In this document: positions 1 through 64,000 of the stretch, piece after piece
Numbering within the stretch: the stretch's first letter is position 1
How the letters are laid out: each line of letters begins with the position of its first letter
Sequence record: OZ035789.1
Strand: one strand, 5' to 3'
DNA length: 64,000 bases
Source of the DNA: Tequatrovirus BCH953P4
Translations under genes and position numbers: made by a program
Notes under the pieces: model-generated
Told to the model about the DNA's origin: nothing
The model's database searches: none
Seen by the model: only the letters and a program-made list of their open reading frames with translations

Positions 1-2
1 CC

Positions 3-2340
<2,338 letters not shown>

Positions 2341-2371
2341 ATATATTAAAGCATATTAAAGAGGATTAAAA

Positions 2372-4351
2372 ATGACTTTATTATCTCCGGGCATTGAGCT
2401 CAAAGAAACTACGGTTCAAAGCACCGTGGTTAATAACTCTACTGGTACAGCAGCTTTGGCCGGTAAATTCCAGTGGGGTCCTGCTTTTCAGATTAAACAG
2501 GTTACAAATGAAGTAGATTTAGTTAATACTTTTGGTCAACCAACCGCTGAAACTGCTGACTATTTTATGTCTGCGATGAATTTCTTGCAGTACGGAAATG
2601 ACTTACGAGTAGTTCGTGCTGTTGATAGAGATACCGCTAAAAACTCATCACCAATCGCTGGTAATATTGAATACACAATTTCTACCCCAGGTAGTAACTA
2701 TGCGGTTGGAGATAAAATCACAGTCAAATATGTTTCAGATGATATTGAAACTGAAGGTAAAATTACTGAAGTAGACGCAGATGGAAAAATTAAGAAAATT
2801 AATATTCCTACTGCAAAAATTATCGCTAAAGCGAAAGAAGTCGGTGAATATCCAACACTAGGTTCTAACTGGACTGCGGAAATTTCTTCATCTTCCTCTG
2901 GTTTAGCTGCAGTAATAACTCTTGGAAAAATTATTACTGATTCTGGTATTTTATTAGCTGAAATTGAAAATGCTGAAGCTGCTATGACAGCGGTTGACTT
3001 TCAAGCAAATCTTAAAAAATACGGAATTCCAGGAGTAGTAGCGCTTTATCCAGGAGAATTAGGCGATAAAATTGAAATTGAAATCGTATCTAAAGCTGAC
3101 TATGCAAAAGGAGCTTCTGCATTACTCCCAATTTATCCAGGTGGTGGTACTCGTGCATCTACTGCCAAAGCAGTGTTTGGATATGGACCGCAAACTGATT
3201 CACAATACGCTATTATAGTTCGTCGCAATGATGCTATTGTTCAAAGCGTTGTTCTTTCAACTAAGCGTGGTGAAAAAGATATTTACGATAGTAACATCTA
3301 TATCGATGACTTTTTCGCAAAAGGTGGTTCAGAATATATTTTTGCAACTGCACAAAACTGGCCAGAAGGCTTCTCTGGAATTTTAACTCTGTCTGGTGGA
3401 TTATCATCAAATGCTGAAGTATCAGCAGGAGATTTGATGGAAGCTTGGGACTTCTTTGCTGACCGTGAATCCGTTGATGTTCAACTGTTTATTGCAGGTT
3501 CTTGTGCCGGTGAATCTTTAGAAACAGCATCTACTGTCCAAAAACACGTCGTTTCAATTGGGGATGCTCGCCAAGATTGCTTAGTATTGTGCTCTCCTCC
3601 ACGTGAAACTGTAGTTGGAATTCCTGTAACTCGTGCAGTAGATAACTTAGTCAATTGGAGAACCGCAGCAGGTTCATACACTGATAATAACTTTAATATC
3701 AGTTCAACCTACGCAGCAATTGATGGTAACTACAAGTATCAGTATGACAAATATAATGATGTGAATCGTTGGGTTCCATTAGCAGCTGATATTGCTGGTT
3801 TATGCGCAAGAACTGATAACGTTTCTCATACTTGGATGTCTCCAGCTGGTTATAATCGTGGCCAGATTCTTAACGTTATTAAACTTGCTATTGAAACTCG
3901 CCAAGCTCAGCGCGACCGTTTATATCAAGAAGCTATCAACCCGGTAACTGGTACAGGTGGTGATGGTTACGTATTGTATGGTGATAAAACAGCTACTTCT
4001 GTTCCTTCTCCGTTTGATCGTATTAACGTTCGTCGTCTGTTTAATATGTTGAAAACGAATATCGGACGTAGTTCAAAATATCGTTTGTTCGAATTAAACA
4101 ATGCGTTTACTCGTTCATCATTCCGCACAGAAACTGCCCAGTACTTACAGGGAATTAAAGCTCTCGGTGGAATTTATGAATATCGTGTAGTTTGCGATAC
4201 AACAAATAACACTCCGTCAGTAATTGATAGAAATGAGTTTGTTGCAACATTCTACATCCAACCTGCACGCAGTATAAATTATATCCAACTTAACTTCGTT
4301 GCGACTGCTACTGGTGCAGATTTCGATGAGTTAACTGGTCTTGCAGGTTAA
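2372..4351 (+). CDS. 18: Tail sheath protein gp18
   Basis: 659 aa, T4 gp18 length and position. Confidence 0.95.
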   Translation: MTLLSPGIELKETTVQSTVVNNSTGTAALAGKFQWGPAFQIKQVTNEVDLVNTFGQPTAETADYFMSAMNFLQYGNDLRVVRAVDRDTAKNSSPIAGNIEYTISTPGSNYAVGDKITVKYVSDDIETEGKITEVDADGKIKKINIPTAKIIAKAKEVGEYPTLGSNWTAEISSSSSGLAAVITLGKIITDSGILLAEIENAEAAMTAVDFQANLKKYGIPGVVALYPGELGDKIEIEIVSKADYAKGASALLPIYPGGGTRASTAKAVFGYGPQTDSQYAIIVRRNDAIVQSVVLSTKRGEKDIYDSNIYIDDFFAKGGSEYIFATAQNWPEGFSGILTLSGGLSSNAEVSAGDLMEAWDFFADRESVDVQLFIAGSCAGESLETASTVQKHVVSIGDARQDCLVLCSPPRETVVGIPVTRAVDNLVNWRTAAGSYTDNNFNISSTYAAIDGNYKYQYDKYNDVNRWVPLAADIAGLCARTDNVSHTWMSPAGYNRGQILNVIKLAIETRQAQRDRLYQEAINPVTGTGGDGYVLYGDKTATSVPSPFDRINVRRLFNMLKTNIGRSSKYRLFELNNAFTRSSFRTETAQYLQGIKALGGIYEYRVVCDTTNNTPSVIDRNEFVATFYIQPARSINYIQLNFVATATGADFDELTGLAG

Positions 4352-4367
4352 TACGGTGCATTCTAAA

Positions 4368-4385
4368 GGCCTGCTTCGGCAGGCC
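4368..4385 (+). other. Intercistronic RNA hairpin after gene 18
   Basis: GGCCTGC-TTCG-GCAGGCC, immediately followed by TATAAATA; no T-run. Confidence 0.5.
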
Positions 4386-4386
4386 A

Positions 4387-4394
4387 TATAAATA
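4387..4394 (+). promoter_or_regulatory. Late promoter TATAAATA (first of two before gene 19)
   Basis: exact motif. Confidence 0.55.
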
Positions 4395-4445
4395 CACTAT
4401 ATCCTTAATTCTTTAATTCTATATGCCCTAGGTTAAACATAGGGA

Positions 4446-4453
4446 TATAAATA
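4446..4453 (+). promoter_or_regulatory. Late promoter TATAAATA (second before gene 19)
   Basis: exact motif ~15 nt upstream of ATG. Confidence 0.6.
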
Positions 4454-4467
4454 CTACAGAGGCTAAT

Positions 4468-4959
4468 ATGTTTGTAGATGATGTAACACGAGCGTTTGAA
4501 TCTGGTGATTTTGCTCGACCTAACTTATTCCAAGTAGAAATTTCTTATCTTGGACAAAATTTTACGTTCCAATGTAAAGCTACTGCTTTACCAGCTGGTA
4601 TTGTAGAAAAAATTCCAGTCGGATTTATGAACCGTAAAATTAACGTAGCAGGCGATCGTACATTCGATGACTGGACTGTTACAGTAATGAACGATGAAGC
4701 TCATGATGCTCGTCAGAAGTTCGTTGATTGGCAAAGCATTGCTGCGGGGCAAGGAAACGAAATTACTGGTGGAAAACCTGCAGAGTATAAAAAGAGCGCT
4801 ATCGTTCGTCAATACGCTCGTGACGCTAAAACAGTAACAAAAGAAATTGAAATTAAAGGTCTGTGGCCTACTAACGTGGGTGAACTTCAATTAGATTGGG
4901 ATTCAAACAATGAAATCCAAACCTTTGAAGTAACTCTTGCTCTCGATTATTGGGAATAA
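4468..4959 (+). CDS. 19: Tail tube protein gp19
   Basis: 163 aa, synteny; preceded by two TATAAATA motifs. Confidence 0.95.
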   Translation: MFVDDVTRAFESGDFARPNLFQVEISYLGQNFTFQCKATALPAGIVEKIPVGFMNRKINVAGDRTFDDWTVTVMNDEAHDARQKFVDWQSIAAGQGNEITGGKPAEYKKSAIVRQYARDAKTVTKEIEIKGLWPTNVGELQLDWDSNNEIQTFEVTLALDYWE

Positions 4960-4991
4960 AATGAATGGGGAGAAATCCCCATCCTGCTTAA

Positions 4992-6616
<1,625 letters not shown>

Positions 6617-6617
<1 letters not shown>

Positions 6618-6865
6618 TGGAAGGTTTAATTGAAGCTATTAAATCAAACGACCTCGTAGCCGCTCGTAAATTATTTGCTGAAGCCATGGCTGCAAGAACG
6701 ATTGATTTAATTAAAGAAGAAAAAATCGCTATCGCTCGTAATTTCTTAATCGAAGGTGAAGAACCTGATGACGAGGATGATGACGAAGACGAAGATAGTG
6801 ATGATAAAGACGACAAAAAAGACAAAGATTCTGATGAAGATGACGAAGACGAGGATGATGAATAA
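6617..6865 (+). CDS. 67: Prohead core protein gp67
   Basis: 82 aa with extremely acidic D/E-rich C-terminus; position between 20 and 68. Confidence 0.85.
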
Positions 6866-7290
6866 TGCTTCTGATCCCTGAAACTCATGAATTAGTTCTC
6901 GAGAATGTCGAAGCACTTATTCCTGAAGCACAGGGTCGCTTTGACGAATTGTCTTCTGCTTTAAATAAAGACGATATAAATACAATTGTCGAGAATATGC
7001 TTGATGATGAAACTGATTTAGCGGTTGCATTAGCTTCTATTAATGAAAATATGCCGTTAAATGAATTCATCGTTAAACATGTTTCCGCCCGTGGTGAAAT
7101 TACTCGCACTAAAGATCGCAAAACCCGCGAACGAAATGCATTTCAAACCACTGGGCTGTCTAAAGCAAAACGTAGACAAATTGCTCGTAAAGCTACCAAA
7201 ACGAAGATTGCCAATCCAGCAGGTCAATCTCGTGCTCAGCGTAAGCGTAAAAAAGCTCTTAAACGCCGTAAAGCATTAGGATTAAGCTAA
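6865..7290 (+). CDS. 68: Prohead core protein gp68
   Basis: 141 aa, basic C-terminus, synteny. Confidence 0.85.
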
Positions 7291-7928
7291 TGAATGAACC
7301 CCAATTACTAATTGAAACTTGGGGTCAACCTGGCGAAATTATTGATGGCGTGCCAATGCTTGAATCTCATGATGGAAAAGACTTAGGTTTAAAACCGGGT
7401 TTATACATCGAAGGAATATTCATGCAAGCGGAAGTTGTCAATAGAAATAAACGTCTTTATCCAAAACGTATATTAGAAAAAGCGGTAAAAGACTATATTA
7501 ATGAGCAAGTTTTAACTAAACAAGCTCTCGGAGAATTAAATCATCCTCCACGCGCTAATGTTGACCCGATGCAAGCCGCTATCATTATAGAAGATATGTG
7601 GTGGAAAGGAAATGACGTATACGGACGAGCTCGTGTTATTGAAGGTGACCATGGTCCTGGAGATAAATTAGCAGCTAATATTCGTGCCGGATGGATTCCA
7701 GGAGTTTCTTCTCGTGGATTAGGTTCATTGACTGACACAAATAAAGGTTATCGTATCGTAAACGAAGGATTCAAATTAACTGTAGGTGTTGATGCAGTAT
7801 GGGGTCCAAGTGCTCCAGATGCATGGGTAACTCCTAAGGAAATTACCGAATCACAGACGGCGGAAGCCGATACAAGTGCCGATGACGCCTATATGGCTCT
7901 CGCAGAGGCCATGAAAAAAGCGTTATAA
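7290..7928 (+). CDS. 21: Prohead core scaffold protein and protease gp21
   Basis: 212 aa, synteny and length. Confidence 0.9.
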   Translation: MNEPQLLIETWGQPGEIIDGVPMLESHDGKDLGLKPGLYIEGIFMQAEVVNRNKRLYPKRILEKAVKDYINEQVLTKQALGELNHPPRANVDPMQAAIIIEDMWWKGNDVYGRARVIEGDHGPGDKLAANIRAGWIPGVSSRGLGSLTDTNKGYRIVNEGFKLTVGVDAVWGPSAPDAWVTPKEITESQTAEADTSADDAYMALAEAMKKAL

Positions 7929-7958
7929 ATATTATTATCTAAACAACAGGACTACAAA

Positions 7959-8768
7959 ATGCTTAAAGAACAACTGATTGCCGAAGCGCAGAAAATTGAT
8001 GCTTCCGTTGCTCTTGATAGTATTTTCGAATCAGTTAATATTTCTCCGGAAGCAAAAGAAACTTTCGGCACTGTATTCGAAGCTACCGTCAAGCAGCACG
8101 CCGTTAAATTAGCTGAATCTCATATCGCTAAAATTGCTGAAAAAGCAGAAGAAGAAGTAGAAAAAAACAAAGAAGAAGCCGAAGAAAAAGCTGAGAAGAA
8201 AATCGCTGAGCAAGCTTCTAAATTCATTGACCATCTTGCGAAAGAATGGCTCGCTGAAAATAAATTAGCAGTTGATAAAGGCATCAAAGCCGAACTGTTT
8301 GAATCCATGCTTGGTGGATTAAAAGAGCTCTTTGTTGAACACAACGTTGTTGTTCCAGAAGAATCAGTTGATATTGTAGCTGAAATGGAAGAAGAGCTGC
8401 AAGAACATAAAGAAGAATCAGCTCGTCTGTTCGAAGAACTCAATAAGCGCGACGCATATATCAATTATGTGCAGCGTGAAGTGGCATTGAGCGAAAGTAC
8501 TAAAGATCTGACTGAGTCTCAAAAAGAAAAAGTCTCTGCTCTGGTCGAAGGTATGGATTATTCAGATGCATTCTCAAGTAAATTGAGTGCAATCGTAGAA
8601 ATGGTGAAGAAGTCTAATAAAGATGAAAGCACTATTACTGAGGGTATAAATACTCCTGATACTGAAGCAGCCGGACTGAATTTCGTCACTGAAGCTGTAG
8701 AAGATAAAGCTGCACAGGGTGCAGAAGATATTGTAAGTGTATATGCGAAAGTCGCATCTCGTTTCTAA
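7959..8768 (+). CDS. 22: Major prohead scaffolding core protein gp22
   Basis: 269 aa, E/K-rich coiled-coil-like, synteny. Confidence 0.9.
   Translation: MLKEQLIAEAQKIDASVALDSIFESVNISPEAKETFGTVFEATVKQHAVKLAESHIAKIAEKAEEEVEKNKEEAEEKAEKKIAEQASKFIDHLAKEWLAENKLAVDKGIKAELFESMLGGLKELFVEHNVVVPEESVDIVAEMEEELQEHKEESARLFEELNKRDAYINYVQREVALSESTKDLTESQKEKVSALVEGMDYSDAFSSKLSAIVEMVKKSNKDESTITEGINTPDTEAAGLNFVTEAVEDKAAQGAEDIVSVYAKVASRF
8645..8652 (+). promoter_or_regulatory. Late promoter TATAAATA inside 3' end of gene 22 (candidate P23)
   Basis: exact motif ~135 nt upstream of gene 23 ATG. Confidence 0.45.
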
Positions 8769-8786
8769 TTTTAAAGGTTAACACAA

Positions 8787-10352
8787 ATGACTATCAAAAC
8801 TAAAGCTGAACTTTTGAACAAATGGAAGCCATTACTGGAAGGTGAAGGTTTACCGGAAATTGCTAATAGCAAACAAGCGATTATCGCTAAAATCTTTGAA
8901 AACCAGGAAAAAGATTTCCAGACAGCTCCGGAATATAAAGACGAAAAAATTGCTCAGGCATTCGGTTCTTTCTTAACAGAAGCTGAAATTGGTGGTGACC
9001 ACGGTTACAATGCTACCAACATCGCTGCAGGTCAGACTTCTGGCGCAGTAACCCAGATTGGCCCGGCTGTTATGGGTATGGTACGTCGTGCTATTCCTAA
9101 CCTGATTGCTTTCGATATTTGCGGTGTTCAGCCGATGAACAGCCCGACTGGTCAGGTATTCGCACTGCGCGCAGTATATGGTAAAGACCCAATCGCTTCC
9201 GGCGCTAAAGAAGCATTCCACCCAATGTATGGTCCAGATGCAATGTTCTCTGGTCAGGGTGCTGCTAAGAAATTCGCTGCTTTGAAAGCAAGTGATACTC
9301 TTGAAGTCGGAACTATTTACACTCACTTCTTCCAGGAAACTGGTACAGTATATCTGCAAGCTACAGAAGTTAAACAAATTGATTCAGGCGCATCTGACGC
9401 AGACAAATTAGATGCTGAAATTAAGAAACAAATGGAAGCAGGTGTACTGGTAGAAATCGCTGAAGGTATGGCTACTTCTATCGCTGAACTTCAGGAAGGT
9501 TTTAACGGTTCTACCGATAACCCATGGAATGAAATGGGCTTCCGTATCGATAAACAAGTTATCGAAGCTAAATCTCGTCAGCTGAAAGCTGCTTACTCTA
9601 TCGAATTAGCACAAGACCTCCGCGCTGTTCACGGTATGGATGCTGATGCTGAACTGTCTGGTATTCTGGCTACAGAAATCATGCTGGAAATCAACCGCGA
9701 AGTTGTTGATTGGATTAACTACTCCGCACAGGTTGGTAAATCTGGTATGACCCTGACTCCGGGTTCTAAAGCTGGTGTATTTGACTTCCAAGACCCAATC
9801 GATATTCGTGGTGCTCGCTGGGCAGGTGAATCCTTTAAAGCTCTGTTGTTCCAGATTGACAAAGAAGCAGTTGAAATTGCTCGTCAGACTGGTCGTGGTG
9901 AAGGTAACTTCATTATCGCTTCCCGTAACGTAGTTAACGTTCTGGCTTCAGTTGATACCGGCATTTCTTATGCTGCACAGGGTCTGGCTACCGGCTTTAA
10001 CACTGATACTACCAAGTCAGTATTTGCTGGTGTTCTGGGTGGTAAATACCGCGTATATATCGACCAGTATGCTAAGCAGGATTATTTCACTGTAGGTTAT
10101 AAAGGTCCGAACGAAATGGATGCTGGTATTTACTATGCTCCATATGTAGCTCTGACTCCGCTGCGTGGTTCCGATCCGAAGAACTTCCAACCGGTAATGG
10201 GATTCAAAACTCGTTACGGTATCGGTATCAACCCATTTGCAGAATCCGCTGCTCAGGCTCCGGCTTCTCGCATCCAGAGCGGTATGCCTTCTATTCTGAA
10301 CAGCCTTGGTAAAAACGCTTACTTTAGACGTGTATATGTTAAAGGTATCTAA
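8787..10352 (+). CDS. 23: Major capsid protein gp23
   Basis: 521 aa, strongly biased codon usage, followed by strong hairpin terminator. Confidence 0.97.
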   Translation: MTIKTKAELLNKWKPLLEGEGLPEIANSKQAIIAKIFENQEKDFQTAPEYKDEKIAQAFGSFLTEAEIGGDHGYNATNIAAGQTSGAVTQIGPAVMGMVRRAIPNLIAFDICGVQPMNSPTGQVFALRAVYGKDPIASGAKEAFHPMYGPDAMFSGQGAAKKFAALKASDTLEVGTIYTHFFQETGTVYLQATEVKQIDSGASDADKLDAEIKKQMEAGVLVEIAEGMATSIAELQEGFNGSTDNPWNEMGFRIDKQVIEAKSRQLKAAYSIELAQDLRAVHGMDADAELSGILATEIMLEINREVVDWINYSAQVGKSGMTLTPGSKAGVFDFQDPIDIRGARWAGESFKALLFQIDKEAVEIARQTGRGEGNFIIASRNVVNVLASVDTGISYAAQGLATGFNTDTTKSVFAGVLGGKYRVYIDQYAKQDYFTVGYKGPNEMDAGIYYAPYVALTPLRGSDPKNFQPVMGFKTRYGIGINPFAESAAQAPASRIQSGMPSILNSLGKNAYFRRVYVKGI

Positions 10353-10367
10353 TCTTTGACGATTTAA

Positions 10368-10383
10368 GGGACCTTCGGGTCCC
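10368..10383 (+). terminator. Gene 23 terminator hairpin
   Basis: GGGACC-TTCG-GGTCCC followed by TTTAGTTGTTTTT. Confidence 0.75.
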
Positions 10384-10400
10384 TTTAGTTGTTTTTATGG

Positions 10401-10408
10401 TATAAATA
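10401..10408 (+). promoter_or_regulatory. Late promoter TATAAATA for gene 24
   Basis: exact motif ~28 nt upstream of ATG. Confidence 0.65.
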
Positions 10409-10435
10409 AATCATATAAACCAAAAGGAAAGCGCA

Positions 10436-11719
10436 ATGGCTAAAATCAACGAACTTCTGCGCGAATCAACCACAACGAATAGCAACTCAATCGGTCGCCC
10501 AAATCTCGTTGCTTTGACTCGCGCTACCACTAAATTAATATATTCTGACATTGTAGCAACGCAGAGAACTAATCAACCTGTTGCTGCTTTTTATGGTATC
10601 AAATACCTTAACCCAGACAATGAATTTACATTTAAAACTGGTGCTACTTACGCTGGTGAAGCCGGATATGTAGACCGAGAACAAATCACAGAATTAACAG
10701 AAGAGTCTAAATTAACTCTCAATAAAGGCGATTTATTCAAATATAATAATATCGTTTATAAAGTATTAGAAGATACTCCATTTGCTGATATTGAAGAAAG
10801 CGACTTAGAGTTAGCTCTTCAGATTGCAATTGTTCTTTTAAAGGTTCGTCTATTTTCTGACGCAGCATCAACAAGCAAATTTGAAAGCTCTGATAGTGAA
10901 ATTGCGGATGCTAGATTCCAGATTAATAAATGGCAAACCGCAGTTAAATCTCGTAAACTTAAAACTGGTATCACAGTTGAATTAGCACAAGATTTAGAAG
11001 CAAATGGATTCGATGCTCCTAATTTCTTGGAAGATTTGCTTGCAACTGAAATGGCAGATGAAATCAATAAAGATATTCTGCAGTCTTTGATTACAGTGTC
11101 AAAACGCTATAAAGTTACAGGAATTACTGATAGTGGATTCATCGATTTGAGTTATGCATCTGCTCCTGAAGCAGGTCGTTCATTATACCGAATGGTATGT
11201 GAAATGGTTTCACATATCCAAAAAGAATCAACTTATACAGCAACGTTCTGTGTTGCTTCAGCTCGTGCTGCTGCGATTCTTGCTGCATCAGGTTGGTTAA
11301 AACATAAACCGGAAGATGATAAATATCTTTCACAAAATGCCTACGGGTTCTTAGCTAATGGTTTACCGCTTTATTGCGATACTAACAGCCCATTAGATTA
11401 TGTAATCGTTGGTGTAGTAGAAAATATCGGTGAAAAAGAAATTGTTGGATCAATTTTCTATGCTCCGTATACAGAAGGTCTCGACTTAGATGACCCTGAA
11501 CATGTAGGTGCATTTAAAGTTGTTGTTGATCCAGAAAGCTTACAACCGTCTATCGGTTTATTAGTTAGATATGCTTTATCAGCAAATCCTTATACCGTAG
11601 CAAAAGATGAAAAAGAAGCAAGAATAATTGACGGTGGAGACATGGATAAAATGGCGGGTCGTTCAGATTTGTCTGTTTTATTAGGTGTTAAATTACCAAA
11701 AATTATTATCGATGAATAA
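10436..11719 (+). CDS. 24: Capsid vertex protein gp24
   Basis: 427 aa; sequence recognised as T4 gp24; gp23 paralog. Confidence 0.95.
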   Translation: MAKINELLRESTTTNSNSIGRPNLVALTRATTKLIYSDIVATQRTNQPVAAFYGIKYLNPDNEFTFKTGATYAGEAGYVDREQITELTEESKLTLNKGDLFKYNNIVYKVLEDTPFADIEESDLELALQIAIVLLKVRLFSDAASTSKFESSDSEIADARFQINKWQTAVKSRKLKTGITVELAQDLEANGFDAPNFLEDLLATEMADEINKDILQSLITVSKRYKVTGITDSGFIDLSYASAPEAGRSLYRMVCEMVSHIQKESTYTATFCVASARAAAILAASGWLKHKPEDDKYLSQNAYGFLANGLPLYCDTNSPLDYVIVGVVENIGEKEIVGSIFYAPYTEGLDLDDPEHVGAFKVVVDPESLQPSIGLLVRYALSANPYTVAKDEKEARIIDGGDMDKMAGRSDLSVLLGVKLPKIIIDE

Positions 11720-11725
11720 AACAAA

Positions 11726-11741
11726 GGGACCGAAAGGTCCC
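11726..11741. terminator. Bidirectional terminator hairpin
   Basis: GGGACC-GAAA-GGTCCC flanked by A-run and T-run, between gene 24 (+) and rnlB (-). Confidence 0.75.
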
Positions 11742-11748
11742 TTTTTAT

Positions 11749-12753
11749 TTAGCTCACCAACTCAATCCAAGCTGGACGAAGTACATCTTGCACCATTTTA
11801 ACTAATTCCTTTTTAATCAAAGAAGGATTATCTGCTTGAGTTAGAGTAATACCTTCACGAGAAGTTTCTTCCAAAATATCTTGAACAGTTAGCCCCATCA
11901 CCTTTCCAAAATCCTTTGGACCAATTTCGCCAATTTTAGAAATAACGTTATTTACTCGGTTCAGTGTAACGTAACAAGCTAAAATCCCCACCAATTTGTT
12001 ATCAGCTTCTGACAGTTCAACTTTAGCTTTAATAGGCTTATCAGACTTTTTCTTTTCACTAAATTTGGAATTCTTGCATTTAATCGCTACACGATTGCGA
12101 TTAGGCAGCCAAGAAGGATAACAAGGTTTCAATACATATCCTTCAGCAGTAAATACTTCGCCTTTTGCTTCGGCATTCCAGACGCATTTATTTGCATCAA
12201 CTAATCCAGCATGGTCTACTGTAAAATTATAATCTTGGACGACAGAATCTAAATCATTTGGCAATTTAATAAGCTCTTCAAATTTACCGCGACCTAAAAG
12301 TGGAGCCATTTTAAATTTAAATGTATTACAGAATGATTCCATCATATAATCGTCGACATAAGTCACATCACCACTTTCTGTAGTGACAATAATGTCAAAT
12401 ACATAAAAATCTTTATCACCATAATCAACATTCTTCTGAATGCCAGGTCCAGCGAATTCGCCAAAGACTTGATAAGATACAACCGCTGAGGTTTCCATAA
12501 TATCTTGTACTGCTTTAATGGAATCAGTGTAATTCTTTAGAATAATTTCATACCCAAAGAAATCTTCAGCGGGAAGAATCGGTCCAGTACGTTTAGCGCA
12601 AGTTACTTTATCACGCTCAATAATCAATGAGAAATTTGTGCCGTGAATCTTTTCACGAGCTACCCATTCGCCGCCAGTCAATCCTAAGCTATAAAGTTTT
12701 TCAATAAATTTAGAGTTGTAATGATTTTCAAGACTGCTATACTTTTTAAACAT
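11749..12753 (-). CDS. rnlB: RNA ligase 2 (RnlB)
   Basis: 334 aa; nucleotidyltransferase motif I KIHGTN near N-terminus. Confidence 0.9.
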
Positions 12754-12762
12754 AATTAATCC

Positions 12763-13041
12763 TCAAAATGTAATTTCTAACCAATCACCATCACGCTGAT
12801 CACTATTGACTTTAAAGCTGAATCCTTCTTTTCTCAGCCAATCACCAATTTCTTCAGTAATCAATTTATCACGAGCAATACAATAATAATTAAAATGTGT
12901 TTTACCTTGTTCAGCTGCTTTATTAGCAAGTTCCGAAAAATCTTTAATAAAACACTCTAGCTTAAACTGTTTACTTTTTAATGCTTTTTCGCGCAATTGA
13001 TTAGCAAAAGATTCATTTTCATAAAGATCATACTGTTCCAT
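12763..13041 (-). CDS. Hypothetical protein (T4 24.2 position)
   Basis: 92 aa ORF tightly packed downstream of rnlB. Confidence 0.6.
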   Translation of the reverse strand: MEQYDLYENESFANQLREKALKSKQFKLECFIKDFSELANKAAEQGKTHFNYYCIARDKLITEEIGDWLRKEGFSFKVNSDQRDGDWLEITF

Positions 13042-13243
13042 TTTTCACCTTTTTATTGATATGTCTTTTTCTATAGACAACTTTTTCTCGAGTTTCAAAT
13101 TTATTCTTAGCAGTCATAGCTCGAGCCCATAATACAGCCACTTCTTTTGCCTGTAAGTTCAATTCACGAGCAATTTCAATGAATGACTTTCCAGACTCAT
13201 GAAGAGTAAACACCACAACCTCAGTTCTCATAATCAATCTCAT
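13028..13243 (-). CDS. Small putative helix-turn-helix protein (T4 24.3 position)
   Basis: 71 aa; segment GKSFIEIARELNLQAKEVAVLWARA resembles an HTH; start uncertain. Confidence 0.55.
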   Translation of the reverse strand: MRLIMRTEVVVFTLHESGKSFIEIARELNLQAKEVAVLWARAMTAKNKFETREKVVYRKRHINKKVKNGTV

Positions 13244-13310
13244 GTTATCGAGTTGGTGCCATTATATACATCATTTTCTGATTGTGTTTTGTGTGCTTTC
13301 AAAATGAAGA

Positions 13311-13328
13311 AAGGGGCCGAAGCCCCTT
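13311..13328 (-). terminator. Hairpin downstream of hoc
   Basis: AAGGGGC-CGAA-GCCCCTT; T-rich tract on minus strand. Confidence 0.6.
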
Positions 13329-13332
13329 ATGA

Positions 13333-14751
13333 TTATGGATAGGTATAGATGATACCAGTTTCTAAAGCAGTTTTATGAATGATGTATCCATTACGCGATT
13401 CTTGGACATCAACTTCTGGATAGTCTTTCATCATCTTCTGAAGAGTGTAACGATGCAGGTAGTATTTACTATCTGGATCTTCAGTTTTCCAATCTTTACC
13501 TTCTTCAGTCATTTTTTGGATTTCATCCATAACCCACCAACCGCACCAGATGTAAGCTGAGCTACGGTGTGGAAGAGGATGAACATAAGGTAATTCACCT
13601 TCTGGTTCTGGAGCAACTTTATCAGTTACCTGAACTTGACCTTCCGCCGTAATAGTTTTGCTATCATAATCAGCAGCAGTAACAGTTGCAGTAACTTCAA
13701 TAGTTTGACTTCCAATAGATGAGGTATCAACTGTATATACATTAGTTGATCCTTCTACAGGAGAAGAATCTTTCTTCCATGAATATTCAATTTGCGCTTC
13801 TTCTGGAGCATCAGTGACATTAGCAGTAAATGTAGCCGAAGCATCTTGCTGAACGTTAATAGAAGGAGGAGTCAATGTAACCTGTGGATTCATTGTCTTC
13901 TTATTAACCGTTAATGATACTTCATTAGAAGTAACTGTTTTTGCGTCATAATCTGTTGCTGTTACTTGGGCTACGCATTTAATTCTTTTTACTCCACTTG
14001 TAGTTGGAGTATAGCTAAATGTAGAGTTAGTTTCTCCACCAACTTGTGAATCATCTACATACCACTGATACGTAGCAGATGCTCCATCAGGTTGAGAAGC
14101 TAAGGCAGCAGTAAATTGAACTGGGGTTCCGATAACTCCCGCTGAAGGACTATCGGGAGTTACTGCTAAGGTAGTTGTCTGTGTCTTTTTATTAACAGTC
14201 AGCGACACTTCATTAGAAGTAACTTCTTTTGCATCATAATCTGTCGCGGTTACTTGAGCCACACACTTAATTGTTTTAACTCCGCTTGTGGTAGGAGTGT
14301 AATTGAATGTAGCAGAAGTTGCTTCGCCCACAGGAGAACCGTCAACGTGCCATTGATACGTAGCAGATGCACCTGGTGGCTGCGAAGCTAAGGCAGCGGT
14401 AAATTCAACAGCTGTTCCAATCACTCCAGCAGCAGGACTATCAGGAGTTACTGCCAAGGTAGTTGTCTGAGTTTTATTTTGAACTGTGATAGTAGTTGAC
14501 GCTTGAGCTGTTTCAGCTTCAGTATCAGGAACTGGATTTGTTGCAACTACCTTAATAGTCTTTTGACCGGCAGGACCTTTTAGTACATAACTAAAAGTTG
14601 CAGACGTTTCTTCCTGTGGTGCATCATCAACAGTCCAAGCATATGTAATAGGTCCATCTCCAGTTTGACCACTGGGTGTGGCAGTAAACTGCTGAGTCTG
14701 ATCTATAACTCCAGTAGGTGTTTTAGGAGTTATATCAACTGTAAAAGCCAT
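13333..14751 (-). CDS. hoc: Highly immunogenic outer capsid protein Hoc, with an extra Ig-like domain
   Basis: 472 aa vs 376 aa remembered for T4; N- and C-terminal regions match T4 Hoc; internal ~96-aa domain present twice. Confidence 0.9.
   Translation of the reverse strand: MAFTVDITPKTPTGVIDQTQQFTATPSGQTGDGPITYAWTVDDAPQEETSATFSYVLKGPAGQKTIKVVATNPVPDTEAETAQASTTITVQNKTQTTTLAVTPDSPAAGVIGTAVEFTAALASQPPGASATYQWHVDGSPVGEATSATFNYTPTTSGVKTIKCVAQVTATDYDAKEVTSNEVSLTVNKKTQTTTLAVTPDSPSAGVIGTPVQFTAALASQPDGASATYQWYVDDSQVGGETNSTFSYTPTTSGVKRIKCVAQVTATDYDAKTVTSNEVSLTVNKKTMNPQVTLTPPSINVQQDASATFTANVTDAPEEAQIEYSWKKDSSPVEGSTNVYTVDTSSIGSQTIEVTATVTAADYDSKTITAEGQVQVTDKVAPEPEGELPYVHPLPHRSSAYIWCGWWVMDEIQKMTEEGKDWKTEDPDSKYYLHRYTLQKMMKDYPEVDVQESRNGYIIHKTALETGIIYTYP
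13891..14178. repeat. hoc internal tandem direct repeat, copy B (approx.)
   Basis: ~288 bp unit encoding one Ig-like domain (TLAVTPDSP...SLTVNKKT), ~85% identical to adjacent copy. Confidence 0.8.
14179..14466. repeat. hoc internal tandem direct repeat, copy A (approx.)
   Basis: second copy of the ~288 bp Ig-domain unit, in frame. Confidence 0.8.
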
Positions 14752-14760
14752 AAGTTATCC

Positions 14761-15441
14761 TTATTTTAATGTTACGAAAGAAGAATTGCGTGTTTCACGA
14801 ATTAAAACTGATCCGTCACGGTTAATGTAATAAATTAAGCTAAATAATGTTTGGTGTGCAGAAGCATGCTCAAAACTAGTTGGGTGAGATTTCCAATCCG
14901 GAGTTTCAGCAATCCATTGATAAATCCACCAAGGAACAGTGCAGAATCCTGGATTTTTTCCAATCAGCTGAAGATTTGGGCTAAAGTTTTCCGGAAGAGT
15001 AAATACAGACGGCTTTTCAGATTCAATAATCTCAGCTACAGCCTGTTCAAATTTTTCTTCAACAAAAGGAGTATCTTCAATCAAAACATCGGTATTTTCA
15101 GGAATTTTATCCTTTTCTACTACTTCAATTTTAATGTCAGATTTAACCGGAGAATCAATCAGAAGTGCTGCTTCTGGATTGACTTCTTCATCGTCATATT
15201 TTAATCCCTCTGCGGCATCAGCAGCATCAATTAAGTCTTTAATAGATAACCCATCAGTCTCTGGCATAGGTTCACTAGCGAGCTTCTGGAGGGCTTCTTC
15301 AATATCAACAACGATATTATCAAAAGATTTATTCTTTTTGACCTTTATACCAAACTGTTCAGCATATTCAGCTAATTTAGCTTTAGCTTCTTTATTATCA
15401 TCAAGAGCCTTCAGCTCTGCAATATAATCTTTATCTATCAT
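14761..15441 (-). CDS. inh: Putative inhibitor of prohead protease (Inh)
   Basis: 226 aa, position downstream of hoc as in T4. Confidence 0.7.
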   Translation of the reverse strand: MIDKDYIAELKALDDNKEAKAKLAEYAEQFGIKVKKNKSFDNIVVDIEEALQKLASEPMPETDGLSIKDLIDAADAAEGLKYDDEEVNPEAALLIDSPVKSDIKIEVVEKDKIPENTDVLIEDTPFVEEKFEQAVAEIIESEKPSVFTLPENFSPNLQLIGKNPGFCTVPWWIYQWIAETPDWKSHPTSFEHASAHQTLFSLIYYINRDGSVLIRETRNSSFVTLK

Positions 15442-15454
15442 AATATTTCCTCAG

Positions 15455-15462
15455 TATAAATA
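15455..15462 (+). promoter_or_regulatory. Late promoter TATAAATA for uvsW
   Basis: exact motif ~30 nt upstream of uvsW ATG. Confidence 0.6.
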
Positions 15463-15491
15463 TAGATATATTTATTACATGGTATTTAGAC

Positions 15492-17003
15492 ATGACTGAC
15501 ATTAAAGTACATTTTTATGATTTTAGTCACGTGAGAATTGATTGTGAAGAAAGTACATTTCATGAACTCCGTGATTTCTTTTCGTTTGAGGCAGATGGAT
15601 ATAGGTTTAATCCTCGCTTCAGATATGGCAACTGGGATGGACGAATCCGTCTTTTAGATTATAATCGTCTTCTTCCATTCGGCTTAGTCGGGCAAATTAA
15701 AAAGTTCTGTGATAACTTTGGCTATAAAGCCTGGATTGACCCACAAATTAACGAAAAAGAAGAATTATCAAGAAAAGATTTTGATGAATGGCTTTCTAAA
15801 TTAGAAATCTATTCAGGAAATAAAAGAATTGAACCACACTGGTATCAAAAAGATGCAGTGTTCGAAGGATTAGTTAATCGTCGTAGAATTCTTAATCTTC
15901 CAACATCTGCAGGTAAATCTTTAATTCAAGCTTTGCTTGCGCGATATTATTTGGAAAATTATGAAGGTAAAATTCTTATCATTGTTCCAACAACTGCTCT
16001 GACAACTCAGATGGCTGATGACTTCGTCGACTATCGTTTATTCAGCCATGCAATGATAAAGAAAATTGGCGGCGGAGCATCAAAAGATGATAAATATAAA
16101 AATGATGCACCAGTCGTTGTTGGTACATGGCAAACTGTAGTAAAACAACCAAAAGAATGGTTCTCACAGTTTGGAATGATGATGAATGATGAATGTCATC
16201 TTGCTACAGGAAAAAGTATTTCATCTATCATATCAGGTTTAAATAACTGCATGTTCAAATTCGGTTTGTCTGGTTCATTACGTGATGGCAAAGCCAATAT
16301 CATGCAGTATGTTGGAATGTTTGGTGAAATATTTAAGCCAGTAACGACTTCTAAATTAATGGAAGATGGACAAGTAACTGAGCTAAAAATTAATAGTATT
16401 TTTCTTCGCTATCCCGATGAGTTCACTACTAAATTAAAGGGAAAAACTTACCAAGAAGAAATAAAAATTATTACTGGGCTCAGTAAAAGAAATAAATGGA
16501 TCGCTAAATTAGCTATTAAGCTTGCGCAAAAAGATGAAAACGCTTTTGTCATGTTTAAACATGTATCACATGGTAAAGCTATTTTCGATTTAATTAAAAA
16601 TGAATACGATAAAGTTTATTACGTATCAGGGGAAGTTGATACCGAAACCCGCAATATAATGAAAACCTTAGCTGAAAACGGTAAAGGAATAATTATAGTA
16701 GCTAGTTATGGTGTATTTTCTACTGGTATTTCAGTTAAAAATCTGCATCACGTTGTTTTAGCGCATGGTGTTAAATCAAAAATCATTGTATTACAAACAA
16801 TCGGTCGTGTATTACGTAAGCACGGTTCTAAGACAATAGCAACTGTCTGGGACCTCATAGATGATTGTGGTGTTAAGCCAAAATCTGCTAATACGAAAAA
16901 GAAATATGTTCATTTGAACTATCTTTTAAAACACGGCATTGATCGTATTCAGCGCTACGCAGATGAAAAATTTAATTACGTAATGAAAACAGTTAATTTA
17001 TAA
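15492..17003 (+). CDS. uvsW: UvsW DNA/RNA helicase
   Basis: 503 aa; Walker A PTSAGKS, DExH box MNDECH; TATAAATA ~30 nt upstream. Confidence 0.95.
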   Translation: MTDIKVHFYDFSHVRIDCEESTFHELRDFFSFEADGYRFNPRFRYGNWDGRIRLLDYNRLLPFGLVGQIKKFCDNFGYKAWIDPQINEKEELSRKDFDEWLSKLEIYSGNKRIEPHWYQKDAVFEGLVNRRRILNLPTSAGKSLIQALLARYYLENYEGKILIIVPTTALTTQMADDFVDYRLFSHAMIKKIGGGASKDDKYKNDAPVVVGTWQTVVKQPKEWFSQFGMMMNDECHLATGKSISSIISGLNNCMFKFGLSGSLRDGKANIMQYVGMFGEIFKPVTTSKLMEDGQVTELKINSIFLRYPDEFTTKLKGKTYQEEIKIITGLSKRNKWIAKLAIKLAQKDENAFVMFKHVSHGKAIFDLIKNEYDKVYYVSGEVDTETRNIMKTLAENGKGIIIVASYGVFSTGISVKNLHHVVLAHGVKSKIIVLQTIGRVLRKHGSKTIATVWDLIDDCGVKPKSANTKKKYVHLNYLLKHGIDRIQRYADEKFNYVMKTVNL

Positions 17004-17016
17004 GGGCTTCGGCCCT

Positions 17017-17259
17017 TTGGAGAAAAAGATGTTACTAGAATTTAAACAATTTCTTTATGAAGCTTCTATTGATGAATTTATGGGTAAAATTGCCTCTTGT
17101 CAAACATTAGAAGGTCTAGAAGAACTTGAAGCTTATTATAAGAAAAGAGTCAAAGAAACTGAATTAAAAGATACTGATGACATCTCAGTCAGAGATGCTT
17201 TGGCAGGAAAAAGAGCTGAATTAGAAGATTCAGACGATGAAGTAGAAGAAAGCTTTTAA
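17017..17259 (+). CDS. uvsW.1: UvsW.1 small helicase-associated protein
   Basis: 80 aa acidic ORF immediately after uvsW. Confidence 0.75.
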   Translation: MEKKMLLEFKQFLYEASIDEFMGKIASCQTLEGLEELEAYYKKRVKETELKDTDDISVRDALAGKRAELEDSDDEVEESF

Positions 17260-17315
17260 ATTAAAAAAAGGCCCAACCAAAAAGGAAGGGCCAAAACTAT
17301 AGACTAAAGGTCACA

Positions 17316-17483
17316 CTATAGCAAAAGTTGTGTTTCATTTAATTGTTCTTCCGAACTTTCTGAAACTGGTAGTTCTTTAATGTAATTATAGCAAGGCCCA
17401 GGATGTACAGGACCTTTGTCTGTTTCAACAACCAATGCAGAATCGATTGGAGTTTTACAGACAACACAAATCTTATCTGACAT
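17316..17483 (-). CDS. Small Cys-rich ORF (55 aa, not in the ORF track)
   Basis: ATG-initiated MSDKICVVCKTP...HPGPCYNY with CxxC...C pattern; coordinates approximate. Confidence 0.4.
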   Translation of the reverse strand: MSDKICVVCKTPIDSALVVETDKGPVHPGPCYNYIKELPVSESSEEQLNETQLLL

Positions 17484-17511
17484 GATTGTCTCCTCTGAAT
17501 TATATATCTAT

Positions 17512-17736
17512 TTATACAACTCTCATATGCATATCAATGCCCATATCTTTAGAATAAAAATATTCATCAAGATATCCGGCAAATTTTCCTTTAATATAAA
17601 GGACATCTTCACCACATGGGTGGTCGGCCAGGATACGAATATCCTGACGCTTAAGATTATACTTTTTCATTAAGAATTGAATTTCCGTTTCAAATTCTTC
17701 TTCATAATTAAAAGCATCATCAATGCTATATCTCAT
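17512..17736 (-). CDS. Hypothetical protein upstream of uvsY (uvsY.-1/-2 position)
   Basis: 74 aa ORF abutting uvsY start. Confidence 0.6.
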   Translation of the reverse strand: MRYSIDDAFNYEEEFETEIQFLMKKYNLKRQDIRILADHPCGEDVLYIKGKFAGYLDEYFYSKDMGIDMHMRVV

Positions 17737-18149
17737 TATTTTCCAGCCTCAAATGCTCGCATGTCTTGAATATGCTTAATAGCAAATCCACGTGATTTAA
17801 TAGCATCAAGAGCTCCGCTACAGAAATCCAATAAAATTCCCCAATATTGTAATGAAGTATCAACCTTTAAAACATCCTTATCAGCTGATAGAACTGTCTT
17901 CATTTCTGATTTCTCGTAACGATCCATACTAAATTCATCACCATCTCCTCGTCCCGAGTAGTAGTCTAATCTAGCTTTAAGAGCAACTTTTTTCTGTGCA
18001 TCAATTCTAAGCATTTCCTTTTTAATACTTGAATGCTTATTAAGCCATTTACTATATAACATCACATTATTAGCTGCTTCATACTGTAATTTAGTCGAAT
18101 CTATAAACACATCTTTCTTCAATTCTTCTTGAAGATCTTCTAATCTCAT
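17736..18149 (-). CDS. uvsY: UvsY recombination mediator
   Basis: 137 aa; sequence recognised as T4 UvsY. Confidence 0.95.
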   Translation of the reverse strand: MRLEDLQEELKKDVFIDSTKLQYEAANNVMLYSKWLNKHSSIKKEMLRIDAQKKVALKARLDYYSGRGDGDEFSMDRYEKSEMKTVLSADKDVLKVDTSLQYWGILLDFCSGALDAIKSRGFAIKHIQDMRAFEAGK

Positions 18150-18184
18150 ATTGTTCTCTATTCAATTGTTATTGGATGGACTTA

Positions 18185-18225
18185 GATTCATTATACCACG
18201 TTTTAACGTGAAGCATTATACCCTA
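18185..18225 (-). promoter_or_regulatory. Putative MotA-dependent middle promoter of uvsY
   Basis: coding strand reads ATGCTTCA (MotA box-like) then CACGTTAAAACGTG palindrome then TATAAT; approx. coordinates. Confidence 0.6.
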
Positions 18226-18614
18226 TTACTCGAAGCCAGTTGCAGTTTTATCTGCTCAATATCATCAGGGTTATCGATGACTGAAAAGCGTATTTCTACT
18301 ATCAGAGTATAATCATCATAAACCGGTATTACATTAACTGCTAATTTATCAATACGCGGCTCGTAGTTTCTTATTGCGCTTTCGATATTGCGCTCAACAG
18401 TATCAGCAGTAAGAGGAGTCATATTCTCAAAAAGTTGATCAGATAAATCGCATCCAAATTCTGGGTCAAATGGTCTCGACCCTTTCCTGGTTGTAATAAT
18501 TCCTAAAAGGCTATTTTTAATTGACCTTAATCCAAGAGATCTTGAAACATCTTTGTCCCAATCCATTTTCATTTCTGGGTCAATGTCAGAATAAAGCTTA
18601 TTAATATTTGCCAT
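18216..18614 (-). CDS. 25: Baseplate wedge protein gp25
   Basis: 132 aa, sequence recognised. Confidence 0.93.
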   Translation of the reverse strand: MANINKLYSDIDPEMKMDWDKDVSRSLGLRSIKNSLLGIITTRKGSRPFDPEFGCDLSDQLFENMTPLTADTVERNIESAIRNYEPRIDKLAVNVIPVYDDYTLIVEIRFSVIDNPDDIEQIKLQLASSNRV

Positions 18615-19240
18615 TACAATAGCTCAAAGAATTCTTTGAGTCCTCTTATTACATGAGCGTGAGTTTTTCCACACTCTGGACACTTAATTGGAACAGCCAA
18701 ATAAACAGTAGGCTTTAAAAGCATATCTTTTATAGCTACAATATCTGACTCTGTGATGATAGAATATAAATCTTCCAATTCTTTTTCATTTAAGTCTTCA
18801 ACTGGAATGCTTTCACCATTAGCATGAATCGTTTCTATACATGATACTATCATGTGGGCTATATTTTTATCATCAAAAATTTTAGGGTAATGGAACTTAA
18901 TTTTAATGTCACCCAGTGTATACCAGAGGTCTTCTGGTGCATCTATTTGTGTATGTAATAGATTTATATGGGTTGGTATTTCAGTTCCACAGGTGCACTT
19001 CCAGGAGTTTTCGTGATTAACTTCTCCAAGAGAATGTGCCCATAAATGAATCAGCAGTAGTTCTGATTCTTGGCGGTTTAAATCTTTTGCATTTGTACAG
19101 TCTTTGATTAGCTTTTTAACGATCTCTTCTACTGAACCGTTCTTTTTAGCAGTAATAAGTTCTAGATATTCTTTAAGAGTAAATGCGCGACAGTTGATTA
19201 TTTTAGAACCAACTCTCACATCAAATTTGTATTCATACAT
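18614..19240 (-). CDS. 26: Baseplate hub protein gp26
   Basis: 208 aa, synteny. Confidence 0.88.
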
Positions 19241-19261
19241 ATTTAGCTCCTTTATTTATCA

Positions 19262-19273
19262 TATTTATAAATA
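19262..19273. promoter_or_regulatory. Palindromic TATTTATAAATA: overlapping divergent late promoters for genes 26 and 51
   Basis: TATAAATA readable on both strands between divergent late genes. Confidence 0.6.
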
Positions 19274-19290
19274 GAATAAAAGGAGCATCT

Positions 19291-20040
19291 ATGGCAAACA
19301 TTATTCGTTGTAAATTACCAGATGGTGTTCATCGTTTTAAACCATTTACGGTAGAAGATTATCGAGATTTTTTGTTAGTTCGAAACGATATAGAACATCG
19401 GTCACCACAAGAACAAAAAGAAATAATTACTGATTTAATTGATGATTATTTTGGAGACTATCCGAAGACTTGGCAACCATTTATATTTTTGCAGGTATTT
19501 GTAGGGTCGATAGGTAAAACTAAAGTACCGGTCACATTTGTATGTCCAAAATGTAAAAAAGAAAAGACAGTTCCATTTGAAATATATCAAAAAGAATTAA
19601 AGGAACCTGTTTTTGATGTAGCTAATGTTAAAATTAAATTAAAGTTTCCTTCTGAGTTTTATGAAAATAAAGCAAAGATGATTACTGAAAATATTCATTC
19701 TGTTCAAGTAGATGAAATATGGTATGATTGGAAGGAAATTAGTGAATCAAGCCAAATAGAACTTGTTGATGCCATCGAGATAGAAACATTAGAAAAAATT
19801 CTCGATGCAATGAATCCTATTAATTTAACTCTACATATGTCATGCTGTAATAAGTACATTAAAAAATACACTGATATAGTAGACGTGTTTAAGCTATTAG
19901 TTAACCCAGATGAGATATTTACTTTTTATCAAATTAATCACACACTCGTAAAAAGTAATTATAGCTTAAATTCAATAATGAAAATGATTCCTGCCGAGCG
20001 CGGATTCGTATTAAAACTGATTGAGAAGGATAAACAATAA
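19291..20040 (+). CDS. 51: Baseplate hub assembly catalyst gp51
   Basis: 249 aa, synteny. Confidence 0.88.
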
Positions 20041-21212
20041 TGAGTATGTTGCAACGCCCCGGATATCCAAATCTCAGCGTTAAATTATTTGATAGCTACG
20101 ACGCTTGGAGTAATAATAGATTTGTTGAATTAGCTGCTACTATTACCACATTAACTATGCGGGATTCTCTTTATGGACGAAATGAAGGAATGCTGCAGTT
20201 TTATGATTCTAAAAATATCCACACAAAAATGGATGGAAATGAAATAATTCAAATTTCTGTAGCTAATGCAAACGATATTAATAATGTTAAAACACGAATT
20301 TATGGATGCAAGCATTTTTCCGTGTCAGTAGATTCAAAAGGCGATAACATCATTGCTATTGAATTGGGAACTATTCATTCTATAGAAAATCTTAAATTTG
20401 GTAGACCATTTTTCCCTGATGCAGGTGAATCTATAAAAGAAATGCTTGGCGTCATTTATCAGGATCGCACATTATTAACTCCAGCAATAAATGCTATAAA
20501 TGCTTATGTTCCTGATATTCCATGGACTAGCACATTTGAAAACTATTTGTCATATGTAAGAGAAGTTGCTCTAGCTGTAGGAAGCGACAAATTTGTATTT
20601 GTGTGGCAAGACATCATGGGAGTTAACATGATGGACTATGATATGATGATAAATCAAGAACCATATCCAATGATTGTCGGTGAGCCGTCTTTAATAGGTC
20701 AATTCATCCAAGAATTAAAATATCCATTAGCATATGATTTCGTTTGGTTGACTAAATCGAATCCTTACAAACGTGACCCAATGAAAAATGCTACTATCTA
20801 TGCGCATTCATTTTTAGATTCTTCATTGCCAATGATTACTACAGGAAAGGGTGAAAACTCTATTGTAGTGTCAAGGTCAGGTGCTTATTCTGAAATGACT
20901 TATAGGAATGGATATGAAGAAGCTATTCGTCTTCAAACTATGGCACAATATGACGGCTATGCTAAATGTTCTACTGTCGGTAATTTTAACTTGACTCCTG
21001 GCGTTAAAATTATTTTTAATGATAGTAAAAACCAATTTAAAACAGAATTTTACGTTGATGAAGTTATCCATGAATTATCCAATAATAATTCAGTAACTCA
21101 TCTATATATGTTCACTAATGCAACGAAACTGGAAACAATAGACCCAGTTAAGGTTAAAAATGAATTTAAATCTGATACTACCACTGAAGAAAGTAGTTCT
21201 TCCAATAAGTAA
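20040..21212 (+). CDS. 27: Baseplate hub protein gp27
   Basis: 390 aa, synteny. Confidence 0.92.
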
Positions 21213-21693
21213 TAAAGAAGTTTCTATTCCTAAAATGGGTCTTAAACATTATAATATTTTAAAAGATGTTAAAGGTCCTGATGAAAATTTAAAACTTCTT
21301 ATTGATTCTATTTGTCCGAATTTATCACCGGCAGAAGTTGATTTCGTTTCTATTCATTTATTGGAATTTAATGGAAAGATTAAATCTCGTAAAGAAATAG
21401 ATGGTTATACTTATGACATTAATGATGTTTATGTATGCCAAAGATTAGAATTTCAATACCAAGGAAATACATTTTATTTTAGACCTCCTGGAAAATTTGA
21501 ACAATTTTTAACGGTGAGCGATATGTTATCCAAATGCTTGCTTAAGGTCAATGATGAAGTTAAAGAAATTAATTTTCTTGAGATGCCAGCATTCGTTTTA
21601 AAATGGGCAAATGATATTTTTACAACTTTAGCAATTCCTGGCCCTAATGGTCCAATAACCGGAATTGGCAATATTATTGGATTATTTGAATGA
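21160..21693 (+). CDS. 28: Baseplate hub distal subunit gp28
   Basis: 177 aa; overlaps 3' end of gene 27. Confidence 0.85.
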
Positions 21694-23462
21694 AAAAGCC
21701 ACAAGAAATGCAAACGATGCGTAGAAAAGTTATTTCAGATAATAAACCAACACAGGAAGCGGCTAAATCCGCTTCTAACACTTTATCTGGACTTAACGAT
21801 ATATCTACGAAATTGGATGATGCTCAAGCTGCTTCTGAATTAATTGCTCAAACTGTCGAAGAAAAATCGAATGAAATAATTGGAGCAATTGACAATGTAG
21901 AAAGCGCAGTGAGTGATACTACTGCTGGTTCTGAGTTAATTGCTGAAACTGTCGAAATTGGCAATAATATTAATAAAGAAATCGGTGAATCGCTCGGAAG
22001 TAAATTAGATAAATTAACGAGTTTACTCGAGCAAAAAATCCAGACAGCCGGAATTCAACAAACAGGAACTAGTTTAGCTACGGTTGAAAGCGCTATTCCT
22101 GTTAAAGTTGTTGAGGACGATACAGCTGAATCTGTGGGTCCTTTATTACCGGCTCCTGAAGCAGTTAATAATGATCCTGATGCTGATTTTTTCCCTACCC
22201 CTCAGCCAGTTGAACCTAAACAAGAATCGCCAGAAGAAAAACAGAAAAAAGACGCATTTAACTTAAAATTATCTCAAGCTTTAGATAAATTAACAAAGAC
22301 TGTTGATTTTGGATTTAAGAAATCCATTTCAATTACTGATAAAATATCAAGCATGCTATTTAAGTATACCGTTAGTGCTGCTATTGAAGCTGCTAAAATG
22401 ACTGCAATGATATTGGCTGTTGTTGTTGGAATAGATCTGCTGATGGTTCATTTCAAATATTGGTCAGATAAATTTTCGCAGGCTTGGGATTTGTTTAGTA
22501 CAGACTTTACTAAATTCTCTAGCGAAACCGGAACATGGGGTCCTTTATTACAGAGCATCTTTAGTTCTATTGATGAAATTAAAAAATTCTGGGAAGAGGG
22601 AGATTGGGGCGGTTTGACGGTAGCTATTGTAGAAGGGCTTGGAAAGGTTCTTTATAATTTAGGAGAACTTATTCAGCTTGGAATGGCTAAATTATCTGCT
22701 GCAATTCTTCGAGTCATTCCTGGCATGAAGGATACCGCTGATGAAGTAGAAGGAAGAGCACTAGAAAATTTCCAAAATTCTACTGGAGCATCTCTCAATA
22801 AAGAAGACCAGGAAAAAGTTGCAAATTATCAAGATAAACGAATGAACGGAGACCTTGGTCCGATAGCAAAAGGATTAGATAAAATTGCTAATTGGAAAAC
22901 TCGTGCATCTAACTGGATTCGTGGCGTTGATAATAAAGAAGCATTGACAACCGATGAAGAACGCGCAGCAGAAGAAGAAAAATTAAAGCAACTTTCACCT
23001 GAAGAAAGAAAAAATGCTTTAATGAAGGCTAATGAAGCCCGTGCCGCGATGATTCGTTTTGAAAAATATGCTGATTCAGCTGATATGAGTAAAGACTCAA
23101 CGGTTAAATCAGTTGAAGCTGCCTATGAAGACCTTAAAAAACGGATGGATGACCCGGATTTAAATAATTCACCGGCAGTTAAAAAAGAACTTGCTGCTAG
23201 ATTTTCTAAAATTGATGCTACTTATCAAGAGCTCAAGAAAAATCAGCCTAATGCCAAACCTGAAACTTCTGCTAAATCGCCAGAAGCAAAACAAGTCCAG
23301 GTAATAGAAAAGAACAAAGCACAGCAAGCTCCTGTTCAACAAGCATCTCCTTCGATCAATAATACTAATAATGTTATTAAGAAAAATACTGTCGTTCATA
23401 ATATGACACCCGTAACGAGCACGACTGCTCCTGGTGTATTTGATGCGACTGGAGTTAATTAA
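21690..23462 (+). CDS. 29: Baseplate hub / tail length determinator gp29
   Basis: 590 aa, synteny. Confidence 0.92.
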   Translation: MKKPQEMQTMRRKVISDNKPTQEAAKSASNTLSGLNDISTKLDDAQAASELIAQTVEEKSNEIIGAIDNVESAVSDTTAGSELIAETVEIGNNINKEIGESLGSKLDKLTSLLEQKIQTAGIQQTGTSLATVESAIPVKVVEDDTAESVGPLLPAPEAVNNDPDADFFPTPQPVEPKQESPEEKQKKDAFNLKLSQALDKLTKTVDFGFKKSISITDKISSMLFKYTVSAAIEAAKMTAMILAVVVGIDLLMVHFKYWSDKFSQAWDLFSTDFTKFSSETGTWGPLLQSIFSSIDEIKKFWEEGDWGGLTVAIVEGLGKVLYNLGELIQLGMAKLSAAILRVIPGMKDTADEVEGRALENFQNSTGASLNKEDQEKVANYQDKRMNGDLGPIAKGLDKIANWKTRASNWIRGVDNKEALTTDEERAAEEEKLKQLSPEERKNALMKANEARAAMIRFEKYADSADMSKDSTVKSVEAAYEDLKKRMDDPDLNNSPAVKKELAARFSKIDATYQELKKNQPNAKPETSAKSPEAKQVQVIEKNKAQQAPVQQASPSINNTNNVIKKNTVVHNMTPVTSTTAPGVFDATGVN

Positions 23463-23470
23463 GGAATAAT

Positions 23471-24565
23471 ATGGCAATTGTTAAAGAAATAACTGCTGAT
23501 TTAATTAAAAAGTCCGGTGAGAAAATTTCAGCCGGACAGAGTACTAAATCAGAAGTAGCAACTAAAACATACACTGCCCAGTTTCCAACTGGGCGTGCTA
23601 GTGGTAATGACACTACAGGGGACTTCCAGGTAACAGATCTATATAAGAATGGATTATTATTTACTGCATACAATATGTCATCTAGGGATTCTGGAAGTCT
23701 TAGATCGATGAGATCTAACTACTCTTCTTCATCTTCGAGTATTTTAAGTACAGCTAGAAACACTATTAGTAGTACAGTATCAAAACTGTCAAATGGATTA
23801 ATATCAGATAATAATTCAGGAACAATAAGTAAAGCCCCTGTTGCAAATATTCTTTTACCAAGATCTAAATCCGATGTTGATACATCATCACATAGATTTA
23901 ATGATGTTCAAGAAAGTCTTATCAGCAGAGGAGGAGGTACTGCTACTGGTGTGCTAAGTAATATTGCTTCAACTGCAGTATTTGGGGCACTGGAAAGTAT
24001 AACACAAGGTATAATGGCTGATAATAATGAACAGATTTATACGACAGCCAGAAGTATGTATGGTGGTGCTGAAAATAGAACTAAAGTGTTTACTTGGGAT
24101 TTGACTCCACGTTCAACAGAAGATTTAATGGCTATTATTAATATCTATCAATATTTTAACTATTTTTCTTATGGTGAAACTGGTAAATCTCAATATGCTG
24201 CTGAAATAAAGGGGTATTTAGATGATTGGTATCGTTCTACGTTAATTGAACCTTTATCTCCGGAAGACGCAGCTAAAAATAAAACACTATTTGAGAAAAT
24301 GACATCGAGTTTAACGAACGTTCTTGTAGTTTCAAACCCTACAATTTGGATGGTGAAAAACTTTGGTGCAACATCTAAGTTTGACGGAAAAACGGAAATA
24401 TTTGGTCCATGTCAAATCCAGAGTATCAGATTTGATAAAACACCTAATGGTAACTTTAACGGATTAGCTATTGCTCCAAACCTCCCTAGTACATTTACTC
24501 TCGAGATTACTATGAGAGAAATTATCACGTTAAACCGTGCTTCTTTATATGCGGGGACTTTTTAA
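23471..24565 (+). CDS. 48: Baseplate tail-tube junction protein gp48
   Basis: 364 aa, synteny. Confidence 0.92.
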   Translation: MAIVKEITADLIKKSGEKISAGQSTKSEVATKTYTAQFPTGRASGNDTTGDFQVTDLYKNGLLFTAYNMSSRDSGSLRSMRSNYSSSSSSILSTARNTISSTVSKLSNGLISDNNSGTISKAPVANILLPRSKSDVDTSSHRFNDVQESLISRGGGTATGVLSNIASTAVFGALESITQGIMADNNEQIYTTARSMYGGAENRTKVFTWDLTPRSTEDLMAIINIYQYFNYFSYGETGKSQYAAEIKGYLDDWYRSTLIEPLSPEDAAKNKTLFEKMTSSLTNVLVVSNPTIWMVKNFGATSKFDGKTEIFGPCQIQSIRFDKTPNGNFNGLAIAPNLPSTFTLEITMREIITLNRASLYAGTF

Positions 24566-25530
24566 TGTATTCTTTAGAGGAATTTAATAATCAAGCAATA
24601 AACGCAGATTTCCAACGTAATAATATGTTTAGCTGCGTTTTTGCGACAACTCCATCAACTAAAAGCTCTTCGTTGATAAGTTCAATTAGCAACTTTTCTT
24701 ATAATAACTTGGGTCTAAATTCAGACTGGTTAGGATTGACTCAAGGTGATATTAATCAAGGAATTACCACGCTAATTACTGCTGGCACACAAAAACTGAT
24801 AAGAAAATCAGGGGTTAGTAAATATCTTATTGGTGCCATGAGTCAACGTACAGTTCAAAGTTTATTGGGCTCATTTACAGTTGGTACATATTTAATTGAC
24901 TTCTTTAATATGGCATATAACTCATCTGGATTGATGATATATTCTGTAAAAATGCCAGAGAATAGATTATCCTATGAAACTGACTGGAACTATAATTCTC
25001 CTAATATTCGTATAACTGGGAGAGAATTAGACCCTTTGGTTATTTCATTTAGAATGGATTCAGAAGCTTGTAACTATCGTGCAATGCAAGACTGGGTTAA
25101 CGCTGTTCAAGACCCAGTAACTGGACTGCGTGCTTTGCCGCAAGATGTCGAGGCAGATATTCAGGTTAATCTTCATGCTCGTAATGGATTACCTCATACT
25201 GCAGTGATGTTCACCGGATGCATTCCAGTGTCAGTGAGCGCTCCTGAGTTATCATATGATGGAGATAACCAAATAACTACATTTGATGTTACTTTTGCGT
25301 ATAGAGTCATGCAGGCTGGGTCGGTTGATAGACAAGCTGCGCTTGAGTGGCTTGAATCTGCTGCTATAAATGGCATTCAAAGCGTTCTCGGAAATAGTGG
25401 AGGTGTTACTGGATTATCTAATTCGCTTTCACGACTTAGTAGATTAGGGGGAACTGCAGGAAGCATTTCAAACATTAATACTATGACAGGAATTGTCAAT
25501 TCGCAAAGTAAAATATTAGGAGCAATATAA
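24565..25530 (+). CDS. 54: Baseplate tail-tube initiator gp54
   Basis: 321 aa, synteny. Confidence 0.92.
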   Translation: MYSLEEFNNQAINADFQRNNMFSCVFATTPSTKSSSLISSISNFSYNNLGLNSDWLGLTQGDINQGITTLITAGTQKLIRKSGVSKYLIGAMSQRTVQSLLGSFTVGTYLIDFFNMAYNSSGLMIYSVKMPENRLSYETDWNYNSPNIRITGRELDPLVISFRMDSEACNYRAMQDWVNAVQDPVTGLRALPQDVEADIQVNLHARNGLPHTAVMFTGCIPVSVSAPELSYDGDNQITTFDVTFAYRVMQAGSVDRQAALEWLESAAINGIQSVLGNSGGVTGLSNSLSRLSRLGGTAGSISNINTMTGIVNSQSKILGAI

Positions 25531-25534
25531 CAAT

Positions 25535-25552
25535 GGGGACCTTTCGGTCCCC
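25535..25552. terminator. Bidirectional hairpin GGGGACC-TTTC-GGTCCCC
   Basis: perfect 7-bp GC stem with tetraloop and flanking T-run, between gene 54 (+) and minus-strand operon. Confidence 0.6.
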
Positions 25553-25558
25553 ATATTT

Positions 25559-25849
25559 TTATTTACGGAATGAAATAAAAGCAGCAACTGAAGCAACTAA
25601 ACTGTCTTCAATATAAACCTCAATTTTTACCGGAGCTTCTGACTCAAATTTACCTGTTACTACACCTTGGAAAATACTTTCAGTCTGTTCTGGCTTTGAA
25701 AAATTTTCAGAAGGAAAAATTCCGAACTTTTTATCTGTTCCAAAAATTTTGATAAATTCATCGTAAACTGCTTCATTAAAAGCATTATCAGCAGGAATAA
25801 CGCCTTCAACTACAAGTTCTTGACCTAAAAAGCGCAAAGAAGATTTCAT
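25559..25849 (-). CDS. Hypothetical protein (T4 alt.-3 position)
   Basis: 96 aa ORF; preceded by the repeated promoter/hairpin cassette. Confidence 0.65.
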   Translation of the reverse strand: MKSSLRFLGQELVVEGVIPADNAFNEAVYDEFIKIFGTDKKFGIFPSENFSKPEQTESIFQGVVTGKFESEAPVKIEVYIEDSLVASVAAFISFRK

Positions 25850-25854
25850 TTTGT

Positions 25855-25910
25855 GTTCCTCATGTTATGTCAGTAAGATTACTATAACACAACACGAGGG
25901 ACTTGTAAAC
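25855..25910 (-). promoter_or_regulatory. Repeated promoter/hairpin cassette, copy 1
   Basis: coding strand GTTTAC-N17-TATAGT with 13-bp inverted repeat whose 3' arm contains the GAGG Shine-Dalgarno; 50/53 identical to copy at 41657..41712. Confidence 0.55.
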
Positions 25911-27967
25911 TACATTTTGAACTTTTTAGACATTCCGTTGATGTTAACCAAAGAAGCTAAGATTTGAGAAACTTCGTTTTCCTCTTCTTTTGATTCTTCT
26001 ACAAGGAATTGATTAAATCCAGTCATTGGACGAACTTCACCAGTTTCCATCAAATGATCGCCATCATATACTGATTCCTCTAATTGTTCAGAAGGAGGAA
26101 CGATTGTACCTTCGATTAGATACTTGTTATAAGCAGTTTCTTTCATAAAGTACGTACTTACTTTATTAATCTTCAGTAAAATTCCACGCGGTAGAATAAC
26201 TTCAGCTTCTGATGGAAATCCTGTTAAATGACCTGGAACGATAACTTTGATTCGCTCAGCTCCTTTAATTACCATACCCACGCTAGTTTCAGCATTTTCA
26301 TTAGCGTATGTAGAATGACTACCCATATGCATCAAATCTTCTGCATCAACGGAACCTTCTCCTTCACCAGAAAATACTGCGCCGGAATCATCTAGAGCCA
26401 TATAGTTTTTACCATGCTCACCGAAGATATTTGGTTTAAGCGATGTAGATACGAAGTTCTTGAAATAGAACATTTTGTTTTCAATGTTATGACGCAAAGT
26501 TTTAAAGGTAACTTCTTGTCCACGGTAAAGTGTAGTTCCTGGAGGAAGAACTGAACCTTTAGCGAATGCAGAATCCAACGTCTCGATATGCTTAATAGCA
26601 CGTTCCATATATTCTTCGCGGGTAGAATCAGGTTTACCCAAAAGGAATGAGTTCATTTCAACATATGAATCTGCACAATAATCTTCAATTACATCAGATT
26701 CAGCTTGAGTTAATCCTTTTGGAGTTACTTCAGTACTTGCATATTCATATGCCTGGGTAGCAGATTCATTAATCAATTTATAAATGCCATTCATTACAAA
26801 TTGAATAATAGCTGTCTTTTCATCTGGCGTAGCTTTAGAACCTTTAACCAAATCATTGATAATTTTCTTAATAACATCAAAGCTGTTAGAAATATTAATA
26901 TCAGCAAGATCGCTTAAAATTTTATCAGTTTTATAATCAAAGAATTCTTTATTTTTTAAATATTCTTGAGAACCTTGATACGATATATCGCTCTGCAACT
27001 TGATGGATGGATCACGTAAACGTGCATGGGCTAATGCAATATGATTTCGGAAGTTTTCTAGTTCATAATCGTTAGATTTAAAACGAGAAGCACTTCTCAT
27101 ACCACCGATAGCTCCTTTGCTGAAGTTTGAACCAATCTGAATAACGCCAGAGTTCATTGGTCCTTCTGCTTTATATACCGGAACTTTAGATTCAAACTCT
27201 TGATATTTCTTGGCAGCGAAGCTATCACCCTGAAGTGAAGCATCAACAGTAGAATATTGAGCTTGTGCTGCTAATCGACGACTAATTTTAGTTTTCTGAA
27301 TAACAGCTTGATCCGTGCGCTTATCATTTTCTAAAGCAATAGAAGCAGCAACAGCGACAGCTTTAGGAACAGCATTTCCTGTTTTAACGTCTACATAAAC
27401 ATCACCAACCTTTGATTCAACTTTTGTGAATAACTCAGTTGAAATAGGAGGTACACCTGGAATGTCTTCTAAATTGGCATTTTTACGGTAAACCATAATA
27501 TATGCATACTTTTTATCATAGTCCCAGATTTCCTTTAAAAGAACATATCGACCTGCTCCTTTGGTACGTACTAAACGGTCAGCAATAACTTGCATTTGAC
27601 GAGCAGCGCCATTTGTTTTACTCTTTAGTACACGGAATAAGCACGCGTCAATTTTATACTGCTTCATTGTTTGAAGAGCAGTATCAAAAACAGCATTAAT
27701 GACGCCAATTGGATTTCCACCCAAGTTTCTAAGCTTAACCAGTGATAATTTCTCGTTGACACCTATCATTACGATATGCATCATTTTATCGCCCGGCTTA
27801 ACGTTTTTATTTGTATCACCACCGGAGGTGTATGTACAAAATCTAAATCCAGGAAGCACGCTTTCTTCGCCGGCTTGAATAGCAAAAATTTGAGGTATTT
27901 TATGCTTAGGATTTAAGTTAACAACCGGCGCCGAAGCGCCGTCAAATAATTCTGTAATAAGTTCCAT
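25910..27967 (-). CDS. Alt-like ADP-ribosyltransferase paralog (full length)
   Basis: 685 aa; N-terminus MELITELFD...NLNPK.KIPQIF and R-S-ExE motifs (YRGQ, FVSTSL, EAEV) shared with Alt; divergent middle. Confidence 0.8.
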   Translation of the reverse strand: MELITELFDGASAPVVNLNPKHKIPQIFAIQAGEESVLPGFRFCTYTSGGDTNKNVKPGDKMMHIVMIGVNEKLSLVKLRNLGGNPIGVINAVFDTALQTMKQYKIDACLFRVLKSKTNGAARQMQVIADRLVRTKGAGRYVLLKEIWDYDKKYAYIMVYRKNANLEDIPGVPPISTELFTKVESKVGDVYVDVKTGNAVPKAVAVAASIALENDKRTDQAVIQKTKISRRLAAQAQYSTVDASLQGDSFAAKKYQEFESKVPVYKAEGPMNSGVIQIGSNFSKGAIGGMRSASRFKSNDYELENFRNHIALAHARLRDPSIKLQSDISYQGSQEYLKNKEFFDYKTDKILSDLADINISNSFDVIKKIINDLVKGSKATPDEKTAIIQFVMNGIYKLINESATQAYEYASTEVTPKGLTQAESDVIEDYCADSYVEMNSFLLGKPDSTREEYMERAIKHIETLDSAFAKGSVLPPGTTLYRGQEVTFKTLRHNIENKMFYFKNFVSTSLKPNIFGEHGKNYMALDDSGAVFSGEGEGSVDAEDLMHMGSHSTYANENAETSVGMVIKGAERIKVIVPGHLTGFPSEAEVILPRGILLKINKVSTYFMKETAYNKYLIEGTIVPPSEQLEESVYDGDHLMETGEVRPMTGFNQFLVEESKEEENEVSQILASLVNINGMSKKFKM

Positions 27968-27970
27968 GAT

Positions 27971-30019
27971 TTATCCTTGAACGAACTTGTAAGGCATGTT
28001 TGTAATATCTATGCAAGACGCAATAATTCCAAGAGATGATTCTACTTTCTGTTTAACATTTGATGAAACAAATGATGCAAAGTCAACTCTATCTTCTATA
28101 TCACCTGTCATTGTAACCAATTCACCAGTTTCCATTAAATGGTCTCCGTCATAGATTACCGATTCGGTGAGTTCTTCTGTGGTCATAACTTCAGCTTGAA
28201 TAAGCTTGTTGTTAGTTTTAACTGTTCCATCATTGTAAGATGCATCGGTTATTTTATTAACTTTGACCATTAATCCACGTGGCAAAATGACTTCCATTTC
28301 ATTTGAAGGCGCTAAACTTCCACCGGGTAAAACAACATTGACCTTATCAGCCCCAGTAATAACCCATCCAATTCCAACTAAATTATCGCTAGAATTTACT
28401 AGTCCTTCATCAGTTTTATCAATAGAAACACTTAGACGCTTTTCGTCTGGTAAAACACCTATAGATGAATCAGTCATCCAAGTACCAAAAATATTTGGAT
28501 ATAATGATGTTGACACAAAGTTTCTAAAATAAAAAACTCGATTTTTTACCATTGCTTCATATATTGAAGGTAACATTCGTTGTGAACGATACAAAGTAAT
28601 ACCTTTTGGTAATCGTTCACCATTTTTAAAGGCTGAATCTAAATTATCAATGGCTTGTTCTATTTCAGGTGCTGTTAAAATACTTGTACGCTCATCTGGA
28701 TTATATAATCCCAAAAGAGCATTATTCATGTCTACGTATCCTGAACCTACATATTCACGAATTCCGCGTTTTTGCGCTGGTGTGTATTTAGATGAATCTT
28801 TATTTTCGACTATAGGATGTAATGACCATCCAGCGGTAAGAGCATATCCACGTAATTCTCTTCGAATAATCTTTGTTTTTATTGCATTCCAAGAATTTTG
28901 TACTAACTCATTTGCAGCATCTTGGTTTAAATGCGAATGTTTGTTAATATTTCTTTCAAACCAAGCACCTTTATATTTTTCTAAAGTATCATCGACGATA
29001 GAAGCAATAGTTTCTAAAGTTTTTATTGAAGTAATAGATTCTTTTCGTAATTTTTCTAAAGCTTTATTTTTTATTTCTGCATTAATAATGGATTCTTTAT
29101 CTTCAGGAATTATAGAAGCTTCTCTGAATGCCATCCCAGCTGTAATACTGCTAAGAGCATTCTCTAGTGCAAATCCTGAAGTAGAAATTACCGTTAATTC
29201 ATTAGAATCAGAAATTAAAGGCGCGTCCGCTGGTTTATTTAATTCTGCCGCTGAAGCCTCAAATTTTTGAAACATCGGTGTTTCAAATCTAGAAGATTCC
29301 AATGACTGACTTTGTGCAATTGCTCTACGGGAAATTTTAACTTTAACGATTACAGCTTGGTCAGAACGTTTATCATTTTCTTGTGCAATAGATGCTGCAA
29401 TTGCCTCATTTTTAGTTACTTGAGCTCCAGTATCTTTATTGATATAAACATCACCGACCTTCGATTCAACTTTAGTAAAGAGCTCGGTACTAATTTCCGG
29501 AACTCCTGGAATGTCTTCTAGTGATACATTTTTGCGATGTATAAGAATATATGCATACTTTTTATCGTAATCCCAGAGTTCCTTAAGAAGGACGTATCTG
29601 CCACCTGAACGACTACGGATAAGTCTATCAGCAATAACTTGAATTTGTCGAGCTTGACCAGCGGTTTTAGACTTAAGAATACGAAGCATACAAGCATCAA
29701 TTTTATACTGGCGCATTGTTTGCATTGCAACAGTAAAAACTGAATTGATATAATTAATTGGGCTTGGACCAAGACCTTTTAATTTAGCAATTGAACCTTT
29801 AGCAGTTAATGTAAAAGGAACAATATGCATCATTTTATCGCCCATCTTTAAATCGCGATTAGTATCACCTCCAGATGTATAGGTGCATAAACGAAAGCCT
29901 GGTTGTTCAATTGCATCATCAACATGAACTGAAAAAATTTGCGGTATTTTCTTCTTTGGATTTAAGTTTGTAATCGGAAGAGTAGTATCTTCGTCAAATA
30001 ATTCTGTAATAAGTTCCAT
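27971..30019 (-). CDS. alt: Alt ADP-ribosyltransferase
   Basis: 682 aa from second Met; matches T4 Alt as remembered; motifs YRSQ, FVSTSL, EMEV. Confidence 0.9.
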   Translation of the reverse strand: MELITELFDEDTTLPITNLNPKKKIPQIFSVHVDDAIEQPGFRLCTYTSGGDTNRDLKMGDKMMHIVPFTLTAKGSIAKLKGLGPSPINYINSVFTVAMQTMRQYKIDACMLRILKSKTAGQARQIQVIADRLIRSRSGGRYVLLKELWDYDKKYAYILIHRKNVSLEDIPGVPEISTELFTKVESKVGDVYINKDTGAQVTKNEAIAASIAQENDKRSDQAVIVKVKISRRAIAQSQSLESSRFETPMFQKFEASAAELNKPADAPLISDSNELTVISTSGFALENALSSITAGMAFREASIIPEDKESIINAEIKNKALEKLRKESITSIKTLETIASIVDDTLEKYKGAWFERNINKHSHLNQDAANELVQNSWNAIKTKIIRRELRGYALTAGWSLHPIVENKDSSKYTPAQKRGIREYVGSGYVDMNNALLGLYNPDERTSILTAPEIEQAIDNLDSAFKNGERLPKGITLYRSQRMLPSIYEAMVKNRVFYFRNFVSTSLYPNIFGTWMTDSSIGVLPDEKRLSVSIDKTDEGLVNSSDNLVGIGWVITGADKVNVVLPGGSLAPSNEMEVILPRGLMVKVNKITDASYNDGTVKTNNKLIQAEVMTTEELTESVIYDGDHLMETGELVTMTGDIEDRVDFASFVSSNVKQKVESSLGIIASCIDITNMPYKFVQG

Positions 30020-30042
30020 CATAGCCTCTCTAGTGTTTATTC

Positions 30043-30050
30043 TATTTATA
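30043..30050 (-). promoter_or_regulatory. Late promoter TATAAATA for alt
   Basis: minus-strand TATAAATA ~22 nt upstream of alt ATG. Confidence 0.6.
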
Positions 30051-30055
30051 AAATT

Positions 30056-30073
30056 AAAGGCCCGAAGGCCTTT
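30056..30073. terminator. Hairpin AAAGGCC-CGAA-GGCCTTT
   Basis: perfect stem with tetraloop between gene 30 operon and alt. Confidence 0.5.
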
Positions 30074-30260
30074 AATAATCTAGTGGTAAGAGAGTACGAT
30101 ATATTTCAAACTTTGGACCTTTTTCATAAGCATCAAAAGTTTCTGTGAATTTATTATAAGCATATGCATCGATAAATTCAATCATGATTTGTGATACAGA
30201 AGTAGAAACATCTCCACCTTCTTTTTGAGCCACGACAATTGTTTCTAAGTAAGCTTTCAT
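30072..30260 (-). CDS. Hypothetical small protein between gene 30 and alt
   Basis: 62 aa; start overlaps gene 30 stop. Confidence 0.45.
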   Translation of the reverse strand: MKAYLETIVVAQKEGGDVSTSVSQIMIEFIDAYAYNKFTETFDAYEKGPKFEIYRTLLPLDY

Positions 30261-31720
30261 AGACCAGTTACCTCATGAAAATCACCAAATACATCCTCGA
30301 ATGTATTAGCTTTCATTTTATCTTCACGTAAACGAATCGCAATCGGAAGAAATAATTTAACGTAATCAGTACGGCCATCAGATTTTAACCAACCGTTGCA
30401 TTCGCACTCTAGAATTTTTCCAATATAATAATTTTGGTTTTCCATAATGCGAGTACGGTCAAGTTCATGTGATTTTACGCCGGCTTTATCTTTTAAGCCT
30501 GAACCAGCATTTACTTTAATTTTTCCACACTCTGATTCAAGAATAAATCCACCTGCTTTAGTAGGGTCTTTACGGTGAGGATAAATTCCTACAATTTTTA
30601 AATCAACATCAATTACTTCTTTAAATTTATAGAGATTTTTTGAACGAGCATTTTCCCATAATCCATCGATATTTTTGAGAATAATACCTTCAAGACCTTG
30701 GTCAATATACTTTTTATAAATTACCTTAGCTTCATCTAGGTTATTTACTACCTGGTTTTCAATTAAAATTACTTTATCATAACCTGATGTCATTTGTTCT
30801 AGTTTAGAAAAACGTACATCATACTTTAAACGAAATGCAGGAAGATCGTATATTTCTACCAACGGGACATAATCCCAGACCTGAAACTTCATGCATTGAG
30901 CTTCTTTTTCAGAAATGGTTCCCTTTAAAGATTTATTGGCGATGCCATTAGATGCAGTACGTGATTCAGCTACTTCTGTGAAGTCTTTAACTTTGCTGTT
31001 TTCAGGATGAGCATCAAAAAGAAAATCTAGGCCTTCTGGCTCCTTTTTAACTTGCTCATGGTATACCAATTCGCCATCAATTAACACGCCTTCTGGATGA
31101 ATCTGGCGGGCTTCAGCGGTCATTTTGATTAATTCTTCCTTAAGAAGATCTAATCCTAGATATTCATTACCAGCTCGTGATAAAAGACGAACATCATCTA
31201 ATTCATCACCTCTGACTTCGGCAAAGCACCGAGCCCCATCAGCTTTTAACTGGGCAAAGGCTGGAAATTTGATATTCTTATTAATGCCTTTTTCATCATA
31301 AGAACTTGCAAGCATTTGAGGTTGTTCAGGAATTAAACCTGGCCAAACTTTGTTTGCAATAGATACTGAAGCACCACATTCAAGGTCTCGCATCATCACT
31401 CGACGCAAAACTTCAACATCATCTTTTTTACCATCGGTGATATATCCAGTTAATTCCTCAATTGCTGCATTTCCAGTCAATTTCCGAGTAGCTAATGTGA
31501 ATTCAATGAAGTCAAGCATATCGGTAAGAGTCAACATTCCAAAACTCTGGGTAGCAATACCAGGTTTAGGCCATTTCTTGATATAATACTGCAACCCACG
31601 AGAATAAGTCAGACGATATACTCGTTTAAGCAATTCATTATCTTTATTCTTTTCAAGAATTGCTTGCTTCTGCTTAGTTGAACCAATAGATGCTATTTCG
31701 TTCAGAATTTTAAGAATCAT
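30257..31720 (-). CDS. 30: DNA ligase gp30
   Basis: 487 aa; adenylation motif KADGAR. Confidence 0.95.
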   Translation of the reverse strand: MILKILNEIASIGSTKQKQAILEKNKDNELLKRVYRLTYSRGLQYYIKKWPKPGIATQSFGMLTLTDMLDFIEFTLATRKLTGNAAIEELTGYITDGKKDDVEVLRRVMMRDLECGASVSIANKVWPGLIPEQPQMLASSYDEKGINKNIKFPAFAQLKADGARCFAEVRGDELDDVRLLSRAGNEYLGLDLLKEELIKMTAEARQIHPEGVLIDGELVYHEQVKKEPEGLDFLFDAHPENSKVKDFTEVAESRTASNGIANKSLKGTISEKEAQCMKFQVWDYVPLVEIYDLPAFRLKYDVRFSKLEQMTSGYDKVILIENQVVNNLDEAKVIYKKYIDQGLEGIILKNIDGLWENARSKNLYKFKEVIDVDLKIVGIYPHRKDPTKAGGFILESECGKIKVNAGSGLKDKAGVKSHELDRTRIMENQNYYIGKILECECNGWLKSDGRTDYVKLFLPIAIRLREDKMKANTFEDVFGDFHEVTGL

Positions 31721-31986
31721 TATTCATCCTTCAGAGTTTGGTTTACAGCTCTATTATAAATCAATTCATCATTAAGCTCAGTCAAAGACTTATGATATGT
31801 GGTTCTAACTTTATTTCCTTGCATCCAGTGCTTGACGTAAATGAAACCTTGCTCTACACATTTTTTAAAAATTCGTTCGTCTTTTTGAGCTCGGAATTCT
31901 GGATTGCATCTAAAAAATTGATTTACGTGACCGTAATCACGTGTAGTATTACCTTCATTTTCATAAATGGTATGAACAACAAACAT
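31720..31986 (-). CDS. Hypothetical protein (gene 30 downstream cluster)
   Basis: 88 aa, overlaps gene 30 start codon. Confidence 0.65.
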   Translation of the reverse strand: MFVVHTIYENEGNTTRDYGHVNQFFRCNPEFRAQKDERIFKKCVEQGFIYVKHWMQGNKVRTTYHKSLTELNDELIYNRAVNQTLKDE

Positions 31987-32825
31987 TAGAATGCTCCTTG
32001 GAAAATATTATCACCACTAGTAGGTCTATTATACAAATACTCTATGCCACCAGGTTTAATATAGTTCCATGTCTGAAACGGATGTGTCTGATATGGATGA
32101 TATAGATGATTATAAGGATTAAATCCAGGAGTTCTCCAGGTAGTGTTCCAAGGAAAAGAATCGTTTTTGATCATCTTCTCAATTACATCTTTTATAACTT
32201 TTTCACTATCAAAACTTTCTTTATTTTCCTTCGATGGAAAAAGCTTATTCTCTACATCATTCCATGTATAAACTCGCTGTGCAGTTTTTGGAATACTGTC
32301 ACGCTCTCCTCGAGCCATCCAATAAACTGGAACATTTAATATTTCACTCGCATGATCACAGTGGTGAGCGAGATCGTCAATATAACAAATTACGTTATAT
32401 TTCTCTTTTGCCTTTTTGAACAACTCTTCTTTTGAAGAATCATGACCACACATCAGTACTTCTGAGAAGGCACCAGGAAAAAGAGCATTCAAATTAAATT
32501 GACGATTCAGCAGAGCGTCAATAGAATCACCCAGTGCTGTAACAGCTACAAAATTATAATCTTCTTTTAATTTGTTAATTACACACAGGGCATCTTTATA
32601 TGGAGACAAGTAACGAATAAAATCTGAACGATTATATTTTTCAATTAACTTGACACCAAGTTCTTCATCGCAATTAAAGAGCTTACCAGGAGAAATAAAT
32701 TTTTCGTCCTGAATCATTTTTAAAATATGTTCTAATGGAAGATTATATTTTTGGGCAAAATAAGGAAGGCCTGATTGCCAGCTTAAACACACCCCGTCAA
32801 TATCAGTCAAAATAGTAGGCTTCAT
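31986..32825 (-). CDS. HAD-superfamily phosphatase-like protein
   Basis: 279 aa; N-terminal ILTDIDGV resembles HAD motif I (DxDG). Confidence 0.6.
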   Translation of the reverse strand: MKPTILTDIDGVCLSWQSGLPYFAQKYNLPLEHILKMIQDEKFISPGKLFNCDEELGVKLIEKYNRSDFIRYLSPYKDALCVINKLKEDYNFVAVTALGDSIDALLNRQFNLNALFPGAFSEVLMCGHDSSKEELFKKAKEKYNVICYIDDLAHHCDHASEILNVPVYWMARGERDSIPKTAQRVYTWNDVENKLFPSKENKESFDSEKVIKDVIEKMIKNDSFPWNTTWRTPGFNPYNHLYHPYQTHPFQTWNYIKPGGIEYLYNRPTSGDNIFQGAF

Positions 32826-33286
32826 AGAGAGTCTCTTAATAGGTTTAACACATCAATAAATTCAGCTTCGGTTAATATTGTATCATCTTTTGTTAGACCA
32901 CTAGCCATGCTGTGCTTCAAAACTTTTCCTTTTGAGGCTTGTAAGGCATCACGAAACCCCTTGTTTTGAATCGCTGCTTCAAAATATGCATTTGTGTATA
33001 ATTCTTTCCACGCCGGGGAATATCTTGAAAACGGAACTCCAATCCAGAAGAGGGTCCCACGGTCCTGAGCTCTAGCATAAGACCTTCCAGCTTGTTGGGC
33101 GGCAAGCCCGGATAACCCAAATATACGACGTTGTTGTTCAACATTTTTCACCTTACACCCTTGGAGGAATCCTTCAAGACCTCCAAATTGAATACCATCC
33201 ATAACGAAAGGCCATTGGGCGAAATTACTTAATGCACATGATGGCCACCTAAAATTGCTTCTAATCTCTAACTCAGACATTTTCAA
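32822..33286 (-). CDS. NADAR/YbiA-like (DUF1768) domain protein
   Basis: 154 aa; SNFAQWPFVMDGIQF...EGFLQGCK resembles YbiA motif SNF..WP..DG...E..FQ..K. Confidence 0.55.
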   Translation of the reverse strand: MKMSELEIRSNFRWPSCALSNFAQWPFVMDGIQFGGLEGFLQGCKVKNVEQQRRIFGLSGLAAQQAGRSYARAQDRGTLFWIGVPFSRYSPAWKELYTNAYFEAAIQNKGFRDALQASKGKVLKHSMASGLTKDDTILTEAEFIDVLNLLRDSL

Positions 33287-33479
33287 TGCTTATAATTTCA
33301 ACATCAGCCCAATGACCATAGCAAGGAAGACGAAATTCAACTGGCCAGTTAGGGTCCTTTTCTAATATAATAGACTCAACTCGTGGTTCTTCATGTTCAT
33401 CAGTATATGGATTTTTATCTGTTACTTTATATGTGACCTTAATGTACTGAATTCCAAAAATCTTATTAATTATATTCAT
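33273..33479 (-). CDS. Hypothetical protein
   Basis: 68 aa ORF in operon. Confidence 0.55.
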   Translation of the reverse strand: MNIINKIFGIQYIKVTYKVTDKNPYTDEHEEPRVESIILEKDPNWPVEFRLPCYGHWADVEIISIENV

Positions 33480-33673
33480 ACTAATTCCTTTAATCCGTAG
33501 ATAGGAGATAATTCATCACCCATACGAAGGTCTTCATTTCCATCTACCCAGGAAACAATATAAGCCTCTTTTATTTGAATACCACTCCATTTAAATGGAG
33601 GTAGAACCTTAGAAATTAATCCAGGTATACCAACTCCCTTTAATTCAACAGTTTGACCTAAAAAGAATTTCAT
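33476..33673 (-). CDS. Hypothetical protein
   Basis: 65 aa ORF, overlapping stops/starts. Confidence 0.55.
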   Translation of the reverse strand: MKFFLGQTVELKGVGIPGLISKVLPPFKWSGIQIKEAYIVSWVDGNEDLRMGDELSPIYGLKELV

Positions 33674-33960
33674 TAGAACCTCATCTGAAAACCGTGCGAT
33701 TTAACATTACCGCCGCCAATATCAGAAATGTTAATTTCACGCGCAATTGAAGGGTCAATGTCAATTTCGCGATTGAGTTTAGTGATAGCTAAAGTATCAC
33801 GCCCATTTACAGTACGAAACTCTAAAGGACAAACCACATCAACGTAGTTTTTAATCGATTCGCTAGTAGGTTGCAAATGTGCAGGAAGGTCTTTAGGCGA
33901 CTTTGAGAAAACTACTTCGCAGAAGTTTTTACGGGTATCAAAATAAGTAGTCATAAACAT
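33673..33960 (-). CDS. Hypothetical protein
   Basis: 95 aa ORF. Confidence 0.6.
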   Translation of the reverse strand: MFMTTYFDTRKNFCEVVFSKSPKDLPAHLQPTSESIKNYVDVVCPLEFRTVNGRDTLAITKLNREIDIDPSIAREINISDIGGGNVKSHGFQMRF

Positions 33961-34001
33961 AACATTTTCCTCAGTAAGGGGCCAAAGCCCCTCATTTTAT
34001 T

Positions 34002-34367
34002 TTAAATATCAAATTCGTTAAGAACTACATCAAAGATTGCTTCAAGATGCTCAGGTTTAGCTCTGTTACTCAGAATATGACGAATCCAAGTTTTAACCAA
34101 AAGCTTGCGATTAGCACCATTCCAGCAAGGATGAGTCCCTAAATCACGTTGACGAAAATCATCATCCAGAGCGATTTTGAAGTTTGAACCTTCCATTGTG
34201 ATTGAAACCGTGATTCCATTTTCAAATCGCATATAAACGTAATTAGGAGTCATATACTGCTCAATTTCGCATACTGATCCATTTTGATGTTTCCAAAGGC
34301 AAATAGTATCAATAGAACCTGCAATACAATTAGAAACATATTTACGTTCAAAATTGATGTAGTTCAT
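34002..34367 (-). CDS. Hypothetical protein
   Basis: 121 aa from ATG with GGAG RBS (track ORF begins at upstream TTG). Confidence 0.6.
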   Translation of the reverse strand: MNYINFERKYVSNCIAGSIDTICLWKHQNGSVCEIEQYMTPNYVYMRFENGITVSITMEGSNFKIALDDDFRQRDLGTHPCWNGANRKLLVKTWIRHILSNRAKPEHLEAIFDVVLNEFDI

Positions 34368-34394
34368 TTTATTCTCCAAGATGTTTAATTGCGG

Positions 34395-34430
34395 TACAGG
34401 TATATAATATCATATCCTGTACCAAAGTAA
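34395..34430 (-). promoter_or_regulatory. Early-type promoter GTTTAC-N17-TATTAT with 8-bp inverted repeat flanking the -10
   Basis: coding strand GTTTACtttGGTACAGGatatgaTATTATataCCTGTACC; approx. coordinates. Confidence 0.5.
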
Positions 34431-34434
34431 ACAA

Positions 34435-34767
34435 TTATTTTACTACTTTCCAATGCTGCATGTCAAGTTTACCAACTTTTTTCATCTTCTCAATTAAGCG
34501 TTCGGCACGTTGGCGAGCTGTAACATAATACCATTCACCTAATTCATTTTGTTCAATTTTTCCAACGATTACTGTATTCAATTCATAAATCCAACCAGTA
34601 AAGAAATTATGAACTTGAATTGTAAAGGTGAAATCTGTTCCCATACCTTCTGTTGTTTCTACTTCAATAATATCACCTTCAACTGCCATTAAGAACCACA
34701 TAGTTTCATCATATTTACCATTGAAGCATTTAGTTTTAACTGTAGCGTTCAGATTAATCGTTTTCAT
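34435..34767 (-). CDS. Hypothetical protein
   Basis: 110 aa; GGAG RBS; promoter-like GTTTAC-N18-TAGTAT upstream. Confidence 0.6.
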   Translation of the reverse strand: MKTINLNATVKTKCFNGKYDETMWFLMAVEGDIIEVETTEGMGTDFTFTIQVHNFFTGWIYELNTVIVGKIEQNELGEWYYVTARQRAERLIEKMKKVGKLDMQHWKVVK

Positions 34768-34854
34768 TTTATTCTCCTTTGTTTGTGTAAGATAATACTA
34801 TCACAAAGGAACCGTACTGTAAACAACTTTGTGCAATCTTTGGAAAATAAAAAA

Positions 34855-34872
34855 GGACTCCCGAAGGAGTCC
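34855..34872 (-). terminator. Hairpin GGACTCC-CGAA-GGAGTCC with T-run
   Basis: perfect 7-bp stem and tetraloop, followed on minus strand by TTTTTTATTTT. Confidence 0.65.
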
Positions 34873-34877
34873 TTAAC

Positions 34878-35054
34878 TTATGCTTTCTGCTTACCAAAAC
34901 GAGAAGCATCATCTCGAAGAACCGCACGTGCTCGGCGCATGATCTTCTCAACAGTTTGATTGATACGAGAGTTCGACCCACGCTTGTAGCCAGCGCGTTT
35001 AGAATCACCAACTTTCTTTTCAACTGCTTTCTTTGCTTTAGCTTGTTTTGCCAT
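34878..35054 (-). CDS. Small basic protein
   Basis: 59 aa from ATG (MAKQAKAKK...); K/R-rich. Confidence 0.5.
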   Translation of the reverse strand: MAKQAKAKKAVEKKVGDSKRAGYKRGSNSRINQTVEKIMRRARAVLRDDASRFGKQKA

Positions 35055-35342
35055 TATAAATTCTCTTTTAAATGAAAATGCAGGACTTATTGGCATTGCC
35101 TGCGCAAGCCCTCAAGGGGAACATAGGTTTTTGGATATTTAACGACCAGGATAACCATAAACCCGTCATCATACCACCAAGACTTACACAGATAACACTT
35201 TTCTGACGCATGATAGTAACATTCAAGAGGTACACCGTAAAACTGCCGGGGTCTTAAAACTATAATGATTCGCAAATCATTAATCAGACAGTTCGACGGC
35301 TCCTCGATTTAGCTCACACTAAGGCAGTGAATCTCCAATAAA

Positions 35343-35591
35343 TTACTTCAATGTTACCACAAAGTGACGAACTGCTTTTCGTGCAGCAGAAGCCAGAGGC
35401 TTAGCATATTTAAGTTCATCTTTTTCCTGAAGCTCAGCAGCTAATGCAGTTTGAGCAGGATTCAGATGTTTGAAATAACGCAGGATTTCAAGAGCTTCGG
35501 CTTCAACATCAATAGATGCGCCATAGTTTTCGTGACCATTATTCCATGCGTTTCGTTGCAGTTCAAGAGCGTGTTGTAATTGTTTAATCAT
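35343..35591 (-). CDS. rIII: rIII lysis inhibition accessory protein
   Basis: 82 aa; sequence recognised. Confidence 0.9.
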   Translation of the reverse strand: MIKQLQHALELQRNAWNNGHENYGASIDVEAEALEILRYFKHLNPAQTALAAELQEKDELKYAKPLASAARKAVRHFVVTLK

Positions 35592-35730
35592 TTAAAAATT
35601 CTCGTTAGAGATTAAAACTCGGTAGTCACGTTCTTCTGAATTTCATCTTCTTTCGACAGATCTCTCAGTTGTAGACTACCACATAGAATTGTTCGGTTAA
35701 CTTATTATTCCGACACCCAATTCATATTAT

Positions 35731-35738
35731 TATTTATA
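35731..35738 (-). promoter_or_regulatory. Late promoter TATAAATA upstream of rIII
   Basis: minus-strand TATAAATA just after gene 31 stop. Confidence 0.5.
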
Positions 35739-36074
35739 TCACTTATAAAGACACGGAATAGCTTTATAGTGACAGGTAACAAATTTTTGTTTAATTTCTT
35801 TTGGCTGCTTAAGACCCAGAGCTACAAAAGGATGCGGAACATTTCGAATTTGACCAACTGGAAGAGAAGTCAAATCACCAACTTCGCAGAAACCTTCAGG
35901 AACATCAGGACCGACAGAGTGAACTACACACAGTTCAGGAACTTCACCTTGAACACGTTTACCGATAATAAGTCCTGATTCTGTAACTTCTTCATCACCG
36001 GCTTGTGCAGGTTCAGAAACTAAAATAACATATTCACCGACAGCACGAATTGGTAGCTGTTGTACTTCAGACAT
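35739..36074 (-). CDS. 31: Co-chaperonin gp31 (GroES analogue)
   Basis: 111 aa; sequence recognised. Confidence 0.95.
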
Positions 36075-36130
36075 CGTTTTTCCTTTTTGTTAACAGATGA
36101 ATTAATAATAACAAATAATTCTTAAAGCAT

Positions 36131-36439
36131 TTATTTACCAATAAATTGAAGCAAATGCTCAACTTTCATACCATTAACGGAAATCAATTTGTCAATAGAA
36201 AAACCTCGCCACGCACCAAGCTCAACATCAAATACTGGAATCATATCAGTAGATTCTTTCCGGGTAGATTCAGTCAATTTACCAGTTTGCATGGTTGGCA
36301 TAAAGTCTGCGTCGCGAGTACCTTTCATAGTACGAATAGTACCATCAGACTTTTCAAAAACTACGTTTGAAACACCCATGGACAATTTAGTTTTCAAAAT
36401 TTCACGAATTGCTACTTTCTGCTCAGTTGTCAGTTTCAT
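36131..36439 (-). CDS. Hypothetical protein (31.1 position)
   Basis: 102 aa. Confidence 0.65.
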   Translation of the reverse strand: MKLTTEQKVAIREILKTKLSMGVSNVVFEKSDGTIRTMKGTRDADFMPTMQTGKLTESTRKESTDMIPVFDVELGAWRGFSIDKLISVNGMKVEHLLQFIGK

Positions 36440-36676
36440 TTATTTACCTATTACAGTTTTAATATGAGTTGTTCCACGTTCTTTAAGGGTGGAAAGTAAT
36501 TTTTGGCATTTTTCTAAATCAGATTTCCAACTATATGGTCTATCAATACTAGTCCAATCAGTTTTATAATACTGTTTCCATTTAGAGAAAAAATATTTCT
36601 TATACTCTACAGCAAATGAGATGTTCTCATTAGAATAAGAACTAATTGCTGTGAGCTTTACCAAACGAAATTTCAT
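36440..36676 (-). CDS. Hypothetical protein (31.2 position)
   Basis: 78 aa. Confidence 0.6.
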   Translation of the reverse strand: MKFRLVKLTAISSYSNENISFAVEYKKYFFSKWKQYYKTDWTSIDRPYSWKSDLEKCQKLLSTLKERGTTHIKTVIGK

Positions 36677-37257
36677 TATTCACCACAGAATTCGTTGATA
36701 TTTTCCCAATTTAACTTATTCAAGTTTTTCTTAGGAACATTAAACACTTCAATACCCGCATTTCGCAGAATATCATCCCAGCCAGGTTTATTTTTATCGT
36801 ATGTTTCACAATAAACCAGCTTTTTAATACCAGATTGAGCTATCGCTTTTGCGCAATCTGGACAGGGAGAAAGTGTTACATACATAGTAGCACCTTCAAT
36901 TGAAGAACCGTTTCGTGCAGCAAACAAAATCGCATTTAGTTCAGCATGAATTTCATTTTTAGACGACCATTCAGAGTGAGCGCTACGATGTTCTTTCGCC
37001 AAGACAAAGCGATCAGTTGAACCAAATGATACGCATTCAGGCTTATGGCCTTGGATGATAGTATGTTTAGGTTTATTCAGCAACCAACCTTGCTCAGCGG
37101 CATAATCACAACAGTTCACACCTCCTGCGGGTGAACCATTATACCCAGTAGAAATAATACGTCCATTCTTTTCAATTACTGCTCCTACCTTCCAGGAGCA
37201 ACATTTTGATTCTTGTGATACTAAATATGCAATTTGAAGTACTGTACTCGCTTTCAT
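36676..37257 (-). CDS. cd: dCMP deaminase
   Basis: 193 aa; zinc motifs HAELNAI and PCPDCAKAI. Confidence 0.95.
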   Translation of the reverse strand: MKASTVLQIAYLVSQESKCCSWKVGAVIEKNGRIISTGYNGSPAGGVNCCDYAAEQGWLLNKPKHTIIQGHKPECVSFGSTDRFVLAKEHRSAHSEWSSKNEIHAELNAILFAARNGSSIEGATMYVTLSPCPDCAKAIAQSGIKKLVYCETYDKNKPGWDDILRNAGIEVFNVPKKNLNKLNWENINEFCGE

Positions 37258-37592
37258 TTCATAATCACCAGATAAGCAGATTTAGCAGTTTCAACACGAT
37301 AAATTTCATGACGAAGTTTAGTTATACTTTTAATAACAGAACTAATTATATTCTGTCCGTCTTTAAAGCGGTTTTTCTTATCAATAAAAATTGCGCCAAC
37401 CATCTTTTTGTGAAGCTCAACTGGATACTTCGTCACAATAATAGCATCATATACAGAAGGATGAATACTATTTACTAGAGTGTCATTCATTAAAGTTATT
37501 CTAATGAACTGTGCTGTTTCAGAGTCAAGCGCTCTATGATCGCCAGTATCATTTTCAAGACAATTATCAATTATATCAGTTAAATTCATCAT
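37254..37592 (-). CDS. Hypothetical protein (cd cluster)
   Basis: 112 aa. Confidence 0.6.
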   Translation of the reverse strand: MMNLTDIIDNCLENDTGDHRALDSETAQFIRITLMNDTLVNSIHPSVYDAIIVTKYPVELHKKMVGAIFIDKKNRFKDGQNIISSVIKSITKLRHEIYRVETAKSAYLVIMK

Positions 37593-37825
37593 AGTACGCC
37601 ATACACCCTTTGTGCTTCAACTAATCCATCAAAATCCAATTTAAGATGTGTTATTTGATCACCATCACCTGGATTCACAATTACTAATACTGAACGAGGA
37701 GTTTCGGTAATAACACGAACCGATGTTTCAGGAAATCGTTCAGAAACCTTATTTACCAATTCCTGTGCAAATAGCTTAACTTTTTCTTGGAATTCTTTAA
37801 CAGTAATCGGTTTTTCACTTAGCAT
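37589..37825 (-). CDS. Hypothetical protein (cd cluster)
   Basis: 78 aa. Confidence 0.6.
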   Translation of the reverse strand: MLSEKPITVKEFQEKVKLFAQELVNKVSERFPETSVRVITETPRSVLVIVNPGDGDQITHLKLDFDGLVEAQRVYGVL

Positions 37826-38361
37826 GTTGATCCCAGCTCCTTACTTTCAACGTTTTTAACTAATTTGACAGAAACTAATTCAGCATCTTGAGTAATCATT
37901 ACCGGGCCTTCTTCATACTCTTCAAGATATTCTAGAGCTTTCTTTTTAGCTTCTTCCTTCGTATCAGTTTGAGCATAGATATAAAACATACAACCAGTAA
38001 TACCTACTACTTTCCATTTAATTTCTTTATCAGTTTTAATTTCAAATTTACTGACAGAATCATCTTTTTGAACTTCTTCGAAAAAATAATATTCTGACAT
38101 ATAAGTAATTGAAAATAATGGGCTATCTTTATAGCATTCACCCATTACATCAACAGCTTTATACCAGTAATCGTCAATTTCACGTTTAATGCTAATAACA
38201 TTTTTCGCGGGATCAATTTTTACTTTAAATGAATTTTCCCCAATAAACTGAGCAATTCGTTTATTAGCCCCGCAAGTTTCATTAAAAATATCTTTATATC
38301 CAGCTTTAAAGCGATAAACCTTATCTTCTTCAAACCATTCGCTCATTTTCAATTTCCTCAT
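37819..38361 (-). CDS. Hypothetical protein (cd cluster)
   Basis: 180 aa (or 175 aa from second ATG with AGGAAA RBS); GTTTAC-N18-TATTAT promoter-like motif upstream. Confidence 0.65.
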   Translation of the reverse strand: MRKLKMSEWFEEDKVYRFKAGYKDIFNETCGANKRIAQFIGENSFKVKIDPAKNVISIKREIDDYWYKAVDVMGECYKDSPLFSITYMSEYYFFEEVQKDDSVSKFEIKTDKEIKWKVVGITGCMFYIYAQTDTKEEAKKKALEYLEEYEEGPVMITQDAELVSVKLVKNVESKELGSTC

Positions 38362-38408
38362 TTGTTTGGTAGAGCCATAATATCACAACTCTACTGTAAA
38401 GTAAACTA

Positions 38409-38684
38409 TTAAATCGCTTTGAATTCCGCAGTTTGAGATTCAAAGCGAATGTCGCCTTTGATAACTAACTCAGCATCAAGACCGAATACGACAATGATAT
38501 GCGCGGAACCTGGATACAGCGTAATGGCAACAGAATCCACCTGGTCTGGAAGCAAAGTGTTTAATACATGAGTCACTTGAGCATGGATTCGAAGTTCGGC
38601 TGCGTTATCAAGCTTTTCAAACATATTATTAGCGATAATTTGACTAAACACTACTTCTACGATTTTAGAATAAGTCGGAAACAT
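38409..38684 (-). CDS. Hypothetical protein (cd cluster)
   Basis: 91 aa. Confidence 0.6.
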   Translation of the reverse strand: MFPTYSKIVEVVFSQIIANNMFEKLDNAAELRIHAQVTHVLNTLLPDQVDSVAITLYPGSAHIIVVFGLDAELVIKGDIRFESQTAEFKAI

Positions 38685-38686
38685 AT

Positions 38687-38887
38687 TTACCTCACATAAT
38701 TTTCTTCAAGCCAATCAATAACATCCAAAGCGTTATCAAAAGTTGAACCATCTACTTTGTCTTCTGTTTCATAATCAAGAACATCTAAGCCTACTCTTCC
38801 GTCAACAATAGGCCATAAACAAAATAGATATTTCTTTTCTTTTTCAATTTTATCACAAAGACGATAAATCTTTTCTATGTTATTCAT
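38687..38887 (-). CDS. Hypothetical protein (cd cluster)
   Basis: 66 aa. Confidence 0.55.
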   Translation of the reverse strand: MNNIEKIYRLCDKIEKEKKYLFCLWPIVDGRVGLDVLDYETEDKVDGSTFDNALDVIDWLEENYVR

Positions 38888-39076
38888 AAGTTTTCCATGG
38901 TAAAGGCAGTTTAGTTTTCTTTACTGTTAGTTCAACATCAGGATTCTTTTCTCTCAATTTAAGACATTCCTCCCAAGCTCTGATTTCACTAGTGAATACA
39001 CAAAATTGCCCATTACTAGTACCGACTAAACCACTATTTACAATAATAATAGCCCAAGTTTCATGATGCCACGCCA

Positions 39077-39077
<1 letters not shown>
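38880..39077 (-). CDS. Hypothetical small protein upstream of cd cluster
   Basis: 65 aa, overlaps neighbours by a few nt. Confidence 0.45.
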
Positions 39078-40280
<1,203 letters not shown>

Positions 40281-40284
<4 letters not shown>

Positions 40285-40511
40285 TTATTTTTCTCAACCA
40301 ATGATTGAATATAATCATGCAGGTCTTTAGATGCTTTACCCCACTTATTTTGGTATTCATTTTTAAGATTAGCACGTGATTGAGCTAATAAAACATCATT
40401 AGTTGGAGGTAAAGATTCTAATCGTTGAATCTGACGTCCATAAATCATTGCTGCCATCTCTGATTCATAAATCAATCCTTTGAGATGTTCAAATTGATGC
40501 CATGAAATCAT
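40281..40511 (-). CDS. Hypothetical protein (pseT cluster)
   Basis: 76 aa. Confidence 0.55.
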
Positions 40512-40807
40512 TTACATTTATCCTCTTTTAACTCTTGACGATAATAACATATCATAGTTTTCTGGTCATGTACATATCGTTTTACATCATTAAGCCAAAT
40601 ACGAAATTCCTGAGAATCTTCAAATGGCATACCGACCCAAGCTTTACCATCGATAACTTTAACTTGCCAAGATAGTTTAGCTTCGTCATATGACTTTATT
40701 TGCACAGGCCAATTAGGATGAACTGTTTCTTTCTTTACTTCTAGAGGCTTTGTCGAACAACCAACTAGAAGACCAATAGATAATATTACTGCTGATAGTT
40801 TAATCAT
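40508..40807 (-). CDS. Putative o-spanin (outer membrane lipoprotein)
   Basis: 99 aa; signal peptide with lipobox LLVGC|S; follows the i-spanin-like gene with ATGA overlap. Confidence 0.7.
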   Translation of the reverse strand: MIKLSAVILSIGLLVGCSTKPLEVKKETVHPNWPVQIKSYDEAKLSWQVKVIDGKAWVGMPFEDSQEFRIWLNDVKRYVHDQKTMICYYRQELKEDKCK

Positions 40808-41157
40808 TTAGAAAGGTCCTGGATGTCTTCTGCGAACTTGTTGAAGGAGTTGTTGATTTGTTTTTCAACCAATCCTGGCTTATGAGCCACCACATCCGCC
40901 TTCTTTGCGTCTTTGCGCAGCTTTTCATTTTCACGCTCAATTGCAGCAATTGATTCACGATTTTTATTATTCATTGCATCAATATAATTATATTGATTTT
41001 TTAAATCATTTAATGCTAAGGCGTTTTCATTGGCCGTTTTTGTAATTTCTACAACAGACGTTTCTAATCTTTCAATTTTATTTTTTAAAATTAAAGAAGT
41101 TCCGCCCAATGCAATTACAATTAATAACAAGCCTGCTGTCGTATTACTTACATGCAT
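40804..41157 (-). CDS. Putative i-spanin
   Basis: 117 aa; N-terminal transmembrane helix AGLLLIVIALGGTSLIL followed by coiled-coil-like region. Confidence 0.7.
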   Translation of the reverse strand: MHVSNTTAGLLLIVIALGGTSLILKNKIERLETSVVEITKTANENALALNDLKNQYNYIDAMNNKNRESIAAIERENEKLRKDAKKADVVAHKPGLVEKQINNSFNKFAEDIQDLSK

Positions 41158-41654
41158 AAAGTTTTAATAACCTCTATAATATCGTCTTGAGAAAGACCGT
41201 TAATTAAAATATGATGTTCAGCCGGAGATTTAGAAATTTTAAAGCATGCCTCAACATCTTCTGCCATATCCGATGCACTACGATTTGGATTACTAATTCC
41301 AAGACGATGCTTTCCCGTCAAAGGATTAACGATGATATAGCATTTACAGCTATTGATATGAACATTAGGTTGAGTCTGATTAATGAACACTTCGCAATCA
41401 TACTTAGCGAGTTGATTTTCTAAAAAGACTTTCATCTCCTCAACCGCATCAGGAAGCATATCACGGGCTTGCTCAAGACGACGATTTCGATATTCTTTAA
41501 TGGTCGTTTTCCGCTTAACTTGCTTAGCTAAATCTTTCTTAAGATCGGTGATATATCCAACTCGACGATTTCCTTTGAATACAGAAATCCCATCTGTAGT
41601 ATCACCGTATGCTTCAACGACCATTTCAGTAGTAATAAGCTGTAAATCCATCAT
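41148..41654 (-). CDS. alc: Putative Alc (inhibitor of host transcription)
   Basis: 168 aa; position between spanin pair and rnlA as in T4. Confidence 0.6.
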   Translation of the reverse strand: MMDLQLITTEMVVEAYGDTTDGISVFKGNRRVGYITDLKKDLAKQVKRKTTIKEYRNRRLEQARDMLPDAVEEMKVFLENQLAKYDCEVFINQTQPNVHINSCKCYIIVNPLTGKHRLGISNPNRSASDMAEDVEACFKISKSPAEHHILINGLSQDDIIEVIKTLCM

Positions 41655-41656
41655 AA

Positions 41657-41712
41657 AGTCCTCATGTTATGTCAGTAAGACTACTGTAACACAACATGAG
41701 GGACTTGTAAAC
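41657..41712 (-). promoter_or_regulatory. Repeated promoter/hairpin cassette, copy 2
   Basis: GTTTAC motif plus 13-bp inverted repeat covering GAGG RBS of alc; near-identical to 25855..25910. Confidence 0.55.
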
Positions 41713-41715
41713 AGC

Positions 41716-43303
<1,588 letters not shown>

Positions 43304-43330
43304 AATAAAATGGGCCTTGCGGCCCACTCC

Positions 43331-44509
43331 TTAAAAATATTTTTTAAAACTCATCATAACTTTATCATCAACATCATTATCAATCTGTGCTACAAGATAA
43401 GATGACAGTTCTACTTCTTGTGGCGCGGATTGAACATTATCAGAATTAAGATATTCACGAATCCAAGGATACGGATGTTTAACCGGAGCATCGGTAATTG
43501 GGCATGGAAGACCACACTGTTTCATACGAGATACAGTTAAGTAATCAATAAAGCTCCACATGCTATTTGTATTTAATCCAGGAACATCGCCGTCTTTAAA
43601 TAAATGAACTGCCCAATCTTTTTCTTGGCGGTTAACTTCCATGAAAATATCAACTGCTTCTTGTTCACACTCTTGAGCAATTTTAACCCATTCATCGCCA
43701 TCAGTACCAGATTGAAGTTGACGAATAATATATTGAGTGCCTTTAAGGTGAAGCTGCTCATCACGTGCAATGAACTTCATAATTTTGGCATTACCTTCCA
43801 TGATTTCCATGTTTTTATGGAAGTTAAAGGTACATGCGAAAGATACATAAAAACGAATAGCTTCCAATGCGTTGATTACATGCAAACAGAGGTAAAGAGA
43901 TTTCATTAGCTCATGCTTCCAATATGTCTCATGCTCAATAGCATCTTCAATAACGTCTTCGTCTGCATTAATTTCTTTTTGGTATTCGATATCAGCTTTA
44001 GCGTTTTCCCAATAACGAGTTTTAATCAGAACATCATCATAATAACGTCCAATGGATTCAGCACGTTTCATAATAGCTTCATCTAATACAATTTCATCAA
44101 ATACCTTCGATGGATCAGTATAAAGATTTCGCATGATATGTGTGTATGAACGGCTGTGAATAGTTTCACTAAAAGTCCACGTAGCAACCCATGTATCAAG
44201 GCTTGGGTCTGAAATTAATGACATAAGTACAGCAGACGGCGCACGACCCTGAATGCTATCCAAAAGTGATTGATATTTCAGATTATTAGTAAAAATATTT
44301 TGCTGATACTGAGGAAGCTTATTAAACTGTGCAGCATCCATCATCAAGTTTACTTCTTCAGGACGCCAAAAAAATGATAAAGATTTCTCAATAAGTTCTT
44401 CAAATACTCTATGTCGTTGAATATCATATCGAGCTAAACCCAATCCAGAACCAAAAAACATCGGCTCAGTCAAAATATTAACAGGGGATGTATTAAAAAC
44501 TGTACTCAT
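43331..44509 (-). CDS. nrdB: Ribonucleotide reductase small subunit, uninterrupted
   Basis: 392 aa continuous ORF; no intron. Confidence 0.93.
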   Translation of the reverse strand: MSTVFNTSPVNILTEPMFFGSGLGLARYDIQRHRVFEELIEKSLSFFWRPEEVNLMMDAAQFNKLPQYQQNIFTNNLKYQSLLDSIQGRAPSAVLMSLISDPSLDTWVATWTFSETIHSRSYTHIMRNLYTDPSKVFDEIVLDEAIMKRAESIGRYYDDVLIKTRYWENAKADIEYQKEINADEDVIEDAIEHETYWKHELMKSLYLCLHVINALEAIRFYVSFACTFNFHKNMEIMEGNAKIMKFIARDEQLHLKGTQYIIRQLQSGTDGDEWVKIAQECEQEAVDIFMEVNRQEKDWAVHLFKDGDVPGLNTNSMWSFIDYLTVSRMKQCGLPCPITDAPVKHPYPWIREYLNSDNVQSAPQEVELSSYLVAQIDNDVDDKVMMSFKKYF

Positions 44510-45147
44510 TTAGAATCCTTAAATTTACATTTATCATAATGCCATCTTAAAGCATTGCCTTTATTAACTTTCTTGCCACAATGCGGACAAGGCGGATACT
44601 CTGTACCTTGCTTAGTTCTCAAAGAAATCAAATCACGGGTTTCTTTAGTATGAGGAACATCTCTTGTCGGAGAGATTGTACCATACATTGGATTAAGCAC
44701 GCCGACTTTAGCAGCAGCTATATTCTTTTTAGCTTCTTCGGTTTTAGGTTTTCTCATGCGAGCTAAATGCTCTTTGGTAAATTTCCTTCCTTTAAGGGCT
44801 CTACTTATCTTTTCTCTGGTTTCCATAGAAACTTCACGTCCTATAGCAGCTTCAGATAAACGTCGTCTACCTAATTCGTACAGTTGAGAAGAAATTTTAT
44901 ATGAGCGATTTTTACCGGTCAAGCACATTAAACCAAAAGCTTTCTTTAATCCTGGGGTGTCATATATTTTACATAAAAGCCAATGAGCTATAAAATGCTC
45001 TCTACCTGTTAATTCAACTAAATTTTCTTTATCATCAGAACCTCCCATACATCTAGGGATTATATGATGTGTCTCTTTATATTCGGATAAAGGTTCCCGA
45101 GCCTGAGCTCGGGAAATTAGGTCATTATAGATTTTTTGATAATTCAT
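44506..45147 (-). CDS. mobE: HNH homing endonuclease (MobE-like)
   Basis: 213 aa; HNH motif HHIIPRCMGGSDDKENLVELTGREHFIAHWLL; inserted between nrdA and nrdB. Confidence 0.75.
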   Translation of the reverse strand: MNYQKIYNDLISRAQAREPLSEYKETHHIIPRCMGGSDDKENLVELTGREHFIAHWLLCKIYDTPGLKKAFGLMCLTGKNRSYKISSQLYELGRRRLSEAAIGREVSMETREKISRALKGRKFTKEHLARMRKPKTEEAKKNIAAAKVGVLNPMYGTISPTRDVPHTKETRDLISLRTKQGTEYPPCPHCGKKVNKGNALRWHYDKCKFKDSK

Positions 45148-47411
45148 TACAATTTACACGCTGCACAATCTTCAGCTTTTGGAGTTTCTATTTCATAATC
45201 ATCAGTACCAGAACCATCGCGGGTATTATGATAATAGAAATTTTTTCCGCCAAAATACCAAAAATACAAAAGGTCATCAATCATTATTGACATTGGAACC
45301 TTTCCTTTTGGAAAAATCTGCGGGTCATAGTATGTATTCGCTGAAGCTGATTGACATACCCATTTCAGCATAATAGCTACCTGCGTAAGATAAGGTTTAT
45401 TACCTTTCTTAGCTAATTTCCATGTATAATCATAAAGGTCTATGTTATGCTCAATATTGGGCACGACTTGATTAAAGGAGCCCTCTTTTGATTCTTTAAC
45501 AGAGACTGGTCCACGTGGAGGCTCGATACCGTTTGTACTGTTAGAAACTTGGGAAGATGACTCACATGGCATAAGTGCTGATAATGTGCTATTACGGATG
45601 CCAAAGAGCTTAAGGTCTTCCCGCAGCGACGACCAGTCACAAACGTATTTTGGAGCTGCGATTTGGTCAATCTTTTTATTGTACCAGTCGATAGGTAATT
45701 CGCCTCGAGACCAACGAGTGTCTGAATAATATTCGCAAGGTCCTTTTTCTTTGGCGAGCTTAATGGATGCTTTAATGAGTCCATACTGTAATCTCTCAAA
45801 TAGTTCATGTGTTAAATCGTTAGCATCTTCATAAGAAGCAAAGTTACTTGCCAGCCAAGCTGCATAGTTAGTAACACCTACACCGAGGTTACGACGCTTT
45901 TTAGCTTTTTCTGCTTCAGGAACTGGATATCCTTGGTAATCCAAAAGATTATCAAGAGCACGAACTTGAACTTCTGCCAATTCATTAATTTTATCTTGGT
46001 CTTGCCAGTCAAAATTATCTAGTACGAATGCAGAGAGAGTACACAATCCAATTTCAGCATCAGGACTATTCACATCATTTGTTGGAATAGCAATTTCACA
46101 GCACAAGTTACTCTGACGAATAGGTGCCTTTTCACGAATAAATGGAGTATAGTTATTCGTATTATCAATGAACTGTACATAAATCCTTGCTGTTCCTGAA
46201 CGTTCAGTCATGAGCAATTCAAACAGTTCACGGGCTTTAATACGCTTTTTACGAATATTAGGGTCTTTTTCTGCTGCTTCGTATAATTCACGGAAACGGT
46301 CTTGGTCTTTAAAATAAGAATAATAAAGCTCTCCACCCATTTCATGTGGACTAAACAAAGTAATGTAATCGTTCTTTCCAAAACGTTCCATCATCAAATC
46401 ATTCAGCTGAACACCATAATCCATATGACGAATGCGGTTTTCTTCTACGCCTTTGTTATTTTTCAAAACGAGAAGATTTTCAACTTCCAAATGCCAAATA
46501 GGATAATAAGCAGTAGCAGCGCCGCCACGAATTCCACCCTGTGAGCATGATTTAACTGCAGTCTGAAAATGTTTCCAAAAAGGAATAACACCGGTATGGC
46601 GTACTTCACCCATGCCAATCTTAGAACCTTCAGCACGAATCATACCAACGTTAATACCAATTCCAGCGCGTTTAGAGATATATTCAACAATTGAAGCGGA
46701 AGCCTTATTGATAGACTTCAGCGAATCACCTGCCTCAATAACAACACATGAACTAAACTGTCGAGTCGGAGTACGACAACCAGCCATAATAGGAGTTGGC
46801 AGTGAAATCTGTCGAGTAGATACTGCTTCATAAAAACGGATAACATGTTTTAATCTATCAACAGGTTCATCTTGATGCAGTGCCATTCCAATAGCCATAA
46901 ATGCAAACTGTGGAGTTTCATAAATTTGACCAGTGGTTTTATCTTTAACTAGATATTTTTCTTTTAATTGCATCGCCCCGGAATAAGTAAATTCCATATC
47001 CCGCTCGTGCTTAATTTTTGATTCTAAAAATGTAATTTCTTCTGCTGAATATTTTGACAATAATTCAGGGTCATATTTACCTGCATTTACACAATAAGAA
47101 ATATGGTCAATAAATGAACGTGGTTCATACTGCCCATAAACATGCTTACGAAGAGCGAACATTAAACAACGTGCAGCTACATATTGGTAATCAGGCTCTT
47201 CAACCGAAATAGAATTCGCAGCGGCCTTAATGACAATAGTCTGAATATCATCAGTTGTCATTCCATCACGGAGATAAGATTTAATATTTTCATATAATTC
47301 ATAAGGATCTACTGATGTTCCCTCAGCTGCCCAAGATAAAACTTTAATAATTTTTTGTGGGTCAAAGCTCTGAGAAACACCACTACTTTTGATAACATTA
47401 ATTAATTGCAT
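45147..47411 (-). CDS. nrdA: Ribonucleotide reductase large subunit
   Basis: 754 aa; length and synteny. Confidence 0.95.
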   Translation of the reverse strand: MQLINVIKSSGVSQSFDPQKIIKVLSWAAEGTSVDPYELYENIKSYLRDGMTTDDIQTIVIKAAANSISVEEPDYQYVAARCLMFALRKHVYGQYEPRSFIDHISYCVNAGKYDPELLSKYSAEEITFLESKIKHERDMEFTYSGAMQLKEKYLVKDKTTGQIYETPQFAFMAIGMALHQDEPVDRLKHVIRFYEAVSTRQISLPTPIMAGCRTPTRQFSSCVVIEAGDSLKSINKASASIVEYISKRAGIGINVGMIRAEGSKIGMGEVRHTGVIPFWKHFQTAVKSCSQGGIRGGAATAYYPIWHLEVENLLVLKNNKGVEENRIRHMDYGVQLNDLMMERFGKNDYITLFSPHEMGGELYYSYFKDQDRFRELYEAAEKDPNIRKKRIKARELFELLMTERSGTARIYVQFIDNTNNYTPFIREKAPIRQSNLCCEIAIPTNDVNSPDAEIGLCTLSAFVLDNFDWQDQDKINELAEVQVRALDNLLDYQGYPVPEAEKAKKRRNLGVGVTNYAAWLASNFASYEDANDLTHELFERLQYGLIKASIKLAKEKGPCEYYSDTRWSRGELPIDWYNKKIDQIAAPKYVCDWSSLREDLKLFGIRNSTLSALMPCESSSQVSNSTNGIEPPRGPVSVKESKEGSFNQVVPNIEHNIDLYDYTWKLAKKGNKPYLTQVAIMLKWVCQSASANTYYDPQIFPKGKVPMSIMIDDLLYFWYFGGKNFYYHNTRDGSGTDDYEIETPKAEDCAACKL

Positions 47412-47728
47412 AAGTCCTCAACTTGAAAATCGTCTTTAAACAATCGGTTAACTATATGAGCTATTATATCACCATGACACGGCTTTGGTTTACATGTGCA
47501 TCCTAGCCTCATTCCACGTAAAGGCTCTAAATGTGCTTTAGTTATTTCTCCGGATTTAATTCGACGTATAAAATCTTTTTTGAATAATTCAATGGCAGCC
47601 TCCCGGCTGCCAGCATCTTTACCGACGTAATTTCCCCAAAATGTACCGCGGTGAATATTAACATCAAAGTCGGATTTATATTTATTCACTACTCGGCATA
47701 GACGGCCCACGCTGGAATAATTCGTCAT
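47402..47728 (-). CDS. Hypothetical Cys/His-motif protein (nrdA.1 position)
   Basis: 108 aa; C-terminal [13 protein letters not shown] suggests metal binding. Confidence 0.6.
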
Positions 47729-47945
47729 ATTGTTTTTCCGTTAATACAGTAATATCATAGTAACAATCGGAAGAAGTTTTAACTGTGGAAATTTTATTAT
47801 CAAAATACTCACGAGTCATTTTATGAGTATAATATTTTTTACCATAAATGATAATAGGCTGTTCTGGTCCTGGAACTTCTAACTCGCTTGGGTTAGGAAG
47901 TGTAAAAAGAACAACGCCAGAAGTATCTTTAAATCGTAAAATCAT
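47682..47945 (-). CDS. Hypothetical protein (nrdA.2 position)
   Basis: 87 aa; overlaps td stop and downstream ORF. Confidence 0.6.
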
Positions 47946-48253
47946 ATTGCCATTTTCCCTTTAATTGCTGGATGCGATTCATAATTTTCAAGGATAAAAT
48001 CTTTCGGTTTCATGTATTCAGTTAACCAGTAAAGCTGTGTTTCGGTGTCACAATTTCCAAACTCTATAGGCCAATCAATTTTAAGTTCACATAGTTCTTT
48101 AGGCTCACGACGTAAAATTTCTTTACATTGCTCAGTATGATTCATATAGATGTGAGTATTACCGCCAGAAAATATCAAATCTCCCGGAATAAGATTACAC
48201 ATCTTAGCTACAATATGAACTAACGCAGCGTATGATGCAATATTGAACGGTAG
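47942..48253 (-). CDS. td: Thymidylate synthase, exon 2
   Basis: begins CTACCGTTCAAT after intron terminal G; encodes [11 protein letters not shown]...; exon1+exon2 = 286 aa. Confidence 0.9.
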
Positions 48254-49269
48254 CATTATGTTCAGATAAGGTCGTTAATCTTACCCCGGAATTATATCCA
48301 GCTGCATGTCACCATGCAGATCAGACTATATCTCCAACTTGTTAAAGCAAGTTGTCTATCGTTTCGAGTCACTTGACCCTACTCCCCAAAGGGATAGTCG
48401 TTAGGCATTTATGTAGAACCAATTCCATTTATCAGATTTTACACGATAAGTAACTAATCCAGACGAAATTTTAAAATGTCTAGCTGCATCTGCTGCACAA
48501 TCAAAAATAACCCCATCACATGAAATCTTTTTAATATTACTAGGCTTTTTACCTTTCATCTTTTCTGATATTTTAGATTTAGTTATGTCTGAATGCTTAT
48601 GATTAAAGAATGAATTATTTTCACCTGAACGATTTCTGCATTTACTACAAGTATAAGCAGAAGTTTGTATGCGAACACCGCACTTACAAAACTTATGGGT
48701 TTCTGGATTCCAACGCCCGTTTTTACTTCCGGGTTTACTGTAAAGAGCTTTCCGACCATCAGGTCCAAGTTTAAGCATCTTAGCTTTAACAGTTTCAGAA
48801 CGTTTCTTAATAATTTCTTCTTTTAATGGATGCGTAGAACATGTATCACCAAACGTTGCATCAGCAATATTGTATCCATTAATTTTAGAATTAAGCTCTT
48901 TAATCCAAAAATTTTCTCGTTCAATAATCAAATCTTTCTCATATGGAATTTCTTCCAAAATAGAACATTCAAACACATTACCATGTTTGTTAAAAGACCT
49001 CTGAAGTTTTATAGAAGAATGGCATCCTTTTTCTAAATCTTTAAAATGCCTCTTCCATCTCTTTTCAAAATCTTTAGCACTTCCTACATATACTTTATTG
49101 TTTAAAGTATTTTTAATCTGATAAATTCCGCTTTTCATAAATACCTCTTTAAATATAGAAGTATTTATTAAAGGGCAGTCCTACAATTTAGCACGGGATT
49201 GTCTACTAGAGAGGTTCCCCGTTTAGATAGATTACAAGTATAAGTCACCTTATACTCAGGCCTCAATTA
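48254..49269 (-). mobile_element. td group I self-splicing intron
   Basis: 1016 nt; 5' end TAATTGAGGCCTGAGTATAAGGTGACTTATAC follows exon-1 ...TTGGGT; 3' end ...CATAATG; contains I-TevI ORF. Confidence 0.9.
48401..49138 (-). CDS. I-TevI: Intron-encoded GIY-YIG homing endonuclease I-TevI
   Basis: 245 aa; GIYQIKN...YVGSA; C-terminal zinc finger CKCGVRIQTSAYTCSKC. Confidence 0.92.
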   Translation of the reverse strand: MKSGIYQIKNTLNNKVYVGSAKDFEKRWKRHFKDLEKGCHSSIKLQRSFNKHGNVFECSILEEIPYEKDLIIERENFWIKELNSKINGYNIADATFGDTCSTHPLKEEIIKKRSETVKAKMLKLGPDGRKALYSKPGSKNGRWNPETHKFCKCGVRIQTSAYTCSKCRNRSGENNSFFNHKHSDITKSKISEKMKGKKPSNIKKISCDGVIFDCAADAARHFKISSGLVTYRVKSDKWNWFYINA

Positions 49270-49818
49270 ACCCAAGAAAACATCTACTGATCGTTGATAC
49301 CATTGTAAATCAAGATAACCATTACGCACATTAAATTGATAGAACATATGACAAGGTGGTAATGCCATCTGCTTGAGTTCAGCTGGATTCCATGCTGAAA
49401 CAATTTGACGCCTATCATTTGGCAGTTTTTTAATGCGATCAATAACTTCTATAATTTGGTCTACACCGCCAAAATCACGCCATTGTTTTCCATAAATTGG
49501 ACCAAGTTCACCACTATGGTATCCTAAATCTTTTGCTTGATTTTCGTAATTTTCATCCCAGACTGTTTTGCCTTGGATTAACGAATCATGCTGAATTAAT
49601 CGTAAATCATTGACATTTGTGCTTCCTGATAAAAACCATATTAACTCAGAAATGCAAGCTTTCCAGGCGAGCTTTTTAGTTGTTACTGCAGGAAAACCTT
49701 TGGTTAAATCCCAACGCAATTTAGTACCGAACAAAGCAATTGTTCCTGTGCCTGTTCGGTCATCAGTTTCATAACCATTTTCAAAAATGTCTTTAATTAA
49801 ATCTTGGTATTGTTTCAT
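49270..49818 (-). CDS. td: Thymidylate synthase, exon 1
   Basis: 183 codons ending ...VDVFLG at 5' splice site; active-site region PPCH. Confidence 0.92.
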
Positions 49819-49859
49819 TTAGTACCTTATATAAATTATAATACATTTTATGAAGCTAA

Positions 49860-50219
49860 TTAATATGGTTTAGCAACAAATTTTCTCTCAATTTCAGGTG
49901 TGAAATATAATTCTTTACCGCGTTTGGAAAAACGACCAATAATATGATAATTATTCTCATCAAACGTGATATTACCAATATCCATAGCTTTCAACCAAAT
50001 ATCGATATTTCTATCCAGCTTTATGTCAAAATTCCAATACGGAGAACTATTACCGAAAATACTGCAAGCGGATTCAGTGAAACAACTGCTATAAATCTTG
50101 TCTTTAGGAACTATTAATTGATAGACACCTTTAATAAACTGAGGACCCTGCCACTTTGGCTGTTTCGCGTCTTTTTCTAATAAAATAGGGTAATAATTAA
50201 AATTCATATTTTCCGCCAC
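49860..50219 (-). CDS. Hypothetical protein inserted between frd and td
   Basis: 119 aa from GTG (or 115 aa from ATG at ~50207); no recognisable motif. Confidence 0.5.
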   Translation of the reverse strand: MAENMNFNYYPILLEKDAKQPKWQGPQFIKGVYQLIVPKDKIYSSCFTESACSIFGNSSPYWNFDIKLDRNIDIWLKAMDIGNITFDENNYHIIGRFSKRGKELYFTPEIERKFVAKPY

Positions 50220-50227
50220 GCGTTATT

Positions 50228-51054
<827 letters not shown>

Positions 51055-51064
51055 ATTATTTTCC

Positions 51065-51400
51065 TTAAACAGACTTTTTCACAATTTTCCAATCAGCTTT
51101 AAACTGCTCGACGTCAGAATGGTAAATCCAGAATCCTGCGCTTTCTCCGTCTTCATAAAGAGGACATCCATCACATTCATCTTCCCACCCCATATCACGT
51201 AAAAGGTGTTCAGCTTTTTCAACAAGCTCAGAATCTTTACCGATGATATTAAAATACCATTTACCTCTAACTTCTGAATCTTTAATGCTCTGACGTTGTA
51301 ATCTCATTTTATTCTCCTCATGTAGTTGATAGGGTAATAGTATCACACTACTACCCTGTTGTAAACAATTATTTTTAAATTTTATCGAGCCACTTACCAA
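51065..51400 (-). CDS. Hypothetical protein (frd cluster)
   Basis: 111 aa max; start uncertain. Confidence 0.55.
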   Translation of the reverse strand: MVSGSIKFKNNCLQQGSSVILLPYQLHEENKMRLQRQSIKDSEVRGKWYFNIIGKDSELVEKAEHLLRDMGWEDECDGCPLYEDGESAGFWIYHSDVEQFKADWKIVKKSV

Positions 51401-51671
51401 GCTTAATCATTTCTTTAGTAGCCTTTTCCATACTTCTGAACTTAACCAATAGAGGATAGGTATCGACACCCATAACTAAACTGGTTACAAGACTGTGTTC
51501 ACCCACAAGCCATAACGAATACGTTTGAATATCGAGCCCGTAATTTCTGTCTTTGTGGACCCGTACACCCATCACTTCAAATTTCTCACTAGCTTTTTCT
51601 ACCGCATCCAGGAAATCATCTTTAGTCATATTAGGCCTTAAAAGTTTTTCGCAAAAGTTCAATGATTTCAT
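51375..51671 (-). CDS. Hypothetical protein (frd cluster)
   Basis: 98 aa. Confidence 0.55.
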   Translation of the reverse strand: MKSLNFCEKLLRPNMTKDDFLDAVEKASEKFEVMGVRVHKDRNYGLDIQTYSLWLVGEHSLVTSLVMGVDTYPLLVKFRSMEKATKEMIKLGKWLDKI

Positions 51672-51996
51672 CTACATTATTTTCGTCAACAATGCAGTGA
51701 ATTTTTGTTACGCCAGAAACCGTGTCTTTGACTTCATCCTCTTCAGAAGTCGGTTCTTTATACTCGCGAAAACAATGAAATTCGTCTTCACAAACGTTAA
51801 AGTAAAAATGCTTTCCATTTGCGCATTCAATGTGTTTTATTACTCTAAATCCATCAACAAAGAAAGCTTCTTTAACTTCAAACCATCCACCATTTTCTTG
51901 AATAATTTTAACTATTGATGAATTAGAACGTGGGCGATAATTAATAAATGTATCAATAAGTCTTGGAACAAGCTCATACTTTTTGCCAATATACAT
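51631..51996 (-). CDS. Hypothetical protein (frd cluster)
   Basis: 121 aa. Confidence 0.6.
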   Translation of the reverse strand: MYIGKKYELVPRLIDTFINYRPRSNSSIVKIIQENGGWFEVKEAFFVDGFRVIKHIECANGKHFYFNVCEDEFHCFREYKEPTSEEDEVKDTVSGVTKIHCIVDENNVDEIIELLRKTFKA

Positions 51997-52040
51997 TACG
52001 TTTTCCTCATTTTAACGGGGCTGTAATAGCCCCTTGATAA

Positions 52041-52268
52041 TTATTGTTCAATCAGTCCCATGTAAAATTCTGCGTCTTCAGAATCCATACCATCACAATA
52101 TTCATTAGCCATAAAGCGGGTAAGGTCTTCAAGAGGACCTTCAATAACGATTTGAATACTCCAAAACTTAGAATCTTGTACGCTTGTGATACTAAGTTCA
52201 GGATAACGATTACGAATAATCTCTTCAATATATTCAAAATCAACGATGTCAATATCAACTTTAGCCAT
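52041..52268 (-). CDS. Hypothetical small acidic protein
   Basis: 75 aa from MAKVDIDIV; promoter-like GTTTAC-N18-TACTAT upstream. Confidence 0.5.
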
Positions 52269-52373
52269 ATTATTTTCCTCTTTAATCATCAGCAGTATTG
52301 CCGATAGTTGTATAGTACCATGGAAGGACAAGGATGTAAACTGTTTTGTGAAAAAAATTTTTGAAATAAAAAA

Positions 52374-52392
52374 GGGGACCTCTAGGGTCCCC
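52374..52392 (-). terminator. Gene 32 terminator hairpin
   Basis: GGGGACC-tctag-GGTCCCC followed by T-run on minus strand. Confidence 0.65.
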
Positions 52393-52414
52393 AATTAATT
52401 AGTAATATAATCTA

Positions 52415-53320
52415 TTAAAGGTCATTCAAAAGGTCATCCAGGTCCGTGTCATCAGCACTAGATGAACTGCCAGAGCTTGAGCTCATAAAATCATCTTCAG
52501 TTTTTGTATTGAAGTCATCAACATTGAATGCATCCAAATCATCAGCAACTTTATCAGCTTTCTTAGCAGCAGTCGCTGCGGCACCGCCCATCACAGCAGT
52601 TCCCATAACTTGACCGAATTTAGTATTCAGTTCTTCAAACGATTTGAATTTATCTTTAGAAGTCATTTCAGAAAGGTCAACCATTTGTTCGAACAGTTCT
52701 TTCTGGAAAGATTCATCATCAATGTTTGGAATCGCAGATTGATTCAGGAATTTAGATTCGTCGTAGTTACTAAAACCAGAAACTTGTTTAACTTTCAGTA
52801 CAAAGTTAGCACCTTCCCACGGACAAGTTACATCAACCGGAGTTTCACCCATTTCAACATCAACCGCAATCATCGCGTTGATTTTATCCCAGATTTTCTT
52901 ACCGAAACGATATTTAAATACTTTACCTTCATTTTCTGGAGCAGCTGGGTCTTTTACAACAAGAATATTAGCCCAGTAAGAAGTTTTACGTTTAACAAGA
53001 CTGTACTCTTTATTGTCAGTGTTGTACAGATCATTTTTACTGATGTACTGACATACTGGACAAGAATCGTAATCACCATGGGTAGATGAACATGTTTCAA
53101 TATACCATTTACCATTTTTCTTGAAACCGTGATTTACAAGAATTGCGAATGGTGCTTGTTCATCATTTTTAGACGGAAGAAAACGAATTACTGCTTGACC
53201 GTTACCCGCATTATCGAGTTTCAGTTTCCACTCGCCTTTATCTTCAGAAGAAAAACCTTTATTGCCATTCAGTTTAGCCATTTGTGCAGCAAGTTCAGCA
53301 GTAGATTTACGTTTAAACAT
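52415..53320 (-). CDS. 32: Single-stranded DNA-binding protein gp32
   Basis: 301 aa; sequence recognised; acidic C-terminus. Confidence 0.97.
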
Positions 53321-53395
53321 TTTATTTCCTTTTTAATTTAATTTAATTTAATTAACAGTTGGTGCTATGACACTTTACCTCATAGCTGGCATAAT
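53321..53395 (-). promoter_or_regulatory. Gene 32 translational operator (pseudoknot plus UUAAA repeats)
   Basis: coding strand ...CCAGCUAUGAGGUAAAGUGUCAUAGCACCAACUGUUAAUUAAAUUAAAUUAAAUUAAAAAGGAAAUAAAAUG. Confidence 0.8.
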
Positions 53396-54012
53396 TCGCA
53401 ATACTCTGGGTCTTCGAGAGGTATCCAACCTGAGTTGAAATACTTTACCATCGATTTAGCAGTTGTATCAGTTATATTTATATTACCTTTAACTCTTCGC
53501 CATCCAGGAGTTTTACCGTACAGATTAGAGGATAATAATAACACATAATTCTCGTAAGCAATATGAGATAATTTCCAAGACTCTATATTAGCTCGTGATG
53601 TTTTCCAAGGTCTAAAATCGTCACGGTTCATATAATTAGCCAATCTCATATGCTCTCTAACTTCCGGGTCTTTGGCTGGATGAGTTTCACCACTCACACC
53701 AAATCCACCACCAGCATATACCAGATTAAAATAGTCTGGATTATCTCTGGCATTTACTTCAAGTTGGTATTTTCGTTCTGCTTCAATAACATCCAAGTCA
53801 TCATCAATTTGAATTATTTTAACGCTCGGTTTTTGAAGCATTAGCGCATTCAAAAATCTTTTTTGTTTACATGAGCTCCAGTATTCCTTTCCGGAAGAGT
53901 CATATATTATTCCGTTCTCAAATGAGCAATTTAATTTACTACCGATATAATAGTATGGCGGAGTCTTATTTTTGACACGGTCTTCAAATGTAAACCAATA
54001 TACTATATTCAT
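53380..54012 (-). CDS. segG: Putative GIY-YIG homing endonuclease (SegG-like)
   Basis: 210 aa; N-terminal IVYWFTF...YYYIGSK spacing resembles GIY-YIG; located between genes 32 and 59. Confidence 0.55.
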   Translation of the reverse strand: MNIVYWFTFEDRVKNKTPPYYYIGSKLNCSFENGIIYDSSGKEYWSSCKQKRFLNALMLQKPSVKIIQIDDDLDVIEAERKYQLEVNARDNPDYFNLVYAGGGFGVSGETHPAKDPEVREHMRLANYMNRDDFRPWKTSRANIESWKLSHIAYENYVLLLSSNLYGKTPGWRRVKGNINITDTTAKSMVKYFNSGWIPLEDPEYCELCQL

Positions 54013-54013
54013 A

Positions 54014-54667
54014 TCAATACTTGCAAGATTTCACAGTTTCAATGAAAACATTTTTAGCTTTCTGTGAATCAATATTTAAAATTTTTCTATAAGCCTTTAA
54101 CTTTATAGAATAATTATTCCAGACTAAATTATCAGTCTGTTCATCGTGTTTATCAATTATATTTAAAAACGAATCAAGCAAGATAAACGTTTCAAACGAA
54201 ATTATATTCGACTGAAGCAGTTTAAAAATATAACTTGATTGAACCTTTGGATTATATTCAAAGATTTCTTTAAAAGCAGAAACTTCAACTTTTTTACTAA
54301 AATAATAAATGTTGCGAATATCTTCTTCAAACTTAAATTTAATTTGCTTTAAGCGTCCGATATATTCACGATAAAACACAAGTGCATCAGCGTCAGAGAT
54401 GTCACCAATCCAAGCATCTTGGTTAGCAACCAGATTGCTTATAAAGATTAAAGCAAGTTCCTTTAATTTATATTTTTCTGATAACTTCTGGAAAAAATAC
54501 TTATCCCTTCGCTTTTGATAAGCGGCATCAGACACCCGCATGCACCAATTATACTTAATAACATCATACTTTCCATTCATATGTTGTTTTATCATTAAGT
54601 ATAATTTATAAACTGATTTACCATCAATGTATCTTTCACCACCAGCAGGCATGCGGAGTTTAATCAT
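54014..54667 (-). CDS. 59: Helicase loader gp59
   Basis: 217 aa; sequence recognised. Confidence 0.93.
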   Translation of the reverse strand: MIKLRMPAGGERYIDGKSVYKLYLMIKQHMNGKYDVIKYNWCMRVSDAAYQKRRDKYFFQKLSEKYKLKELALIFISNLVANQDAWIGDISDADALVFYREYIGRLKQIKFKFEEDIRNIYYFSKKVEVSAFKEIFEYNPKVQSSYIFKLLQSNIISFETFILLDSFLNIIDKHDEQTDNLVWNNYSIKLKAYRKILNIDSQKAKNVFIETVKSCKY

Positions 54668-55002
54668 AGTAGAAAATCTAATGTATTAGTTTTTTCACAA
54701 CGAACAACAGAAGGACGTAAAAGATTTTCGTCGATAGCTTCTGACTGAATTTTTTCAATTATACCCGAAGGAATAAATTTAGCAAATTGAGTTTCAGGAA
54801 TAGAGTTTTCTTCCAAGAATGCTGTCGTAGCTTCAAGATAACTCATTCCAAACTCTTCTACCATTTTTTCAATAATAAATCCATTTTCTTGACGATCAAG
54901 AAGCTTTGCTATTTCATCCTTTTCTTTCTTAATTGAAAGTTCTTTTTCTGAAAGACCGGTCTCATCGACCGGACGAATATCATTTAGAGAAAACTGTGTC
55001 AT
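54664..55002 (-). CDS. 33: Late transcription co-activator gp33
   Basis: 112 aa from MTQFSLNDIRP. Confidence 0.88.
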   Translation of the reverse strand: MTQFSLNDIRPVDETGLSEKELSIKKEKDEIAKLLDRQENGFIIEKMVEEFGMSYLEATTAFLEENSIPETQFAKFIPSGIIEKIQSEAIDENLLRPSVVRCEKTNTLDFLL

Positions 55003-55249
55003 AAAGTTCAACTACCTCTTCAGTTTCAGCTTCAAACACATCACGGTTATCTTTATGATACAAAGCTAATAGACGATTAAACATCTTACCATCAACGCCA
55101 AGTTCATCTTTGGCACGAATTCGAATATCTTTAATCAATTCATTATAACCAGAAATTTTCAGTTTATGATCAGATGCTTCTTTAATAAATTTAGCCAAAT
55201 CTTCGCCGTGGATAGCTTCATCAAATTCAACCATTTCTTTTTTAGCCAT
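54980..55249 (-). CDS. dsbA: Double-stranded DNA-binding protein DsbA
   Basis: 89 aa, synteny. Confidence 0.85.
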   Translation of the reverse strand: MAKKEMVEFDEAIHGEDLAKFIKEASDHKLKISGYNELIKDIRIRAKDELGVDGKMFNRLLALYHKDNRDVFEAETEEVVELYDTVFSK

Positions 55250-55257
55250 TATTCACC

Positions 55258-56175
55258 TCAAAATTCATTAATGCTATTAGTTAATTTAGAAAGACCCGCT
55301 TTTACAAAATATGAATAAATTTTGCCACGCGGTGGTAATTTATATGAATTATAGTAATTCACAATGTTTGAAGCAATATTATCAGGAATATAATCAAAAT
55401 CAATTAGAACTAAATTTTCTTTATAACGATTATATTCAGATTCTGTGAGAAGCACCTTAGCTTGCTCACGGTCATTAGCAATAGCTTCAACGATTGAAGT
55501 TTTCATTGAAGGAGTTCGTTCACCTTCAACTCTGGTAAACCAAAAGTCAGATCGTACTTTAACTGAAGCAACGTTATCCTTTTTGTCGCCTTTAAGGATT
55601 TTAGTCATACAGTCAATTTCAGCAGAACCGCTTTTAATTTTAACCCATTTCTTGTGCATCGGTGACCATTGCTTAACATTTGGGTATTTGTGAAGTTGAG
55701 TAAAGTCACCATCCGATGAAATGATTAAAATCTTATGTCCTTCTAAAGAGAACTTTTTAACAAGAACAGCAATATGGTCATCTGCTTCATACTTATCAAT
55801 ATCCATAACGATGTATGGCATATAAGCTTTCAATTCATCTATAACTTTATGACTGGATTCAAAATAACCTTCCCAGTCCCAAGTCGATTCTTCTCGTGCT
55901 TTTCCACGGTTTTTCTTATAATAATAAGCGAAATCACGACGCCAGTATCCAGATTTCGCGTTATCAATACACAGTACAATTTTAGTGTATCCAAGCGTTT
56001 TTGCTTTTTTGACATTAAACTTAATTGAGTTCAATATCAAATGACGAACCATTGATAAATTAATTTTTTCTTTATCTGGGAAGTTTACTAAAGCAGTTGA
56101 AAGCGCAATTTGACTAAAGTCAATAAAGCAAATTCCTTCTTTGTAATCTTCATCCAGCATCATTTCTAAATCCAT
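55258..56175 (-). CDS. rnh: RNase H (5'-3' exonuclease/flap endonuclease)
   Basis: 305 aa from MDLEMMLDED. Confidence 0.93.
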   Translation of the reverse strand: MDLEMMLDEDYKEGICFIDFSQIALSTALVNFPDKEKINLSMVRHLILNSIKFNVKKAKTLGYTKIVLCIDNAKSGYWRRDFAYYYKKNRGKAREESTWDWEGYFESSHKVIDELKAYMPYIVMDIDKYEADDHIAVLVKKFSLEGHKILIISSDGDFTQLHKYPNVKQWSPMHKKWVKIKSGSAEIDCMTKILKGDKKDNVASVKVRSDFWFTRVEGERTPSMKTSIVEAIANDREQAKVLLTESEYNRYKENLVLIDFDYIPDNIASNIVNYYNSYKLPPRGKIYSYFVKAGLSKLTNSINEF

Positions 56176-56237
56176 ATGAACCTCGTTCAATTAGTGAGAT
56201 TTCTATTATATACCATCCAAATCTTAAAGTAAACAAG

Positions 56238-56245
56238 TATAAATA
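56238..56245 (+). promoter_or_regulatory. Late promoter TATAAATA for gene 34
   Basis: exact TATAAATA ~35 nt upstream of ATG. Confidence 0.65.
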
Positions 56246-56279
56246 CTTATTATTGAAAACACAATAGGAGCCCGGGAGA

Positions 56280-59200
56280 ATGGCCGAGATTAAAAGAAAG
56301 TTCAGAGCAGAAGATGGTCTGGACGCAGGTGGTGATAAAATAATCAACGTAGCTTTAGCTGATCGTACCGTAGGAACTGACGGTGTTAACGTTGATTACT
56401 TAATTCAAGAAAACACAGTTCAACAATATGATCCAACTCGTGGATATTTAAAAGATTTTGTAATCATTTATGATAACCGCTTTTGGGCTGCTATAAATGA
56501 TATTCCAAAACCAGCAGGAGCTTTTAATAGCGGACGCTGGAGAGCATTACGTACCGATGCTAACTGGATTACGGTTTCATCTGGTTCATATCAATTAAAA
56601 TCCGGTGAAGCAATTTCGGTTAATACTGCAGCTGGAAATGACATCACGTTTACTTTACCATCTTCTCCAATTGACGGTGATACTATCGTTCTCCAAGACA
56701 TTGGAGGAAAACCTGGAGTTAATCAAGTTTTAATTGTAGCTCCAGTGCAAAGTATTGTAAACTTCAGAGGTGAACAGGTACGTTCAGTACTAATGACTCA
56801 TCCAAAGTCACAGTTAGTTTTAATTTTTAGTAATCGTCTGTGGCAAATGTATGTAGCTGATTATAGTAGAGAAGCTGTAGTTGTAACACCAGCGAATACT
56901 TATCAAGCGCAATCTAATGATTTTATCGTGCGTAGATTTACTTCTGCTGCACCGATAAATATTAAACTTCCAAGATTTGCTAATCATGGCGATATTATTA
57001 ATTTCGTCGATTTGGATAAATTAAATCCGCTTTATCATACAATTGTTACTACATACGATGAAACGACTTCAGTACAAGAAGTTGGAACTCATTCCATTGA
57101 AGGCCGTACATCAATTGACGGTTTCTTGATGTTTGATGATAATGAGAAATTGTGGAGATTGTTTGACGGGGATAGTAAAGCACGTTTACGTATCATAACA
57201 ACTAATTCAAACATTCGTCCAAATGAAGAAGTTATGGTATTTGGTGCGAATAATGGAACAACTCAGACAATTGAGCTTAAGCTTCCAACTAATATTTCTG
57301 TTGGTGATACTGTTAAAATTTCCATGAATTACATGAGAAAAGGACAAACAGTTAAAATCAAAGCTGCTGATGAAGATAAAATTGCTTCTTCAGTTCAATT
57401 GCTGCAATTCCCAAAACGCTCAGAATATCCGCCTGAAGCTGAGTGGGTTACAGTCCAAGAATTAGTTTTTAATGGTGAAACTAATTATGTTCCAGTTTTA
57501 GAGCTTGCTTATATAGAAGATTCTGATGGAAAATACTGGGTTGTACAGCAAAACGTTCCAACCGTAGAAAGAGTAGATTCTTTAAATGATTCTACTAGAG
57601 CAAGATTAGGCGTAATTGCTTTAGCTACACAAGCTCAAGCTAATGTCGATTTAGAAAATTCTCCACAAAAAGAATTAGCAATTACTCCAGAAACGTTAGC
57701 TAATCGCACTGCTACTGAAACTCGCAGAGGTATTGCAAGAATAGCAACTACTGCTCAAGTGAATCAGAACACCACATTCTCTTTTGCAGATGACCTTATC
57801 ATTACTCCTAAAAAGCTGAATGAAAGAACTGCTACAGAAACTCGTAGAGGTGTCGCAGAAATTGCTACGCAGCAAGAAACTAATACAGGTACTGATGATA
57901 CTACAATCATTACTCCTAAAAAGCTTCAAGCTCGTCAAGGTTCTGAATCATTATCTGGTATTGTAACTTTTGTATCTACTGCAGGTGCTACTCCAGCTTC
58001 TAGCCGTGAATTAAATGGTACGAATGTTTATAATAAAAACACTAATAATTTAGTTGTTTCACCTAAAGCTTTGGATCAGTATAAAGCTACGCCTACTCAA
58101 CAGGGTGCAGTAATTTTAGCAGTTGAAAGTGAAGTAATTGCTGGACAAAGTCAGCAAGGATGGGCAAATGCTGTTGTAACGCCAGAAACGTTACATAAAA
58201 AGACATCAACTGATGGAAGAATTGGTTTAATTGAAATTGCTACGCAAAGTGAAGTTAATACAGGAACTGATTATACTCGTGCAGTCACTCCTAAAACTTT
58301 AAATGACCGTAGAGCAACTGAAAGTTTAAGTGGTATAGCTGAAATTGCTACACAAGTTGAATTCGACGCAGGCGTCGACGATACTCGTATCTCTACACCA
58401 TTAAAAATTAAAACCAGATTTAATAGTACTGATCGTACTTCTGTTGTTGCTCTATCTGGATTAGTTGAATCAGGAACTCTCTGGGACCATTATACCCTTA
58501 ATATTCTTGAAGCAAATGAGACACAGCGTGGTACACTTCGTGTGGCTACACAAGTTGAAGCTGCTGCAGGAAAATTAGATAATGTTTTAATAACTCCTAA
58601 AAAGCTTTTAGGTACTAAATCTACCGAATCGCAAGAGGGTGTTATTAAAGTTGCAACTCAGTCTGAAGCTGTGGCTGGAACGTCAGCAAATACTGCTATA
58701 TCTCCAAAAAATTTAAAATGGATTGTGCAGAGTGAACCTTCTTGGAGAGCAACTACTGCGATAAGAGGTTTTGTTAAAACTTCATCTGGTTCAATTACAT
58801 TCGTTGGTAATGATACCGTCGGTTCTACCCAAGATTTAGAACTTTATGAGAAAAATAATTATGCAGTATCACCATATGAATTAAACCGTGTATTAGCAAA
58901 TTATTTGCCATTAAAAGCAAAAGCTGCTGATACAAATTTATTGGATGGTCTAGATTCATCTCAGTTCATTCGTAGGGATATTGCACAGACGGTTAATGGT
59001 TCACTAACCTTAACCCAACAAACGAATCTGAGTGCCCCTCTTGTATCATCTAGTACTGCTACGTTTGGTGGTTCAGTTTCGGTAAATACATTAACTATTT
59101 CTAAAACTGGAACAGCAGCTCGTCTGATTTTTGAGAAAGGACCTCAAACTGAAACTAACCCAGCGCAGACGATGACTATCAAAGTTTGGGGAAACCAGTT

Positions 59201-60149
59201 TAGTGGCAGACCAGATTCAACGCGTTCTACTGTATTTGAAGTTGGTGATGAAACATCTCATCACTTTTATTCTCAGCGCAATACAGCTGGAAAGATATTG
59301 TTTAATATCAATGGTACTGTAATGCCGATAGATGTAAATGCTTCTGGTTCATTGAATGCGAATGGCGTTGCAACATTTGGTAATTCAGTTACTGCTAATG
59401 GAGAATTTACCAGTAAATCAGCAAATGCTTTTAGAGCAATAAATGGAAATTACGGATTCTTTATTCGTAATGCTGGTAATGACACCTATTTTATGCTCAC
59501 TGCAGCCGGTGATCAGTTTGGTGGATTTAATGGATTACGTCCATTATCAATTAATAATCAATCCGGTCAAGTTACAATTGGTGAAGGGCTTATCATTAGT
59601 AAAGGTGGAGCAACAATTAACAGCGGTGGTTTAACTGTTAACTCGAGAATTCGTTCTCAGGGTACTAAAACATCTGATTTATATACCCGTGCGCCAACAT
59701 CTGATACGGTAGGATTCTGGTCAATTGATATTAACGATTCAGCCACTTATAACCAGTTCCCGGGTTATTTTAAAATGGTTGAAAAAACTAATGAAGTGAC
59801 TGGGCTTCCATACTTAGAACGTGGCGAAGAAGTTAAATCTCCTGGTACACTGACTCAGTTTGGTAACACACTTGATTCGCTTTACCAAGATTGGATTACT
59901 TATCCAACTACCCCAGAAGCACGCACCACTCGCTGGACACGTACATGGCAGAAAACCAAAAACTCTTGGTCAAGTTTTGTTCAGGTATTTGACGGAGGTA
60001 ACCCTCCTCAACCATCTGATATCGGTGCTTTACCATCTGATAACGCTACAATGGGGAATCTTACTATTCGTGATTTCTTACGAATTGGTAATGTTCGCAT
60101 TGTTCCTGACCCAGTGAATAAATCTGTTAAATTTGAATGGGTTGAATAA
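56280..60149 (+). CDS. 34: Long tail fiber proximal subunit gp34
   Basis: 1289 aa; repeated ~40-aa motifs (TPK/TPE..L); synteny. Confidence 0.95.
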   Translation: MAEIKRKFRAEDGLDAGGDKIINVALADRTVGTDGVNVDYLIQENTVQQYDPTRGYLKDFVIIYDNRFWAAINDIPKPAGAFNSGRWRALRTDANWITVSSGSYQLKSGEAISVNTAAGNDITFTLPSSPIDGDTIVLQDIGGKPGVNQVLIVAPVQSIVNFRGEQVRSVLMTHPKSQLVLIFSNRLWQMYVADYSREAVVVTPANTYQAQSNDFIVRRFTSAAPINIKLPRFANHGDIINFVDLDKLNPLYHTIVTTYDETTSVQEVGTHSIEGRTSIDGFLMFDDNEKLWRLFDGDSKARLRIITTNSNIRPNEEVMVFGANNGTTQTIELKLPTNISVGDTVKISMNYMRKGQTVKIKAADEDKIASSVQLLQFPKRSEYPPEAEWVTVQELVFNGETNYVPVLELAYIEDSDGKYWVVQQNVPTVERVDSLNDSTRARLGVIALATQAQANVDLENSPQKELAITPETLANRTATETRRGIARIATTAQVNQNTTFSFADDLIITPKKLNERTATETRRGVAEIATQQETNTGTDDTTIITPKKLQARQGSESLSGIVTFVSTAGATPASSRELNGTNVYNKNTNNLVVSPKALDQYKATPTQQGAVILAVESEVIAGQSQQGWANAVVTPETLHKKTSTDGRIGLIEIATQSEVNTGTDYTRAVTPKTLNDRRATESLSGIAEIATQVEFDAGVDDTRISTPLKIKTRFNSTDRTSVVALSGLVESGTLWDHYTLNILEANETQRGTLRVATQVEAAAGKLDNVLITPKKLLGTKSTESQEGVIKVATQSEAVAGTSANTAISPKNLKWIVQSEPSWRATTAIRGFVKTSSGSITFVGNDTVGSTQDLELYEKNNYAVSPYELNRVLANYLPLKAKAADTNLLDGLDSSQFIRRDIAQTVNGSLTLTQQTNLSAPLVSSSTATFGGSVSVNTLTISKTGTAARLIFEKGPQTETNPAQTMTIKVWGNQFSGRPDSTRSTVFEVGDETSHHFYSQRNTAGKILFNINGTVMPIDVNASGSLNANGVATFGNSVTANGEFTSKSANAFRAINGNYGFFIRNAGNDTYFMLTAAGDQFGGFNGLRPLSINNQSGQVTIGEGLIISKGGATINSGGLTVNSRIRSQGTKTSDLYTRAPTSDTVGFWSIDINDSATYNQFPGYFKMVEKTNEVTGLPYLERGEEVKSPGTLTQFGNTLDSLYQDWITYPTTPEARTTRWTRTWQKTKNSWSSFVQVFDGGNPPQPSDIGALPSDNATMGNLTIRDFLRIGNVRIVPDPVNKSVKFEWVE

Positions 60150-60157
60150 GAGGTATT

Positions 60158-61273
60158 ATGGAAAAATTTATGGCAGAGTTTGGACAAGGATATGTCCAAA
60201 CGCCATTTTTATCGGAAAGTAATTCAGTAAGATACAAAATAAGTATAGCGGGTTCTTGCCCGCTTTCTACTGCAGGACCATATGTTAAATTTCAAGATAA
60301 TCCTGTCGGAAGTCAAACATTTAGCACAGGCCTTCATTTAAGAGTTTTTGACCCTTCTACAGGAGCATTAGTTGATAGTAAGTCATATGCTTTTTCGACT
60401 TCAAATGATACTACATCAGCTGCTTTTGTTAGTTTCATGAATTCTTTGACGAATAATAGACTTGTTGCTATATTAACTAACGGAAAGGTTAATTTTCCTC
60501 CTGAAGTAGTATCTTGGTTAAGAACCGCCGGAACGTCTGCCTTTCCATCTGATTCTGTATTGTCAAGATTCGACGTATCATATGCTGCTTTTTATACTTC
60601 TTCTAAAAGAGCTATTGCATTAGAGCATGTTAAACTGAGTAATAGAAAAAGCACAGATGATTATCAAACTATTTTAGATGTTGTATTTGACAGTTTAGAA
60701 GACGTAGGAGCTACCGGGTTTCCAAGAAGAACGTATGAAAGCGTTGAGCAATTCATGTCAGCAGTTGGTGGAACTAATAACGAAATTGCGAGATTGCCAA
60801 CTTCGGCTGCAATAAGTAAATTATCTGATTATAATTTAATTCCTGGAGATGTTCTTTATCTTAAAACACAGCTATACGCCGATGCCGATTTACTTGCTCT
60901 TGGAACTACGAATATATCCATTCGATTTTATAATGCATCTAACGGATATATTTCCTCGACACAAGCTGAATTTACTGGGCAAGCTGGATCTTGGGAATTA
61001 AAGGAAGATTATGTAGTTGTTCCAGAAAACGCTGTAGGATTTACGATATATGCACAAAGAACTGCACAAGCTGGCCAAGGTGGCATGAGAAATTTAAGCT
61101 TTTCTGAGGTGTCAAGAAATGGTAGTATTTCGAAACCCGCTGAATTTGGCGTCAATGGTATTCGTGTTAATTATATCTGTGAATCCGCTTCACCTCCGGA
61201 TATAATGGTACTTCCTACACAAGCATCGTCTAAAACTGATAAAGTGTTTGGGCAAGAATTTAGAGAAGTATAA
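60158..61273 (+). CDS. 35: Long tail fiber hinge protein gp35
   Basis: 371 aa, synteny. Confidence 0.9.
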   Translation: MEKFMAEFGQGYVQTPFLSESNSVRYKISIAGSCPLSTAGPYVKFQDNPVGSQTFSTGLHLRVFDPSTGALVDSKSYAFSTSNDTTSAAFVSFMNSLTNNRLVAILTNGKVNFPPEVVSWLRTAGTSAFPSDSVLSRFDVSYAAFYTSSKRAIALEHVKLSNRKSTDDYQTILDVVFDSLEDVGATGFPRRTYESVEQFMSAVGGTNNEIARLPTSAAISKLSDYNLIPGDVLYLKTQLYADADLLALGTTNISIRFYNASNGYISSTQAEFTGQAGSWELKEDYVVVPENAVGFTIYAQRTAQAGQGGMRNLSFSEVSRNGSISKPAEFGVNGIRVNYICESASPPDIMVLPTQASSKTDKVFGQEFREV

Positions 61274-61278
61274 ATTGA

Positions 61279-61297
61279 GGGAGCCTTCGGGTTCCCT
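61279..61297 (+). terminator. Terminator after gene 35
   Basis: GGGAGCC-TTCG-GGTTCCC followed by TTTTTTT. Confidence 0.65.
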
Positions 61298-61306
61298 TTT
61301 TTTCTT

Positions 61307-61314
61307 TATAAATA
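61307..61314 (+). promoter_or_regulatory. Late promoter TATAAATA for gene 36
   Basis: TATAAATA after a hairpin/T-run terminator. Confidence 0.6.
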
Positions 61315-61337
61315 CTATTAAAATAAAGGGGCATACA

Positions 61338-62003
61338 ATGGCTGATTTAAAAGTAGGTTCAACAACTGGAGGCTCTGTCATTTGGCATCAAGGAAATTTT
61401 CCATTGAATCCAGCCGGTGACGATGTACTCTATAAATCATTTAAAATATATTCAGAATATAATAAACCACAAGCTGCTGATAACGATTTCGTTTCTAAAG
61501 CTAATGGTGGTACTTATGCATCAAAGGTAACATTTAACGGCGGTGTCCAAGTCCCGTATGCTCCACACATCATGAGCCCATGCGGTATTTATGGGGGTAA
61601 CGGTGATGCAGCTACTTTTGATACAGCAAATATCGATATTGTTTCATGGTATGGCGTAGGATTTAAATCGTCATTTGGTTCAGCAGGCCGAACTGTTGTA
61701 ATTAATACACGCAATGGTGATATTAGTACAAAAGGCGTTGTGACAGCAGTAGGTCAAGTAAGAAGTAATGCAGTTGCTCCTATAGCAGCGAATGACCTTA
61801 CTAGAAAGGACTATGTTGATGGAGCAATAAATAATGTTACAGCAAATGCGAACTCTAGAGTGTTGCGTTCTGGTGACACTATGACAGGTAATTTAACGGC
61901 GCCAAACTTTTTCTCACAGAATCCTGCATCTCAACCTTCACATGTTCCACGATTTGACCAAATCGTAATTAAGGATTCTGTTCAAGATTTCGGCTATTAT
62001 TAA
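61338..62003 (+). CDS. 36: Long tail fiber distal connector gp36
   Basis: 221 aa from [12 protein letters not shown] (track ORF extends 30 codons upstream). Confidence 0.9.
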
Positions 62004-62012
62004 GAGGACTTA

Positions 62013-64000
62013 TGGCTACTTTAAAACAAATACAATTTAAAAGAAGCAAAACCGCAGGTGCACGTCCTGCTGCTTCAGTATTAGCCGAAGGTGAATTGGC
62101 TATAAACTTAAAAGATAGAACAATTTTTACTAAAGATGATTCAGGAAATATCATTGATCTAGGTATTGCTAAAGGCGGCCAGGTTGATGGTGATGTAACT
62201 ATCAACGGTAAATTAACATTAAATGGCGCGTATGTTCAGACGCTGGCTGGTATTAATACTACGGGTGGTATTAATTCTGGAGCCGCTATAAGTGCAACAA
62301 CTTATTATGCTCGGTCTGGTTCTTTTTATGCTCGTGCTCCAGATGCCAATGCGAATACACATGTTTGGTTTGAAAATAACAATGGTATAGAACGTGGTGT
62401 GATTTGGGCTGTTCCGAACACTTCAGACCTAGGCTCGGTACGTATTCGAGCAAAAACTGCAGGTGGTGTTTTTGCTGGCGAGTACAGTTTCCGCTCTGAC
62501 GGCCAATTTGATGTTCCTGTAGCAGTTAAAATCGGCGGAGCAGCGATGCTAACCAAAGACGGCAACATTACCTCTGGTTCTATGTTTGGCGGTAACCTTA
62601 ACAACTATTTGACTTCTATTAAAAATGACATTGTTGCTGGTGATAATAAGAAAGTAAGTAAAACCGGTGACACGATGTCCGGTAACTTGACTATTAACGC
62701 TAACTTAAAAGTCGAAAACCCTAATGGAACGTATGTTGATTTAGGTTCAGAGAACTCTAGTGGGTATAGCAGATTAACTCTTGCTCGTAAAATTGGCGAT
62801 GGCGCTGGTGTAGCAATGCTTAAAGTTACTCCTGAAGGATACGTGCAATTTGGTTATCAACCTACAGTTGCTACTCCATCTCCTACCAAGTATATTCTAA
62901 TTAAATCTAACGGTCTTGAAGTAGAAGGTGATTTAGTTTTTAAGCAAACTTATCGTGGTACTGAAGAAGCAGTTGATATTACTGATCAGACTATTGACCT
63001 TAATAGCCTGATTATTAGACATTCAGATTTAGGTACTCGTAAGCTGTATAAATGCAGATCATCTGGCGGTGGTTCTAATATATTGAACAAACCTACATCT
63101 GACGGAAACTTTACTCTTGAAGTTCTGTCTTTACGCAAGGTTTCTGATACCGATTGGTCATGTAAGCAGACCTTTACTACAAAGAACAATAATGTTGTAG
63201 GCGTATATGTTCGCTACGGGCAAGGCGGCTCATGGTCTGCATGGCAAGAGGTTGTTGCTGGTGTTCAACCAATTAATTTAGGTGGTACTGGAGCAACTTC
63301 TGTAGCTGCTGCCCGTAATAACCTTGGTGTTGGTGCAGGCCAAACTGTAACATTCGGTAATTTAGTTACCACCGATTTAACCGTAAATGGAAATGCTAGA
63401 TTAGTCGGAAGACTGAACTTTGGTTCTAATTCTCAGTCGGCTGGTGTATTACGAGCCAACGAAGGTGGGGCTGTTGTTTTAGGTTCTGCAATTGGTGCAA
63501 ACATCCACATCAGAGCAGGAAGCGGCGATACTTCTACAGGTGAAACTCGCTTTGAGCCAAATGGTAACGTTGTAGTTAGTGGTGCTATTACAGCATCTCG
63601 GTCTATTACAGTTAATACTGCCGCTGATGCTATTATTATTAATGCTCCAACGCAAGAGTCTTCTAACTTCATCCAAGGACGTAAAGCCAATGTTAATAAA
63701 TGGTATGTGGGTATTGTCTCCGAAGGGGATATGGTACGTCTACATAACCAAGTATATTCTCACGGTATTGCATTAAACTCTGATACTGTCGATATTACTA
63801 AGCCTCTTAAAGTTGGAAATGTCAAACTAGGAACTGATGGTAATATTACCGGTGGTTCTGGCAATTTTTCTAACTTGAACACAACATTAAACCGTAAAGT
63901 TAATGTTGGCGTATGGTCAGGTACCACTAAAACAGTAGGCTGGTACTGGTACAAATTTGCTACTGTAACAATGCCACAATCTACATCTACCGCGCGTTTC
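62013..64000 (+). CDS. 37: Long tail fiber distal subunit gp37, 5' partial
   Basis: open frame from [13 protein letters not shown] to window end (~662 codons, no stop). Confidence 0.9.

Follow-up and report, generated by a model that had tools for sequence, protein, structure and literature searches.

A promoter-hairpin cassette repeated upstream of alc and alt.-3 in Tequatrovirus, a candidate gate for early-only translation

The repeat unit and its promoter

Why does a short noncoding element recur almost unchanged in front of two genes of a T4-like phage, and what might it do there? The question arises from the 64,000-nucleotide stretch of Tequatrovirus BCH953P4 (record OZ035789.1) that was analyzed here and is referred to as the window. 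Two minus-strand copies of a 54-nt element, called the cassette, were located at 41659-41712 (copy 2) and 25857-25910 (copy 1). The original prediction had recognized the same element at 25855..25910 and 41657-41712, and the alignment agrees with it: read on the minus strand, 41712..41659 and 25910..25857 align without gaps and are identical at 51 of 54 positions. A degenerate 53-mer of the element matched exactly two sites in the window, where zero were expected from 100 shuffles. The homology between the copies has sharp limits, GTTTAC at the 5' end and GAGGA at the 3' end, and the flanks of the two copies are unrelated, so the possibility that they belong to a longer duplicated coding segment did not hold.

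Copy 2 sits where it had been placed originally, between the rnlA stop codon (41716-41718) and the start codons of alc (ATG at 41654 and 41651). The alc gene (PF17527) spans 41148..41654 on the minus strand. The second ATG, at 41651, is probably the real start: in phage UFV11 the first reads ATA, and the T4 annotation uses the second. Upstream, rnlA (RNA ligase 1) lies in a longest open reading frame at 41716..42876 (minus strand); the T4 gene is annotated at 1125 nt, and the true start is probably an internal ATG about 36 nt downstream of 42876. The first base of copy 1 is the last base of the stop codon (25910-25912) of the second alt paralog, an ADP-ribosyltransferase gene at 25910..27967 (minus strand), which thus overlaps the cassette by one base. 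The 3' end of copy 1 is 8 nt ahead of the ATG (25849) of the gene that it would serve, an alt.-3 homologue at 25559..25849 (minus strand; DUF5498 by Pfam, 96 aa). The gene identities around both copies are backed by Pfam and by annotated relatives.

The window belongs to Tequatrovirus, and T4, like about 500 relatives, has the two copies as well. The cassette was found at 995 places in 498 records, nearly every record having exactly two, in fixed positions beside the conserved genes alc and alt.-3. An IMG/VR pattern scan returned only eight Tequatrovirus cassette loci and two unrelated chance matches, so paired copies were gathered from GenBank records, one genome at a time. A cassette upstream of alt.-3 was found in Tequatrovirus only, and the alt.-3 locus of other genera has a promoter of another type. 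The best explanation is that the alc copy is ancestral and that, in the lineage of Tequatrovirus, an ordinary early promoter ahead of alt.-3 gave way to the cassette. Rare variants are common to both copies of the same genome in phages UFV11, BF15 and ZCEC14, which points to homogenization of the two copies at least partly by gene conversion. Conservation at two loci had been taken originally as a sign of selection or of recent duplication; selection is supported below, but the duplication is not very recent, as both copies occur in about 500 Tequatrovirus records.

Both copies carry a putative promoter of the T4 early type. In copy 2 the -35 hexamer, TTTACA, occupies 41706..41711 (minus strand) and reads GTTTACA with G41712; the extended -10 element at 41683..41691 (minus strand) is composed of TGT (41691-41689) and TACAGT (41688-41683), with a 17-nt spacer. 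In copy 1 the -35 hexamer is at 25909-25904 and the -10 hexamer at 25886-25881. The latter is TATAGT, as at the T4 alc site. Both copies therefore match the T4 early-promoter pattern of TTTACA, a 17-nt spacer with TGn, and TAYAGT, and agree with the type more broadly in the -35 region (GTTTAC(A/T), TTGACA-like) and in the spacer and -10 region (16-18 nt, TGn, TAnnnT). GTTTACA was unchanged across all alc-upstream regions compared. In the region where T4 early promoters have A/T-rich, UP-like DNA, A-rich tracts were visible by eye at about -35 to -55 in copy 2 (AAAAATTATAAAAAATTTAT) and in copy 1 (AAAAAGTTCAAAATGTA), within coding sequence. From sigma-70 geometry, transcription from copy 2 is predicted to start at the A at 41676 (+/-2 nt; minus strand), 7 nt after the -10 hexamer, which corresponds to about 136,300 in T4 (NC_000866), and transcription from copy 1 at about 25874.

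The promoter call is based on the T4-specific consensus, conservation and RNA class; a generic promoter scan gave no enrichment over shuffles in either cassette region. An early promoter is predicted at the alt.-3 copy in the annotation of Yersinia phage fPS-65, and the fPS-90 record has a promoter feature beneath the alc copy. These annotations, the consensus match and the switch to early RNA and protein in T4 (see below) favor the promoter that the original prediction had proposed. Other promoter types were considered and rejected. A motif search detected no late-promoter TATAAATA in or near either cassette, and the sequence shows no TGCTT MotA box that would indicate a middle promoter. A middle promoter at alc is also disfavored by the T4 listings, which have none between PI-TevIII (nrdB intron) and Pcd. 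In the literature searched we found neither a mapped start site for T4 alc nor an account of the hairpin described below, and a prior description is possible.

Predicted hairpin and its conservation upstream of alc

RNA that enters copy 2 from upstream is predicted to fold into a long hairpin. Its core stem has 13 contiguous pairs (41701-41689 with 41660-41672), 12 of them Watson-Crick and one G.U. The 5' arm, at 41689..41706 (minus strand), consists of this core strand (41701-41689), a bulged C (41702) and four extra paired bases (41706-41703), and is located in the promoter spacer, upstream of the predicted start site. Above the core, an apical helix at 41673..41686 (minus strand) has 5 bp (41686-41682 with 41673-41677) closed by a tetraloop (41681-41678), and the two together take in the predicted start and the greater part of the -10 hexamer. 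The 3' arm, at 41656..41672 (minus strand; core 41672-41660, extension 41659-41656), is part of all alc transcripts and contains the alc Shine-Dalgarno (SD) sequence, GAGG, at 41660..41663 (minus strand), which is predicted to be fully paired in the read-through RNA. The placement of GAGG in the 3' arm, 5 nt before an ATG, was correct as first described (41663-41660); the distance is 5 nt to the first alc ATG and 8 nt to the second. The stem had been described as a perfect one of 13 bp. Its 13 pairs are indeed contiguous, but one is G.U, and the hairpin is longer than was stated, with the 5-bp apical helix that includes the -10 hexamer and four pairs below the bulged C. The fold predicted for copy 1 has its 5' arm at 25899-25887 and its 3' arm at 25870-25858 (minus strand), with the SD at 25861-25858. 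In both copies the entire lower 5' arm falls between the two promoter hexamers, and the SD is part of the 3' arm.

The predicted energetics differ sharply between the two kinds of transcript. The fold of read-through RNA was -25.6 kcal/mol for copy 2 (z = -6.8) and -23.0 kcal/mol for copy 1 (z = -5.7), compared with -3.2 and -2.2 kcal/mol, respectively, for RNA that begins at the cassette's predicted start. The predicted cost of opening the region from SD to AUG was 14.7 (copy 2) and 12.2 kcal/mol (copy 1) on read-through RNA and 3.6 (copy 2) and 2.0 kcal/mol (copy 1) on RNA from the cassette's own promoter. The predicted probability that the SD is unpaired on read-through RNA was below 0.01. 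Because the predicted start site falls between the two arms, transcripts from the cassette's own promoter would not contain the 5' arm, and the hairpin would be possible only on read-through RNA. A search of 41400-42000 against Rfam 15 in E-value mode gave no family at its gathering score; the only matches were two chance ones to miRNA precursors, with 18-19 bits vs. gathering scores of 117-135.

Comparison with the orthologous regions of other T-even phages, the check proposed with the original prediction, revealed the same architecture upstream of alc with compensating arms. The layout was present in nine other Straboviridae lineages, and the order of GTTTACA, anti-SD arm, -10 hexamer and SD arm was kept in Karam-, Gelderland-, Jiaoda-, Dhaka-, Winkler- and Bragavirus and in Cronus-like and EcS1-like phages. 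When all 22 alc-upstream sequences were aligned with MAFFT, the 3' arms of different genera did not fall in register, so an alignment-free test of cognate vs. non-cognate duplexes and a pair count on 13 in-register sequences were used instead. Duplexes between spacer and SD had a mean of -20.1 kcal/mol for cognate combinations and -10.4 kcal/mol for non-cognate ones, and only one of 100,000 permutations was as good. In the 13-sequence alignment, 87.9% of cells paired vs. 31-54% when the partners were slid; the count is lowered by a one-column shift of the four Jiaodavirus rows above pair 6. Four pairs in this alignment change on both sides, including GGAGA/TCTCC to GAGGA/TCCTC, and the covariation score was 0.278 vs. 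0.149 for shuffled alignments, with none of 500 shuffles reaching 0.278. Helix length and shape vary among genera, from 9 to 15 bp and with varied loops.

Within Tequatrovirus, all five lower-stem substitutions (5/5) keep pairing (C to U opposite G, G to A opposite U, and A to G opposite U). Across 24 folds there were 24 G.U pairs in the sense strand vs. 428 Watson-Crick pairs, and such pairs fit a structure in the sense RNA, as expected. The selection on the cassette that had been suspected from its conservation is thus borne out for the hairpin by compensatory changes in the arms in nine other lineages.

Sequestration of the SD upstream of alc is not universal, because Mosigvirus has no SD pairing there and, in Tegunavirus and in Providencia phage PSTCR6, the hairpin that straddles the promoter ends 5-7 nt before the SD. 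Other early promoters in the window are also straddled by hairpins that are clear of the SD, so the role of the hairpin may be more general, with SD pairing as an add-on. The more distant alc homologues of Acinetobacter phage 133 and Aeromonas phage Aes012 are in a different context with no clear GTTTACA promoter; phage 133 has a hairpin containing the SD, followed by a U-run.

Proposed gating and alternative explanations

The expression classes of T4 genes change at the positions that the cassettes occupy. In T4, both alc and alt.-3 have early RNA and early protein, rnlA has early RNA and late protein, denA and alt have middle RNA and late protein, and alt.-1 and alt.-2, just upstream, have middle RNA (PMC9697503 supplements). 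The switch to early RNA and early protein falls exactly at alc and alt.-3 (PMC9697503).

Read-through into both cassettes is expected from the arrangement of the neighboring genes. It is expected at alc because no terminator-like sites were found on the alc strand from nrdB to alc; the closest T4 middle promoters listed upstream of alc are PI-TevIII (nrdB intron), PnrdB and PnrdA, with none nearer alc. It is expected at alt.-3 because a late promoter lies upstream of alt and a terminator only after alt.-3. The late-promoter motif TATAAATA at 30043..30050 (minus strand), 20 nt upstream of the first alt gene, is the expected source of the late read-through RNAs that would cross copy 1. A bidirectional terminator-like hairpin at 25533..25554, after alt.-3 and gene 54 and annotated as a terminator in fPS-65, is the probable end of alt-alt.-3 transcripts. 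The alt.-3 gene is located at the 3' end of the late alt operon. Downstream of alc, pseT and pseT.3 have no listed middle promoter of their own and so probably depend partly on read-through.

Early-only translational gating, by a promoter combined with a hairpin that hides the ribosome-binding site, is in our judgment the best explanation of the cassette and a fairly probable one. At the DNA level the cassette would act as a strong T4-type sigma-70 early promoter (GTTTACA, 17-bp TGn spacer, TAYAGT). At the RNA level the spacer would encode an anti-SD arm, CCUCRUGUUGUGU, able to pair with the GAGG SD segment of the downstream gene. RNA begun at the cassette would have no 5' arm and an open ribosome-binding site. 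RNA from upstream, which would be early and middle nrd-denA-rnlA RNA for alc and late alt operon RNA for alt.-3, would carry both arms, form a hairpin of -23 to -26 kcal/mol and load no ribosomes. Synthesis of Alc and Alt.-3 would be limited to the time when early promoters are active, and their coding sequences would later be transcribed as passengers. The proposal draws on what was computed or compared, namely the repeat, its match to the promoter pattern, the predicted folding and energetics, covariation, phylogenetic distribution and the variants shared by the paralogous copies, and from these we infer the exact start site, a translational block in vivo and the biological purpose of the cassette. 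Only 6-14 nt separate the upstream stop codon from the stem, so a ribosome that terminates there could partly open the foot of the stem and permit some coupled translation.

In T4, Alc shuts off host transcription from DNA that contains cytosine, and given this role, confinement of Alc synthesis to the first minutes of infection would matter. For hairpins that hold translation back until late promoters are active, T4 is also the textbook example. With an early promoter, the same device would be reversed, a translational off-switch that works while the RNA is still being made, and such gating would be a simple, testable contribution to early-protein shut-off. The cassette would be a natural example of DNA that is doubly constrained, as promoter spacer and as anti-SD, and of a complete timing module that was duplicated to serve another gene and is held uniform by gene conversion. 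Such units could be spotted in the annotation of T4-like genomes, and phage engineers could reuse the 54-bp part for early-only expression. We suggest, tentatively, that the Tevenvirinae carry portable immediate-early-only gates in which the spacer is the anti-SD arm, and that the alc gate was copied to alt.-3 in Tequatrovirus, where the copies may still be exchanging sequence. Ribosomes would translate a gated gene only on the early RNA of its own promoter, and the gene would be silent on middle and late polycistronic RNAs. If this is true, a single recombination event with a 54-bp module confers both kinds of timing, transcriptional and translational, on a new gene, and there is a physical basis for part of the sharp stop in the synthesis of some early proteins, which current reviews credit to promoter shut-off and RegB.

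A different function is suggested by the promoter-early stem-loops (PeSLs) of T4-type phages (Arbiol et al., 2010, PMC2839356; Comeau et al., 2014, PMC4122927). The stem-loop would act as an insulator that attenuates or terminates incoming transcription, which the promoter restarts, and the SD pairing would be incidental. In RB49 and phi1, the stem-loops are most commonly found between the -35 and -10 elements or overlapping the -10, and with one of them lacZ expression fell to a degree similar to that caused by a strong terminator (PMC2839356). The hairpins that straddle several other early promoters in the window and exclude the SD, and those of Tegunavirus and PSTCR6 that stop before it, are likewise consistent with insulation. 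However, the stem is followed by ACUUUAUGAUG in copy 2 and AACACAAAAUG in copy 1, neither with a U-run, and neither copy was among the sites called by a terminator scan; an intrinsic (Rho-independent) terminator was rejected on these grounds. In other genera the sequence after the stem is A-rich. With Tequatrovirus included, ten lineages have the SD in the 3' arm upstream of alc, and the anti-SD changes along with the SD (CTCC with GGAG, CCTC with GAGG), which a terminator model does not predict. The probable partial dependence of pseT and pseT.3 on read-through also argues against an insulator, and we consider this explanation unlikely.

It is quite improbable that the hairpin serves in RNA processing or stability, as an RNase III-type target or as a 3'-protective stem for rnlA or alt mRNA. 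The helix, about 22 bp long and nearly perfect, directly follows a stop codon, as would suit such a role, and decay and processing of T4 mRNA are extensive (PMC3014915). Yet the arms covary while helix length and shape differ between genera, the Tequatrovirus version has no GGAG RegB site, and processing gives no account of why the SD is always the paired partner. Cleavage by RegB within the SD was set aside because the Tequatrovirus SD is GAGG, not GGAG; several other genera have GGAG at the alc SD.

Translational coupling has, if anything, a poorer chance. Translation of alc and alt.-3 on polycistronic RNA would need upstream ribosomes to melt the stem, and the upstream stop codon is always near it (6-14 nt). 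From the geometry of the ribosome footprint, however, a ribosome that terminates there would probably touch no more than one or two pairs at the foot of the stem. The core stem begins 14 nt past the rnlA stop (41716 to 41701) and 10 nt past the alt-paralog stop (25910 to 25899). The T4 protein classes also differ across the junctions, late for rnlA and alt and early for alc and alt.-3.

An element that works at the DNA level, whether as the operator of a dimeric repressor, as a cruciform involved in promoter shut-off or as a mere recombination substrate, is very improbable. The cause of early-promoter shut-off is not completely understood (PMC3014915), the rare variants present in both copies imply that cassettes recombine, and PeSLs have been proposed as recombination sites (PMC2839356, PMC4122927). 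Against this, the arms differ between genera and between promoters of one genome, which rules out a single sequence-specific binding protein; the sense-strand G.U pairs would be mismatches in DNA or in antisense RNA; and compensatory change implies selection on pairing and not on homology alone. A neutral leftover of duplication, with hairpin and SD pairing by chance, is scarcely credible: divergence within Tequatrovirus is low (flanking genes are 95-99% alike), so that near-identity of orthologous copies is by itself no evidence of selection, but the fold z-scores of -5.7 to -6.8, the same architecture with covarying arms in nine further lineages, and the compatibility of all stem substitutions with pairing speak against it.

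Comparison with known systems

Considered as an early-only gate, the cassette resembles the hairpins with an internal promoter that sequester the ribosome-binding sites of T4 e, soc, 49 and I-TevI (also I-TevII/III, Aeh1 mobE and segB; PMC3014915). In these systems, and by prediction in the cassette, the SD and/or AUG is paired in long transcripts, and the promoter lies inside or beside the DNA that encodes the 5' arm, so that the gene's own transcripts start downstream of the arm, do not contain it and are translated. In each case the element directly follows an upstream gene that is transcribed at another time. The systems differ in promoter type: those of e, soc, 49 and I-TevI are late promoters (TATAAATA) that give late-only translation, whereas the cassette has no TATAAATA and an early, sigma-70 type promoter, for which early-only translation is predicted. 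In addition, the 5' arm of the cassette fills the spacer between -35 and -10, and the block on long transcripts is known for the T4 genes and predicted for the cassette. Neither alc nor alt.-3 is among the genes with such hairpins listed in the review (PMC3014915).

The cassette shares with the PeSLs an intergenic composite of strong early promoter, stem-loop, SD and start codon, as well as recombination between copies, which for the cassette is indicated by the rare variants. However, PeSL stem-loops have been interpreted and tested as terminators or attenuators, and those of the PST/T4 pair are described as just upstream of the promoter. PeSLs are many and dispersed, flanking variable ORFans in hyperplastic regions, and the cassette has exactly two near-identical copies beside conserved genes. 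The stem of the cassette has no U-run, its 3' arm is also the SD, and the alc copy is fixed in position across genera with covarying arms.

At the DNA level the cassette resembles the class of T4 early promoters (PMC2988021), with which it has in common the -35 sequence GTTTAC(A), TGn, TAnnnT and service to genes that are early in T4 omics data, and possibly also A/T-rich upstream DNA. The two cassettes share 51-54 of 54 positions, far beyond the class consensus, and their spacer appears to be constrained by RNA pairing rather than by contacts with RNA polymerase.

A repeated cassette at two loci

The 54-nt cassette, an early promoter interleaved with a hairpin, was present in two copies on the minus strand of the window. 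Copy 2 (41712..41659 (-); GTTTACAAGTCCCTCATGTTGTGTTACAGTAGTCTTACTGACATAACATGAGGA) is flanked upstream by the stop codon of a 386-aa ORF and downstream by a 167/168-aa ORF that opens with two adjacent ATGs; for copy 1 (25910..25857 (-)), the flanks are the stop codon of a 685-aa ORF upstream and the ATG of a 96-aa ORF downstream. From annotated relatives and T4, the gene upstream of copy 2 is rnlA, and the downstream gene is alc (Pfam ALC, 2e-92); the minus strand carries all genes surrounding this copy. Copy 1 follows the second full-length alt paralog, which has an ADP-ribosyltransferase domain, and precedes an alt.-3 homologue (DUF5498). As originally predicted, the same element occupies both loci: the copies differ at three positions over 54 nt, a repeat finder recovered them as 94% identical and 15,802 nt apart, and a degenerate 53-mer matched only these two places in the window vs. 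none in 100 shuffles. Identity in the pairwise alignment starts exactly at GTTTAC and stops at GAGGA. Because these ends are sharp and the flanks of the two copies are unrelated, the repeat is not part of any longer duplicated coding segment.

About 500 Tequatrovirus genomes match the cassette region at 95-99% identity, and T4 holds both copies, before alc and before alt.-3. A 71-nt query matched 995 places in 498 phage records, all Tequatrovirus-like, with two per genome save in partial records. The 32-kb record named Staphylococcus phage SAJK-IND (MG010123.1) contained 54 nt of cassette at 94% identity, which points to contaminating or misassembled T4-like DNA in that record. UFV11 has ATA in place of the first alc ATG (about 20063-20071 in the fetched sequence), so the second ATG (41651 in the window) is probably the real start and the 168-aa version of the ORF one codon too long. 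The 5' part of alc (41532-41559) has a 28-nt direct match (25/28) at 31421-31448, inside a large ORF (30257-31720) that is probably DNA ligase; coincidence, or a short peptide common to both (GYITD.KKD), may account for this match.

Promoter elements and predicted folding

The promoter elements of the cassette fit the T4 early-promoter pattern (PMC2988021). The -35 hexamer of copy 2, TTTACA (41711-41706 (-)), is separated by a 17-nt spacer ending in TGT from the -10 hexamer TACAGT (41688-41683 (-)), and we infer a start at about 41676; copy 1 shares the TTTACA hexamer and the 17-nt spacing, and its -10 is TATAGT with TG. The predicted 13-bp stem with the GAGG ribosome-binding site in its 3' arm was recovered as an unbroken run of 13 pairs, including one G.U, between 41701-41689 and 41660-41672 (-), with the Shine-Dalgarno (SD) sequence GAGG at 41663-41660 (-). 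Past a two-base bulge is an apical helix with a tetraloop (41686-41682 with 41673-41677 (-)), and four further pairs extend the base beneath a bulged C.

Read-through RNA, which arrives from the upstream gene and carries both arms, had a predicted fold of -25.6 kcal/mol for copy 2 (z = -6.8) and -23.0 kcal/mol for copy 1 (z = -5.7); the values for RNA from the predicted start were -3.2 and -2.2 kcal/mol, respectively. The ensemble cost of opening the SD-to-AUG segment was 14.7 (copy 2) and 12.2 (copy 1) kcal/mol on long RNA that included 150 nt of the upstream gene, and 3.6 and 2.0 kcal/mol on RNA from the predicted start. Since the 5' (anti-SD) arm lies within the -35/-10 spacer, transcripts from the cassette's own promoter must be without it.

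Arm covariation and exchange between loci

Orthologous intergenic regions of other T-even phages were compared, as the original prediction had proposed, and most other genera fetched kept the layout with different arms. The rnlA-alc spacer is typically about 55-65 nt, and the common order is GTTTACA, at once the SD-complementary arm, the TGn/-10, a short gap, the SD arm, 3-8 nt and ATG. The 5' and 3' arms were TCTCCATTTGGTT and AACCAAATGGAGA in Karamvirus, TCTCCGTTT and AAACGGAGA in Gelderlandvirus, TCCTCATCAG and CTGATGAGGA in Jiaodavirus, TCTCCTCAT and ATGAGGAGA in Dhakavirus, TCTCCTCAG and CTGAGGAGA in Cronus-like phages, TCCTCATTTTGTTG and CAACAAAATGAGGA in EcS1-like phages, TCCTCATTTCGTT and AACGAAATGAGGA in Winklervirus, and ACCTCTCATTTT and AAAATGAGAGGT or CCTCTCGTTTTTG and CAAAAACGAGAGG in two Bragavirus sequences. 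In all of these hairpins the SD is paired, and the predicted energies range from -15.6 to -25.4 kcal/mol. SD pairing was absent upstream of alc in Mosigvirus, the promoter-straddling hairpin stops 5-7 nt short of the SD in Tegunavirus and Providencia phage PSTCR6, and Gaprivervirus has an extra ORF between rnlA and alc. In Acinetobacter phage 133, alc follows pseT.2, not rnlA, and is preceded by a hairpin containing the SD (AGTCCTCA...TGAGGACT, then TTTTT; about 255-290 in the fetched sequence), a stem that sequesters the SD and also looks like a terminator.

When every lineage's spacer was paired with every lineage's SD segment, without alignment, the mean was -20.1 kcal/mol for cognate vs. 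-10.4 kcal/mol for non-cognate pairs, and one in 100,000 permutations scored as well. A formal pair count was made on the sequences kept in register by MAFFT (13, from five lineages): 87.9% of cells pair vs. 31-54% with partners slid by 1-3 columns, two-sided change occurred at four pairs (18 cells), and the covariation score was 0.278 vs. 0.149 +/- 0.022 for shuffles, none of 500 reaching it. The most telling change is a joint switch of SD and anti-SD variants, GGAGA with TCTCC and GAGGA with TCCTC. Both tests support co-evolution of the arms. Tequatrovirus genomes diverge little from one another, so the near-identity of orthologous copies is by itself no proof of selection; judged from sequence comparison, the cross-genus covariation does prove selection on the alc-upstream hairpin, in line with selection as one of the two readings (the other being recent duplication) originally proposed for the noncoding unit. 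The cassette is very probably a real, selected early-promoter/hairpin unit.

Upstream of alt.-3, Dhaka-, Mosig-, Marfa-, Gelderland- and Karamvirus have an early promoter of another kind, with a small hairpin wholly within the -35/-10 spacer (e.g., CACCACAAGGATGTGGT) and no SD pairing; thus, of the genera sampled, only Tequatrovirus has the alc-type cassette before alt.-3, and copy 1 reads as an acquisition of that genus. This mini-hairpin is itself conserved (CACCACA.GGATGTGGT and variants, about 340-400 in the fetched sequences). Both promoter types possess the end motifs GTTTACA and ACATGAGGA, which would suit promoter replacement by recombination at alt.-3. The Mosigvirus alc promoter is closer to the mini-hairpin type than to the alc type, and the two types may have swapped loci both ways in different genera.

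The consensus of the alc and alt.-3 loci was identical in the 11 Tequatrovirus genomes in which both copies were read. Rare variants occurred in both copies of a single genome in UFV11 (two sites), BF15 (one) and ZCEC14 (one), the mark of gene conversion acting over the 13-16 kb that separate the two sites, and T2 shares one more rare cassette variant. Lower-stem substitutions (C to U opposite G, G to A opposite U, A to G opposite U) all kept pairing, and one apical pair varies as U.G, C-G or U-A. The sole disruptive change lies in the apical helix and converts TATAGT to the consensus TATAAT.

Proposed function and known systems

The best-supported reading, which we hold with moderate confidence, is a two-level cassette of promoter and spacer-encoded anti-SD, with the start site, the translational block and any advantage to the phage all predicted. 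The promoter would yield immediate-early transcripts with a free SD, and the anti-SD arm would silence the same gene on every transcript from upstream, confining Alc and Alt.-3 synthesis to the period when early promoters fire. Read-through RNA is expected at both cassettes. No terminator-like site was found on the minus strand from nrdB to alc. The nearest T4 middle promoters listed upstream of alc are PI-TevIII (in the nrdB intron), PnrdB and PnrdA, with none listed between these and alc. Whereas nrdB of T4 is assembled from two pieces, the gene forms one continuous 392-aa ORF in this phage (43331-44509 (-)), which therefore has neither I-TevIII nor an intron in nrdB. At 30043-30095 (-), a terminator-like hairpin (AAAGGCCTTCGGGCCTTT, then AATTT) directly precedes a late-promoter motif (TATAAATA) 20 nt upstream of the first alt ATG, which looks like a clean terminator-then-late-promoter junction starting the alt operon. 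The next minus-strand terminator past the alt start lies only beyond alt.-3, so a late alt transcript should end with alt.-3. The two alt paralogs are both full-length and in tandem (25910-30022 (-); 683 and 685 aa, DNA about 70% identical in places); T4 has a single alt together with alt.-1 and alt.-2, remnants that its record calls an old duplication of the alt start.

T4 time-course data (PMC9697503, supplements 4 and 6) fit a shift in expression class exactly at both cassettes: alc and alt.-3 are early as RNA and protein, rnlA is early as RNA and late as protein, denA and alt are middle as RNA and late as protein, and alt.-1 and alt.-2 are middle as RNA with no protein class.

On the main rival reading, the PeSL view, the stem-loop would terminate or attenuate transcription (PMC2839356, PMC4122927). 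Elsewhere in the window, four further early promoters of the GTTTAC type (34431, 34823, 38405 and 51365 (-)) have a spacer complementary to the initial transcribed region, giving hairpins that straddle the -10 and can form on read-through RNA only. In the hairpin at 34823 (predicted -15.4 kcal/mol, z = -3.4), UUCCUUUGU is the arm that pairs with ACAAAGGAG, a segment that takes in the SD AAGGAG; the stem predicted at 34431 (-19.4 kcal/mol, z = -5.3) leaves the SD free. That the SD is free in three of the four (34431, 38405, 51365) favors the PeSL view, but both cassette stems lack a U-run and, upstream of alc, the SD is consistently within the stem and co-varying. It is less likely that the hairpin serves RNA processing or stability or translational coupling, or that the inverted repeat acts at the DNA level.

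The two-level cassette overlaps the PeSL concept when its parts are combined, but lacks the many copies in hyperplastic regions and, as judged by sequence, the terminator-like stems of PeSLs. Its promoter half is typical of T4 early promoters and was already predicted in the annotation of at least one relative. In T4 e, soc, 49 and I-TevI, a late promoter inside a hairpin gives late-only translation (PMC3014915). alc and alt.-3 are absent from the hairpin genes listed in that review, and an earlier description elsewhere is possible. The cassette would match the functional definition of those hairpins apart from promoter type, with the block here predicted. It should interest phage molecular biologists and is open to direct test; without adding a new principle, it would apply the same promoter-in-hairpin logic with the timing reversed by an early promoter.

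Follow-up and report, generated by a model that had tools for sequence, protein, structure and literature searches.

td.1, a conserved gene between frd and td of T4-like phages that was most likely lost from phage T4

The ORF located between frd and td in Tequatrovirus BCH953P4 (sequence record OZ035789.1) is a copy of td.1, an already catalogued gene of T4-like phages, and a comparison of phage genomes indicates that this gene was most likely lost from T4 by a microhomology-mediated deletion, rather than gained by the phage considered here. Taken as a whole, the data are probably best explained by an old resident gene that was lost from T4 and whose product would be a co-expressed, non-catalytic binding protein. 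Because td.1 has been deposited and named in hundreds of genomes, its presence alone carries little weight, and the remaining interest lies in its apparently unmatched fold, its linkage to frd, and its function.

The frd–td locus and evidence for a coding gene

The 64,000-nucleotide stretch analysed in this study (hereafter, the window) is a segment of a Tequatrovirus (T4-like) genome, the right-hand 24 kb of which is 95–97% identical to phages such as vB_EcoM_G8 and BCH953P2. A preliminary description of this DNA had reported a 119-codon ORF in a gap of approximately 410 bp between frd and td, and this was accurate: the whole gap from the frd stop to the td start (49819..50227) is 409 bp, and the ORF list places an ORF at 49860..50219 on the minus strand, between frd and td exon 1, which encodes 119 amino acids when read from a GTG codon (translation MAENMNFNYYPILLEKDAKQPKWQGPQF) or 115 amino acids when read from the in-frame ATG at 50207. 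The locus contains the following features.

50228..50809, minus strand: frd (dihydrofolate reductase), the upstream neighbour, 97% identical to T4 Frd
50226..50234, minus strand: upstream copy of the direct repeat TAAATGAAA, in the frd stop context
50208..50219, minus strand: possible N-terminal extension of td.1 from a GTG start (MAEN-), giving the 119-aa reading
49860..50207, minus strand: coding sequence of td.1 (115 aa, with the stop codon at 49860-49862), a member of PHROG 1928
49819..49859, minus strand: td.1–td spacer, 41 nt
49833-49856, minus strand: middle-promoter-like site GCTTCA-N12-TAATTT, just upstream of the AAGG for td
49813..49821, minus strand: downstream copy of TAAATGAAA, in the td start context, 413 bp from the upstream copy
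about 49267..49818, minus strand: td exon 1 (thymidylate synthase), the downstream neighbour, with the I-TevI-containing group I intron next to it
about 48257-49269, minus strand: td group I intron, containing the I-TevI ORF (245 aa, 48401..49138)

The ATG start, which gives a coding sequence of 348 nt, is the one used in T6, T2H, Ge15, and most GenBank records, and the N-terminus MNFNYY is kept in relatives; the GTG-start extension is probably not used. The predicted product is a mildly basic protein of 13.6 kDa (pI 8.8). The GC content of td.1 (31.6%, with a GC3 of 28%) is close to that of its neighbours.

Across six informative pairs, the dN/dS ratios of td.1 (Nei–Gojobori) ranged from 0.045 to 0.29, with values of 0.045–0.18 within Tequatrovirus, 0.05 in the comparison with Mosigvirus, 0.13 between two metagenomic copies, and 0.29 between two Kanagawaviruses. 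This range is similar to that of frd (0.07–0.24), and the substitution pattern indicates that td.1 is a genuine protein-coding gene under purifying selection. The low ratios, together with the occurrence of homologs in many genera, argue against a chance reading frame. A non-functional or chance ORF, which would also have to account for the confident fold prediction described below, has a negligible probability and is refuted by the selection analysis.

Several features suggest that td.1 is expressed together with its neighbours. It shares its coding strand with frd and td, and no terminator-like site was detected in 49200-51200, making co-transcription likely. The 20-nt spacer from the frd TGA stop to the td.1 ATG contains only a weak Shine–Dalgarno-like sequence, GGCGGA. 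In most relatives, the td.1 start and the frd stop overlap or are directly adjacent (−1 to −23 nt), which suggests translational coupling; in NHEP36 and the metagenomic contig L013, the td.1 ATG overlaps the frd stop as ATGA, an arrangement found for td in T4. The 41-nt spacer on the other side of td.1 carries the Shine–Dalgarno-like AAGG for td and the site GCTTCA-N12-TAATTT, which fits the combination of a MotA box and a −10 element that characterises the middle promoters of T4. The pattern occurs 18 times in the window, more often than in shuffles (7.4 ± 2.5), and the site is a putative middle promoter. The promoter-like module of roughly 28 nt is missing in Ge15, PTK, and NHEP36, where the spacers are 13–15 nt, and thus appears to be optional. 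Co-expression of td.1 with frd and td is therefore regarded as likely.

Distribution of td.1 and the origin of the T4 junction

Within Tequatrovirus, the presence of td.1 is the majority state. A megablast search with the frd–ORF–td segment as the query matched 550 phage records, 352 of which, including T6, AR1, PST, and HP3, contained the full arrangement at 90–98% identity. In a tblastn search with the td.1 protein, 553 records were matched, 361 at ≥90% identity (T2, T6, RB7, Shfl2, etc.) and 192 at <60%. The contiguous overlap junction, counted with a 43-nt probe spanning the T4 junction, was present in only 60 records, against the approximately 352–361 with td.1. About 32 of these 60 belonged to T4, to laboratory phages derived from it, and to near-identical phages (RB55, RB59, F1, 112, and G28), and the other 28, at approximately 91% identity, were Dhakavirus phages of the IME08 type.

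The gene has been catalogued as td.1 in T2H (AY262132, ABI48932), as RB32ORF229c in T6 (AXN58269), and as PHROG 1928, and is thus not new. The T2H and T6 entries, to which no function has been assigned, contain the same 348-nt coding sequence at the same position between frd and td, and their products share 96–98% amino-acid identity with that of the window, from which they differ by two to five residues. The match to PHROG 1928 (annotated as "unknown function") had an E-value of 9e-35 and extended over residues 8-114 of the protein and positions 2-124 of the 126 in the profile. All 154 members of the 90%-identity cluster of td.1 are named "hypothetical protein".

Diverged homologs of td.1 (31–64% identity) were located directly after frd, on the same strand, in Mosig-, Jiaoda-, Kanagawa-, Roskilde-, and Marfavirus phages. 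The homologs directly 3′ of frd were found in the following phages and contigs.

JD18: Jiaodavirus
PEi26 and Kosakonia 305: Kanagawavirus
Potts1: Marfavirus
FBB1: Roskildevirus
PTK: Mosigvirus
NHEP36: unclassified
L013 and L014: two metagenomic T4-like contigs
Erwinia and Serratia phages

The divergence of these homologs from the window copy paralleled the divergence of Frd, as seen in the following identities to the window sequences.

T6: td.1 98%, Frd 96%
PTK: td.1 92%, Frd 86%
L013: td.1 61%, Frd 49%
Most distant genera: td.1 31–45%, Frd 46–50%, Td 78–83%

In NHEP36 (L012 617-2424), Frd was only 59% identical to that of the window, whereas td.1 and Td were 92% and 89% identical, respectively. 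The combination of a distant Frd with a close td.1 and Td suggests that recombination occurred at or close to the frd/td.1 boundary.

In several lineages, a second ORF occurs between frd and td, namely PEi26 ORF-252, Potts1 gp177, a 151-aa protein of FBB1 (QOI66447), and ORFs in Kosakonia 305, L013, and L014 (L005:2817-3173, L010:2317-2676, L013:3332-3673, L014:3344-3688, L006:2790-3143, and L007:2056-2511). This ORF is a paralog of td.1 (hhalign probability 98.5%, E = 2.5e-15, 99 columns), and all members in both the first and second slots match PHROG 1928. The second-slot proteins of Kanagawavirus, Marfavirus, and Roskildevirus share the QxKW, HG-Y, and GRFxKxG motifs with td.1, but differ from it by an insertion of approximately 20 residues (P-T-I-D-x-Y-K-R) after QKKW and have lengths of 113–151 aa. 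The second-slot ORF is absent from Tequatrovirus, which has one copy of the family, and a hidden Markov model (HMM) scan of all six-frame ORFs detected no further td.1 paralogs in the window. The slot between frd and td thus holds zero, one, or two family members, depending on the lineage. A 195-aa ORF (P0016; L008:4001-4588; OR941409.1, GCA_035134945.1) combines the last ~45 residues of a JD18-type td.1 with an unrelated N-terminal part; td and nrdA are also split near it, which points to a rearranged genome or a misassembly, and it was set aside as a chimeric ORF in a rearranged contig rather than an informative fusion.

The overlap of frd and td in T4, mentioned in the preliminary description, was confirmed in NC_000866, where the td end lies at locus position 5113 and the frd start at 5110, giving a 4-nt ATGA overlap. 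The flanking genes of T4 are 97–98% identical to those of the window (98% for the first 180 aa of Td), but T4 lacks the 413 bp between the TAAATGAAA copies. The window and T6 match T4 without mismatch up to ...TATATAAATGAAA, and the match resumes from CAATACC..., so that the alignment with T4 that had been proposed delimits an extra segment of exactly 413 bp flanked by TAAATGAAA repeats. The repeat is 9 bp long, with 11 of 12 positions matching when it is taken over 12 nt, and a single copy is left in T4, where it produces the ATGA overlap. When the complete T4 genome was scanned in any frame with profile HMMs, no member of the td.1 family was detected (best E = 0.5), whereas the same scan of the window as a control gave an E-value of 7.6e-38. 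The preliminary description was therefore right that T4 has no counterpart of this ORF, which is a real gene.

The description of this ORF as inserted was not supported. A recent insertion of accessory or mobile DNA into the frd/td junction of an ancestor resembling T4, with TAAATGAAA duplicated as the target site, would be consistent with the 9-bp direct repeat on both sides of the segment and with the compact junctions of T4 and IME08. However, td.1 is the majority state in the genus and occupies the same slot in at least five other genera, where its diverged homologs and paralogs parallel Frd in their divergence. Furthermore, TAAATGAAA is a generic stop/ATG/AAA (TAA-ATG-AAA) gene-junction sequence that occurs nine times in the window, the GC and GC3 contents of the segment resemble those of the flanking genes, and no transposase, integrase, or endonuclease domain was found. 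No terminal inverted repeats were present at the boundaries of the 413-bp segment, with only short AT-rich chance inverted pairs occurring elsewhere. A recent insertion is thus very unlikely, and a transposon insertion specifically was rejected because the segment lacks terminal inverted repeats and contains a single ORF without a transposase or integrase.

The TAAATGAAA flanks are better explained as deletion microhomology than as a target-site duplication. Cross-genus synteny, the generic nature of the repeat, the lack of inverted repeats, and the lack of a copy in T4 together make a deletion in T4 far more parsimonious than an insertion, and the polarity of the indel as a loss in T4 is strongly supported by these comparisons. 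In this scenario, T4 would have lost td.1 by a 413-bp deletion between the TAAATGAAA copies, creating the frd/td ATGA overlap. T4, the reference phage, would thus be atypical at this locus, with its textbook frd/td overlap representing a derived deletion scar, and absence from T4 should then not be read as insertion elsewhere. Because td.1 and the td intron coexist in the window, the deletion in T4 appears to be independent of the presence of the intron. The td intron of the window, like those of T4 and T6, contains a full-length I-TevI ORF (245 aa).

The ORF is not universal among the T-even phages, being absent from both T4 and Dhakavirus. In IME08 (Dhakavirus; L009 1480-1545), frd and td overlap at ATGA as in T4 (GTATACAAATGAAACAATACC), and the Dhakavirus Frd and Td share only 83% identity with their counterparts in the window. 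This compact junction may have arisen through a separate deletion at that microhomology or through lateral exchange, and the Dhakavirus group would then have lost td.1 separately or by exchange.

Sequence and predicted structure of the td.1 protein

The preliminary description had noted no recognisable motif in the protein, and this holds, with zero Pfam families matching the td.1 of the window at E ≤ 10. Sequence profiles from NCBIfam, PADLOC, and the PDB gave no match to td.1. Word-indexed and exhaustive HMMER searches of billions of proteins revealed no homologs outside phages, and the wide protein searches returned only 95–135-aa proteins from T4-like phage contigs. Two longer matches, the repeat proteins P0029 and P0033, were considered spurious.

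In an alignment of 37 sequences of the td.1 family, residues Q16, W19, G27, G91, K95, and G97 were invariant, and Y29, F93, and F102 were nearly so. The family motifs QxKW ... (H/K)G-Y ... GN ... G(R)FxKxG...F-P are all present in the td.1 of the window. The invariant positions include no acidic, histidine, or cysteine residues, which speaks for a binding module rather than an enzyme.

A model of td.1 was built with AlphaFold2 from a 16-sequence alignment (mean pLDDT 75.7, pTM 0.70). It contains strands at residues 8-12, 27-34, 48-50, 62-64, 80-82, 86-96, and 99-103 and a helix at 68-77, and td.1 is accordingly predicted to be a mostly beta-stranded, single-domain protein. Comparison of the model with solved folds yielded no significant match, with a faint OB-like order of elements as the only resemblance. 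The structural matches in BFVD were uncharacterised proteins of T4-like phages (Pectobacterium PM2, Serratia Muldoon, Erwinia Cronus, and Aeromonas phiAS5). The homology searches and structure prediction suggested in the preliminary description thus provided membership in PHROG 1928 and a model, but no known domain or fold.

The product names of td.1 in several GenBank records (MZ501106, MZ501052, NC_054937, OK272473, and OM386666) are unsupported and mutually inconsistent: "putative homing endonuclease", "putative glucose-1-phosphate adenylyltransferase", and a second "putative dihydrofolate reductase". These labels merit correction. A free-standing homing endonuclease, the label given in the Basel phages TadeuszReichstein and AugustSocin, has the GenBank annotation in its favour, and many seg and mob genes are carried nearby in T-even genomes. 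However, td.1 gave no match to GIY-YIG, HNH, LAGLIDADG, or PD-(D/E)XK families at E ≤ 10, the LAGLIDADG entries among the Foldseek results had TM scores of only 0.19–0.23 with E > 1, and no nuclease fold was recovered. Furthermore, a protein of 115 aa is too small to accommodate both a nuclease and a DNA-binding domain, the 37 sequences contain no conserved D, E, H, or C columns, and td.1 appears to be inherited vertically under purifying selection as the majority state in the genus, rather than occurring sporadically. The homing endonuclease label is therefore unsupported by motif, fold, size, or distribution, and a nuclease of this kind is highly improbable.

Candidate roles of td.1

The explanation that we consider probable as a whole is that td.1 represents a small, old, and vertically inherited family limited to T4-like phages, with its slot immediately downstream of frd. 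Its product would be a binding protein without enzymatic activity, synthesised before replication along with dihydrofolate reductase and thymidylate synthase, and its most probable partner would be the nucleotide-precursor machinery or the mRNA of that machinery. The binding role and the nucleotide-precursor partner, which extrapolate from conservation and gene order, are put forward only tentatively. Because T4 lacks any copy, td.1 is dispensable on laboratory hosts. The preliminary description had suggested accessory cargo, such as a selfish gene: the accessory part is consistent with the viability of T4 without a copy, whereas the selfish part is not supported, given the lack of an endonuclease domain or fold, the lack of inverted repeats, and a composition like that of the neighbouring genes.

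A somewhat doubtful alternative is that td.1 acts independently of its neighbours as an anti-defence or host-takeover effector, a small early protein that would bind and neutralise a host factor or sequester a signalling nucleotide and that would have been lost from T4 because laboratory hosts lack the target. A small gene in the prereplicative region that is dispensable in T4, contains no known domain, and belongs to a family confined to phages would be in keeping with such an effector, and the invariant or nearly invariant aromatic and basic residues (W19, K95, Y29, F93, and F102) would suit a ligand pocket. However, the synteny of td.1 is stable across at least six genera and purifying selection on it is as strong as on frd, whereas known counter-defence genes are usually patchy and turn over rapidly. 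When td.1 was compared with known defence and anti-defence families, no match was obtained in PADLOC or in Pfam, which includes Acb2_Tad1_hairpin. The linkage to frd, the enzyme-like constraint, and the retention of a duplicated pair in several genera somewhat favour a stable auxiliary role tied to the nucleotide-precursor genes over an effector engaged in an arms race.

The predicted structure also raises the question of an OB-fold-like nucleic-acid binder, for example, a regulator acting on the ssDNA or mRNA of the frd–td operon. The order of elements in the model (b1-b2-b3-helix-b4-b5) and a basic hairpin, whose K-R-G-K tip is part of the conserved GRFxKxG motif, resemble those of small OB-fold or S1-like beta-barrel binders, the pI of 8.8 would suit such a role, and the recurrent weak structural matches were enriched in OB and S1 proteins (eIF2alpha, S1, Teb1, Cdc13, RecO, RPA14/32, and Stn1-Ten1). 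However, no significant structural or sequence similarity to OB-fold or S1-like proteins was detected, and this specific assignment is rather unlikely.

A more speculative and unlikely reading is that td.1 and its tandem paralog have a new fold and act as physical partners of Frd and/or Td, either as a linker or as a folate- or nucleotide-binding accessory of the dNTP-synthesis complex, or else as a nucleotide "sponge" against a host immune signal. A detachable Frd/Td linker would have an effect comparable to that of the fused DHFR-TS of protozoa. If either were true, a function would be provided for one of the most widespread unannotated T-even genes, and its persistence beside frd across genera would be explained. 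As a strongly constrained gene that is linked to frd, sometimes duplicated, and without detectable fold relatives, td.1 would be a sensible choice for functional studies of the uncharacterised genes of T-even phages. A literature search for td.1, RB32ORF229c, and PHROG 1928 found no paper discussing the gene. The only paper found to cite AY262132 (Wilson and Edgell 2009, PMC2790892) reports nrdB/mobE comparisons and is silent on td.1, and a 2010 review of T4 relatives (PMC2993671) mentions frd and td solely as genes of auxiliary metabolism.

Two further small ORFs were observed on the minus strand between frd.1 and frd in the window. The ORF at 50809-51054 encodes 81 aa and corresponds to RB32ORF231c of T6, and that at 51065-51400 encodes about 111 aa and resembles RB51ORF237. 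Both are missing from T4, in which the gap between frd.1 and frd is 71 nt, and T4 thus appears to be streamlined over the whole gene 32–td region, beyond the frd/td junction.

Follow-up and report, generated by a model that had tools for sequence, protein, structure and literature searches.

The DNA upstream of gene 32 in Tequatrovirus BCH953P4 (OZ035789.1; the 64,000 nucleotides analysed are called the window) is very probably the known T4-type 59-segG-32 junction, working by the known mechanism in a mosaic Tequatrovirus, with an extra UUAAA unit as a length allele of the gene 32 leader. An earlier note on this DNA had described a segG-like ORF of 210 aa whose stop codon region lies inside the pseudoknot of the gene 32 operator, so that endonuclease coding and gp32 autoregulation share nucleotides. 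This observation was confirmed and its interpretation supported; the overlap itself is already known, being marked in Figure 3 of Borjac-Natour et al. 2004 (PMC535899). Beyond confirmation the result carries little weight, as the overlap, the RNase E site and the promoters inside segG all belong to the textbook picture of T4. A modest addition is a census of natural operator alleles with 2-5 UUAAA units, which are ready-made variants for the gp32 lattice-length model, and a second is that only the T4-type allele of segG has the coding/operator overlap. This analysis rests on sequence identity, the geometry of the ORF and the pseudoknot, covariation, counts of alleles and the protein fold; what is said on endonuclease activity, repression by gp32, cleavage by RNase E and use of the promoters is carried over from the T4 literature.

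Gene order and genomic setting

Three genes were identified at the junction, all on the minus strand:

54014-54667, minus strand: gene 59, helicase loader (Pfam T4_Gp59_N and T4_Gp59_C, E about 1e-53)
53380-54012, minus strand: segG (formerly ORF 32.1), free-standing GIY-YIG homing endonuclease, 210 aa (ORF list)
52415-53320, minus strand: gene 32, gp32, single-stranded DNA binding protein, 301 aa (Pfam PF08804 gp32, E = 4.9e-67)

The product of gene 32 was 100% identical to T4 gp32 across residues 1-275 (tblastn), and the upstream neighbours dsbA, gene 33, rnh and gene 34 were arranged in the T4 order. segG is free-standing and sits between genes 59 and 32, as does T4 segG. Position 53321, which the earlier note gave as the start of its feature, is not the end of this ORF; it is the leader base immediately before the gene 32 AUG. 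Between the gene 59 stop and the segG ATG there was 1 nt, the sequence at 54010-54016 (minus strand) being UGAUAUG, that is, the gene 59 UGA, one base and the ATG. No Shine-Dalgarno sequence for segG was recognisable at 54010-54016, which would fit an endonuclease translated weakly or by coupling.

A 901-bp query covering the junction matched Yersinia phage PYps55T and Escherichia phage UPWr_E2 at 100% identity and T4 at 99.1%. The 24-kb stretch at window positions 40000-64000 had no end-to-end match among deposited phages, the best records reaching 87-90% coverage at 95-97% identity in 4-8 pieces. Since the junction is locally 100% identical to PYps55T and UPWr_E2 while the 24 kb have no end-to-end match, the genome is a mosaic Tequatrovirus carrying a T4-type 59-32 region. 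The possibility that the window is simply T4 or PYps55T was rejected on the same grounds. Two records named as Pseudomonas phages, PV654520.1 and OR584013.1, also carried the T4-type segG/gene 32 leader at or near 100% identity, and their host labels are possibly doubtful.

The gene 32 operator and its overlap with segG

The pseudoknot and the UUAAA repeats described in the earlier note were both read directly from the sequence. The elements of the leader and of the 3' part of segG are as follows:

53834-53842, minus strand: AATGCTTCA, MotA-box-like motif followed by TAAAAT, inside segG; candidate middle promoter (motif scan)
53475-53482, minus strand: TATAAATA, T4 late-promoter consensus inside segG; candidate gene 32 late promoter (motif scan)
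53392-53397, minus strand: GAAUUA, by our own count at the position of the T4 RNase E processing site, segG codons Glu206-Leu207 (sequence identical to T4; motif search)
53364-53391, minus strand: H-type RNA pseudoknot of the gene 32 translational operator, 28 nt (identical to T4)
53380-53382, minus strand: segG UGA stop, within the 5' strand of pseudoknot stem 2 (ORF list and sequence)
53356-53363, minus strand: spacer ACCAACUG from pseudoknot to repeats (sequence)
53332-53355, minus strand: A/U-rich unstructured operator, UUAA at 53355-53352 followed by four UUAAA units at 53351-53332 (sequence and T4 alignment)
53326-53331, minus strand: gene 32 Shine-Dalgarno AAGGAA, with a spacer to the AUG one A shorter than in T4 (sequence)

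On the minus strand the region reads ...UGC GAA UUA UGC CAG CUA UGA GGUAAAGUGUCAUAGC ACCAACUG UUAA (UUAAA)x4 AAGGAAAUAAA AUG. As read from the sequence, stem 1 of the pseudoknot pairs UGCC (53391-53388) with GGUA (53379-53376), loop 1 is A53387, stem 2 pairs GCUAUGA (53386-53380) with UCAUAGC (53370-53364), and loop 2 is AAGUG (53375-53371). The SegG stop UGA (53382-53380) forms the final three bases of the 5' strand of stem 2, and the codons Cys208-Gln209-Leu210 (53391-53383) span the 5' strand of stem 1, loop 1 and the first four bases of stem 2. With the last three codons and the UGA inside the pseudoknot, 12 of its 28 bases therefore double as segG codons or stop, and the shared nucleotides proposed in the earlier note are real. 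In T4 the pseudoknot is likewise about 28 nt (PMC535899), and the NMR structure of the T2 pseudoknot has been solved, as cited in PMC3014915.

MFE folding with ViennaRNA recovered stem 2 and left the downstream leader open, with no stable structure predicted in its A/U-rich part. The unstructured leader comprises 43 nt (UUAA, four UUAAA units and AAGGAAAUAAA) and has the A/U-rich character of a T4-type operator, in which such a region, with UUAAA/UAAA repeats and the ribosome binding site, extends over about 40 nt or more. The AACUG portion of the ACCAACUG spacer was kept in the leaders of RB69, Gravdalen, KEN37 and the T2-type phages. The (TTAAA)x4 run was the only one in the window and was absent from 100 shuffles; TRF described the tract with a period of 5 and 4.4 copies. 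Binding of gp32 to its own leader and repression of its own translation are established in T4 and RB69, and autorepression in T4 needs UUAAA/UAAA elements, which add to specificity (PMC535899).

RNase E of T4 cuts 71 nt upstream of the gene 32 AUG, and all gene 32 mRNA species are cut just upstream of the pseudoknot, the upstream part being rapidly degraded (PMC3014915). The GAAUUA motif was found just 5' of the pseudoknot in the window, at -75 by our own count versus -71 in T4. The two promoter motifs agree with the literature, in which middle and late promoters of gene 32 are embedded in segG (PMC2988022); TATAAATA is a candidate gene 32 late promoter and AATGCTTCA a putative middle promoter, both assigned from the motif scan. 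segG is also transcribed within upstream polycistronic messages (PMC2988022).

By analogy with T4, SegG would be a selfish endonuclease that cuts gene 32 of segG-less relatives, after which repair of the double-strand break would copy segG along with adjoining gene 32 sequence. The gene would be entangled with the control elements of gene 32, its last three sense codons and UGA supplying the 5' strands of the pseudoknot. gp32 would nucleate at the pseudoknot on its own mRNA and spread cooperatively along the A/U-rich leader of 43 nt, covering the UUAA, the four UUAAA units and the Shine-Dalgarno sequence, so that once single-stranded DNA is saturated the leader-bound gp32 would block ribosome binding. 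The RNase E site 5' of the pseudoknot, within the segG frame, would part a stable gene 32 mRNA from the segG message, and gene 32 promoters would lie inside segG.

The additional UUAAA unit and its distribution

The fourth UUAAA unit that the earlier note suspected relative to T4 is real. Alignment with T4 (KJ477684) showed identity from the 3' end of segG through the pseudoknot, followed by one more TTAAA and, from the Shine-Dalgarno sequence to the AUG, a spacer shorter by one A: T4 has UUAA, three UUAAA units, AAGGAAAU, AAAA and AUG, and the window UUAA, four UUAAA units, AAGGAAAU, AAA and AUG. The unstructured leader is therefore 43 nt long versus 39 nt in T4, and the pseudoknot lies at -71 to -44 instead of -67 to -40. 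Apart from the repeat number and the A-run, the junction agrees with that of T4 (PMC535899): the order 59-segG-32, the SegG protein, the 28-nt pseudoknot and the overlap are all identical, and the RNase E motif, the Shine-Dalgarno sequence and the type of repeat unit are common to both.

A pattern scan of IMG/VR for the leader gave 4 loci, too few for allele statistics, so allele-specific megablast queries were run against 50,697 phage records; the identity bands of two queries gave mutually consistent counts. The T4-type, segG-linked leader was found in 139 records, with 2 units in 33, 3 in 79, 4 in 26 and 5 in 1 (Ptacy1496), counts of records and not of independent lineages, as RefSeq/GenBank duplicates and laboratory T4 stocks are included. 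An assembly artefact as the source of the extra repeat was rejected, since the 4-unit allele was present in independent records, 23 of them exact and 3 near-exact, and alleles with 2, 3 and 5 units exist as well. Phages OE5505, PYps14T, PYps15T and UPWr_E4 matched the 901 bp of the window at 99.4% with an 896-bp match and therefore differ by the 5-nt unit only, a difference that bears the signature of recent slippage. The segG-less T2-type leader was found in about 358 records, 329 of which (~92%) matched the two-unit query exactly; rare expansions were seen in JEP6 (4 units) and HY03 (5 units). UUAAA copy number was highly polymorphic in segG-linked T4-type leaders and almost fixed at 2 in the segG-less T2-type. 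From these alleles, the fourth UUAAA of the window is a common allele of a slippage-prone pentanucleotide tract that varies from 2 to 5 copies among relatives, and it is probably neutral, near-neutral or only mildly modulatory.

It is also conceivable that repeat number tunes repression. The site size of gp32 is about 7 nt, and by our own arithmetic a lattice of 39 nt holds floor(39/7) = 5 monomers and one of 43 nt floor(43/7) = 6. An adaptive extra unit would thus lengthen the lattice from 39 to 43 nt, accommodate one more cooperative gp32 monomer and shut off translation at lower free gp32, the spacer between Shine-Dalgarno and AUG, shorter by 1 nt, being a compensating change. The need for UUAAA/UAAA elements in repression and their contribution to specificity (PMC535899) would fit, and all 23 exact four-repeat records had the shorter A-run, laboratory T4 having 3 repeats and the longer one. 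However, phages with 2, 3, 4 and 5 copies and otherwise identical flanks are all viable, and the shorter A-run was found with 2, 3 and 5 units as well as with 4 and is therefore not coupled specifically to the fourth repeat. We consider an adaptive extra unit unlikely. In a wider version, for which we see only a slim chance, the tract would be a slippage-prone 'rheostat' in which the number of copies (2-5) fixes the threshold of gp32 autoregulation; its diversification would take place preferentially in leaders linked to segG, perhaps through slippage in repeated homing-associated repair synthesis across the leader. It takes up the high polymorphism of T4-type leaders versus the exact two units of ~92% of the segG-less T2-type, a contrast for which more slippage in longer arrays, or common descent, could be explanation enough.

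Pseudoknots and segG homologues in related phages

Covariation supported the pseudoknot. The set comprised T2-type phages, RB69, Erwinia phage Gravdalen, Klebsiella phage KEN37, phage PSD2002 and two metagenomic contigs. Across 8 leader types all 11 pairs were kept, with standard pairs in all 88 cells and compensatory double changes in 7 of the 11, counts that are biased towards the pseudoknot because the stems were registered by hand to the structure; when the 3' partners were slid in the alignment, pairing fell to 30-45%. Hand registration was used because an automatic MAFFT alignment of the pseudoknot regions misplaced stem 1 and was dropped. Together with the stems and the identity to T4, this assigns the element to the T4-type gene 32 operator. 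Searching the leader against Rfam 15 at permissive thresholds gave only chance-level matches (E 2.4-9.4, well below gathering scores), so the operator is not covered by any Rfam family. No Rfam 15 match to the pseudoknot rose above threshold, despite an NMR structure and clear covariation across at least five genera of T4-like phages.

The T2/T6-type operator, which has no upstream segG, shares with the window the H-type architecture, an identical stem 2 (GCUAUGA/UCAUAGC, including the UGA triplet), a single-A loop 1, the ACCAACUG spacer, the UUAAA repeats and the Shine-Dalgarno sequence. It differs in stem 1 (UGACC/GGUCA versus UGCC/GGUA in the window) and in loop 2 (7 nt versus 5). In the T2-type phages JEP6 (L018) and HY03 (L019) the late-promoter sequence TATAAATA lies directly upstream of the pseudoknot.

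SegG homologues with 48-64% protein identity were also found at the 59/32 locus of other T4-like phages, namely in the metagenomic contigs L013 and L016 and in L015 (Escherichia phage PSD2002). Each of them terminates before its own covarying pseudoknot, 5-25 nt upstream of it, with no shared bases (homologue/pseudoknot regions L013:3098-3231, L015:3107-3234 and L016:3116-3209). Because these homologues stop upstream, the coding/operator overlap is specific to the T4-type segG allele and not general among segG homologues. Borjac-Natour et al. 2004 suggested a chimeric nature of segG, its frame having been lengthened into a pseudoknot that was already present (PMC535899). Both the homologues that end upstream of their pseudoknots and the segG-less T2-type leaders, which already hold the GCUAUGA strand including the UGA, fit this suggestion.

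The position of the stop codon invites the idea that termination and repression are functionally coupled. The last 12 nt of the ORF contain the 5' strands of both stems, and segG is part of upstream polycistronic messages (PMC2988022). On polycistronic transcripts that have escaped processing, ribosomes ending at the UGA in stem 2 might open the pseudoknot and lift gp32 repression for a short time; in the other direction, SegG termination might be hindered by the pseudoknot or by bound gp32. Such coupling is improbable, however, in view of the RNase E cleavage of all gene 32 mRNA species upstream of the pseudoknot with quick loss of the upstream part (PMC3014915). Late transcripts would begin inside segG and so would carry no segG start codon, segG has no obvious Shine-Dalgarno sequence, and the upstream stops of the divergent homologues at the same locus indicate that the overlap is not a conserved requirement of a segG/32 pair.

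Two further leaders had no obvious T4-like pseudoknot in the 125 nt upstream of gene 32, those of Erwinia phage COW86c (L009) and Escherichia phage PSD2001 (L012). In COW86c only 10 nt separate the end of gene 59 from gene 32. In the PSD2001 leader there is a simple hairpin, CUUCAAGCACUUUGAAG; both segG and a pseudoknot are present in the related PSD2002.

Identity and family of SegG

The SegG protein of the window was identical to that of T4 at 210 of 210 residues, in keeping with orthology. The T4 record annotates it as 'homing endonuclease; SegG; GIY-YIG family', and in PHROGs it fell into phrog_7504 (E = 1.3e-133), labelled 'homing endonuclease' only. SegG is listed among the active free-standing GIY-YIG endonucleases, with its gene inserted between genes 32 and 59 and gene 32 as its target, and in T4 x T2 crosses it accounts for the exclusion of T2 gene 32 (PMC2988022; PMC2330249). 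As related in these two papers, Liu et al. 2003 (J Mol Biol 334:13) reported that T4 SegG, the identical protein, cleaves gene 32 DNA of segG-less phages site-specifically and homes with co-conversion.

The earlier note had called the ORF a segG-like GIY-YIG endonuclease and had looked to an HMM comparison with GIY-YIG families for support. The assignment stood on the identity to T4 SegG and on the structure model; sequence HMMs did not bear it out. Pfam gave no match at E≤1 to PF01541 or an equivalent profile, NCBIfam gave no match, and precomputed Pfam domains were present in none of 29 SegG homologues drawn from a search of 5.8 billion proteins. Nothing relevant was found among PDB sequences by phmmer with SegG or with a profile of 26 homologues, and a Foldseek comparison of the model with I-TevI was not significant (E 1.3). 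I-TevI and other GIY-YIG nucleases share too little sequence similarity with SegG for Pfam PF01541 to detect it, and the spacing from the GIY-like to the YIG motif is longer in SegG than in I-TevI. In addition, I-TevI is intron-encoded, whereas segG is a free-standing gene.

The structure model was confident and showed the GIY-YIG alpha/beta fold of the catalytic domain. R12, Y22-I23-G24, K26, E79 and N96 were invariant in 26 homologues, down to 28% identity, and Y5 was nearly invariant; counterparts of the I-TevI residues R27, E75 and N90 may be among them. It is hardly credible that the ORF is a decayed, inactive remnant kept only for the gene 32 promoters and its part of the operator, as the absent Pfam and NCBIfam GIY-YIG matches and the embedded promoters favouring its retention (PMC2988022) might suggest, since the ORF is intact, Y22-I23-G24, E79 and N96 are kept and the model has the GIY-YIG fold, and its product is identical to a T4 protein that is listed as active, drives T2 gene 32 exclusion and, in the work of Liu et al. 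as cited above, cleaves site-specifically.
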